Positions 1 to 64,000 of a stretch of DNA of 64,000 bases are shown here, in pieces. The translations under genes and the position numbers were made by a program. The DNA is taken from contig MQRK01219369.1 in assembly GCA_001938485.1 (NCBI GenBank), positions 10,691-74,690 on the forward strand, read 5' to 3'. The stretch comes from Girardia tigrina. Its lineage: Eukaryota. The notes under the pieces are model-generated. The model made no database searches and was not told the DNA's origin. It saw nothing but the letters and a program-made list of their open reading frames with translations. Each line of letters opens with the position of its first letter. Positions within the stretch are counted from its first letter, which is position 1.

Positions 1-111
1 CGTAAGAGTAGCTTCTGCCATGTCTACCAGCAAAAATAAAATTATGTAATTATAACACACAAAAAGATATGGTGTCTATATTACGTGTTCTCAAATAGCT
101 GCCGCACCCTG
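1..111. mobile_element. End of a Tc1/mariner-type element (TIR only; rest lies upstream of the window)
   Basis: Ends ...GCTGCCGCACCCTG followed by TA (112-113). The reverse complement CAGGGTG... matches the Tc1-type termini at 8711-8717 and 63866. Confidence 0.45.
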
Positions 112-419
112 TAAGTATCTTTTTAACTTTGAAAAAAATATTGTTTTTAATGTACAAAGTGATTAGCTCCCATCATGATCTAAAAGTAATATTGTTGAAC
201 ATTGAAATATAAAAGTAAGGGAGAAATGAATATAATTGCACAAATTTGTGTTGAAATTTTGTAAAACATTTTTTGAGAGAGTAGCTTATGAATATTTTCA
301 TTCAATATTCATTAGTGATATAATATTAGTGATTTTCTTCAAGCGATTCTTTCAACAACTGTTATAAAAGTATTTATATAAAAAATCAATTGTTCCTTAT
401 AATAATTGAAGACTATTAT

Positions 420-904
420 TATGAGGGGTTAATTTAAATTTTTATCTCGCCAGAATAATTTATTATCTTTTTAATTTAAATGGTAAAATATATTATTATT
501 CAATATTTTAAAATTAAAAATGATAAAATAAAAGAAAATCATAAAAAAATTAAATATCTATTTAAAAATAAAAAAATATCTTTTAATGTATCTATTAAAT
601 ATCTTAAAATTAAAAAGGTTAAGAAAACTATAAAATATTAAATATTTATTTATGAATAAAAATATTTTTAATAAGCAATTTTAAATAAATTTTGAAATAA
701 ATTTTGAAAATAAATTTTAAATAATTTTTGAAATAAATTTTCAGGATTTTAAAAATTGAATCGAAAAGAATTTAATAGATTAATTTTGGGCGAGATAATT
801 AAATTAACAGGAAAATTTGTTTTAAATATGTGAATTATTATATAAATAAATTTTGGTGTTAAAAAAAATGAACTCGAATATCGATTTTGTAACCACCTCT
901 CACA
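420..904 (+). repeat. 5' LTR of Gypsy copy A (TATGAGGGGTT...AACCACCTCTCACA)
   Basis: Imperfect terminal inverted repeat, homology to the copy B LTRs, and TGG of the PBS directly after it. Contains about five copies of a 12-13 bp AAATAAATTTTG tandem repeat at about 683-742. Confidence 0.85.
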
Positions 905-1129
905 TGGCGACTAACGATACAATGGATATCTTCACGGGTCAACTGTTACCTGAAAAGTACAGGAAAGGCGATAATATGGAGACATTTATTGAAGAATGTG
1001 AAACATTCTTTAATTTTGCAGGAATAGCGAAGGCCAAACAAGAGACAATATTCGTTTGTTTGTTGGACAGAGATCTGAAAGATCGATACAAAGCGGTAGA
1101 TAAGACAAAAGAAAAAAAGAAAAGATCGA

Positions 1130-1870
1130 TGAAACTATTAAGAATTTGTGGGAAAACAAAATTATTAAGAAATGTACTTCACCATGGAATACACCGATGA
1201 TTTGTGTATGGAAGAAAGAAAAGAATGATGTTAGAATTTTCTTGGATTTTAGACAGCTAAACCTAGTAACGGAGAGACAGGCATTTTCTATGCCAAATAT
1301 GATAGAAATGATGGACAGATTGTATGGAACCAGATACTTCACATCAATCGATTTAGGCAATGCATACTACCAGGTCGAACTAGAGGAAGATTCAAAGCTA
1401 AAAACAGCATTTTCCACAAAGCTAGGACAATTTTGTTTCAATAGAATGCCGTTTGGTATATCAACGGCACCGGGAACGTTTCAGGAACTCATGAAAAAGG
1501 TGCTCGGAGGCATAGAACAGACAGTGGTATATTTAGATGACATTCTTATATTTTCAAAATCGTTGGAACAACATTACGAAACTTTGGATTGGACTAAATC
1601 GGGAAAGCAGGTTTAAGAATTAATCCGGAAAAGTGCCATATCTTAAAAATAGAAGTTTAATTTTCGGGACATGTAATTAATGATAAAGGTATACAGACGG
1701 ACCCATCTAAATTAGAAGCCATAAAGACATTTGAAAAACCGAAATGCGTAAAGAATCTAAGAAGTTTCCTTGGAATTTGCAATTATTACAGAAGATTTAT
1801 TAAGGATTACGCAACAAAGGCCAAGACATTGGAACAACTGTGTGGATTGAACAAGAAGAAATTGTTATGA
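1130..1870 (+). pseudogene. Gypsy reverse transcriptase, disrupted
   Basis: ORF 1146-1616 contains VVYLDDILIFS. It continues in a shifted frame (INPEKC, GIQTDPSK) with a stop. Confidence 0.9.
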
Positions 1871-2177
1871 ATTTAAAAAAAATTAAAAAGTTAAAAATTC
1901 ATCTCGTCCTATAATTTATTCGAAAAATTCGAATTTAATCTTAAAATTAATTTTTAAATTAATTTAAAATCCCAAAGCCATATTAAATTTAATAATCAAA
2001 TAATTTATCATAAAATAATAAATTGTATAAAATAAAATAATTAAATTAAAAACAAAGTCAATAATTTTATAAAATTTTAAAATAAGAAAAAGAATTAACG
2101 GAATAAATACATTGGCGAAATGAATCTCGATTTTTTTTAAAAAGGAGAAACAAAAATACAAATGACAAAAGTTTTTT

Positions 2178-3466
2178 TTGGGTTGTTCGGAAAGTCATTT
2201 CGTTTTTTTGTATTAAAGTAAAAGACAAATTTTTATGACGAATAAATATTTTATTGAAATACATATTGACCATTGTGGTCCAATACCTTCTTCCATTTTC
2301 CTGGCAGGGACATGATTCCACGTTCATAAAATATTTGTTCTTTGCTGCTAAAAAACTTTTCCAGGTGATTTTTAACATCTTCATTTGACACAAAAGTGTT
2401 ACCGTCTAAATAATTTTGTAGAGACCGAAACAAATGATAATCAGAAGATGTGAGGTCTAGAGAATATGGTGGGTGAGGCATGATGTTCCATCCAAGCTGT
2501 AAAAGCTTTTGGCGAGTTACCAAACTTGTATGAGGTCTGGCATTATCTTGGTGAAACACTACACCTTTTCTATTGATCAATTCTGGCCTTTTGTATTTAA
2601 GGGATTCATTTAATTTGTCCAGCTGATGACAGTAAGACGTCCGAATTGATCGTAGTTTTGTCCGGAAGAAGCTCATAAAATACGATTCCTTTGAAATCCC
2701 ACCAAACAGATAGCATCACTTTTTTTATGAATTGATTTTCGAATTTTAAAGTGCTTTCGAAGTGCTTTGAGCAGGTTGATCTTTTTTACTCCAAGATCTC
2801 TTGCGTTTTACATTATTGTAGACTACCCATTTCTCATCTCCAGTGACGATGCGCTTCAAAAATGGATCATTTTCTTGACGTTTCAGAAGCATATCGCAGA
2901 TGTCTAAACGATATCATAAATTTGGTAAGAATATGAGGAATCCGTATGTCGAGTTTTGATGTAAAACCTAGGTGCTTCAAATGATCATGGACGGTCGAAT
3001 TAGATAAATGTAATGTCTGGGCAATTTCGCGAGTTGTTGTTCGTCGGTTTGAATCAATTAATGTCTTTATTATGTCTTTGTCGGCCTCAATGGGCCTTCC
3101 GGAACGTGAAGAATCTTCAACATCAAAATTTCCGGACCTAAATGTTTTAAACCAGTTTTGGCATTGGCGTTCTGTCAACACATCTTCTCCATACACTTCG
3201 CATAATTTTTTTCTTGCTTTTACAGCATTTTTACCTTTCGGAAGTAAAAATGTAATACATGCCGTAAATTCTGATTCTTGCTTTCCATCTTTGATATGTC
3301 AAAAATCAAATATAAATGTTTTTAATTATTCCAAAATTTTCCAAATCTAACCTTGATTACCAACTGCTAAAATAAATAATATAGTCAATGATTATTAATG
3401 ATTAATATAAAAAATACATTTAAAACAAGTATTAAAAAAGATGAAATGACTTTCCGAGCAACCCAA
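2178..3466 (-). mobile_element. Mariner, full length (about 1.29 kb), mellifera-subfamily-like, transposase pseudogene 2251-3288
   Basis: TIRs TTGGGTTGTTCGGAAAGTCATTTCG / TGAAATGACTTTCCGAGCAACCCAA followed by TA. Motifs QCQNWF, TGDEKW, HQDNARPH, HPPYSLDLTSSDYHLF. Frameshifted. Confidence 0.95.
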
Positions 3467-3638
3467 TATAAGTATTCGCTGCTATTATTTACAACAACTA
3501 GAGTTTTTTTTATTAATTGTCACTTGGGTTATTCATGAATTATGAAACTTGTGTACTCAAATGAAGTTTAAGGTTCGATACCTACCATTTAGGTGATAAT
3601 GCAAGTATATGAGATTCATGGATTTGTAATGCTTTTCT

Positions 3639-3849
3639 TATATATATATATATATATATATNNNNNNNNNNNNNNNNNNNNNNNNNNNNNNNNNNNNNNN
3701 NNNNNNNNNNNNNNNNNNNNNNNNNNNNNNNNNNNNNNNNNNNNNNNNNNNNNNNNNNNNNNNNNNNNNNNNNNNNNNNNNNNNNNNNNNNNNNNNNNNN
3801 NNNNNNNNNNNNNNNNNNNNNNNNNNNNNNNNNNNNNNNNNNNATATAT
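3639..3849. repeat. (TA)n microsatellite flanking assembly gap (N 3662-3843)
   Basis: Seen directly. Confidence 0.9.
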
Positions 3850-6800
3850 TAAAAATTATTATTACAAATATTTATGAAATCATTTGCTATGGAATTTTAA
3901 TATTATTTTATAATTTTTATTCAATTAATTTATTTTAACAGATAAAACTTGTGATATTTTATATATGTTACGATAAAATTAGGAAATTCAAATATTTATT
4001 TAGAATTAATTTATGATATTAACAAATTGATTTTTATGATTTTCTCTTACATTTATTTTCATGTTTATTACGTTGTTCTCTTTATTAAAATTAATATATG
4101 AAAATATAATTTTTGAATAAATCTTGAAAAAACAAATTATTTTCAATAAAAAAATATTTCTTAAAACAAAAAGTGAAACATGTACAGCTATATAATTAAC
4201 ACTTAATTTTTTTCATTCAATATTAATCAGCCATTAATCAGTGATTTTCTTTTTCAAACCACTTATAAAATATTTATTGCTACAGCACATCTGCGTTGAT
4301 AATTGAATCATTTTATTAATTCTGTTACACAAAAGCAACATAGATATTCTAAAATATATTTACTATTTCTGCAAGTTCTTAATAACCTTTGATTCAAGGC
4401 TGAATCTCACGAAAGCTTTAACAAATAATTTTGTAATTTGTACTTTTTATTTTGTTTTTTTTAATTATTTATGTTTATTTTTTTAAATAATTTATAAAGT
4501 TAAGTATTTAAAAATTATTTTATAAAATTACATTATAATTTTTTAAGTATTTTTTAATGATGATCTTGTAAATAATTGATCTTGTAAATTTCTTTCGGAT
4601 AAATGTTTGTAAATTTATTAGACTTCTATCATATTAAATAAAATATTCTGAGTATATTTAAATATTTTAAGCAATCTTTTTTTATAAAAATAATTTTAAA
4701 TAATATATCATCTAAATGTTTTATAGTATGTATTAAAATTGTTTTATTTATTTAACAGCGACAATTTTATTATTTTACAATTAAAATTATTATTATTAAT
4801 TAATTAATATTTACAGATTGAAAAAGAAGCACTAGTTACTTGATGATTTATTTAATTTTTTATCGGCTTTATTTAAAGATTATTTTGTACATCTTACCAT
4901 AGAAAAAATAATTAAATGTAATAACAATTGATTTTATTCTGTTATGAAGTCTGTGCCATTTATATTCTTTATTGATTTTATTGACGTTAAGTAGTTCCTA
5001 TTTCAAAATTATATTGCAACTTTTATTTCAATTTAATATTATTAAAGAAAATATTTTTTGTTAATTATCTCATTTTTTCTAGATTAATGTATATATTTTA
5101 TAAAAATGAAAATTGATCTTTATGAAAAAATTGATCTTAAATGAAAAAAAATCTTTAAAAAGCAAAACTACTAATCATCTTTTCTAGGTTAATTATCTTT
5201 CCGTTTTTTAAATTTAATATTAAATTTTTTTGACTTTATACTTAGAAAAGTGCCAGTATTTAAACATTTATGCATTATCAAGTTTTGTAGATGATATTTT
5301 TTATTTATATTTATTTTATGAAATCCAGGATAAAAGGCAAAACATTTCTTTGTGATAAATGTTTTTTTTAATATCTGTGACGTTTCTACTCGGCGAGGAA
5401 CTTTTATCACAATTAAGAAAAAATTTAGAAAAAATTTTCGGGATGAAATTTTCGTAAAACATATACCATTTTGGTTTCCGAATTTTTTATTTCGATATTC
5501 ATTAAATTATTAGAGTCATTATCCGTAGGACTCTGCATTCATGCAAGTATCAAATATCTCATAATGTCACCAAGTTTTTATATACAGAAATGTTATATCA
5601 TCCTAGAAAGGTTGAGAATCATTGCAGTGAGAATTTTGATATAAAATCGACGAAATGAGACGAATAAATTTCAAATCAAGATTGATCAGTTATAAATTCA
5701 GACGTAATGACTTTAAATTTTGTTAAACAGATAAAATATTATCTTAAAACTTGACTTGGCAAGTTATTTTTATTGAATGTTAGGTTGTAGGATTAAGTCT
5801 CAGTAAACGGTGATTAATTAATTCATTTTCCTGAAACTTTTATAACAGGCGTTTGTCATATGGGATTTTCAATTATCAATATCGATTTATCCTAACCCAA
5901 TAAGATTAATGCTTGGTTATCCTTTGAACTTGGAAAGCATTCCCATTATCAATGTTCAAATGGTTATTATCAAAAATGGTACTTAAAAAATAATGTAGTA
6001 TTTCCTGCATTGTTCATTTTATTTAATCCTTTCACATTTATGTTCATGTCTTTCAATCAGCTTTGATAAAAATAGTTTGAAAACATTTGAAAATTTGGAA
6101 ACCAACTTATTTGGAAACTGATCTAGAAGTAAAGAAAAGCGAAGTTTCTTAATTCAAAACATAACTGTATTCAAACATACAAAATTAGGCTTCAAATCTC
6201 GTTTGTTTATGTTATAGATGATAATAATCGATTGTGTATTAAGAAGTTTGTTAAAATCCGTATATTATTATTTTCATTTTCAATTGATGAAATCTAATTT
6301 GCGTTGGTAAAGTTGTACTGAAGTATTTTAGAAATTTTCTATGGATTTCGGGAAATTTATAAAAATGGACATCAAATTTAGACTCACGTCCTGTGTTTGA
6401 CAATGCATATTTTGTTAGGAAGTCTAACACCATAACAAATAATTTGTTTTTTATTAAATATCATCAATAATTTTATATAATGAATTTAATTAAGTAAAAT
6501 TTGAAACATATTTATTTTATTATTTCTCATTAAGCATTAATTACTAGCGGATGTACCCGCCATGCATTTCGAAAATCTGATAGTACGCATTTCACTTTTA
6601 CATGATTGTCTCAAAGTAGATCAAAAGGTGATAAAAAAAGTAGATCAAACGTCATAATCATCGTATATAAGCGCTCAGATGGCTTTTGGTTGTCTTCTTA
6701 TTTTGATATACTGCAATCCTGTTGGCTACTATAGTATCAAAGGTCAGGTTTTATTTTTTGGAAAAGAATTGATACCAACCTTTGCCTTGGTTGCAGAAAG

Positions 6801-7342
6801 TTTCTGGAAAGTTAAGTTGCATTTAGTCGTACCGTCAATATATTGTCAAATGATTTTATAAATTAGAATAAATTAATGTTTTTAAAGATTTTTCTAATCT
6901 AAAATAATTTCTAATTTTTTATAATATTTTCTTATAAATGAATTATTAAATAAGTAAAATTATTTTTAATATTTATATTTTTTCCTATTTATTACTGATT
7001 TTTAATCAAATAATTTTCTTTATTTTCGATTTTTTTTTTCAATTATTTTCTATAAGATAAATTATAAAATAGTCAAAACTGTTTTAAAATTATCTTATTG
7101 ATTAAAAATAATTTTAAAAATAAAAGAAATAATCATTTTTATCCAATTATTATTTCTTTTATTTTCTTGTTTTCTTTAAAAATAAATTAATAAATAAAAA
7201 AAATAATATTTTTATTTCTTTATTTTTGCTTTTATGAAAATTTTTAGAATATTTTTTACAAACTATTACGTTTATTATTTTTGATTTCTTTGTAAATACC
7301 TTTCTTTATTTTTGGTTTTTTATGTTAAATAAACTAATACTA

Positions 7343-8717
7343 CATGGTGTCCAGTAGAAAATCAAAGGATTTTATTTATTTCATTAAGCACGTCATAAAG
7401 GCATGATTGACTGCATCTGATAGATAGATATTTCTGTCCTATAATTATATAACACATGACATTTCATTCTTTATTTTGTCTTTAGAAAATGGCTCCACAA
7501 ATGACTGATTTGCAACGCAGTATTATTTCTCTTTTTAAGAAGGAACACCCTACTTGGGACTTTCAAAAGTGCACCGAAGTTCTTTTTCAGTTTTTCGCTG
7601 ATATTACTGAAAATCAGTTTTATGGTGTGTGTAATAAACAGAAGAATATTGGTGTGTCTGCTGCCCAAATGCTTAAGTAAAGAACATGTAGAAAACGAAA
7701 ACTTCACTCTCAAGTTAAACAAGCCGTGCTCTAAATGGCAGTCACTCCAGAGAGTAGTCCTCACCGTCGGCACAGCAGTCAACGACAAATCGCATCTGCA
7801 TTGCATATTCCAAAGGAATCAGGGTTAAATATTTTAAAGAAAGTCGCTTGAAATGTTATCACAGAATCAAATGTTATAAACTGAAGGCCAATCACAAACA
7901 AACCCGGGTTTCAAAATCAACAGAACTCATTAATCGCTATGGAGTTAATCAAGAGTGGAAAACCGTATCGTTCTCAAATGAGGCTACCTTCAACATAAGG
8001 TATGCTTTGAACAGACAGTATGTATGACTCTATCGAGCAGTCAAATTGAATACTGAGATACCTGAAGATGAGCTTGTGGTGGAATTTGATGAACCCTCAA
8101 TAATAGCCTATGCCAATGTACCTTGTCATGGGAAAACTGAGTTACGTTTCCTTGATGGATTCACTGAAGGTTAATACAATGTGGTTCCTTTGAAAAGAAA
8201 GAAACCCATCAACCAAACTGTATATCGTGATGAGATGTGTTCCTTGATGTTTAGGGATATCAGTGATGTAATGGGCGCTGAATAATGGATTTGGCAACAA
8301 GACAGCGCAAAGTCTTATACTGTTACGGCTACATTTAACTGCTTAGAGAAAAACACACCTTAGTTTATTAGGCCTTCTGCATGGCCATCGAAAATTCCCG
8401 ACTTGAATGTCATGGACTATAGCATCTGGAGAATTCTTGTTCAACACTTGCAAGAAGTACTCAGCAATATTAGCACGGTTGATGAACTTAAAAGTGCTTT
8501 ACTACTCTCAATGCAGAACATCGCTTTCAAAGTAATTCTCAAGGCCACAGCTACCTGGATTCTGCGTCTTCGAAAGTGTTGCAACAATGACGGAGGTCAT
8601 TTTGAACACCTGAACAGCAAGTTTATTTATTTAAATATAATAGTTTGTCTTTATCATGTGATTAATTAAATACACTTTGAGTTCATAAAATCCTTTGGTT
8701 TTCTAGTGGGGACCCTG
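7343..8717 (+). mobile_element. maT-type (DD37D) Tc1/mariner element, full length, transposase pseudogene from ATG 7489 to about 8625
   Basis: TIRs of about 33 bp (CATGGTGTCCAGTAGAAAATCAAAGGATTTTAT / ATAAAATCCTTTGGTTTTCTAGTGGGGACCCTG), TA on both sides. WQQD and NVMD aspartates are separated by 37 codons. WPSKIPDLNVMDYSIW and GGHFEHL motifs; internal stops. Confidence 0.9.
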
Positions 8718-9214
8718 TAAAATTCTCAATAAATTTATAATAAATTGAATAAATATTAAAAATTGTTTTCAATATTATAGTAAAATTAATTGCGAAAATT
8801 TGAAGAAAAGAATATTTTTGTATAAGTTTTTATTATTTTGAAATAATTTTTTTAATATATAATGACACTAATATTTTTACAAATTTACCCATTTTTTATA
8901 ATTTACTAAACAATTTTTTATGTTCAAAAATTTATCTGAACTACCTAACAATAATAATAGTAAATAATGTTAATTTTCTCAAATACAATTTTAATTGGTA
9001 AAAATAAAATAATTTACCAATATCTTAATGAATCTTTTATAACTAATAATAATAATAAAACTAGATAATTACAATAACATAAAGATGTCTGAAAAATTTG
9101 ATGATATATTTTCGATATATTGACGATCATGAAAATAATATTTGTCTTTATTTTTTCACTCTATACAATGTTTAACATTAAATATCAATATTCAAAAGAA
9201 ATTATTTAATAATT

Positions 9215-9255
<41 letters not shown>

Positions 9256-11899
9256 TTTTAGTATATATTAAAATAAATTAATCGGTTAACTGATTTGTTG
9301 ACTCGAACTTGATTATCAATTAACAAAACGGGTAATTATATCACATCAATTTTTTTAATCTTCATATTAAAATATTCTAAAATAAATGATTTTTTAAAAT
9401 AACATTTCAATCCTTTTTTAATGATTTATTATGCATTTTGCCTTAGAAGGGATTTTTTATTTCATTAGATTTTAAATTTTAAGGATTCATTCATTGATTC
9501 AGCAGCATTATGAAATAAAATTATATTAAAATTAACATTTTATTTCGTGATTAGTTAAATCATTTTTTAAAAATTATTTTTCATTTTAGTTTTCAATTAT
9601 TAAATTTTTCTATTGAAATATCTTTTATTTGTCAAATTAAAAAATGTGTTGATAACATGAAGAGCATTTTAGTTTTCTTCGTAAAATTCTTTTGATATTT
9701 ACCATCTTTTAATATATTGCATTTATATATTTATATATATATATACAATATTACGTTTTTTAACACAAAAGACAAGTAAAAAAGTTTTTCCATTTAGATT
9801 TTGTTTGAATCTTTTTCGTTTATATCTTGTATTAGAATTCGTAAAATATTTATTTTAGGACAAGCAGTAAAAATATATTCCGCAACCTGTTTGTTAGAAA
9901 ATTGGGAGTTCTTCGATACTTCATTATGCTATTTTGTATAAATATCGCAATAATCGTGCTTCAATCGATAGACGAACTCGAGACAGAATTGAGAGATTTA
10001 GAATATATTTTCATCGGATTTGGACATATTTTCCAAATGTTTAAGTTGAATTTCAATTTTATTGATAATTCCAAAGTTGATATTCTCGATTTGATTGGGG
10101 TTAAGGTGCTCTTTGTTGGTCAATTCATCGGACAGAGTTTGGAATGGATAGCGGGTTTCCAGTGCGCAATTTGGATGAAGAACATCAGACATTGATCAAA
10201 TTATCAGAAAAACAAAAAAATAACAAAGAAAAATTTGCGATAATTTTTTTAATTGAAGATTTTAATTTTTGTAATTTATTTGTTGAGTAAACAAGGAAAG
10301 TGAAATTTATCTAAACTTTTTAATAATAAAGAATTTTTTCAAATAATTGTTTTGAAAGACATTGAATATGAAAATTATCAAAAACCCGACTATTCCAAAC
10401 GATCAGTCGATGAGGAAAAAATATTTTATATAAAATATGATGAAGTGCGAGCGAACTACAACGATTTACTTCTTTTTGGACTAGAAACTTAGTAAAAGAA
10501 AGAATTTTATAATATTAAAAAAGCTGTTCCTATTAAGAATATTAAGAAATGTCTTTTCTTCAGAAACAAAACAAAACATACGTATTTATTATTTTACTTC
10601 TTAGGAACATAACTATACATATCAACAATCTCTAAAAATATTGAAATAATCAATATTACATAAAAATCACAGAGTTGTAACTCATTATTCTGAATTTAGT
10701 TTATTTTTTGCAATTTTTTATGATAATTGAGAGAGAATATGAGTTTATCTTCTGTTGTATTTATATCGTTCGTTTTCATTTGAAGATGCATGATATATTT
10801 TGATTGTCGAAAGAAATTCGATTGAGTCTTGAGGAACTCTTTTGAAATCACTGCTGTATAATAGCAACGAATATATTAAATATCACTATTATTATCAAAT
10901 TTTAATTAAAGTTTGATTTAGTTATGATAGGGTTTGACAAATTGTGTCTCGCTGATCTCTTCTGTCAAATTTACTCTGAAATGTTCTTATGTTAATTAAA
11001 ATAATGCTTTTATCTGTCTTATTAATTATTTCAACTATAAGTGTTTTCCATTTGATGATGAACGTTTTTGATTTTTAAGTATATTTCTATTGATAAAATA
11101 TTTTTCTGTCTGGTTCTTTCATTATTACCAAACATTAAACACAAGAATCTTACTAACATCAAATAAATATAAATAATAGTCAAGAAATAGTTGACAATAG
11201 ACTTTACTTTTCGAAGGATTAATGAAATTGGTATATGATCAAAAACAAGTTGAGGAGAACCCATGTTTTAATAAATGTCGCCCATCAATTACTCTATTTG
11301 TATATAACTGTTTTATGATTTTTGGGTATTTTCAATTTCTTATTTATTTAATTTAGAAAATTAAGAATTTTAATATTCATCTTGTTATTATAATTTGAAA
11401 TAAATATTTTCTTCAAATAAAAAATTATGTACAGATATGAAATTTAATTGTGAAGTTAGAATTTTCCCTGAAGATTATTATCATTTTGACAAGTTTACAA
11501 TATTTAATTTAAAATAATTACATTCTACTAATATTGTTTATAATGAATTTAACAAAGTATAGTTAATTTAAAATCAGAAGATTTTTAAATTAATATATTT
11601 ACTAATATGAGGGTTACCGGTCTTTTCAGTGCCGCAAGGGTAATCAACTGGTAGTCAATATGTTAGTACTCAGAAATCACAATACCCATATGAAAACATA
11701 GTTTTAAACAAATAATTATTATCACTCGCTGTTATGTTATTTTTATATGTAACAAAACACTATCGTTATTTATCATAAAAAATTTTAGTTTAGAGGAATT
11801 TACTTTATGGGAAATCTATTGGGATTGCCCTTGTTAAATCATTATTCTGTAAAAGTTTCAAAAGTTACTTCTATATTTTTCACTTAATCATTTTTTTAG

Positions 11900-12116
11900 G
11901 TATGGCGATTGGATACTATAGTTGGAATGATGTTTCACGGAATGCCGATGTCAAGCACCGATACAAATATAATGGTCCATACTTGTGATCAGGAATTGTG
12001 TATTCGACCCCAGCACCTTCGGTTTAAAGCTAGCTCAGTTGCATTAGTGGTTGTTTTGAAAGCACTCCAACAAACCGGTTATTCAATTATTCCACCTCAA
12101 GAAGATTCTTTTTCCA
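11900..12116 (+). CDS. nfi: NFI/CTF-like transcription factor, exon encoding the C-terminal part of the DNA-binding (MH1-like) domain
   Basis: ttttttag|GTA...TCCA|gtaatt. Translates VWRLDTIVGMMFHGMPMSSTDTNIMVHTCDQELCIRPQHL versus canonical NFI [43 protein letters not shown]. Phase 0 to 1. Confidence 0.85.
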
Positions 12117-12188
12117 GTAATTTCTTGTTTGTTTTAGTGCACCATTTATTCATAAAGGAAAATTTAGGAATTTATAAGCTGTATTACA

Positions 12189-12223
<35 letters not shown>

Positions 12224-13652
12224 CTTAAGCGTGCATTTGATTAAACAACATTTTTGATTTTTCTAATTAAACTTTATGAATCAAGATTTTAAAATTTGGT
12301 GGTGCTGACAAAGATTCAAGAAGCAACTGATGCATGTATTTGAACATCTTTAGATGTTTATATTTAAATTATTTTATTTAATACCATATAAGATTCTAAA
12401 TTTTATTGTACAACCTTGACTTATTATTCGTTGTTTAAGCTTGTTCATAATAAAATTTTGCATTTCTTAAAAATAAAATTGTCGTATAATCTAATATGAA
12501 TGTACATTTTCGGCAAAGTTCATAATAGTTAGCATATTTATATTGGGATATTCGATGATGTTCAAATTTTAGTCGAAACGCCGTGGGATAATGGGTCGTA
12601 TAGGACGACTGCGTTGACTTCCATATGAACAATTCTACAACGAACTTGGAAAATCTCATGTCAAGAAATTAACATTTAATGAATATGTAATGTTTGCATA
12701 TCTTATACATTCTAATTTTTTTAAAATATGTTTTAGTTAATATTGCAATTTAAATATTGTCATTTAATCTTAATCAAATTCTCTTCTTTTGTATGTAATG
12801 TTTGTGACGATCGACTTTTTAACTGTTCGTTAATTTTTTAGAGGTCGACTTATACATTGAGATATGAAATTAGTTAAGTGATTGTACCCTTGTAATACCA
12901 ATACCCTTGGATGTTTTATTCTCCCTCTTACGAAAAACACCAAAATAAGATATTGAAATTATTTCTATACTGATTGATTCTGATCAATAATGATTCCCTC
13001 AGTAGTGTTGGAGTTAAGAACTTTCTTTGACTTGAACAACTTTGTTGAAGAAATGTTTTTCCAAATATATGTACAATATTTCCATTTAACAGATGATCAC
13101 AATCAATCTATTATTATGGAAAAGAAATTAAAACATAATTAATTTATAAAGGAACCAGTATACTTAAAGTTGTTTGACAACCAAATTGTATTTATGTTAG
13201 ACTAAGAGTCTTAATTGTAACTTAAAATAAATACTCTAATAAATTTAAAACTTATTTGAAAAGTGATATAACAATCAAATCATTTATGAGGGAAATCGTG
13301 ATAATATTCCCAAAATAATCCATCTCAATCAATCCTTTATGAAGCTGATAAAGATTTCTGGTATCAAAATTCATTTATCCTATTGTAAAATACAAAAACA
13401 CTGTTGGAAACATTACGCAATTTGTAATATTTTTTTCAAAAAATATTTTTTTATTTTTTATTAAAACGTTTTATTAATTGATAGTTAAAAACAAAATATA
13501 TAATATTATATTCTTTAAAAAATATATTAATAAATATCCTATGTTATGTACGAAACTATCAATATTCATTATCTATGTGAAAAAATAGAAAGTTATATTA
13601 GTAATATTTTATTTATTTTTTGCAAATACTAATTTTTATTTCTCTTGATATA

Positions 13653-14912
13653 TTAGGTTGAGGAATAAATTCCCGCCGTTTTTTGAATTTTTAATCAATT
13701 TAATATTTAAATCAAATTTTTTTATGTAATGTTATATGTTATGTGAAAGCAATTGTTTTGCTCTAAAAAATGGTGTATTTTGTTTTTTTATTCAGATTAA
13801 TTTTTTATCGATTTTTAGACCATTGAAATGGAGTGTCAAGTCGACAAAAAGGAGCATTTCCGACACCATCTATTGTTTGCGTATAATCGAGGCGCCAAAG
13901 CCGCAGACGCTGCCCGAAAGCTTTGTGCTGTATATGGAGAAGGTACTATAGCTGATAGAACCGCTCGTGATTGGTTCGCAAAATTTAAAATTGGCAATTT
14001 TGACCTCAAACATGCACCTCGTTCAGGACGACCAAATGAATTCGATGAAGAGCGTTTGAAAAAATTTTTGAATGAAGACGCGCGTCAAACCACTCGAGAA
14101 TTGGCGGAACAAATGGATTGTGATCAAAAAACTGTCGTGAACCACCAGAAATAAATGGGAAAAGTTCAAAAAATGGGAGCTTGGGTACCACATCTTTTGA
14201 CCGAAAACAACAAAAACCAGCGATCCACAATTTCGACGAGTTGGCTTGCCCGTCATCGCTCTACTCATGGTCATAAGCAACAATTTCTTTATCGAATTGT
14301 AACGGGTGATGAAAAATGGTGCCTGTACGCCAACATGAAACAGCGCAAAGAATGGCGTCGCCGAGAAGAACAATCGACACCGCGAGCAAAACAGGATCTT
14401 CATCCACGAAAGACAATGCTATGCGTTTGGTGGGGTTGGGAAGGGATTATTCATTATGAATTGCTTCCTCGAAACCAAACAGTGTTCAACAGCTGCATAG
14501 ACTCAACGCCGCTATAAGACAAAAACATCCGGATCGACAACATGGCGTTATTTTGCAACACGACATTGCACGTCCTCATATTACCAGAACGCTTGGTTGG
14601 GAAGTGTTACCGCACCCTCCGTATTCACCTGACTTGGCTCCATCTGATTTTCATCTTTTCCGTTCGCTTTCTAACGCTTTGCGTGGTGTTTCTTTCAACA
14701 ATGATGGAGAACTGCAAGTTTGGTTGGCTGAATTCTTCGAGTCAAGACCGGGCGATTTCTATCAAAGAGGCATTGAAAAACTCGTTGAACGTTGGGAAGA
14801 AGTCGTGAACAATGGTGAAGATTATATTTGTGATTAATTTGTAGTAACATTTTTGTTAAAAAATAAAATTTTAATTTTTCAAAAAACGCTGGGAACTTAT
14901 TCCTCAACCCAA
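13653..14912 (+). mobile_element. Mariner, near full length, transposase pseudogene 13828-14837
   Basis: TA + TTAGGTTGAGGAATAAATTCCCGCCGTTTTTTG ... CAAAAAACGCTGGGAACTTATTCCTCAACCCAA + TA. Motifs WVPHLL, TGDEKW, HDIARPH, HPPYSPDLAPSDFHLF. Stop at 14152 and small deletions. Confidence 0.95.
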
Positions 14913-15920
14913 TATTGATAAAAATTAACAAACACGCTCAAAACAAAAATAATCGGAAATATTTATAAATAATAAATTATTTATAATGATGACTTTAAAG
15001 GTTTAAATGATCTCCATAGATGGTTTAAATAACTGTGATATTAATAGTAGTAGTAGTTGTAGTTGTACAGTAGAACTGAATAGTTTTTGCCAGTCTTGTG
15101 ATAATTACGGTCAAGTAAATGATAAATACCAACCCATAATAATTATCCAGCGTCATTCCGCTTCATTCATTGGTAATTTGTGTACGTTTTGAGTGTCATT
15201 ATCATGACTGATAAAATGATTCTTATCCATTTATACACAATATACATATTTATATGATATCATTAATTTACATTGTTACATTGTAAAAATTAAATTTCAA
15301 ATAAAACATAATTTTATGTTTATTATCTATTAATTAAAATTACTACACATAAAAAGTAAAATCGTTTTTAAATTACATTTTTATATTTAACATTTCATTA
15401 ATGGATGCATGTTTTACTAATTAATCATTGATATACTTAATTATACAATTATTCATAAGGCTTTAATGTAATTTAATCTTTAGTGTTTGCTAACCATAAT
15501 TTATTTATTTCATTTTATAATAATAAAATTAATTTAATTGCAAATTATATAAATTATTTATTCGTTAAGTTTAATGTAATTTTCTTTTGAATTTTGAATT
15601 ATTAATATTGTAACATGTTTTGTAAATTTTATTTATTTATCTTTAGGAATAAAATTTTGCTTCAATAAGCTAATAAAATGTTATTTTTATTAATTTTCCA
15701 TATAGAATATTATTGAACAATTCACAAATTTCTTTTATTAAAGATCCAATCTTCGAGTCTTGAATCACTCGTCCTTGAGAGAAAGGTGTGACTTCATTTT
15801 ACATAACGATCACTGATTATATTGTTTCGAAAGATTTTTTTTCTTAAATAAATGTCGGTAATTAGACTTATATCTATAGAATTAGTTTTAAAATGCGTGT
15901 AACATTTTCTGCGGATTTAT

Positions 15921-16740
15921 TAGGGTGCATCATATATTTTCATTCAATTTTTTTCTTGCGTAAAACGAAAATTAAACACAAAAAAACGGAAACACTATTT
16001 ATATTCCATTTTTTCACAAATACGAAAATGTGAATAAAAGTTTACATCTCAAGAAAGACTCACCGGATCTTCGCATAACCTTTTTCCAGCTCAAAGTTGC
16101 TATATACATTTTGTCCATTATGAGTTTATTCGATATCTTTGAATGAGAACTCTTTATATAGGCTACACTAGGATAATTATTATTGCAGACCATCTGTTCC
16201 AAATCGACCACACGTAATAATCAAGCGGATTTGAATCTGGAGATAAGACAGGCCACTCAGAGCTGGGGAGAAATCCAGGTAAAAATAAATGTCATGAGAT
16301 CAGAGTTGTATTGATACTGCATTGTGAGTTGGTGCTGAGTCTATCTGTAACAATCAGAGCTGGGATGACCAGTGCGCCTGCGGTCATTAACATCTTCGGT
16401 CTCTACCAACCGACGAATAATGCTGTTAACAAAATCTCGTTTGTATCCTATATGTTGCTACATCCGACAAATAGTTGCTGCACTTTTATACATTTTAACA
16501 ACTCTACCACAACAAAATGCTTTCCATCAATGTTACTTACAATTAAAATAACTAGTGTTCAAGCTCTTTGCATGAGTGACGAGAGAGCCATTAGATGTGG
16601 GAAGGAAAATAACTGATCACATTTCCACGGGTTCATTCCACACCAGCTGTGAGGAATAATATCGGCCTGTATAACACTCCATGTGCATGTTTCATTTACA
16701 AGATTTCTTCAAACTGGTTTACTGAAGGTAATTCACTTAT
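15921..16740 (-). mobile_element. Degraded maT-like (DD37D) transposase remnant
   Basis: Minus strand reads LQIDSAPTHNA...PGFLPSSEWPVLSPDSNPLDYYVWS. TIR-like TAGGGTGCATC at 15921. The other boundary is uncertain. Confidence 0.7.
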
Positions 16741-19700
16741 AAGTTGAATATTCTTGCATTTGTAGATTTACTAATAATATTTGAACTCATTAACTTTTAA
16801 AAATCATTTAGAATTCTACAACAATTAGTTAAAATATCTTTATTTTACGTTAAGAATTTATCAAACTGTCTTTACTATTCGATAATTATTTCTAGTGACG
16901 CAACCGTTGCGAACAAAAATTTCGAAAATATTATGAATATTTTATAGATTATAGCAAAAGTATTTTATTTTATTTGTAAAATAAAAATTATGAAATTATA
17001 ACAATATCGACTGAAAAAAAATAAAAATATGACAAAAGGCTTAAAATCATTAATTTAGATATTAACAGTGTCTAGTAAAATTCTTTTCCGTTGATCGACA
17101 TCCTCCAACATGTTTTTAAGCGATATTAAACTTTCTATAGAAATGTTTTTTTTCAAAAATAGATATTTTATAAGTCGCTTTATGAATTTAATATTTTTCC
17201 AATTAAATTTTCTAATTTTTCTTAATAATGAGATGAGTTAGTATACAAACAAGGAGACAGTCTCGTAAACAATCTACATTGAAGAACTATTTTACTTGAA
17301 TAGTAAGAACGTCGTGATGTTCTCAATTTTAGAATTTGAATGAGTCTGTCTTGCAATTATGGATAAATATTCAATTATAATGGATGCTTATGTATTTATA
17401 TATTACTTTAAATATGGTGAATGTTTTCTTCCATATTTACTTTCTTAGTCAATAAGTTAAAGAGTTATTTTAAATCATTATAAATATCACTTAAACACTT
17501 TATTATTTTCATAGGGATTTAAAAATTGCGTTTCATTAACTTTGATTTTTTTCTAGATGGATTTTTTTAAAACACTAAGAAATTAATAATTAAAATAATA
17601 AACAAAAAATAATAATTAATTAAAACTATTAAATCCGTAAATATTTTTTATTGTTTATTTTATTGATTTTTCTTAATTGAATTTTAAAAGTTAGATGAAA
17701 CATTTTGCCATTAAGTTTATTGAAATAATTTCAAAATTCCTTATTAGGATGAAAACATAAAAAGTCATTACAGAAATGAATTTTACAATTAAATGAAATT
17801 CTAGCAAAACAAATCATCGCAATATATAAATTTTTATGAAAGTATTTTTCAAAAATTTTATATTTGGATTAGGATCTGTGTAAAATGTGTATTTAATTAA
17901 ATAATATCGAATTGCTGGTTATTAAGTAAAGCTGTCGAAACATGTTTCATTAATCAAAGTAAACATATCAAATTTCTGTTATATAATGAAGGAAATTCAA
18001 TTCTTTATATTAGTGATATATAATATTATTATATTTCTATATATTTAAAATACATTTATGGAAAGAAGAATCTTTAAATTATTCAATTTGGCTTATGTAT
18101 AAAAATTGTGATATTTTCAAAATGTTGTGAAATTTAACTTTCCGTAACAGTTTGATTAACTTAAATGAAAACATTGAAAAAATAAATACTTTGATCGTCA
18201 TTTTGAAGTATTGAAATCTTTTATTCACCCAATCGTGACTTATTTGATATGTATAAGGGATATTATATTCACTTTTATAGGTGATCTGAACACAAAAATC
18301 AAATGACTAAAGTAAACGAATGACATCCTAAACCACAATGAAACCCCTTATAAGTGATCCTCAAAATGCTTTCACTTCAATATTCATTTATAAAAGAGTC
18401 AATTTAAATAGGAAAAAGTACCTCATGGTCAAAATATGTTATGACTTAGGCGGACGAATAGTTATCAAATTTTATTTAATTTTTTCCAGTTGATGATCTG
18501 CCTTATTTAATATTATTAGTCTTATTTTTAATACTTCTTTAATAATAAGTTGATATTATGTTAACAATTATTATTATCATAAATAATCTATATTTCCCAA
18601 GTAAATTAGGATTTGAAGCAAATGTTCCACCAACAAACTAATTTTCTAAATTTCATATGAAATTCATTCCGATTTCTATAGAAAACATAAAGGTGGTTTT
18701 GGTTCGCAATGTAAGTCTTATTCCTATGAATTCATTTTCTTCGAATTCCTCTTAAAAATGAGGATATATACATGCTTTATTCTCTTTCATTGAAAATAAT
18801 TAGCAATTAGATTAATTACTATTTCACCATTCGTAACATTTCAAGTATCAAAAGAAAATAATATTACCAATAAAATTGCTAAAATGTTTATAATTATTTA
18901 ATTTTATGTGTATATTTTAATTTATATTTTAATGTGTAAAATAAATTTATTTCTCTTAAAATTGAAAAGTATTTTCCACTTTGCAATTATAAAATAGTTT
19001 AGTCACTTCTGTTGATGCTTCTCATCAAAACCCGAGTCAAAGTCTATTAGCGATCCTTGTCATAGAGCATCATTATTATAGCATTCGCGCTTAGTCAACC
19101 TAATTATTTTTCAGAAGAAAAGTATTTGTCTGATTTTTAATTTTTTCTATTTTCATTTAGACTAGTTAAATAAAATATTTAGATTATCAGCAAATTATTA
19201 GACTCAAATGTTTATAATAATAATAGTAATTGATTATATCGTAACAATATCGAGTTATCAATGATAACAGGATAAATTGTAAAAAATAAGTAAAATATAA
19301 ATTATGTATGAATTATAATTGGTAGCGAAATAATAACAATGTTATTTAGTCATTTTTTGCGATATTCCTAATTAAATTTACCGAAAATTATCCTGCTTAT
19401 TCAACAATTGTAAATGGGATAAATATTTTATCAAAATTAAAGTATCATCATATTTTGTTTTAAAAATTTTTTTTTATTTTTAGATTCCCCTTATTTTTAT
19501 TTTGATATATTTTACTTTCTTTATAAAATAATTTTCTTAAATCTATATTTTTTATATAATTTTATTTATTCTTGATAGTATTTTTATACGAATAAATAAT
19601 TTGTTTTCTAATTAGTTATTTGAAAAAAAATCATAATTTATTTCTATGAATTTCTATTATATTAATTATAAAATTGCAAAAATAATTACCAAAATATTTT

Positions 19701-21822
19701 ATTTTAAAGAAACTAAAAGACATTAATATTATATATTAATGCTAGAAAAATACTTATTTTACATTATTTTTTCAGTTTAGTTTATAAAATGGATGTTAGA
19801 TTTTGACAAAAAAATATTAATATATTTTAACTAGTTTCTGTAAATATTCGACATCATATCATTAAGATGTTTCAACTTTGCAATATTTATTTTGATTCAT
19901 CTATCACTGATTACATTTTATCCTAGCAAAATTATAAATGAGCATCAACTATCACTTTACTTTCAGTCATTGTCTAAGATGTAAAAACCACTGTATATTG
20001 CAGTCATGCTTAATTAAATGATGCATCATTTTTTGGAGAAAGAGTGAGCAGATATTTTTCTTCTAAAATTAGTTTACACGTGGCTTTTTCTGCTAAATAT
20101 TGTTTTTTTGCGAACAGTGTATGCATTAAAAATCACACCAATATTGTGAGAAGAAATGAATTTGCAAAAATATGGTGGTTTAAAAGATTGATTGCATGAA
20201 AGTAAATAATAATTAAAAAAATAGAGCGTTTTTCCTTCTTTTTTTCGTCTTTAATATGCATTTTTTGTGATTTAAAAGTGAAAATTATTTTTTTAATATA
20301 AAACACTGGCTGAACACTGGTAAACATTAGCAACAAGCATTCTAATAGTAGAATAAATGTTTGTAGAATTGTAGAGAAATTCATAACGAGACTGTAATGC
20401 GATACGGTGATCAGAAATACCGATTTGTGGGTGGACGGCCGAGTGAGTCATGACTCATGGACATTCTGTATTGACACATATCATTGGCACACTGGTCTCT
20501 GCACAAATGCGCTTGCAGCACACACACACTTCGATTCACCGGCACACATTCGACACCCAATTCGCGATAAATTGTAATTGCTGATACAACATGACATCAA
20601 TTTTCATACTAAAATTTATTTAATTATTGTAATATATTTGATTTATCATTTTTATGTGTTTATAAATGATGTTTGACGGAAATAATGTTTATGGCAGTCC
20701 TAAGAACATTGAATAAAATTGAAGTTTTTCATTTGATAAATGTAATGAAATAGTTGTTGACAAATCTCATGTGTATTAATCATAACCGTATAAATACGAC
20801 TTTAATTGTAGTTGATAAACATCTTTGCCAGTTAGTTTTGAGGAATATTGAAGTAAATATTCATGGGATTGTGTCGTACTGATTTTCGTTTCGATGACTT
20901 CAGTTCTAATATAAACCTGTTAAAAACAATGTTTTATGAATACGTCTTTCAATTTATACATGAATTAAATTGAGCTACCAATAAATTATGAGGGATAAAT
21001 ATAGAAATAACCATCGTATTCCACCATCAAACTCTCCAGACAATGATGTCTCTAAAGGGAACGTTGGGAGGAAATGAGATAAGAAATTGTGTTTTATTAT
21101 TTCGTCCAATTTTTTGGTTAATTTAAAAAGAATGAAAATGAACATTTCACGTAAGAAATATCAATCAGAAAATTTGCGCAGTCGAATAATTAATACGAAT
21201 TAATACATCTCATGTTTATATTTACTGGGACAGTTGAGTGAAAATTGTCTTCTTTCGAAGACTGTTATGAAATTTGGACGCTATTTAGAATAGTTAGTCA
21301 ACAGCTTCCGAATATGCTTATGTAGACTGGTTTATTGTCGCTCATAAACAACGCTAATGTGAATTGAAGGATTTCAGTAATGACAATATCATATTTATTA
21401 TTAATATATTTTGTAACAGGATTTGTTCCTAGAATTTATAAAAACTTTTTTTAAAAGAATGTTTTTTTACCTAATGAAATTCAATTGAGAAACGAAAAGT
21501 CTGAACAATTAATGTTACTTGAAATAATTTGCAACAATATAAAATTCGTACGAATTTTATTTTAAATACCTCTATTAGTCATTTATGTTAACGAAATTAA
21601 TATTTATATAATTTATTTTATGCAATAATTCATAATCATAATTTAAAAACTTATTAAAACTAATCCATTAAGTACCAGATTTATTTTTTGAAATATTTTT
21701 ACTGACTAAACCTCACAATCAACCTATTTCCGTTACTACTCGAACAAATGCACTACACTTCCATAGATACATGTTTCAGGAATATCAACCATTATTTAAA
21801 AATTCTAACGTCAACAACTTAA

Positions 21823-23498
21823 CACATTAGAGTCCGCTCACCCGAAAACGCACACTATGCGCGGCACTTCTGTGAGTCCGTTCGTGCGAAAACGCATACT
21901 ATTTTATATGAATTTTGTACGTACAAAGAAATATATACGAACTAAATTTTTTTTGATTCCATCATGAGATGGTGTTACAAATATTTTAGATACTGTTTAA
22001 TAATTTGAATTATGAAAAATATTTTTATTTTTGTATAAAATGGTTAGNNNNNNNNNNNNNNNNNNNNNNNNNNNNNNNNNNNNNNNNNNNNNNNNNNNNN
22101 NNNNNNNNNNNNNNNNNNNNNNNNNNNNNNNNNNNNNNNNNNNNNNNNNNNNNNNNNNNNNNNNNNNNNNNNNNNNNNNNNNNNNNNNNNNNNNNNNNNN
22201 NNNNNNNNNNNNNNNNNNNNNNNNNNNNNNNNNNNNNNNNNNNNNNNNNNNNNNNNNNNNNNNNNNNNNNNNNNNNNNNNNNNNNNNNNNNNNNNNNNNN
22301 NNNNNNNNNNNNNNNNNNNNNNNNNNNNNNNNNNNNNNNNNNNNNNNNNNNNNNNNNNNNNNNNNNNNNNNNNNNNNNNNNNNNNNNNNNNNNNNNNNNN
22401 NNNNNNNNNNNNNNNNNNNNNNNNNNNNNNNNNNNNNNNNNNNNNNNNNNNNNNNNNNNNNNNNNNNNNNNNNNNNNNNNNNNNNNNNNNNNNNNNNNNN
22501 NNNNNNNNNNNAAAAATAAAAATAATAAAGACAATGAAACGGCAATTACTACCTCATTCGGGGTTCTTCCACAATCAAAATTAAATAAAATATTCGAATT
22601 GGTATATAAAATGATAGCAAATAGTGATTTGTGTGTCGTGTGTGCAGTGTATCGGTTATTTATAGTGTGCCGGATATATATACTACCCGACACACTCGGG
22701 TTTTTTTATCTCGCTTGATTACGTCAGCGTTAGTGAAGCAGTGAGTGACTTGGGCTTTTATAATATATATAGTTCCGTCATTGCCACCAAATATCTGACA
22801 AGTATCTGGATGACGTTTTATAGTAATTTACATACATAAGTGCGTTTTGGGGAAGTTTTTGGAGAGTCTTTCTTTATCAGTGGCATCATNNNNNNNNNNN
22901 NNNNNNNNNNNNNNNNNNNNNNNNNNNNNNNNNNNNNNNNNNNNNNNNNNNNNNNNNNNNNNNNNNNNNNNNNNNNNNNNNNNNNNNNNNNNNNNNNNNN
23001 NNNNNNNNNNNNNNNNNNNNNNNNNNNNNNNNNNNNNNNNNNNNNNNNNNNNNNNNNNNNNNNNNNNAATATTTATATTCTATATAATTTATAAAATAAT
23101 TAATGCGCGCGGCGCCACTGGAAACGCATTGGCATCCATAAGACACATGTGTGATAGAGCTCTCCTTGTGTTTATTTTTAGCCTAGATTTTTTATGAATG
23201 ACCCCGAGACATTTTTTACGATATACACATGTTCAAGGATAATCAAGGGCCATATTATTTCTATTATAAAATAGCTTTTTTGTACTTTATCACGCTGGTA
23301 AATGCACCACAGATTGAAACCCATTGTTATGTTTACATATATCGATGCAGTATATCCATTTGAAGGTATCTGTGAAGTTTCGTTGCAATTGATCTGTTGG
23401 TTTAATAATTATATCGATTTTACGAAAAAGTGTATAATTGGCATTTTTTGCGTAATTCGCCCGGACTCCATACAACATATAATGCGGACCGTAATGTG
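21823..23498. mobile_element. Non-autonomous piggyBac-like TIR element spanning two assembly gaps (N 22048-22510, 22890-23067)
   Basis: TTAA|CACATTAGAGTCCGC ... GCGGACCGTAATGTG|TTAA (13/15 TIR match). Subterminal direct repeats AGTCCG...CGAAAACGCA(C/T)ACTAT. Confidence 0.7.
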
Positions 23499-24980
23499 TT
23501 AATAAAAATTCAAAACCAGAGATATCCAAATGGGGCTTGTGGCACCAAATGGGTTTACTTTGTATTTAATAATTATATTGAAAAAAATCACTTTGTATAA
23601 GTTTACATAATTTTTTAAATGCTTTTTTTATTTAATTTTAGAACAATAATTTAGAAAATGCCAAACATTTTATTTTTAATGACTATTTAATTAAAAACAT
23701 GTTTTTGTTGAAAAAAAAACAATTAATTATTTCAAATTAAAAAAAGTAATAGTGCACTTTACATTAAATTTAAATTTTAAACAAAAATTAATTAACAAAT
23801 TTTTAACAAAATTAATTTAAACAAATAAATATTTCAAATTAGACCAAGGCCTTACAAGGTTAGGATATATTTAGTGATCATTGAAATAATTTATAAATTT
23901 TTTGTATTAAATTATTTACACATTCTAAAGCTAAGCTTGTTGAAACCCTTAAAACATTTGCATTATTTTCAATTTGTAATGTACATTATTAAACAATAAA
24001 GAATACGTTACTTTATAGAAACCATAAATGTTAGGACGAACTGTAAAAAAAAGTAACATTTTACTTTCCTTTGATTGTCAATATTCATTTGTAGGATTAC
24101 CAGGAAAAGAGAAAATTTATTAAAAAAATTGTGACGAAAATAATCTTTGTTTCATGAATCATTAGTAACTAACGGTCTAGTTTTCAAGATTCACACTTAT
24201 TCAGATTTTACAATCTTGATTTATTAATATGGGTATCGAAGATAAGTATCTGTCAACTGAATCAAGTGGCTCAATTTGGCAGTATGGAGGACATAGACAT
24301 ATTAAGAGTCAAACCAATAGTTTATTTGTAACGCATGACCGAAAATAAACCACAAAGTATCCTTATTGTGAAAATCAATTAATTAAAAAAAATTAGAAAA
24401 TATCTTTAAATAGCAATTAAGCCTCCTCGTATGGTGCCGGTCTAGACAGACCCAAGTCTTTTTTCACCGAAAACACAAGTTAAAAGTATGTTCAGGAAAC
24501 TGAAGTTCTCTTGCATGATCTGAAATCATGTTGTTAATGAATTCATGATCAAAAAGTACTATAAAATACTATTTTGGTAAAAATTGTCTTTGTCTAGACG
24601 TACATCATAACAAGAAGATTAAATTGCAATTTAACATCCAAGGTAGATTAGCTTGAAATATGTATTATATATAAGTGAAGTATCGTTTATCCATTCCATT
24701 TAATTCTACAAATTTGCTACCAATTGAAAAAAGAAGAAATTGTCACAGTTTCAAAAATATTTTTTGTCTTTTTATTTAAAATATTATTTCAATATCTATT
24801 TTTTTATTAAGTTAAGCATTCATTTCTTTAACTAACAAAATAACTTTCGTGTATACCGGTAACTTATAGGTCGTCTTTGAAGTTATTTTTATTAAGTACA
24901 TAATTGTATTCACCGTGAAAGGCGATTGTATTAATTTTTTAATATCAATAAATTTAGCTTTAAATTTTAAGTCTCTTTAA

Positions 24981-25158
24981 CACATTGACTGCTGTTGACA
25001 TCATGCACCGAACGTCTGCTACGCGCGCTACGCGTGGGACAAAAAAGTTTACTGCCGCGCGGCAGGCATATCTCATGCGCGCAGCAGTACAATAATTTAT
25101 TAGCGTCTTAGTAATGTAAGCCAAAGTACGAGATATCTCGTACTCAGCATTCAATGTG
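24981..25158. mobile_element. 178-bp piggyBac-like MITE
   Basis: TTAA|CACATTGACTGCTG ... CAGCATTCAATGTG|TTAA (13/14 match). GC-rich interior and a 20-bp palindrome at 25125-25144. Confidence 0.8.
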
Positions 25159-26110
25159 TTAAAAGTTAATAGTTAAATAGATTTTTGAGCACAGATGATG
25201 TGTTATTTTTAAGATTTTCCAATAATATATAATTTATTACAATTATTCTCCTTTTCCTAATATTACTTAAAACATATGTTTTTGTAAAACTCTTACTCAA
25301 AATATTTTTTTCAAAATTTCTTCATAATTTGGCTAATTTTAAAGAATATATAATACTTTTAAATGTTTTTAATGAATTTTACTTCCTAATTTATATTTAA
25401 TTAATTATTGCATTATTTTAAGTATCAAATTATTTAAGTGAAAATGATAAATGCATTTTATTCTCATAATATTTTCGATACCTTTTTTAAAAATTTATAA
25501 AAGGTTAACCCTATGAAAATGTTAATTTTTATTTAGATATATTCATTTTAGGAATGAACTATAAAAGAAATATGTAGTTTTATATGATGCATTTAATGTG
25601 AGAGTTCGTTGGTCTGAAAAAAATTGTTGTTACTAAAATTATTTTTCTCAAAAGAAAGATACTCCCTAATTTTCATAAAGAATTAATATAAAAGAGAAAG
25701 TCAGATTTCATAGTTATATAGAATTTTATCAATATGTATTTTGTTTTCATCTAAAAATGTTTTTAAATATTTAAAACCAAAAATAAATACAGCATGTTTT
25801 GTAGTACAAAATTATAAAAACATTTTATCTTCTATTAATAAAGGCTAAAAAATATTCGTTTATGAAATCAAAATATTATGTTATTTAAAAATATTTTGAA
25901 TTATTTTTTCTTTATTTATTTTTTTTACAATTAGTTGAGTAAAAATTATAAATAAATAATTTTATGCAAAAAGAATTTTACATTGAAGTTGATAAATTTG
26001 AATATGAAAGAAATCGAAAATTTATGGATCAACAGGATTATACATTACCGTTTAAAAATTATTTTTAAATTTTCATTTGAAATTCGTCAAACATTTCAAA
26101 ATATTATATA

Positions 26111-26113
<3 letters not shown>

Positions 26114-26161
<48 letters not shown>

Positions 26162-26182
26162 TTATTTATTTATTTATTTATA
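26114..26182. repeat. (TA)n plus (TATT)n compound microsatellite abutting a splice acceptor
   Basis: Seen directly. Confidence 0.9.
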
Positions 26183-26189
26183 TTTACAG

Positions 26190-26276
26190 ATGGAGACAGT
26201 CGCTCAAGCCCCTCAGACGAATTTGTCGATGTGTCCGGGCCATTCAAAATTGAACAGCTCCAGCAATATCGTCTGG
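26190..26276 (+). CDS. nfi: NFI-like gene exon (87 nt, phase 1 to 1)
   Basis: tttacag|AT...CTGG|gtaaaa. In the spliced frame it reads NGDSRSSPSDEFVDVSGPFKIEQLQQYRL, resembling the NFI post-DBD motif DSFVTSGVFSVTELVR. Confidence 0.8.
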
Positions 26277-28343
26277 GTAAAATAATTCTTTTTATTTATT
26301 CATATATATTTTATCAGTTTTAGGTAAATAATTGCGTATTTAATAAATAATTTTAATCTTCCTATTCTTTGATGTTTTGTTGAAGATTGATAAATGTGTG
26401 ATTATTCTTCATCATTTTCATCATTATTATTCAATATTAAAAATGATAAACAAATATCGGGTTTTTTTTCAAGTTAATTTTAAATCAAAGAACAATCTTT
26501 TTTCTTTCCCTAATAATTTTGCCTTTCACTATTTTTTTTAATTTAAAATATATTACTAAGAATTACTTGTTTGTTATACAAAAAACGAACATTAAAGAGA
26601 GATCTAAACTGACTGAAACAGTGAGAATGAGTGAATATCAACGATTGCAAAGAGCGTGAATAATAATTTTTCAGTGAACGGAATTTTTGTTTCTTTTTTC
26701 CTAAACAATTTTATTGTACTTGTTATGGTGACGTTACTAATCAAAATTAACTCAGTTATCATGTCTCATTATATCCAATATTCTTTTAATTATTATTTTC
26801 TAAACAACCATGTCTTAAAGGAATGATTGATAATTTCTGTGTAAAAGGAATACGGTATGATGTAATTTGTCCTGAGAATTTCTCCCCAACAGTCACATGC
26901 AGTTGCTTCCCAGACTCGCCGAGCAGCAGTAGAGTTATATTGAGTCCTATTCGTCATATCATGGGAAAACGAGAATTTTCCATTTTATAATTTTTTTAAG
27001 AAAACTCGATTATTTTCATCCACTCAGATCTATTTCTTTTTTTAAGTTTCTGTCAAATTATAAAAACAGCTTTGTGTGCTTCTATGTTTATATCTCTTAA
27101 TCGTGTGTTTGCTTGAAATTATTTGTTATACCTCAATTTGTGACTCAATTTTAATCGTATCAAGGCACAAGTTCAACAAGATTTCCTCATTTTTTTTAAT
27201 TATCCATATTTCTACATCTGTCAAAATAGATGCTTTTCTCTCCATTAATTATCGATCGTAATGTTGAATTGCTTGTTTCGTACATTTTTTATCGTCTCTT
27301 CTTGATACACATAAATTTATGATACTTTTTTTAATTATTTTTTTAAAATAAGTCTTATCTTAATGGAAGCCTTGTAAATTTACATTTAGTTTAGATTGAG
27401 ATGTATTGTTTTTACTGAAATATTATTTGTTGAAAATTATCATTGGCATTATGAACTCACAAATTGAAAATATATAAATATAAATATTTTATTTATTTTT
27501 TATATTGTGTTCTAAAAAAATATAATTAATCGAAATTCATTGGAAATGATTATCCGATTATCTTACAACTTACTGAAAAGAAGAATTATAAAATAAAAGA
27601 ATATTTATTGAAAAGTATAATGAGAACGTTTGATTGGGAATAATTACAAATAATTCAATGTTTGGAGAATATAGAATATTTTATCCCTGAATATAAATTG
27701 TATTTTCATTAATAAATTGTATTTTATTCATTTATTTATTGATTCTGTTTTCTTTTTTTTAATTGAATTTTAATTCAACTTTTTTTCTGAATTTTCCAGT
27801 TGCTGATTTTCATTTCTCAATTCAATTTTGTTCGTAATTAAAATTTCATTTGAAAAAAAATGTTTTCTTTTTTTTGATGAACACTTGTTTGCTGAAAATT
27901 TTGTAAAAGAAAGTTTTGACAAATTATTGTTTAAGATTAAATTGTCAAAATGATAACTGTTTCTGTTTTAAATCAGAATTAAAGGAATTAGTTTTACATA
28001 AGTAAAGTTTACAAAACAAGTTTCTGATTACTGAAGTACACTCTCATTTGTAAGAAACTATGAAATATTTATTATCTTCACTTCGTTTTAATTTATTTTT
28101 GATTAATTGTTTTCGTTGAATTCAGTGAATATTATTTTCTGAAAGTACTTTTTTGTTTTTACTAAAACAACTTCTAAAATTGAGTATTTCCATTGTTTTG
28201 GGAGTGTATTTATATCTGCTTTAGACATTAAATATGGTGAAAAAAGAGTGATTTTCGATGGAATTATTATTATTTTCAATGAATAAATGTTAGTTTCATA
28301 AATAACATAATTATAATTGAAATACATTTACCCATGTATATTA

Positions 28344-28537
28344 CAGTATTTTTCGGACTATAAGGTACACCTAAAATCATTTTATTTGCTGAAAGATCGA
28401 CAATGCGCCTTATGTTGTGACGAGGCCTAGTGACCGTGAATCAATTTCTGTTTACAAAATCTGAAAAAAGACGGATGAATTTTTATCAAATATAAGGATT
28501 TTAGGTGTGCCTTAATTGTATAGTCAGAAAAATACGG
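28344..28537. mobile_element. 194-bp pogo/Tc2-like MITE
   Basis: TA|CAGTATTTTTCGGACTATAAGGTACACCTAAAATC ... GATTTTAGGTGTGCCTTA-TATAGTCAGAAAAATACGG|TA. Confidence 0.8.
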
Positions 28538-29024
28538 TAATTTTTATTCATTGTGTACACATCTGACAATAAATATAATCTTCCAAAATATATATTTTTT
28601 ATGATTTGGAATTGTAAACCATTTATCAAAGTTTAAAACAAAAAATCCAATAAATATACGAGCTCTTTGGATAAACCATGTCGATGCTAATGGTAAGTTA
28701 TGAATCTTCCAACAAAATGTTGTAATATAAATTATTTAATTATTAAAGTATCAAATTAGTGGATTTTGTACAGAACTATCAAATAGCGATGAGGTTTTTT
28801 GAAATTTTTATCGTTATATATACAATAGAATTACTTGTAATAGGACGGTAATATTAATTGATTAAATTGCAGTTTGTTTAACTGCATCAATTGTAATAAT
28901 TTGTAATTGGAAGTATTAATAAAATTTTAAAAAGGTGAATTGAGTTTTGGTTTTTGCATTGAATTCGAAATTGAAAATTTGAAAATAAAATTTTAAAATG
29001 GCTAACTAACACTTTCTTTAAGAC

Positions 29025-29458
29025 TCAGTTTTGGAATTTTCGAAATGACCCTCGTCAAAAGTAATCACTTCACGTAATCAATTCTCAATCCCTGTACAAA
29101 CTCGAACTTTCTTCAATCGACCTCGATTCCATCATCTGATAATCGTTTCGTATTCAGGACGATGATCCTTGTTCCAAAATGCCCCGATATGAAATCGAAT
29201 ACATCTAGTGTTTTGTAAGGTGTCGCATCATCCTACTGAAACCAAAACCCTCACTGCATATTGCCTATTTTCATAACAAAATTGTATAATTTCCGTGCTT
29301 GCCTAAATGGTGATGGTATGCATTTTTTGTCAATAGCAAGGGTTGAAAAAAACCACAACTAATAAGAATCATTAAAATGTAGTTATTGATAATTTCATCC
29401 ACTTACCATTTGTAAAAAAGATTATCTTAAAAAGCTCAGGTTTAATGGACCGCCTTAT
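29025..29458 (-). mobile_element. Heavily decayed, internally deleted Tc1/mariner-like remnant
   Basis: Minus strand shows fragments like AEIIQFCYEN and a GHFE-type end. Possible TA-AGGCGGTCC terminus near 29456. Confidence 0.35.
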
Positions 29459-30683
29459 ATGAATATTAGAATTGCAGAAGCTTGTATATGGCATCTGGTA
29501 ACCCTGCAATTTGTAAATAATAAATGCTAACTGAGTTTTCGTGTTACTGAAATTTTACAACAGGATTGAAATCATTAATAATAATGTCCAATTTTAATGT
29601 TTATTATTTATTAAAATCTCAAAGGTTTTGCATAACATTATTCCTTGATATATTCTCATACGTTACGAGTCAAAGATATACTTTTTTCAAAAAATTTTAA
29701 TTGTTAATTTTCCTTGGACATTATTTTTTTGCAAAGTATGAAATCCTTTCTGGGTAATATTAATATTCCTATATATCATTCCTAATTCCTAGACAATTGA
29801 CCTATTAAAAATCTAAACTTCTACATCTTATTATTTTACTGAGATTTTTTTTACTAAAATAACCATCCAATTGTAAACAATTTTTTATAGAATAAACCAT
29901 TCAATTTAGTCTACAGCGGCAGTTCCATTTTGACCCAATTTTAGTATCACTATAAAACATTTCCAGATTGATATCTTTAGTAACTCTTAGTAATTGTAGT
30001 TACTTAATTTACATCCTGTATTGTCGGTGAATATTAGTGTCTTCAGAGGAAGTTTGAATGGAATACACTCTTATAAAGATTTTAGCTTGTTCAAGAAATT
30101 AGTTTACATATTGTTTTTGAAGAGATAAATTATATTTTTCATGTTAAGAATTTTTAATTTTTCAAGAATTAGTAAAATTTGGTGTTTTATGAACAATTAA
30201 TATTCATTTAGATTAGATTTACACTTTATTCACGTTTGATATCACTTCTCCAGAAAACTGTTTTCGTTACCTCATATCTACAGACCAAGTCTGTAGACCA
30301 TAATTATGGATACTCTTAACAAATTGTGAACAACGTTAAAATTGTGTTATATTAGTATGTAGTATTATTCTTATGATTCTTATTTATTCAGATAAAATGT
30401 GTCTAAAACACAATTAGTTCAAAACTAGTCACTATTAAAGTACTTTCACTGGAACTGAACCATGCATAATTAATGAATCCGTTGAGGCATGGTTCTAATT
30501 TTATTATCTTATTCCTATAATAATTTTCTACGTTCCTTCTTTTTAGGTATACGGACTTCACGGTTTCGGATTAAAATTAATGTTATACTTCTTAGGAATA
30601 TACTTTTTATGCATTTGAGAAAATATGTGTACTTTATTAAAACATTTATTAATACTCAATAATATGTTTAACCGCTCCCATAG

Positions 30684-30764
30684 ACAAGATAAAAGCAAAG
30701 AGCAATTTCCCTGAAAGAGTTAATAAACCACTTGATACCAGTAATCATGACCTGCTCAAACGCA
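30684..30764 (+). CDS. Candidate symmetric (81 nt, phase 1 to 1) cassette exon of the NFI-like gene
   Basis: ctcccatag|AC...CGCA|gtaagt. Open in the required frame (DKIKAKSNFPERVNKPLDTSNHDLLKR). No homology support. Confidence 0.45.
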
Positions 30765-33016
30765 GTAAGTGGTTATCCACTTCACAACTTATCACAAAAA
30801 AAGATGAAAAATGATATGTACAATTAGTAAAATTAATTATTGGCACGCAAAAACTGTAACATATGATAACAATTTACCATATGATGATTTGTTGGCATTA
30901 CTTAACAATATAATGATATAAAAAATTCGATTTGAGGATTTCATTTTCTGTCAATGTGTGATTGTTTCAGAATGTCTTCATTAGACAATCATGTTGTTAA
31001 TTTATGGAAACAAAACATGAAGTAGTAAATTGTTATCAAGCGTTAGTATTTTTTTGTGTATCAATAACTAGCTTTAATTATCTATACAATGGTACCGAAA
31101 AATTATGAATGTGGAAGACTATAAATTCTAGTTTTGGTCTTATTTTTGAAGATTTAGATACATTTTGCCTGAATAAATAGCAATTATAAGTATAATACTA
31201 TATCCAAATATAACGCAATTTTAACGTTGTTCCAAGTTTGTTATCTGAATCTATAATTGATTTATGTATTTCCAATAGTAACTTTTATTTTTTCACTACT
31301 CCATGGATTATAAATCACTATTTCGATAAATATTTTAAAAATTCTTATTATACATACATATTCACTAAAAGATTTAATTTTAATTAATATTCTACACAAA
31401 AGATGTTCTTTAAATTTTCTTTACATTCTTCATCATTCTAATCTTGCGTATTGTTGTAAATAAATCCCAAAAATTAAAATGATTTCGATTTGTTCCAATT
31501 TAATTAAATGAAATTAAGATTATTTTTCATACAAAAAAAATCAAACTAATTTTCTATTACATTTACATTTTCATGTTCACACAGTGATCAATAATTATAA
31601 TCCTTTTATTCTTATTTAATTTTGAAAGATTAGTTTTTTGATCTTTTTCATCAAACATTTCTGAGGGATTGTTTGAATTTATTGAAAATTTTTTTGAAGT
31701 GTATTTTCTATGCTTTTGGTTGCGAAAAATTGTCATTACCATTCACGACTTTCAATTATTTTTCATTATTTAGTTTTACTAATAATACTTTTAATTGAAA
31801 CAAAGTATAAATAAATATCAATTAACACTTTGAAAATGTTTTTTTAATCTTACAAACGATACAAAGTTAGATCAAGTAAAGTATGTCTTTATATTAAAAC
31901 TTCTTAATACTTTTTGTTTTGAAAAACGAAGACATGAACAAACGTTAATTGTGATCAAATATTTTCACAGTTTTTGTAAGAATTTTCGGTATGTATCTTA
32001 CCGTATGTATCTTATATTTTGAGATTCGTGTAAGTGAAGAAGTCTCATGGTTCGATTCGTTCCACTTCTATAGTGGAAATTGCGAAATTTGTGATCAAAT
32101 ATTGTTAAAATTAAGTATAATTTGGTCTATGGGACTTATTCCTTTTAATATTTATACAATTTACACATTAATTTAACTTAATAAACTTAGAAAGCGTCTG
32201 TAATTTATGTACTTTATTTTAAACATTTATTAAGATTTTTATTAAGATTTTTTATTCTTTTATTAAGATTTTTGGTAACCAAAATTCAGAGATTTAATGA
32301 GATGTTATGAAACATTGATGACCGCTCACCTCACATCTCTTCACGCGAATTACTATCAGAATTTCCATCAGAATCTTTTAGTTCTTAACTGTACAGAAAT
32401 ACAATTAATTACCTTATTTCAATTCCTAAATAAACCTCATTTCAAATTCACAAATTTTAAAGGAATTTTTCAAATAATTTAAAACCAAATTTCTAAACAA
32501 TCGCTTTCTTATTCTCCATTCAGAAGCATCAATTATTTTCCTGCACTTATGCTTTATTAATTTTTGAAGTCTTCAATTTCAACTGTGTTATTTATTTTCA
32601 TCACAAATACTTTTGGATATTTACTATATATTCTAATTATTTTTCTTGATTAAAATTTTTGCAATTGTGTTACGGGTTTTAATTAATGTTGAACTGAGCT
32701 CAAATCTCAATTTAGTCCCCGCCAATGAGACCAAGCAGATTTAGGAATTCGCCAAATTATCAACGATTTTTACAAATAATTTTCGTCTTGTTTTATCTGC
32801 CACTTTTGAAAGATTTCTGTTTGTTTTGACAATTATCTTCGAAATTATCTTTTTATCAGTTTGTAAATATAAGACTGATAACAATTCACCTAGATAGACT
32901 TTCTATAGACCTTCCTTTCTCGATAATAGTTTTTGTCGAAAACTTTTAGATTTATTAAAATTAATAATAAAAGTTCATTATTTATATAAAATTTTATTTG
33001 TGAAAAATTATTTTAG

Positions 33017-33120
33017 AAGAGCTGAGACCTTGTGAACAGTCCATGGGTAAACTCAATTCTAGTTCTACAGACATTAATCTGTTAGATACATATCCTCTTT
33101 TAAAGAATTATTATCCTACG
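33017..33120 (+). CDS. nfi: NFI-like gene exon (104 nt, phase 1 to 0)
   Basis: ttttag|AA...ACG|gtaagt. Reads ELRPCEQSMGKLNSSSTDINLLDTYPLLKNYYPT and supplies exactly the phase change needed between the flanking exons. Confidence 0.75.
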
Positions 33121-35810
33121 GTAAGTATTTCTATATTTAGTATTAACTTTAATTCCAAAACAACATTAATCAAAATATTTTATCAATTTTTGGTGTAATA
33201 ATTTTCTTTTTATAGAATTCATTGTATTCTTCTTATTTTTTCAGTTGAATCAGTCGATATTTATATTTTAAAATTGAAAAATAATTCATATAGGATGAAT
33301 AAGTCTTATTTCAATCAATTATAAAAATAATTAACTTATATGATATTCTAATTAAAATTGAAAACATTCGACTAAATAAAAATAGTTGAATATTTCGTCA
33401 AGTAAAAGTTCCTTTTTTCAATCAAAAAGACTTATCTGTTGAAATTAAATATTAACAAAATTTGTACACTTGGTACCTCATTCGAATGAACGGGCTATAG
33501 CTTTCATTAGATTGGTGTAAAAGGTGTTGAACTATGTGTCTCTTTCAAAGATTTGAACCTTCTTTATCGCTCTCTTTTACTTTGATTTTCAGAATGAAGG
33601 ACTATAAAAACTAATTATAATTACGAGGTCCGTTCTTCTTGAGTCTTTGAACAGTTCTAACTACCTTTGTACAACAAGGATGGTCGAAGTAAAATATATA
33701 ATAGTCATAAAATCAAAAGCTTAAATCAAACAAAAAGAGAAGGAAAAAATTCAATTATTTAACCAATGATTTGTACTCAGCTGAGAGGTGGTACTTAATG
33801 AGTAACTGGAACCGATATTGAATCCCGTGTTTATTTTCAAGTTATTATGTATTATTTTTATTTCATTTGTAAAACTAGATTTAATACTAGATTTAACTTT
33901 AGGGGGTCTGAACATTTAGAAAGTTCTGTTTTAATTTTTCAGTTATTTAATTTGTCATAATAATTTAACATTCAAGAAATGAAACTTTGTCATTGAATTT
34001 TTATGAATTTTCTCTCTTTAATAGGTTCTCTTTTTGATATTAAAAGAATGTGATGTTTTAAAAAAAACATATAACATATTTAATTAATATATTAAAATTA
34101 ATTAATGAAAATTATTGTCTTTTATTGTAAAGAAGAATATATTTCAAGTAAAAAAACAAATAAGATTTCAGAAATTTTACTTGGATGGTTGAATATGAAG
34201 TGGCCACGGTCTAAGATCGATTTTCATTTTTAAAATTATAGTATGTTCTTCAAAAAGTTTATCAGTTGTTAGTAAAATTAATGCAATAAAAATTTCTTAA
34301 ACTTGTTTAAGTAAATAAAATCGATCACGCAATAGAAAGATTAAATTTGAAAACTAAAGTATCAATTTATATTGTTTGTTTTGGTTAAGAGACGATTGGA
34401 ACAGCAAAAAAAGTTGGGGTTCAAAGAGTACATGTTTTAAATGTTAAAAAATGTTTAAAAATGTCACTAAATATATTAAAAGATATTATATTATATTATA
34501 TTATATTAGGATACATTATTACTAGAATATGTTATACAAAGAGTATATTAGAAAGTCTTAGTACCAGCAAATTTTTTAATACGATGTAGGTTCAGAGTGC
34601 TTTTGCTCTTTTATTTCTATTAAAGAATGGAACTTTATAATTATAGCATCTATCATACTTAAATGTGTTTTTATCATAGAACTTCTACGTTTTGAAAGAA
34701 TCATCAAGGTAAAATATAATTTTCCATAGAGTCCCTCTGCTGAAATATTAATGCTATTTGATTTGTCACAAGATCATAAACAGAAAGAGTAGTGAAAAAA
34801 ATGTATAGATTCATAAATAAAGTAATTTCAATTCCAAAGTATATATTATCTTTACCTAATACACAAAAACTCATCTAAAAGCTATTCCATAAATTATTTA
34901 GAGAGATTATATTAAGCTACTTAAACATTAAAATGTATATTTTATTTAACTCAGTACAGTTGCGTCCACCAAGGAACAGTCGAAACAGTTTCTAATGACA
35001 AGTAATGTACTTATGTTTGAGTTTTGACGAACAGTTTTACTTTTTTGAACTTAATTGTTCATTATGAATTATACTATGATAGATTGGATCGAGGTGCGAT
35101 TTTAATTAGTGTACAAATTGTACTGAACGAATGACTGACTGATTATTAAGGTAAGTTTTTCAACGTCATTGTTTTCTGATTTTTTTAATTCGTGGGCCAG
35201 CATTAAAAAAAATATTATTCTTTAAATTCACCAACATAAAACTGTTAACAATGCTCTCAAATTACTAAACATATATGTACGTAAATTATTATTTATTTAG
35301 ATATATTTATAAAGGTAAATTTGTTCTATGTCGACTTTATTTGGAATTGATCACTTCATCGAGTAGAAAATAATTATATATTTAATTGAAGTATCTGCTG
35401 GTGAATCTATGTTGAAGTTAGTGAAATAATATTCGTACATATTAAACAAAATTTACCCAAAAATATTATTTACTATTTTATATAAAGGTAAGTAAAAATT
35501 TTCAATTTTTATAATTTGATTTTTTTCGAATAACTTCGTGGAATTTACAATTCTAGTTAAGAATTTAAGTACAGGCCGCTCAGTCACTATTAGTTCAAGG
35601 ACCTTTTAAGAAAAATGTTATGCAGAAAGAATATATTACAATATTAAGATTGTGTCAATAAAATAAATTTTATAATGTTAAACCATAAAAACATATGCTA
35701 ACAATAAAAATAATAGAAATCGTTTGATTAACTGATCCATACATTAAAAATAAATTCCATACTTTTTACTTTACAATTTTACATAACATTAACTTCTATA
35801 TTTTTGTCAG

Positions 35811-35983
35811 TATACGGAAGATTTAAAACAAAATCTGATGGAGTCCAAAATCAGAAGAGGAACGTGCTGTAATAATATTATTCAGCCCATATCGGGCATA
35901 AAGAGACCTGCACAAACCACTTCTAACAGCACGGGGAGTCCACCAAATATTAGTGTGGATGGAAACTGTCATCAGTGCCATAG
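35811..35983 (+). CDS. nfi: NFI-like gene exon (173 nt, phase 0 to 2)
   Basis: tttgtcag|TAT...CATAG|gtatac. Same frame as ORF 35838-36035. Confidence 0.8.
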
Positions 35984-36088
35984 GTATACTTTAGTCTTTA
36001 TTTTTTTAGTCCTTTTTATTAATAATTTATCCTAGTCAAATAATTAATTAATTTTGAAATTTCCAAATTTATCGGTTTTGTTTTTCAG

Positions 36089-36543
36089 TCCTCCTAATTT
36101 ATCTGATGTCAAAACGAAAAATACTGAAATTGCCCCTACTCCTAGAAAAGCAGATATTTTACCTACTTATCGATTAAATTCTTTCAAGAAAACTGAAGAT
36201 TCACCATCATCTTCCATATTTTCTAATGGTAAAGACAGAGAGATTTATGGACAAGCTCCTGAACTATTGGCTGAAGAACCAACCGATATGAAACAGTCGT
36301 TATCTTGTGAAGCAATGAGAACGGTGTCGCGTTTAACAAATGAATCTCCAATCATTGGATTGTCTAGTAATGGTAGCGGCAAAAATACCCCTAGACAACC
36401 TGCAAAAAAGCGATTAGAAGCCCGAACACCCACATTTCTTTCCGACGATCAATTGGACACATTTTCTTCGATGAGTTCGCCAATCGATCATAAACTTAGT
36501 TCATCCAGTAATAGTGTTTCGGCTTTCCGAGTTGTACAGAAAA
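36089..36543 (+). CDS. nfi: NFI-like gene exon (455 nt, phase 2 to 1), S/T/P-rich with a basic PAKKR patch
   Basis: tttttcag|T...AAAA|gtaatt. Same frame as ORF 36054-36599. Confidence 0.85.
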
Positions 36544-37226
36544 GTAATTATTTTTCGTATAATAATTTATTTCTTATTTTACTATTAGTAAATATATAGG
36601 ATTAAATTTTAATAATTTAATGATGGCAGAATGAAATAATTGACAGATTAAAAACCTTTTTGTAAATATTATCCACATTATTTTTTTCATTTCATCTGTC
36701 GAAGCTTCGAAAATAAGACAAATTTAAGCCAAAGATAAAGTGATGTACTGTTCTAACATTAAACATGATTTAAATGTTGGAAATAGAGAACATGATCAAT
36801 AATATAGGTTTAAAACTATAATTTACGATAATTAATGTAATATTATTGACGAAGAAAAATTGAACATCTTCATTAATTGAAGCAATATTTAATATCGCTT
36901 ACGTTTATTACCTATTTACAATAATTTATGGAATTGCGAATCTAGAAAGGCCGTATTTGATAATCAATGATTACTTTAGGATTAGAAATCTTACAAAGCA
37001 AGTTTATCTAGAAGAATTATTAATTCGTTTTCAAATTGATAGTAAATACACATTGATTGAAGGAACATTTATGACTAGTGAAGATTAATTATAAAATAAA
37101 ACAGCCAAAAGACTTTCGAATACATATTTATGTATCCATACGTATCTTCTATACACCATTTTAAGAATCTAGGAACATTCTCTTTCATTGACTTAAAAAA
37201 ATTAAAAAATATCAATATCTCATTTA

Positions 37227-37794
37227 CAGTGTTATGGTTAGGGCTCCCTTGCCTCCCAACCGAGGGGGGGGGCATTGCTCCACACAGTACATAGGGGCCC
37301 AGACAGTTAGAACGGAAAGAAATCACAATGCATAAATCTCTTACGATGATTAATTAAATGTTGTCATGATAAATTCAAACTTGTCATAACAGCAGTTAGA
37401 TGACAATATTATAATTAAATAATAGAACGTAGTTTCAGCAAATTAAAATTAATAAAAATGTTCATCATGCTACAATGTCTGACCAACGACTGTCTGCGTT
37501 AGCAATGATTTCCATTGAAAGCGGAACAGATAAAACCCTTGATTATGATGAACTGGTATCAACTTTCGCTTCACTGAAGGCGCGTAAGAAGTAATTTGTA
37601 TGAACAATCGTGTGAAAACCTTTATTATTAATTAGAATTTGACAATTCTTCAGACATTAGTAATCATGTATTTTTTCTCATATAATTTAGTATTACATTT
37701 TTATTAAAATACTTATTCTTATGAATTTTTATACCTTTTTGGTGGGCCCATTTTGACACTTATGGGGGACCTTAGAAGGTTAGCCACGACAATG
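37227..37794 (+). mobile_element. Deleted hAT (Tip100-like) element retaining the C-terminal dimerisation region (37425-37593)
   Basis: ERSFSKLKLIK...TMSDQRLSALAMISIE...LDYDELVSTFASLKARKK*. Degenerate TIRs CAGTGTTATGGTTAG / TTAGCCACGACAATG. 8-bp TSD-like CTCATTTA / CCTATTTA. Confidence 0.75.
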
Positions 37795-37802
37795 CCTATT
37801 TA

Positions 37803-38470
37803 CATAGTCTGTTCAATAAATACGCTAACTAAAATCACAAATTTATTTTATAAAATTTAGTGTGTATCAATCTTTTCCCTTCATAATATTCTCTTTTTGT
37901 ATGTATTCATTTATTCCATCTCCATTTCCATTGTTTAAAACATTCATGATAGTTATCGCGTTTTATCATCTCCTAATAACCCCAGTGTCGCCGCCAAATT
38001 ACCGTTTTGCGTTTTGGGAATAAAAAAAATCGAAGGGAACTGTGTTGCGAAAATGATAGTGATCTTGTGTTATGATGGAATTACGAACCGCAAGAATGAG
38101 CGGATACATTGTCGTGATCCATCTATCACAATCATACGAATTTTGTCGCACACATTGCATACGATCCTTCAATCGCTTGAGAACATCTTTGTAAAAAGTA
38201 CGATTCATTGTTAGTCTTTCAAGGAAACATAAATGATGTACAACACGTCGTAGAAGAACGTCAGGGTCTTGCATCATCATTGCACTCTAGATGACCTTCA
38301 CTGATACGCTTGATTCACTTGAAAGGATTGTTTTCTTCAGTGCATTATATCCATAGATAGTGGTTAAGATTTCATGGATTTCTTGAGTTTTTCAAATTTT
38401 CACCATGCCAAAGTTTCTTCATACAGTCATAAAAATACCTCAAATATTTTGTCAAACTAGGCATGAAATA
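37803..38470 (-). mobile_element. Decayed mariner remnant
   Basis: ORF 37999-38280 has TMNRTFYKDVLKRLKDR and VPFDFF. TIR-like TA|CATAGTCTGTTCAATAAAT. Confidence 0.6.
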
Positions 38471-38862
38471 TTTTAACTTTTTCACCTACTTAGGTTATTC
38501 TAGCAGTATTTATGATTTATGCTTATCTAATAAAGTTCGGTACTTTAAGTTTATATTTAAAAAAATAATAATTAAATGTATTATCAAACGATATTTCATC
38601 ATGGTATTTAAAGATTTGTGAGTTAAATTGTCGAGTTAACTTTGTTAGTACAATAATAATATTCGGAGGAAAACAAATTAAGAGAGCAAAAAGTATTTTT
38701 AAAAAAAGTAAAAGAAATAAGGAATTTTTGAAATTGGTGTTGAAAAAGGGGAGTTCATTAAATTAAAAAAAAGTCCCGACAGCTACTTGAAATACTTAAT
38801 AATTAAAAATAAAATGTAATATTTTGTCAAATGTTTAGGTTTATTTATATTTATTTTTACAG

Positions 38863-39169
38863 AAAATTTGATAAATCCAGATATAAAACAAGAATTGAAA
38901 ACTCGTGAAGAACCCATTGAAATGGAACTGGATACTATCTTTCCTAGCAATATCAATGATACTAAAGATGATGAGTTTCAATATGGAAATTGTCATCCTG
39001 ATGGTCTACTTTTATCAGAAGCAACATCTAATGAAAGAAAAGACCCAGAAAATGGTAAACTTTCTGAATTAGGAATATCAAGGGGATCCGAAATTTATAA
39101 GAAAATGAGTGATATCGATCCTTTAACCACACCTTCTCCATTAGATTACCTTTTGATGGCCATTTCTAG
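38863..39169 (+). CDS. nfi: NFI-like gene exon (307 nt, phase 1 to 2), acidic
   Basis: tttttacag|AA...TCTAG|gtattg. Same frame as ORF 38868-39176. Confidence 0.85.
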
Positions 39170-39210
39170 GTATTGAAGACTGTTTATAACAATTTTTAAA
39201 AATCTTTTAG

Positions 39211-39466
39211 ACAAACTCCTGGGTTTTCAACTCCAGGTGATCAAATGCCAATATCAGGAACTACAGCAATAGAATCTAATCATGTTATGGGATCCCCTAT
39301 ATTTTGTGGACATAAAACTCCATTAAATTCCAGTTTTCATGAAAATTGTTTTAATAATACATCGAGATTTTCTTTATCAACTTCTTCGACTGTTAGTTGT
39401 AGATTTACTCCTGAACAAGCATCTGTGATGTTAAATGCTTTACGAAATTCACCACTAGGAAATAGT
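39211..39466 (+). CDS. nfi: NFI-like gene exon (256 nt, phase 2 to 0), after a 41-nt intron
   Basis: cttttag|A...AATAGT|gtattt. Same frame as ORF 39245-39517. Confidence 0.8.
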
Positions 39467-39522
39467 GTATTTATAATTCACTCAATTCTTGACATAAAAC
39501 AATTATTGTTTTTTTAATTTAG

Positions 39523-39619
39523 AACCCAGAAATAATTGATATGCTTTATAACATGATGCAGCAATATGGAATCAACCATCCATGTAACAGTGACGGTGCT
39601 AATTGTGAACACACATATC
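39523..39619 (+). CDS. nfi: NFI-like gene exon (97 nt, phase 0 to 1); ends at stop 39624 if the donor is not used
   Basis: aatttag|AAC...TATC|gttagt. Reads NPEIIDMLYNMMQQYGINHPCNSDGANCEHTY. Confidence 0.75.
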
Positions 39620-39675
39620 GTTAGTAAATTCTTTTAGTATTTTTATGCATATATATATATATACATACATATATG

Positions 39676-39707
<32 letters not shown>

Positions 39708-39714
39708 GATCATA

Positions 39715-40800
39715 TGGTGTATACGAATGGTTAATTTAAAGCATACATACAAAATGTTATAAATTTAATATAGCCTCAAAATGTTAATTTGAATCGATTT
39801 GTATACAAGGAAAATTTTCAAAATCGAAAATGAAAAGTAAATTTTTTTTGTTACTCCTAGTTTTTAAAAATGAGTGAGTGTTTGGACTGGGAACAAAGCC
39901 TTTCAAAACGTTTTAATAAAAATGTGCTCCTACTCTTTGGTTTGCAAGATTCTGATATGATTATTTTAACTACTCGACGACTATCCTGGATTCCTATAAG
40001 TATCTCTGTGAAAATATCTGAGAGATTAGGTATTGACAATTTGATTGCTTTTCATTATTTTAATAAGAAATTTAAGTTCACCTGTAAGTTCGATAAATGG
40101 TTAAACACTCTCTTTGACAACACAAAATCATATGGATGGTGAGTATACACCCATTTCTGTTCTTGAATGCCATGAAAAAGATCTTTTCTTATGCCAAAGC
40201 GTAAAGACAAGTTAAAATTTTGTTCTAGACAACAACTTCTGAATAGATAAAGCTGACAGTAAGAAAACGAAAGCACTGAGTCTCTAGAAAAATCTTACTT
40301 TCGTTAATTAAAAATGTCATTTTTCGTTGAGATTGTAAAGGAAGTATTTTTAACGTCTTCCACCTGTTGAAACAATAACAGTGGACAAGGACTTTGAGTA
40401 TCTCACTAAATTCAGTATGGATAATCAAGCGAAACATCTAATTTTGGTTTTACACTACGATTAACCAAACCAAATGACTGGAACAGGAAAAGATTTGATA
40501 TAGGAGTTATATTTTAAAAATAAAAAACTTTGCCCCTTTTGATTTTTATCTATTTTGGACACAAAAGAATAATTTAAATGGCGAAAAATTAAAGTCTCTA
40601 GAAGCGGTTACAACCTTCTTTGGAGGGAAACCACGCAGTTTTTATGAAGAATGAATAGATTATTTTTTTAAAACTTCTGGTAAAATTTGCAGAAAATTAT
40701 TGTGAATACATAATTAAATAAGAAGGCTATTTACATTAAAATGTATTTTATTTAATTTTATTAAATTCTGACAAAATGTTTGTAATCATCTATTATATAT
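39715..40800 (+). mobile_element. Highly decayed mariner-like remnant
   Basis: Residual FAPFDFYLF...NNLNGEK, resembling mariner LAPSDYHLF..L.N.L.G, at about 40525-40590. Many stops; boundaries approximate. Confidence 0.45.
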
Positions 40801-43800
40801 AGACTTTCAAAAATACATAAATTTATGTTATCGTTTTTAATATTAAAAAATACTCTAGTCTTAATGATTATTTCAGTACAGGTTTTCGACATAGACATTC
40901 TTTAAAAATATCTGAAAGTATGTGTAATGTTAAGGATATAGGTATATTAAAACTCATATTTCTGTTTTTGAATATTATATTTATGACATTCGACAAGTAT
41001 ATGCTGAATATCTTTCTTTTGGTCAACCCAAATATACATTCGTCTAACTTGAATACATTACACCATTTATGCGCCTTGTTATACAGAGGTCTGCTGCTTT
41101 TCGTATGTTTAAGTATAGATATAAGACTATTTATTTATCTAAAACTAAACTACAGAGCATAACAATATAGCCAATTGTAGAATTTTCATTTTCAAATAGC
41201 AAATCTCAAATTATCATAATGTTTAAAATTTAAAACATTAAATGTGTCTCCATCCAATAGAGTCAATCATGCTTCCAGAAACATTAAGTGACACAAGCTA
41301 AAACATCAGTGTGAGTAATATTTTGAATTGTTTGAATGTGTAAATGTATTGATGCTGTATGTTGATTTAAGTATGTTGAATGTAGAATGGTGATTCTCCC
41401 ACCCAGATGGAAATTGGTATTTTTTATTAAATTTAAAGTGATTGACTATTCGAACATAATTAAAATAATCATTTTATAACTTCATATTTTTTAATTTAAC
41501 AATTAAAATTAAGTTTAATATTTTTTAGTAAAATTTAAATTAGATGTATTTTAATAATTTGATGACATTTTTATTATTTTGAGTTTTATTGAGAAATGGT
41601 TAAAATTATTATTTTTAATTAATATTTTTTAGAGGTTAAATATTTTAAAAAATGACTTAGAAAAATTGTTCGAATAAACATGATTAAAAATAGTAATAAG
41701 AAAATCAATTAGAACGATGGCAAACGATGAAAGACTTTCTGAGAGTCATAATGACTCTAAATGTGATTGTAATAAAAATTCAAATGAGACTTGTCTAAAT
41801 GTTCTTAATAATCATTAAGAAAGACACTCGGGAAAATTCATACTTGTTTTTATGTAAGTATGGTAATATGTAAGACAGATTTTAAATGGTTTATAGACGA
41901 GTCACTATTTTGAATTAATTTTTGTTAATGACTTATTTCAAAATGTTACCAAAATATTGAACCAAATTTCACATAAAAATCATAATGAAATGAACCCAAG
42001 TGTTATCAAGTACTTTTATTATTATTATCACGTGTTGAGATTTAATCAGAGTAATTTTGTTCTTTGATTAATTATTATTCTTTTTCTTGAAAAACCATGT
42101 ATTTGTACTACGATATTTGTTTAACTTTGTCAATGTCACCAGGACACGTGTCTCTTGAAAATGTTGCTCTCCGTGTGTTGTGCTACCGGAAGTTCCGTCA
42201 AAGTTGTCCGTACGTGTAAATGATGTGAACTTATCTTTCTGACATTTGATGTCAAAATTGGTACTTAAGTATTGTTGTCAATTTGCGACAAAAATTGTTC
42301 TTAAATTATTTACATAGTTTTAGAAATTATGTCTTGTTAAATGATTTTTATAAGCAATTGTGTCACGCTATCTATTTAACTTGATAGATCATTAACTTGA
42401 GAACGTCTCCCAAAGAGTCACAATGGTCATTCCATGAAAACGATACATATCATAATTATAGTCAAACTTAGATGAAGAATCTCTGGTACATTACGCTAGT
42501 GAAGCTTTTTCACTACCTTCCTTTTTATTTTATAAATAACATGATTGATAAAAATGAAATATACTTGGTGTGTCGCAAGTCTTGTGAATTTACTTATCCT
42601 ATGGCATGAACATGACATACATTCAGCACTCTACAATGAATCAAATCCTATTGAAAAGTTCATGATATGAGTTGTTGGGACAGATATACATTACTTTTAT
42701 ATCACTTATTTTCATAAACGCAACGATCTCAGTGTCATCATTAAAATTAGTACTGAACATCTAAGTCGCTAGGTTTGTATAAAATGTCGGTGAGATGAGA
42801 CTCCGTCCGAGATTTTTAGGCAGGATATAAACATTGATAATTTCCCATATCAGTCAATTATCTTTCTCCTACATAAAGAATTAAGTGAAGGAAAACGAAA
42901 AAGTGTCACAAATGCTGAGAGATCTGGATGCTCTTCTACATCACAGGTTGATCCAAAAATTGATCTTATTAAAAATCTGAATCGGTTAAACCCGAAACAG
43001 TAAGTTTTCCAGATTATAGAAGTGACAAAGAGTACGTCAAATGTATTCTGTATAGCCCACTAGGTTTTAAGAAATTATGTTCCCGTTTGTCTACCCATCA
43101 CCTCTCAGCAAAACCAAACTTGACCCAGTTTCTTGTGCCACACACATAACGAGCGTCTTTTAGAGCAACAGCACAGAAGACTACAATAAATATTGTAAGA
43201 CACAAGATGATACATGGGTCTTATTTGATAGCCTTCCATCGAGGAAATAGAACAAGTCTTAAGTGAGTTCATCAGCACAAATACCAAGAATAATTCACTC
43301 GAAGTTGACAAACAGAAAAACCATGATTATTTCTGCCTTGACAGATGACGGGAAATGTTTCCATTGAATAAATTATTACCTTAGAAAAAGTAACCAGTGA
43401 GATTTATGTGAATTTTATTCCCAATGATAAATTTTATATTGGAGAATTTATATTGGAGAATAATGGAAAATAGCGGAAAAAATTCTGGTAAATTGTGTCG
43501 ATTCCGATGGTAGCAGGATAACGACCGGTCACATGCAGCAACCAGTACAAGAGAATTCTTATCGTTTCGTAAGGTGAAGATTATTCGCTAGTGTGTGTAC
43601 AGTTCTGACCGAAACCACTGTAACAGGTGAATCTTCAAAGATATGAAAGGGACCGTTCAACTAAAACACCTTATTGAGTATCGTAAAGCAGTGCTTGAAT
43701 ACGATGTAGACTACGTGACATGAAAATAAACTTGGATTAGTCATTGCCAACTCCATAATTAATAAATTAATAAATTGCAATATTAATCAATTTAAAAACA

Positions 43801-46694
43801 TTCTGAAATATTTTTAATTTTACTATAACACTAAATTTTCTTTTTTCAATGAAGATATTTTATTATTATTTTTCACATAAAAATATGAATCAAAGTACAT
43901 TATATACATTTGAAAATATACAAGTTTCAAATGTGTAAAAATTATCTAAAACTCTTCGAAACAATTAAAGTGCTTAAATGTTTAATGGTACATATTTTTG
44001 AGCGAAAAATTTAATTATTAATGTTATCAACTCGAATAAACACCCATCTTTATGTTGACGCCCTTGGTCGATGTCTTTTTGGTCTCTAGAAATATATGGT
44101 ATTAATCTTAATGTCTTAGTTTTGGAAAAAAATTGCATATACATATTCTTGGCTTGATTGGGATAATATTTTTATGTCATCATTACACTTTAATCGAAAT
44201 TAAAATTTGTATCAAAATAATTAAGTTCAGGAATTTTTTTCAATTTAGTTGAAATTTATTTTGTTTATTATTTCCCCTTTTTGTGGTAGGAAAGTATAAT
44301 CCTTGTACAGATTTGCGTACAAATATTGTGATAAAATATTATTATAAAATATGAGATATATAATGTAAACACAAGTTAATTAGCAAAGAATTTAAATTAA
44401 TGCTCCCAATGTGCAATGTAATATTATAATTGTTATTTTGTAATTCGAATAACTCAAGTATTTTAATTGTCTTAAAATTAATATTTTTTGATTATGGGAA
44501 TTAAAATTTTTTACCTATAATTTGAACTGCTATTTTATTACACTAAACGTTAATTTGTGAAAAACATTTTTTAATGGGGATTTTATCAATAAATATTTAT
44601 TTGATATGTATCTATTAGATTTTATTCAAATTTTGTTAGAAAATAAAAATTAACTCCTCGAAAGATGAGACATCAAATTGCACTTTATCCCAGTCAGTTT
44701 TCAAGTGAATTTAAATTTTCTATCTCATCAAGTAAATATGATTCTGAAGTTTTTAATTACTTTCTAATAACCAAATTAAGAAGGAAAACGTACCCAGCAA
44801 AATTATTTCCGTCTACTTTAAACTTTTCTTTCGAAAACTTATTTTCTGGTTTTATATTTCAAGTTTCCTGTTTTGAAGACATGTTTTGTTCAAGCTGAAT
44901 TAACACGATTTCGAAAAACGTATCCATCTTCCTTATAGAACACAATCACTAAAAATCATTTGAAGAGCAAGAATTAAATTAAGTCCTCCAAAGAGAAAGA
45001 GTTTAGACAAATTTAAACTTAAGTTATTAAAAATGAAATTATTCTAATTTTATAATTAAACAATTTCAGAAATTTAAATAAAAAAATTTTCCGTTAAAAT
45101 TTATCATCAATTTTCAAGTGATGGACACAATTTACCAAACAGAAGTTTTCGAAATGCCAATTTTAACAAACTTCTGACAGAATTATTTTAATAACATTTA
45201 CAAAAGAAAAATAAATTAATCTAATTTAATTGTGTAATTACTGTAATTTTGTTTTCTCAAATTGTTTTTTCGATCAATTTTTTTCCCAATCTAGATGTTC
45301 GTTGTCCCATTTAATCATCTTATTAAGTTCATTAACTTTTTGGACTTTTTTGTATTAATTTAGAAAATTGAGATAAATAACATTTGATGAAATTTCGTAC
45401 TTAATCATGACTGTACTGTTTTTTTTTAACAAAATAATTTTTATGTTTGTTATACTTTATATACTTTATTACTATGTCAGTTTTCCATTATATTTGTATG
45501 AAACTTTGTCTCTTGTGTAGAGCAACATTAACATTTTTTTACCAAAACGTCAACCAGAATTTGGTTAACCTTAAAAACTCATTACTGATTACATCCCCCG
45601 TATAATGGTTGTCATGTTATTGAAAAGTTACGGAAGTTTTTTTTAAAATATTTGAATGGATATAAACATTATTTTAAACAATTATTATAAATAGCTTTAC
45701 GACTTTTGAAAACTTGGTATAGTGGTGTCACACAGATTCCCTTACGGACTCAGATGACAGTCAAAGTGTTACATTACTCCATGTGTGACTATTTTGAGCC
45801 GAACTTTAATCCGCAACTTCAGTATTTTGTAAATTTTATAATATTTTGGTATAAAAAATTGATTACAATAATAAACGCGTTTGGTGACTGAATTTTGTTG
45901 AAGATCAATTTGAAAACGATTATTTTTCTGCAAAATATAATTTACAGAGCGTCTCCCTACATTTTGATAGCGTTTCAATATATTTTGATAGTTTAAAATA
46001 TTATACATATCTTAATATATTCCGAAAAAAATTATTAGATGCATAAAAAGACATTATATGTAAGGGATTTACTTAAATAAATATTTTAATCATTTTAACC
46101 TTAATTTATCTATGCAACTACAAAAGTTACAAAAAAATCAACTTTATTCATTTGACTTCTTTTGTTAGATACTTTGGCAAATAACTTACCATGTCTATAG
46201 AAACCATAACAATTCTCCTCTATAATTTTAAAACTTTTTTTTAATATTTTAAAAAGGTTTATATATATAGAAATTAAAATGTTTTATAAAAAATGTTATT
46301 TATAAGAAAAGAATTTTTATTTAGCAATTTTAATGTGGTCCACTTTCTAAAATTTTCTAAATAAATATATTTTTGAATTAATTTGTCTTGTCGAAAATGT
46401 ACTTGTACGTTGCCAAAATGTGCTTGAAAATCCTGTAAGTTTAGGATAATAAATTGACGTAATATCTAAAAATTATAACCTCAAAATTTGATTTTTGAAG
46501 ACGCTAATGTGAATGTAATTTTTGTTTATCTTAAGTTGAAATGGTCAGTCTTGAAAACTCCGATAGACTGATCAAACAACTGATTACCTTGTACACAAAG
46601 ATGAACGAAAACATTAAAATTCTAGCCTCTTGGACTCTATTGAGTGGAATTAGTACGCCGGTAACTCCACTAGTTAATAATAATCGCGAAATTA

Positions 46695-47949
46695 TTAGGT
46701 TGTTGCGAAAGCAATGCAGGTTTTTGAACCTAAACTTTAAACAAATGTAACTCAGCACAGAATAAACTTTATTAATCGAAATGAAAACCAGCAGAATCAA
46801 TACATTTTTACAAACGAGAAACAAGTTTATTGATGTCCTAGTGTAGAACTCCTGAATTTTGGATGCGATGAAAGCGTTAAAGGTGTCTTTCTCGTCGTCT
46901 TGGTTTTTGAAGCATTTTTCCTGGAGGAAGTTGTTCAGATGCTTGAAGAAATGGTAGTTGGTGGACGAGAAGTCCGGTGAGTAGCGTGGATGAGGCAGAG
47001 TTTCGTAGTCCAACTCGTTTAGTTTTTCTAGGGTCGGTTTTACGATGTGTAGCCGGGCGTGGTTGTGGAGGAGAATTGGCCCCTTCATATTAACCAATCT
47101 TGAGCACATACGTCGGAGCTCGTGATGCATTTGTTGGCAGTACTTCTCTGCGATGATCGTTTCATCCGTATTCAGAAAGCTATGAAGGATGAGACCGGCT
47201 GCAGACCACCAAACAGTTGACATAACCTTCTTTTGGTAGAGTTTCGGTTTCGGAAAGTGGTGAGGAGCCTCATCGCAGTCCAACCATTGTGCTGAACGGC
47301 ACCTATTGTCGTAGAGAATCCACTCCTCATCAGACGTCACAATCCGATCGAGAAACGAATCGTTCTTGTAGTGCAGAAGAAGCGCGGAAGACACCTCAAA
47401 ACGACGATTTTTTACTTTCGTTCAATTCATGAGGCACCCATTTATCGAGCTTTTTTGACTTTTCAATTTTCTTCAAGTGCCGAGCGACGGTTGAGGGATC
47501 AACGTTAAGCTCTTCTGTGAGTGCTCGAACAGTTATGCGTGGATTGGCTTCCATCAGTTCCTTCGATTCGTCGATGGGCGGCTGCCATGAGGCTCATCTT
47601 CCAGGCTGGTATTGCCAGAGCGAAACTTTTAATACCAGCGCTGCACCGTGCATTCATCGACACTTCCTTTACCTCAAACTTCGTTGATGTTTCGAGCGGT
47701 TTGGGCTGTATTACACCCTAGTTTAAACTCGTAGAAGTAAATGTTGTGAAAATTACGTTTTGACATCTGCATTTCTGAAAATCGAAATTATTAACAAAAG
47801 AAAGATTATAATCAGTTTTAGACAAATATATCTGAAAGAGTATAAATTAAGCTTTTGAATGACTAATAACATCATACATGATTTAGTCGTATAACATTGC
47901 GGTAAATACAAAAAAATCAAAAACCTGCATTCCTTTTTCAACAACCTGA
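46695..47949 (-). mobile_element. Mariner, cecropia-subfamily-like (Hsmar1-like), transposase pseudogene 46772-47766
   Basis: TA|TTAGGTTGTTGCGAAAGCAATGCAGGTTTTTGA ... TCAAAAACCTGCATTCCTTTTTCAACAACCTGA|TA. Motifs FLDRIVTSDEEWILYDN, PKPKLYQKKVMSTVWWSAAG, HPRYSPD. Confidence 0.95.
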
Positions 47950-48734
47950 TAGTATATTTCAAGTTAAATAAAATTCAACTGAAATTTCGTATTAAAATAA
48001 TTACGTATAATTAACATTACTTTTAGATGTTTTTATTAGATAGCAAAATAGATATTTAAACACAAAGGAAAAGTTTTATAATTCTTCGAGCTTCATTTTA
48101 ATCATTTTTTCTTAATAATATATCATTGTTATATGGAAAGGTACTTATTAAATTACCAATCATTTATATTGACGTTCTTCTTTATGTATTTTACTCATGG
48201 AAAAGCTTTGATTAAAATATTTAAATTTAATTCTTCTGATAATAAATGGACTCAAAATCTACAAAGATTATTCTTCTTGAGTAATCCCAGGAAAAGCAAA
48301 CTAACAGTGGATTGAATCAATTTAGGATATCAAATAAAGTGGACACTAAAATAAAATAAAAAGTGACATCTAGGAAATTATATTTTTTTAGAGATTGAAT
48401 TTTCGAACATTTACTGATATATAAATTTTGGGATTTAAAAAAAATTTTGATTAATTTAAAACTTCTTTTCCCGAGGAATTAAAAACTTTATCGGGTACAA
48501 GATGGAGGTAATCGTGAAACTTTGACGGTGGTGGATTTTGGTATAAATACTTTAAGAGATAAATTTAATTCGATACTTTTTCTTTGAAAAAGTATTTTGA
48601 ATTTAAATTATAAAAATCAGTGATTTTCATTAAATTAGATAATTATTTCATGTTTTTTAATAAATTATAAATACTTGAACATTTACAGATCAGAGATTCT
48701 TAACACTTTTATATCGTCCTCTTAACATAACATG

Positions 48735-49520
48735 CAGGGTGATCAAAAAGTCAGTTAAATATTTTAAATGTATATTGAATCTTTATTATTAAAAATAAAC
48801 AAAACATATCTTAAGACAAGATCACTTATTATATAAACTTAATCTTTTTTCAAGGAGCACCATTCTTAGAAATATACTTCTCTAGTCTAAATTTTACAAT
48901 ATTAGTAGTATCTTCAAATTCTTGTTGTTATTTGAGAATCCATTTATTCTATGCGATTATTCAGTATCGACAATGTTCTTGGCCTTTTACGATATGTCAA
49001 GTAGCCACAACTGAAAATGTCTATAGGTGATAGATCTAACGATCTTACTGTCTAAAGAAATGGTTCATACTTTCGTATCCAGCATTATGAGAAACTCATG
49101 TCTAAGATATTTTATACCTCCTTTGCGTAATTTTTATGAACTCTATTTTGTTGAAAAATGGCTTGAGAATAACTTCTTTGATACTTCAAGAACAAGCTAA
49201 ACATTTCTCCAATATATAATTATAATTAAAAACATTGTGTTGACATGCAAAAAGAATGATCAATACAATTTACTACACGAAATTCCTATCCAAACGTTCA
49301 CTTTTGCGCTTGAATTTACATACATTACAATTTCATCTATTGCATTTCACATAGTCACTCTTGCTTCTTTATCTTCTTTGGATAGCTGCAATACTTGGTA
49401 TTTGTATGCGAATAATTTGAGACTTTCCCTCAATGTCTTTTGAATTGATATGTAAGAAATTTTATTTCATTTTTTAATCTTAACATTATTAATCTTTGAA
49501 AATGCCTCTTCAATTTGTGC
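48735..49520 (-). mobile_element. Decayed Tc1-like remnant
   Basis: CAGGGTGATCAAAAAGTCAG terminus. Minus strand RSLDLSPIDIFSCGYL resembles RSPDLSPLDFFLWGYL. Confidence 0.55.
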
Positions 49521-50584
49521 TTTTCTTCCTCTTTACTTGGCATTTCACTTCTTGAATAAATCAGAGATTCTTAACACTTTGATATCGTCATCTTAACATA
49601 ATATACATGGCGATCGAAACATCAGACATCACATTTCTAACATGGTATTTAATAATTGGAAGACAGGAAAGAAAGGGGTTAATCATTGAGTACAAACATT
49701 TTTAACCTTTACTCATATAAGTATATTTAAATATAAAAGTATTTTGTAATAGCACATTCTTTATCATAATAAATATTTTTAATGTTGTTTCTAAGAATTG
49801 ATATATTTTTGTTTATAAAAGAAAATGTTTCCATTCTTTATTCCATTGAGGTTTGGATACTCCTTTCACTCTCCTCCGGCATAATCAATGACAATATCTT
49901 ATTATAAATGTGAATACATTGAGCAAGTGGAGCACTAATGAAATTAGAAAGTATAGTTCATAATATCGGTGAAGTTTGTGCTCATTTTGATCTGCATTGT
50001 TTGTTTACACCAATTTGTGCATCAACATCTGTGTGTACCTCAACACTGTAATCATTTGAGCACATTTTATTACGCAATTTAGCTCTGTTTATTAGTCAAC
50101 CGCTCTATTTTTAGTTTATTATATTATTAAAAGTTTAAATTAAAAAATATATTTTTTTACTTTTAATGTTTTAAAAGTAAAAATTTACCCACATCTACTC
50201 TCAATCATTGTTAAATAATGTTTTATTAGTTCTTTTTTAAAAGTTCTGAACTCTTATTTTTATATATTAGCCATAAACTAACCGATCCTCGTATCAAACT
50301 ACAATCCCGATTTTGTGTCTTAATTTGCTGTCAAATCTGTTATAATTTTCGAGTGTCTTCATTCATGTCCCATGAATTGGTCAAAGTCTCTTGTATTTAC
50401 AAAGCAAAATAAATAGAGTTTTGGTTTATAATATATGACGTTTTTATTAAAATAATTTGTGATTTAAAAGTTTTAGGAAATTCTTCGAAAGATAAATTTT
50501 GTAATGATAATAAATTTAATAATTTATAATACAAAATAATTATTTTCCTTAATGAACTATTGAAAAATGTCTCTTCTAAATCAG

Positions 50585-50802
50585 GTCCAGACAGTGTGGT
50601 CTTGAGGAAAGAAATTTATAACCAGCTTTCGAAAGTTTCTCCACAGCTGGAGAGCTCATCATGTACCCCAATACCGAACGAGATATCGAGCGAAGACCAT
50701 TTGACAATCAGATCCAGTCCATGTCAAACACATCCCCATCACAAAGTCACATTTAATGCTTATTCAAACACCAGAAATTCTGTACACACCACAGAAAATT
50801 GA
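50585..50802 (+). CDS. nfi: Probable terminal coding exon of the NFI-like gene
   Basis: aaatcag|GT CCA GAC ... AAT TGA. Phase 1 matches the donor at 39619. S/T/P-rich; AU-rich sequence with AATAAA (51061) follows. Confidence 0.65.
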
Positions 50803-53579
50803 TTTTATTGCCACATTTTTGCCCGAGTAATAATGATTTAATGTTTGTCATAGTTTACCAATCTGTATTTATATACATAAGTTATATTTTTTCACAAATT
50901 CAGATGATCTTTGAAATGTTTCCATGTTCTCAAACAATGTGATTATTTCTTATTGATTTGCTAGACGAGACATTTATAGACAGTCAGACAGATTGAGACA
51001 GTCAGTAACTGATTTCGCATATTCTCAACCAAATCGCAATTTATTTTATCTATGTATATAAATAAATATGCATATATATATTTATTTATATTATATTATG
51101 TGACATTTTTCAATTACTTTTCTTTTATCATAGTCATGGTGTACAAAAATGATTGATTTATTATTATTTATTTATGTTGGACAATTTTTGAACGTTTATT
51201 GTATCGATTTTTTTTATAAAAACACAAACCGCAACTATGATTAAATTATATATTATGCAGTATATTTCTGAAAAGTTTTATCTCTTGTAACTATTTTGAA
51301 AGTTGTATTGAAAATTTGTTTATTTTTAATCTAGATGTTTTATTTTGTAAATAGGAATATTATTAATATTATCATCATTATTATTATTATCTTTATATTA
51401 TATAAATTATTGTGAAATTTTCAATGAGTCTTATATGAGAAAACAGAGAATCAATTGCACCATGTTTGCTCTATTTTCATTATTTGTACATTTGGTTCAT
51501 GTAACGAATCCTTCATCGGTTATCATGGTTACATCGTCAGGCGTGGTGCCTTGGGAATAAAACTTTATTTATGCATGTTTCAGAAACAAATGGCAGCACA
51601 ACAATCAATGGTTTCAATTTGTGAAAAGTGTTTTAAGATTCATGTAAAGGTGATTAAGCGTTTTTTTGTAATTCACACAAGCTTGATATTGATATTGAAC
51701 AAAAATACCAAGTAAATACCAATTTGGCTTTCAATCCAAGGAGTAGAACTACATCAACTTTTCCAACATTACCTTAATTCAAATAATTTTCCTTGACTCT
51801 TGCTATTTGATGGAAACTGTGTGTTTCTGGATTTTATTTACTTATTGCATATGTTTCATTTATGTTGAAGATTGTTAATTGTAAGTAGTAACATATATAT
51901 TGAATAAATTTAGATAATCAGACCTGTTGTGGTTTTTACTTTTGTCAGTAATTTATTAATATTTTATATATAAAATGATTGATTCTTGTCTAAGTTTATG
52001 CTTTATTTTTAACACCATTATATACGTATAGCAAGATTATATATTTTAAATAATAATTATTGATAGATTCGGACAGGTCTTCCCAGCATATTCGAAATTG
52101 TTTCAAATTAATCAAATTAGACAATATTTGACTAAAAATATCTTTCGTCGTAATTTAAACCAATTTTGTCCATTATAATCTTGGTTTCGAAAACATACTC
52201 GACAGGGTCAAACAATCATAACTTGTCAGAGGAGGTTCTTTCCTTAATTATTTTTTTTCTTTTTTTAATTTATGTCACCCTTGAAATAATCTAAGCTGAA
52301 ATCAGTTTTTTTTCCATTCTACCCTTTTCTTGTGGAATATTCCTAGTAAAAAGCGTTTGTCATAAGTTTGTATCAATAAATGCATCGTTAATGGACGTGA
52401 GTTGGTTGACTAGGAAGTTTATATCAGCTTTATTTCGGAATGGGACTAAATTAGACTAGATCATATAATACGAGATCGCCAATTTTAATGTGCAATAATA
52501 ATTACGAAAATAAAACGTCTTATTGTTTTTGAGATAAACTGAAATTGTTACAATAAAAAGTTTAATCGTTGCTATTCTTTATTAAAAAAATCATATTTGT
52601 ATTTATTTAAATTCTTTATTTCATTGAACACTTGTATTATTTGTTTCTCCTGGAGAAATGATACCTAGACTTTTTAATTAATAAGAAGATAAAGAATGTT
52701 TTTGCATATAAATTAAAAAAATCCTATTTACATTTATAATAAATAAATATGTAAACAACCTAAGGCAGGATTTTGCACAGACCTACTAATATCCTCAAAT
52801 AAAATTGCGCCGATAAGACATCGTATCAAAAATAATTAACAAAGCTTATTTTTCTTCTTAATTTTACAAAACGCATTTTCAGTTTTCATTAATTTTTTAA
52901 GTTATAATTTGTTTGTCTTTATAAAAGTTGATATCATTACAGAATAATTTATCTGTATTTTTATAAACAACGATGAGATTATCTAGAATAGCGTTTTCAA
53001 GATTATATATCCCATTTATGTTATGGTCTATTAAAATGGCAGAAGGAAAATCAAGTAAAGGAAACTGAAGTTTGAAATGCAAAAAGTTATACAGGAAAAT
53101 ATGAATTTGTAAAAGGAAAGACAAATTGATAAAGATAACTTTTTATTAATGAGGAACTTAGACTAAATTAAAAAAAAGTTATAACTGTTTTGAATGCTAA
53201 GTATAAAAGTGTTAAAGAAGCCTCACTCAAAAAATAACTGATAAAGTTACCAATCTGTACATATATATAATATTTGTCTAAAAGTGTGTTTGTTTGTTTG
53301 TCGGTCATGCTTTTCAATGTGAAATGACGGACGAACCGGAGTGTTTCCATTTAAGAACGTGGTCACTCTGGATAGCCAACATCAATACAATTCTGTTGGT
53401 ACAGCGTTTTGGCTAAAAGACGCCTGGAAAGCGATGAAATCGATCCAAAACCGTACAAGTTGTTAAATGGTTAAATTAACACCGATTTCGAATAATGACG
53501 ATTTTGATGATTCTTACACGGATTTTCGTGAAACTTTTTATGAAAATATCAACAAAATACTAATTTTTTAAAAACAAAA

Positions 53580-54445
53580 ATTTTCATCAAAATATATTGT
53601 TATTAATTTCGACGAATCAACCGTCATCATCAGACTGAATTAACAATGATATACTCGCATTTATATATCCAAGCTATGTTTATGTAATCATTATGTAATT
53701 TAAATCAAGAAAATACTTTCAATAAAGTTGAAGAGGATGGTGTTTGGACATTAATTTTAGGATTAAAAGATTTGATCAACGATGCTTCACACATCACCCT
53801 CTCCCAGTAATTATCAAATTGTGAACACAAAATCTTAAAATTACTGACATCAACTTTACTATTCAAACAGTTTTTCTTATGTTGAGCGATATTGACATCA
53901 CTTTCCCTGCGATTTTGTTCCTGAATCCGTTTACAGAGATGACGACAAGTCTCTCCGCTGTATATGGCGTCACACCTATTACATTTATATTGATAAACTA
54001 AATTGGAACATAACCCAGTTGGAGTGATAGATTTACTACTAAACAAACTTCCTATCTTACATGATCTAGATACAATTTTTAAATTAATAAATTATTTTCG
54101 TCATGTTTCAAAATAGAAAGGTTTGATCTATAGATCTTGGACACTTTCGTCTACGTACGCTAAATGTAATGAAAGTATTGATAAGTTAATAAATTTACTT
54201 CATAAAAATGGATATTCCAAATCGATAGTTGAAAAATTAACTCGTGAAACTGTCGATAAATTAATTAAATCGGAAAATGAAAAATCAAATACAATAAATA
54301 GCGACAAAAACAAAAATCAGATAAATAATAATTATAATAATATTGGTTTTTTTTACTGTTCCCTACTCTGACGGTTTCAGGAAATTCAAAAACTCTATTT
54401 TGAAACATGATGAAAATAATTTATTAAATTTAAAAATTTCACTTT
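53580..54445 (-). mobile_element. Penelope-like element 1: 3' GIY-YIG part on - strand (53705-54117), inverted RT-thumb/linker part on + strand (54117-54440)
   Basis: NLVYQYKCNRCDAIYSGETCRHLCKRIQEQ...CEASLIKSFNPKINVQ. The + strand reads KGLIYRSWTLSS...LLHKNGYS...VPYSDG. Confidence 0.9.
53599..53635 (-). ncRNA. Minimal type I hammerhead ribozyme A (intact core)
   Basis: gt-CTGATGA-T-GACGG ttgat TCGTC-GAAA-ttaa-TA|ac. Confidence 0.75.
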
Positions 54446-55199
54446 TGAATAATTATTTTGTGCACTTTCCTTTGATTTGTAAACATTCGTGCATCTCCTT
54501 GTTTTGCTTCAAGATAACAAGAAAGAAAGATCATTTGTTTACAAAGGTGAGATGAATGTAAGGAAAATACCAATTTCCGCTTGGGTGGGAGAATCACCAT
54601 TCTATGTTCGATATACTCGAATTAACATACATCCTTCATACATTCACACCTTTATACAATTTAAAATATTCCTCACAATAATAAACATTGTAATTCAGAA
54701 ATCACCCCTGAAATAAAATAACTTTGTCATAATATTTGAAGTGTTTTTTAATGGATAACGTACCATTTAATTTGGAAGAAGGGTCAGTACCAAATGTCAC
54801 CAGCATGAAAGTCAGCAGAATCAACAGAATGCAGTTAATCAAATAAATCATTAGAAAGAAATCCTTATTATAGATGTAAATGGAAAAAGATTTGCTATAT
54901 AAACTTTTATTCTTAATTAAATTAATTAAAATTTCTTAGTATGAATGATTTTTTAAACATTTCCAGTAACTTTCTAAAAAATTAATTAATTAGATTTGTA
55001 TAGGTTACAGTTTCTTGAATATACGTGTAATTAAAATTTAGAATTATTTTTCTGTTTATTATACTTTATTCTCAGATGCAGAAAAATTGAGCTGGAATTC
55101 CCAAAAAAAAATCGTCAGCTAATTGATACTTTTTCATTGAGAGTATACGCATATCAAAACAAGTAATATATATTAAAAAATTTTTTTAGAAAAAAACAC

Positions 55200-55375
55200 T
55201 CTTATACGTGCACTCAAAGATCTGCTAATTGATTCATGTATTATCATGGGTAATGAACAAGTATACAAAGTTTCAGTTTAATTGACCATTGGGAAGTGGT
55301 TGAAAAATCAATTACAAGATTTGTATCAGACAAACAGATAGATGAAGCTTATATAAAAGTAAAACGAAGTCCGGA
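55200..55375. mobile_element. Possible Helentron-associated (HINE/DINE-like) short repeat
   Basis: General resemblance only (ACAAAGTTTCAG...GGGAAGTGG...CAGACAAACAGATAGA...AAGCTTATATAAAAG). Confidence 0.3.
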
Positions 55376-55427
55376 TGAAAATATTCTTTTAATAACCAAA
55401 GTCATCCATTTAAAAATATATTTTAAG

Positions 55428-55466
55428 ACAATATATTTTGACGGATCTACTGCCATCTCCAGGTCA
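55428..55466 (-). ncRNA. Hammerhead motif B, degenerate (CTGGAGA; GAAA changed to AAAA)
   Basis: Inverted-repeat partner of hammerhead C with two core substitutions. Confidence 0.6.
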
Positions 55467-56177
55467 CTAATTAATAATCAATTCACCTGTATATAAATAC
55501 AAAAATGATGATTATGTAATCGATTGCATGAAATCATGCTAATCAAAAATTCTCAATAAGCTGGTTGGGACTACCGATTGAACATTGATTTTAGGGTAAC
55601 AAGACCTAATTAACAATGCTTCACACGACACTCTCTCCCAATAACTATCAAAATGCTTACACAGAATTTTGAAATTATCAAAATTAACATCACATTTACA
55701 TTTTTTCCTATGTTCTGTAATATTACTCTTACTCTCTTTTCGACCATGTTCTTGAATTCGTTTACAGAGATGACGGGCAGTTTCTCCAATGTATGTGGCA
55801 TCGCACCCATTACATTTATATTCATAACAATATCAGAACAAAGTGTAATAGATTTATTACTGAACATATTTTAGATTTTATGAGATCGTGATATAATTTT
55901 TAAATTTAATTCATTGTTAGTTGCTTTTAACATTGTATTTTTAAAGTTTTTAAATCCTTCAGAATAAGGTACAATTAAACAATATTTAGGCATATTATTA
56001 ATATCTAATGATCTTTCGATTTCTTTCTTAGATCCATCAGGAGAAGCCAAACTCTGATTTTTCGAAAAATCTTCAAAAGTATTTTATCTACTGTTTCGTG
56101 TTAGCATGATTTCATGCAATCGATTATATAATCATCATTTTTGTATTTATATACAGGTGAATTGATTATTAATTAGT

Positions 56178-56216
56178 GACCTGAAGAGGACGGTAGATCC
56201 GTCGAAATATATTGTC
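56178..56216 (+). ncRNA. Minimal type I hammerhead ribozyme C (intact core)
   Basis: gac-CTGAAGA-G-GACGG tagat CCGTC-GAAA-tata-TT|gtc. Confidence 0.8.
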
Positions 56217-56398
56217 TTGAAATAACTTTTAACATGTTTTTAATTTTAAGTAAATAAATATTTTTCTTTAAATAAAATCATTTTTAAAATTAAATTAATT
56301 TTTAGATAAAATTAATACCGAAATTATAAATAAACTTGAAAAAAGAAGGCAATTTTTTATTATAAACAAATAAACGCCATTAAAAATATATATTTTAG

Positions 56399-56437
56399 GA
56401 TAATATATTTCGACGGTTTAACCGTCATTATCAGATC
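56399..56437 (-). ncRNA. Hammerhead motif D (G8 to A: CTGATAA)
   Basis: gat-CTGATAA-T-GACGG ttaaa CCGTC-GAAA-tata-TT|atc. Confidence 0.7.
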
Positions 56438-56654
56438 ACTGATTATGTTCTTTTTTATTGCTTTTATATAAGAAATGAATGATTATACAATCACTTGCGT
56501 AAGTCTAATCGAAAACTCTTAACAAATTAGTTGAGAGTGCTGTTTGAGCATTGATTTTGGGATCACATGATCTTATCAACAATGCTTCATATGACACTCT
56601 CTCTCAATAATTTTTAAAATGCTTGCACAAAATCTTAAAATCATTTATGCTCAT

Positions 56655-58160
56655 TATGAGGGGTTAATTTAAATTTACATCTCGCCAGAATAATTTATTA
56701 TTTTTTTAATTTAAAGGTAAAAATATTTTAATGTTAATATGCGTATTAGATATTTAAAAAAAATAAAAAAGGTAATATGTTGTTAATGTTTTAAGGTGAT
56801 ATGTTGTCTCGGAATACATGTGATACATGTACACAATGCTTGATGGCTCATGAAGATGCTAAAATGATGAAGATAAAGACTCGAATAATCAACGTCCTGG
56901 ACACATCGCAGATATTCAAATATCAACAAGAAGAAATAGAAGAAATTAAAAAATACCCAAGTTCAGGTAAAGACAGAAAGCTTACGATTGAAGACGGCAT
57001 AATAAGAACAAACAAGGGGAAGATTTGGATACCAAAGTCAAAAAGAGAAGAAATGATCATACAAATACATACGCTATTGTCGCACGCGGGCGCAGAGAAA
57101 GTAACGAAACACATCTCAGAAAATTATGACATGATCAATCGGAATGAAATAATAAAAGAAGTAATTGGACAATGTGAAGCATGTCAAAAAAAAGTAAAAC
57201 ATTAACGACCGTTACGAAGGAAAAACGGGTTACACTGGTCGCAAATGAACCATTTGAGAAAGTGTACATAGACATATGCGGATCACTAAAGGAGACTTGG
57301 AGAAGAAAAAAGTATATTGTTGTAATCATAGATCAGTTTAGTAGGTACATATCTTTGACAGCCATTAGCAAGCAGGATGAAATAACCATAAAAGACACCA
57401 TAATGACCAAATGGATCTTGAGATTTGGAGCACCGAAGGAAATACATACAGATTGTAGCAAGACATTCGAATCGAAGGTAATCAAAGACATGGCAGAATC
57501 AATGAATATAAAAATGTGTTACTCAAGTCCGTACCATCATAACACGAACGGAATAGTAGAAAGACAATTTCGGACAATTAGAGAATATTTAAACGCATCG
57601 TTACATACAAAAAAAAGGATCAGACTGGGAGGAACTACTACTGGAAATAGAATTCACATTAAACGCAACTTTTCAGAAAACAATAGGGAAGAGCCCAGCG
57701 GAAATTATATTCGGTAAGAAAATATACAGAGATGGATGGTATAGTCAATATATAAAGTTACAGCAAGGAAAAGAAGACACAACAACCAGAAGAAATTTCG
57801 AAATTGGAGATGAAGTACTAGTCAAAGTGGAAACGGGGATAAAGAGTAAAGATAAATATGAAGGACCGTATAAAGTGGTAGAGAAAACACACGTCAGAAG
57901 GTATAAATTAATAAATGAAGATGGAAGAATTTTAGATCGAAACGTTGAAAAATTGAGAAAATTCTTAAAGAAGGGGGATATGAGTGGTTAATTTAAATTT
58001 ACATCTCGCCAGAATAATTTATTATTTTTTTTAATTTAAAGGTAAAAATATTTTAATGTTAATATGCGTATTAAATATTTTAAAAAAATTAAAAAAGGAT
58101 ATAATAAATTTTGGTGTTAAAAAATTAATCCTGATATTGAAGTTGCAACCACTTCTCACA
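56655..58160 (+). mobile_element. Ty3/Gypsy copy B: partial 5' LTR (56655 to about 56775), integrase, PPT, 3' LTR (57979-58160); TSD CTCAT
   Basis: HHCC finger (HTLLSH...CEAC), PFEKVYIDICG, PKEIHTD, NGIVER, KYEGPYKV. PPT AAAGAAGGGGGA. CTCAT at 56650-56654 and 58161-58165. Confidence 0.95.
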
Positions 58161-59029
58161 CTCATATTGCATTTGCACGTTTTTTTATGCTCAGCAATAT
58201 TACTCTTTCCCCCCTTTTTGACTGTGTTCTTGGACTCGTTTGCAGAGATGACGGGCAGTCTCTCCGATGTATGTGGCATTGCACCCATTACATGTGTATT
58301 GATAAACAATGTCCGAACACAATCCTAAAGGAGTATGTGATTTATTGCAAAACATATTCTAAACTTTAAATGATTGAGAAATAATTTTTAAATTTAAAAT
58401 GTTATTTGTTGATTTCAAGATCGAATTCTCGAGGTGTTTAAAACCCTCGGAGTAAGGTAAGCAGAGTATACCCAGGTGTAAAGCAGTTTTCAATGTTTAA
58501 ACTATTAATTAGTTCATTTTTGATTTTTTCTTTTTTGATTATTTTATCTAGAGTCTCACGAGTGAGTCTGTCTATGATGGACTTAGACTAACCGTTATTA
58601 TTCAATAACTTGCTTAATGTATTAATACTTTTAATAGATTTTGAAAACGTAGAAGAAAGAGACCAAGAGCGGTATAACAAACCTTTGATCATATTCCTTT
58701 TATATTCACAAAAACTATTTATGGAGGTGTACAAACCAATACCAGTTTTCTTTCGATATATTTCAGTTTCATAATGATCATTTTTCCTTTCAATTAACAC
58801 ATCAAGGAATGGTAATTTTCCGTTTATTTCTTGTTCTACTGTAAAGATTATATTGGGATGAATCGAATTCATGTAATCTAGAAAAGGAAACACATATTCT
58901 CAAGATTCAAAGGCTAGAAAGATATCATCCACATATCTCTTATAAAGTAGTGGTTTTTTCCCCAAAAACAATTCTATTTTTTCTTCAATGGAAGAAAGAA
59001 ATATAGAGGCTAACGTTGGAGCCAATGGT

Positions 59030-59068
59030 GATCTAATGATGACGGTTAAACCGTCGAAATATATTATC
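59030..59068 (+). ncRNA. Hammerhead motif E (G5 to A: CTAATGA)
   Basis: gat-CTAATGA-T-GACGG ttaaa CCGTC-GAAA-tata-TT|atc. Confidence 0.7.
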
Positions 59069-59209
59069 CTGAAATTATAAAAGTCTAATTTTTAAAAATA
59101 AAATCTGAAATGATTTAAATTGAAAATTTGTTCGAAAAATTGTTTATAAACAAAAATTTATCAATTTAGAAAGATGTCAAATTCTGAAAGCTTGGCTGAG
59201 AGTTGTCCA

Positions 59210-59485
59210 AAGGGCGTTTCAAACTGTAATGAAAATAAATGTTCGAAAAACCATATTGGTTTTCTTAATAGCTCGAACTGTTTGAGATGAGTCGACTTTG
59301 ACCATGGCTCTCATTTCATCATCCTAGATATCTGTAGATCGACCAGTTCTTGGTGCATCTTGTAAACGAAAATTTTCGGAACGAAATTTTTGGAACCAAG
59401 GTTGCACAGTGGTTTTGTCGATACTATTTGTTCCTCAAATTGCGTTAATTTTAGAGTCGTTTATTGTTGGCCTAGCTTGAACTCA
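59210..59485 (-). mobile_element. Mariner N-terminal HTH remnant
   Basis: Minus strand WFQKFRSENFRLQDAPRTGRS. Confidence 0.65.
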
Positions 59486-59829
59486 TAAATTAAAATTTTT
59501 TGAAATTTTTTCTTTAACATGTTGAGAATTACTTGCATAAAATTTAAATTTTTGAAAAGGCAAAGTTTCGACTTTTAGAGCATAAGAGTTACCATAAAAC
59601 AGTGTATTTAAACGAATTATTAAGTGAATATCTAATAAACAAACAAAATTTAACAGTTCATATATCAAAAGAAGCAAACATTCGTGCCAACATAATATTA
59701 AAATATATTCTTCAAATGGAAGATTAAATAGCATGAAATTTCCTAAGTTATCTATAAAATTTCTCATATTAATTTGTAACATGTTAAATTAATGAGGAAT
59801 CTAAGACTCAAAGACTATATTAGGAAATC

Positions 59830-60560
59830 CAAACATCGTTTGCTCACATTCAGACTGTTGAAGAGCATTCTTGTTGTGATTCGAATTCAATAATATTCTC
59901 CGATTTTTATTTGATGTTTTCGCCAATTTCCCAATGTCTTCTGGTACTTTTCTCATTTAAAACACTATGTCTACCATGCTTAAATTGTGCAAACCAGTCA
60001 TAGATAATAGTTTCGGATGGGCTACATTGTACATATTCTCATTGTACACATTCTTCAACCCTTAAAAAATTTCAAGACAAGAAACTATTAAACTACAAAA
60101 TTCCTCTAGAGAATACATGAATATGACGAAAAATTGAATGTCCACAAAAATAGACCACATGCAGATGCTACAGTAAATCGAATTGTGTATTTCAGTTAAC
60201 TATACTACCCAAGGAATATATCACTAAAAAAATCAAATAAATCGATATTTTATTAGACCTTCATTCCAGGTATTTAATGGACATACTACTTTATTTTTAC
60301 AATCAGAACAGAGTCACAGCTGTTCCTTTAATAAAGTTCTTAATAAATCTTTCGATTCGATTACCACATTGCATCTTTTCACATCGAGCTCTAGCAACAC
60401 GAAACAACTCTGCCGAATCTTTAATTGTTACCTTCATGTAGGTAATTACCTCTGTTTTAATTTATGACACAATATTTAGAACTTCTGTGATTGTCTGTCT
60501 TTCAATTTGGAACCTTCTTCCAAACGCTGGTCTCCAATATTCATCATACTACAGGTTAGA
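59830..60560 (-). mobile_element. Decayed Tc1/mariner remnant(s)
   Basis: Minus strand KTIIYDWFAQFKHGRHSV at about 59965-60020. The rest is only weakly transposase-like. Confidence 0.5.
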
Positions 60561-61489
60561 TTTAATAGCTAATCAAAACCAGTTTTGCTACAATAATGCT
60601 TCGATCCCATAATAAAAAATAGATAATCTATTATTTTTAAATTCAATAATTTTGAAACTGAGATGTTCTAAAAACTTCAGAATACGAGATTCCAAATACA
60701 AGTTTTTCATTACCAGAAATATATAAATATTGTATTAATCTAAATACATTGTTATATGAATACAATTTTAAATTTACAATAACAGACTTGAATAAAAATA
60801 AGTGAATATAAGTATCAGTTTTTATTATTTATGAAACAAAATTAAATGATATCGGATGTTTATGGCGGTGCTTTCATATTATATCTTAACTGATATTCTT
60901 TCAGAAGCATTTAAAACATTTTTAGAGTCATTTTGGTTTTTTTACTTTGAACTTTCAATTTGATATGATCGAGTAGAATCATGAAACATTATATTATTCT
61001 CTAAAATTATTTAATTGTTATATTTTATAAAAAATCATTGAAAGTAAAGAAATACTGTTTATAATTATCGAATAAAATTTTACAATAGTAAATAAATATT
61101 TTATGAATTATATTTTTATAATAAAACATTAAAATAATTTCTTATTTTTTCACACCAATGCAGAATTCATTATTTATGTTTTATATTATTAATAAATATA
61201 CAGAGATTTTTATATAAAAAATAAATTTAATTACTCGGGAAAATTATTTACTCATTAATGGAAATTATTTTTTTCATTAAATCTGTAGTAGAAATAAAAG
61301 ATTAACTATCACTTTAAATCATAAAGTTAAAAAAATAAAAATGAATATAAATAATAATTAATAAATATTATTATATATATTGTAAATATTCAGGTAAGTC
61401 CTCTCCTCTCCTTTCCAGTATCTAAAGAGAGGCTATACTTTAAGTGGTCGTTTCCTGAGGAGGGGAATGAAAGAAAAGAACTTACTGAT

Positions 61490-61568
61490 ACACACACACA
61501 CACACACATATATATATANNNNNNNNNNNNNNNNNNNNNNNNNNNNNNNNNNNNNNNNNNNNNNNNNN

Positions 61569-61621
<53 letters not shown>
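61490..61621. repeat. (CA)n/(TA)n compound microsatellite around gap (N 61519-61568)
   Basis: Seen directly. Confidence 0.9.
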
Positions 61622-61624
<3 letters not shown>

Positions 61625-63865
61625 CATTATAAAATTCATAATTAAAATTGCGCACGACAGTATCGATTGAAAGATCGACATTACCATAGATCAAATTAAA
61701 ATTTAAATTTTAAATACTTAAATAAGACTTTTCTCATATCGACAGCATCTTATACTAGTCCAGTTTTTATCATACATTTTCTTACTAAACCTTCATGGTT
61801 GACAATAGTGTGATGGGCCATTTACCAGTACTTTTCTCCATCCACTAAAGAATAATTTTTCGTCCTCCGAATTTTCGTTTTCATTGGATCGAAAATTAGA
61901 GAGGAACAATACTATTTCCAACATTTCCTCAATAGTTCCAGTGCTTTTCAATCAATGTATCCACTCTGTCATTTTCATCAATTTCCTATATATTTCATGA
62001 ATATTCACTTCTATTAATATTTCTTATTTGTCGTTTCTTCCTTTGAGGTTAAAACCGTCGACCCGCGAATCAACCGTCATCTATACTTGTTAGCCATCAC
62101 ACATCGTTTTAATCTGGGTCAAGGTAACTGTAAGATTATCTAAATTATCTTTCCTTCTGGTGCGATTTTTTTCTGATAATTTCTTATCTAAAGTTAAATT
62201 GTAATTTTTGTTTGTGTAATTAATAATCATATTATTAAAACTTATTCACTTAATGTTATTATTTATCCCCAATAATACAGGTTAATATTCAGGAGATTCA
62301 TCAAAGTTGCTAAAATTATCTACAATGGAAAAATAAAAACTCGTTAAATGACGAATTTCTGAGCTTAGTAAATACTCTTTGACAATTATTAAGTATTGTA
62401 TTCATATTTTAATTTCAGAAGTCATTGATTGCAAAGTAACAAGGGACAGTGAGTATGACCATGAAGAAAATATTTTATAAAAGTGTACTTTTTTCTGTAC
62501 AATAGTGGAAACAGAATTGCATGTCTCGCCAATTAAAAGTACAATGGTATTTATTCCACTTTTGTTGTCTTTTTTTTCATTTTTTAGGTTTGAAAAGGCA
62601 GATTCTATTATATACATGTTGTTCATTACGACTCATTAATATAGAAACATTGCTATAAAATATAAATAAGATTGATAAGAGTTACTTGACTGTGTATTGT
62701 ATTTCATTGAATATAAAATAAATGATAAACATTTATTTAATAAATCTACATACTGATTATAATCTACTTTTATTAAAATGGAAATAGAAAATAATCTGAA
62801 AAGAAATAAATCTGTATACAAAAAAGATTTATTTAAGATTATTTTTATTATTAAATTACAATAGCATAATTTACATGGCAAGAGACACTAGTTTAAGTCT
62901 GAATTTATTTAATCGTCTTTTGTACATTATCTGGCATATTTCAAATAGAATAAAATTCTTTAAATTGCATTTGAAAATAATATATATATATATATATATT
63001 ATGAAATATATAAATATTTGTATTTATTATTATATATTTACAAACTGTTTTAGTTTTACAAAACTATATCTTTATAACTGCTTTAAAACATAATTAAAAA
63101 TCTAAATAACTAAAATAATATATTTATGATAAAATTTTAATAAGTTAATATTTTATTTAATTAATTACATATCAAAGTAAAGTTTTTATTTCATCGAATC
63201 TCAACTTATTCTTTATAAAATAATATTATTAAATTTTGAGAATTTATTATTAAAAATGACATATATTCTTGTAAATAACGATTAAAAAAATAATTCCTGA
63301 AAATAGCAAATAGCGAATTGATGTTTAAGAAAAGAAATTGAGTAATTCTTTTCCTTATAAAAGCAGAAACAAAAAGAAAAAAGGAGATAGGAAAATTTTC
63401 TAAATACAAAATAAATTTCCTTTATAAAAAATCAGAATAAAATTTTCAAAATTGATCTGCAGTAGACTCGTAAATTTTGACAGAAATTCAAAAATCGATA
63501 ATAATAAAAATACATTAGTTACTTCGAAATGAGACTTTTACCAGGAAATTTTGAGAAATAATTAAAAAAAATTAACAGATTGAGTAATATATTTCTATTT
63601 TTGTCTTTAAATAATTTTTATATACTTTACTTTTTCTTGTATATTTATAACTTATTTAATTAAACATTATGGATTTGAAGATGACATTGTTTGAATTATT
63701 TTTTATATAGTTTTCTATCAACAGTAAATAGCCATATTAAACTACCTTAGAACATAGATTTTGATTTGTTTATTATTTGTTTATATATATTTTTTGTTAA
63801 TTATGTAAAAACAAAAAAGCATTTTTTTAAAAATATACTCTAAAGGAACATGCATAAGTTATATA

Positions 63866-64000
63866 CAGGGTGTCCCAAAAATATGTATACACATTAAAAA
63901 TTTAATTTTATTGAATTTTATTTGTTTAACTTTCATTATATTACAGTTTGAGAACAAACTGTAACCAATATAAATAAATATTACTCGTACTTATTTTTAC
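63866..64000. mobile_element. Start of a Tc1-like element running out of the window
   Basis: TA|CAGGGTGTCCCAAAAATATGTATACAC terminus. Confidence 0.55.

Follow-up and report, generated by a model that had tools for sequence, protein, structure and literature searches.

The window, a 64,000-nt stretch of a Girardia tigrina contig, harbors five hammerhead motifs, here called A to E, and re-checking of the window sequence placed all of them where the initial annotation had put them. The five motifs derive from only three 5'-truncated insertions of Penelope-like elements (PLEs): the first holds A, the second B and C, and the third D and E, each of the last two pairs lying in the inverted arms of one insertion. 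The body of the first insertion (53559..54117, minus strand) contains a GIY-YIG endonuclease remnant (53705-54091; Pfam E 5.7e-4, below the curated cut-off), followed by a pseudo-LTR with hammerhead A (53599-53635, minus strand) and a tail. Its identity to the family copies is 93-95%, and at its 5' end lies an inverted ORF piece without a hammerhead (54117..54435, plus strand). A TATA box with a putative promoter role is found at 53660..53667 (minus strand), 34 nt before C3 of A, and an initiator-like TCAGT near A continues into stem I. The second insertion is similarly built: its body (55357..56097, minus strand) has a GIY-YIG remnant (55539-55832; Pfam E 4.6e-6), then a pseudo-LTR with B (55427-55465, minus strand; TATA at 55490-55495) and a long tail. 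Its inverted pseudo-LTR arm (56101..56236, plus strand), complementary to 55407-55542 in 125 of 136 nt, has a TATA at 56148-56153 and carries C (56178-56216, plus strand); a target duplication was looked for around this insertion and was not found.

The third insertion is flanked by an 11-bp target-site duplication (left copy 56320..56330, right copy 59071..59081, plus strand). Its 3' part (56331..56654, minus strand) comprises the end of the ORF, a spacer of about 75 nt containing TATA (56463-56470) and TCAGT, hammerhead D (56399-56437, minus strand) and a tail, while its 5' part (58161..59031, minus strand), about 95% identical to the family copies, encodes the C-terminal half of the reverse transcriptase (RT) and the start of the GIY-YIG domain. 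An inverted arm of 43 nt (59028..59070, plus strand) holds E (59030-59068, plus strand); it begins one base after the putative transcription start and runs 5 nt beyond the cut site. Nested inside this insertion is a deleted LTR-retrotransposon remnant (56655..58160, plus strand) with a 5-bp duplication, integrase pieces (Pfam rve E 8.6e-16, Integrase_H2C2 E 5.8e-10) and two LTR copies, the left one shortened; it is unrelated to the hammerheads. The marks of PLEs were thus seen: tandem or inverted pseudo-LTRs, 5' truncation and an optional tail. Assignment to a non-LTR retrozyme, in which every unit of a non-coding tandem array has its own hammerhead, was rejected, as the motifs lie behind coding remnants in dispersed or inverted positions.

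Each of the five window copies departs from its own family majority. Hammerhead A has an intact core, a 2-bp stem I (GU/AC), a UUAA loop 3, a UA cut site and one G-U wobble in stem II; its AUG (A9-U-G10.1) occupies 53627-53625. The conserved core of C is intact as well, but the extra base after A9 is changed from U to G, which turns AUG into AGG. B is degenerate, with four changes against the family majority (G12A, two in stem II, which is thereby broken, and one at N7), D carries G8A and E carries G5A. The initial annotation is accordingly upheld in part: all five motifs are present, but B, D and E do not fit the common pattern, the intactness of A and C extends to their conserved cores but not to stem II of A or the extra base of C, and the UU cut site does not apply to A. 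D and E do bear different single core changes, pointing to an intact ancestor, and the predicted cut of C after 56213 agrees with our position. A generic minimal-hammerhead descriptor, permitting one mismatch in CUGANGA, recovered A, C, D and E in the window; 30 dinucleotide-block shuffles of the window gave 0-1 matches each and 2 in total. These four matches are not due to chance. Within 44000-64000 the Rfam hammerhead covariance models gave no match at E<=10. The five belong to the minimal type I hammerheads found at Penelope pseudo-LTRs and are real but ordinary.

The exact core pattern has 12,717 matches in the genome versus 0 for a reversed control, and pattern matches amount to about 28,000 (12,717 + 15,249), so that three subfamilies side by side are unremarkable. 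The base after A9 is U in 12,534 of the 12,717 matches (98.6%) and non-U in 183, as in C. The family majorities have the core C3-U4-G5-A6-N7-G8-A9, G12-A13-A14-A15.1 and U16.1-H17, the catalytic bases being invariant across nine subfamilies; H17 in family A is A in 7 and C in 10 of 17 copies. Since the five motifs represent three independent insertions, the stem I covariation proposed for the window rests on three families there, but it is borne out across nine subfamily representatives, which show two-sided changes at all 3 stem I pairs. In the same nine sequences 93.9% of cells are paired, 6 of 11 pairs have two-sided changes, the loop 3 palindrome swaps AU for UA (4 vs 4 of 9), and the covariation score was reached by 0 of 500 shuffles, with the structure derived from these very sequences. 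The stem II loop, in contrast to the suggestion that it varies freely, is near-fixed within each subfamily and codes for Val-Asp or Val-Lys. A full tandem unit (L047) has a hammerhead at each end, 2,558 bp apart. Among dispersed copies, the counts at core versus other positions were 5/308 vs 26/868, 4/143 vs 13/403 and 4/187 vs 21/527; the core is little better preserved than the rest. The five window copies are likely inert relics under neutral decay.

For the parent element, sixty-seven loci were taken for a frame test, with family A not included, and 28 of them had a hammerhead detected <=170 nt upstream of the ORF N-terminus. In 25 of these 28 copies (21 open, 4 with a stop), drawn from six subfamilies, the RT-endonuclease ORF shares its frame with A9-U-G10.1. 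One D/E-family copy (L084) is open for 249 codons from A9-U-G, with N in two codons and the next Met at 98, and the overlapping peptides of L084, L103 and L033 from this family join into a single frame that opens at the hammerhead AUG and closes with the GIY-YIG stop. This single ORF has RT plus a C-terminal GIY-YIG domain (Pfam finds GIY-YIG; RVT_1 is weak, E 0.036), and other subfamilies show 57-67% conservation over its residues 24-130. The reading frames thus indicate that the hammerhead AUG is likely the start codon of the parent element, and the TISU core AAGATGGC is exact in two subfamilies. A stop at codon 16 occurs in 9 of 25 in-register B/C-family copies versus 1 of 42 in D/E, therefore a second AUG at codon 18 may serve in the former; the frame opened by A9-U-G lasts no more than 2-6 codons in three families that are more distant. 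By our hand count of Fig. S3 of PMC4209133, U stands at the extra position in only 12 of 56 published motifs. The AUG overlap itself is already published for the Anolis PLE (PMC11167929).

We also found a TATA box 31-40 nt before the core (C3) in 12 of 17 hand-picked subfamily representatives, counting TATAWA starts, versus 1 of 17 in any other 10-nt bin; 2,000 shuffles gave a mean of 0.7 and a maximum of 4. Genome-wide there are 38,506 matches (overlaps counted) against 2,518 for the control. Given the in-frame AUG and the TATA spacing, it is therefore likely that the ribozyme opens the mRNA. Transcription would start 3-7 nt before C3, and such a start would limit stem I to 2-3 bp. A literature search for hammerheads tied to a transcription start or start codon returned only PMC11167929 (AUG), PMC3846280 (TATA and initiator) and PMC2377424/PMC8557442 (an intron, and a start site within the pLTR); the available part of PMC4209133 links neither the extra U to a start codon nor stem I to a transcription start. 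As regards expression, the 17 listed runs were all contigs, two of them on record as RNA, and none contained half of the search words.

The notion that minimal hammerheads sit at Penelope pseudo-LTRs with a loop 3 palindrome suited to dimer folding is supported. Folding energies prefer the dimer over the monomer hammerhead, and neither is the lowest-energy fold: the double-hammerhead fold was the lowest-energy dimer in 0 of 8 constructs (-7 to -18 vs -22 to -34 kcal/mol), the value for B not being meaningful. Low dimer activity of PLE hammerheads is reported in PMC4209133, and the Anolis PLE hammerhead cleaves only with PLE protein added (PMC11167929), because of which the absence of cleavage as dimers would be too strict a refutation. 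C, which had been put forward for cleavage assays, is a poor subject, because G at its extra position falls outside the published consensus (H) and abolishes the AUG. A conserved downstream hairpin masking GAAA and the cut site was considered and rejected: 10-bp hairpins are predicted in D/E and B/C (p 0.09 and 0.07 vs shuffles), and the other 15 of 17 representatives came no nearer to significance; the prediction serves as a caution for construct design. Among 39 D/E-family copies, none was scored as ending <=15 nt from the cut and 30 end 31-90 nt past it, figures to be read with the over-extension of local alignment in AT-rich flanks, where three copies ending about 3-10 nt past the cut by eye were scored at 19-23.

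Taken together, we consider it probable that the five motifs are minimal hammerheads in the pseudo-LTRs of three broken PLE insertions, whose parent motif overlaps the likely AUG, likely forms the first 40 mRNA bases and is predicted to cut only weakly as a dimer, likely aided by the element's protein. A transcript of the tandem unit would carry one hammerhead at each end, and the palindromic A15.1-loop 3-U16.1 hexamer could let the end copies pair. Cutting at the 5' copy would strip the cap and the AUG and so turn translation off, a double cut would release unit-length RNA, and the integration template would be mostly RNA uncut at the 3' copy, as the ends of the D/E-family copies indicate. 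More tentatively, and with considerable doubt, the hammerhead in this group of elements may be a cap-proximal switch: the spacer of about 75 nt would hold the whole promoter, with transcription starting on the 5' strand of stem I, the core supplying the AUG (in a context of exact TISU type in two subfamilies), and the element protein, once it has built up, licensing pairing of the first and last hammerheads, upon which the cut would remove cap and AUG. If true, this would constitute negative feedback on the element's translation and would account for the very short stem I.

One would argue that the motif persists because it serves as a 5' element, structural or protein-binding (a promoter, a context for the start codon or a packaging signal), and seldom if ever cuts in vivo. 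In Anolis, catalytic mutants leave insertion in vitro unaffected, cleavage being dispensable there, and no RNA-seq reads were found to end at the cut site (PMC11167929); Naiad PLEs do well with no canonical hammerheads (PMC8557442), folding does not predict the active structure as that of lowest energy, and the core doubles as AUG context, down to the exact TISU core. However, the catalytic bases are invariant and stems I and II and the loop 3 palindrome covary, neither of which a start-codon context needs, and a C3G/G8C double mutant partly restores Anolis cleavage (PMC11167929). We thus regard a non-cutting role as unlikely. Quite improbable, in our view, is that stem I begins at the 3' splice site of an intron, a GT-AG one of 60 nt lying upstream of the D/E hammerhead. 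The D/E family does have GTAAGT 60 nt before a CAG adjoining stem I, and in D. virilis an intron does end at helix I (PMC4209133), but the GT falls within the TTACGTAA palindrome, for which another subfamily and window copy D have TTACGCAA; in several subfamilies no AG lies near stem I, while the TATA spacing is retained; and, as a weak argument from contigs mostly only presumed to be RNA, no such joint occurs among 11 joints or among the 15 listed of 57 others. That the window cluster itself functions, adjacent copies acting as cis dimers to cut a read-through transcript, is hardly credible: A, B and D do share the minus strand within 2.9 kb, and C and E the plus strand, but loop UUAA of A mismatches UAUA of B and D, the cores of B, D and E are changed, the C core with the E cut site gives a C-A mismatch at the core-adjoining stem I pair, in a transcript spanning an insertion B would pair with antisense C (136 bp) or D with antisense E, and dispersed copies keep the core little better than other positions.

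As found, the result matters little: it adds one more genome rich in known PLE hammerheads. The function of these hammerheads has been called unclear (PMC8557442). With tens of thousands of copies, spread over many subfamilies and compactly laid out as promoter, ribozyme and AUG, the genome makes a role in translation control directly testable.

The initial annotation singled out the UU site and the 2-3 bp stem I and remarked on the extra base; that these are unusual is not supported, as all of them appear in the PLE alignment of Cervera and De la Pena (2014, PMC4209133), where 24 of 56 motifs cut after UU (Fig. S3, hand count). The motifs share with that set the CUGANGA core, the extra base after A9, G10.1-C11.1, the palindromic loop 3, the short helix I and a UU or UC cut site, as well as the dispersal of thousands of copies that form consensus families, tandem copies spaced by about 3 kb and opposite-strand pairs, which are described there at 100-700 bp. 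The Schmidtea motif has the same 5-bp stem II and 5-nt loop II, and those of D. elegans, D. rhopaloa and D. ficusphila are alike in UAUA-UU and a 2-3 bp helix I; the G. tigrina subfamily sequences are absent from the 56 motifs given there. For Poseidon_Ac (PAc) of Anolis carolinensis, the start of the ORF is placed at stem II (Frangieh et al. 2024, PMC11167929); its promoter is unmapped in the part of that paper available, whereas here a TATA box and an initiator-like word adjoin the ribozyme, and its cleavage is shown with protein, whereas that of the present hammerheads is predicted. Adineta vaga Pen2a and D. virilis Penelope (PMC3846280, PMC2377424) share the inverted 5' pseudo-LTR, the optional tail, the target duplication and a pLTR in which the ORF's first codons lie. 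A. vaga likewise has a putative TATA box and an initiator-like word (PMC3846280), while in D. virilis Penelope the internal promoter lacks a TATA box and a 75-nt intron precedes the hammerhead (PMC2377424), unlike the elements studied here, for which no intron is supported. Finally, type I hammerheads, some acting as dimers, also occur in animal repeats as non-LTR retrozymes with canonical motifs, which have been proposed to descend from PLE pseudo-LTRs (PMC7229834; bioRxiv 10.64898/2026.07.22.740005).

All five minimal hammerhead motifs listed in the initial annotation were confirmed in the sequence at the claimed positions: A at 53599-53635 (minus strand), B at 55427-55465 (minus), C at 56178-56216 (plus), D at 56399-56437 (minus) and E at 59030-59068 (plus). 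A generic minimal-hammerhead descriptor recovered four of them in the window (all but B) and matched only twice in total in 30 shuffles; an Rfam search of 44000-64000 gave no hammerhead match at E<=10. A genome-wide scan returned 12,717 exact matches of the pattern CTGANGANGACGGN5YCGTCGAAA in the 1.43-Gb genome against 0 in the control, and a looser hammerhead pattern, admitting other stem II types, returned 15,249 against 127. An abundant hammerhead family with a CGCG loop 3 (loci L053, L062, L063, L067, L069, L070, L072, L079 and L080) has copies whose ends are (TA)n runs, in contrast to the families in the window.

The five motifs derive from three 5'-truncated Penelope-like insertions, whose bodies share 93-95% identity with the best family copies. 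The first contains a GIY-YIG remnant followed by A, and also a piece of inverted ORF that bears no hammerhead. In the second, a GIY-YIG remnant is followed by B, and C sits on an inverted arm that is complementary over 125 of 136 nt. The third reaches from an RT fragment as far as D and has E on an inverted arm of 43 nt; it is flanked by an 11-bp target duplication and interrupted at 56655-58160 by an LTR-retrotransposon remnant with a 5-bp duplication. Elsewhere in the genome, the D/E family has a full tandem unit (L047) with its hammerheads 2,558 bp apart. Since B and C, and likewise D and E, are arms of single insertions, each pair was probably identical at insertion, and the differences within pairs are probably decay since then. 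Arm E (59028-59070) begins 1 base after the inferred transcription start, stops 5 nt past the cut site and looks like a copy of the mRNA 5' end alone; alternatively, it could be explained by a 4-nt microhomology with RT sequence at the junction.

Other repeats were seen as well. The remnant at 56655-58160 is a deleted LTR retrotransposon with integrase core and H2C2 pieces, a purine run before the right LTR and a left LTR cut short; comparable LTR pieces are present in L005, L075, L092, L094 and L119. LTR-retrotransposon-like RT fragments of another element, with a YLDD motif, lie at 850-1616. Mariner-like transposase remnants were found at 46531-47421 (Pfam Transposase_1, E 1.1e-22) and, by eye, at 2251-3298 and 13819-14837. 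A 308-bp repeat (53262-53569), directly beyond the tail of A, matches part of L064 at 88% identity.

The window copies were compared with the majority sequence of each family, taken from 28, 13 and 17 copies at loci that body searches had detected. D carries G8A and E carries G5A, the different single core mutations ascribed to them earlier, and B has four changes, G12A among them. The cores of A and C had both been called intact. A shows a wobble in stem II and has A at H17, as do 7/17 family copies; in C, the U after A9 is replaced by G. A base other than U follows A9 in only 183 of the 12,717 genome matches. De la Pena and Flores (2001) reportedly found that G as this extra base lowers activity and U raises it. 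Passages of PMC1636495 describe only a moderate rate drop from an extra A. No productive pairing is possible among the five window copies. Core bases of dispersed copies are little better preserved than neighbouring bases, as expected for neutral decay. Across nine subfamily representatives the core is invariant, and the claimed stem covariation is upheld by two-sided changes in 6 of 11 pairs and by a score that 0 of 500 shuffles reached, the structure being derived from the same sequences. Judged from these representatives, selection is visible between subfamilies.

Of 17 hand-picked subfamily representatives, 12 have a TATAWA that begins 31-40 nt upstream of C3 (11/17 in the first set), as compared with 1/17 for any other bin and at most 4 in shuffles; genome-wide, the spaced TATA-hammerhead pattern matched 38,506 times against 2,518 in the control. 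About 75 nt separate the ORF stop from the next AUG. An initiator-like word (TCAGT, TTAGT, TCATT or TCAGC) lies near stem I, with its A falling ~27-34 nt downstream of the TATA and 3-7 nt upstream of C3; the usual TATA-to-start spacing is ~30 nt. When this A is at -3, stem I has 2 bp (4/4 representatives), and when it is at -4 to -7, stem I has 3-4 bp (6/7, the exception being a mutated copy). Given this spacing and the match to stem I length, the transcription start is likely on stem I. An alternative for the D/E family, a 60-nt intron upstream of the hammerhead, is not conserved across subfamilies, and the contigs examined contained no joint fitting it, which weighs slightly against it. One or two words of the TTACGTAA, TTACGCAA and TTGCATAA types, which we take to be a bZIP-like motif class, occur with kept spacing upstream of the TATA in several subfamilies (~54-69 nt upstream of C3 in L033, L054, L113 and L076) and are likely upstream promoter elements. 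A literature search, not covering Lunse et al. 2017, found no paper that maps the transcription start to stem I.

The D/E family has an AUG made up of A9, the extra U and G10.1. From this triplet 249 codons are open in L084 (two with N; the next Met is 98), and the overlapping peptides of L084, L103 and L033 give a single frame through RT to the GIY-YIG stop. Residues 24-130 show 57-67% conservation in other subfamilies. The frame was tested at 67 loci from that comparison, namely L158-L184 (27 loci) plus 40 picked within the 57-67% band. A hammerhead was detected at most 170 nt upstream in 28 of them, the other 39 being mostly truncated and a few missed by the pattern, and 25 of the 28, from six subfamilies, had the A9-U-G triplet in frame (21 open, 4 with a stop; in 2 loci the AUG was lost). 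The query accounts for one of these loci, and two are duplicates. One copy of family A, a family outside this test, has 30 open codons in its frame. Against generality, codon 16, which lies just ahead of a second AUG, is a stop in 9/25 in-register B/C copies (L023, L026, L132, L133, L136, L186, L187, L190 and L193) versus 1/42 D/E copies, and three distant families have a frame that ends within 2-6 codons. The codon-16 stops occur on several sequence backgrounds and suggest a sub-lineage that uses the second AUG or is mobilised in trans. The word AAATGGC, ~15-30 nt after the cut site in many subfamilies (L066, L064, L074, L054), is out of frame in D/E and could be the start codon of families with a closed A9-U-G frame. 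The exact TISU core AAGATGGC lies inside the hammerhead core of two subfamilies (L117:135-146 and L210), ~10 nt downstream of where transcription is inferred to start; passages of PMC2518114 describe TISU for mammals.

The monomer hammerhead fold is predicted to be unstable, at +2.4 to -2.7 kcal/mol, and less stable than the double hammerhead, at -7 to -18 kcal/mol; neither was ever the lowest-energy prediction in 8 constructs. These energies fit the low naked-RNA activity and the protein-assisted cleavage described in parts of PMC4209133 and PMC11167929, respectively. As the end lies 31-90 nt beyond the cut in 30 of 39 D/E copies, integration mostly used RNA uncut at the 3' copy. Pairing via the palindromic hexamer may join the first hammerhead of a tandem transcript to its last, or two transcripts to each other, and a 5' cut would take off the cap and the AUG. 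This cap-proximal, AUG-bearing layout is a modest, testable lead.

The window motifs belong to the known kind of PLE hammerhead. The consensus in Fig. S3 of PMC4209133 combines CUGANGAH with a 3-bp helix I and a palindromic loop 3; by our hand count, the extra base is U in 12 of its 56 motifs and G in 1. The UU cut site, stressed in the initial annotation, loses its distinction, because 24 of these 56 published motifs cut after UU; in the genome it occurs in 7,773 of 12,534 U-bearing matches. Excerpts of PMC11167929 place the beginning of the PLE ORF at stem II, and those of PMC3846280 report a putative TATA box and initiator in the rotifer pseudo-LTR. Finally, passages in the main text of PMC4209133 describe hammerhead pairs on opposite strands, as with B/C and D/E here.
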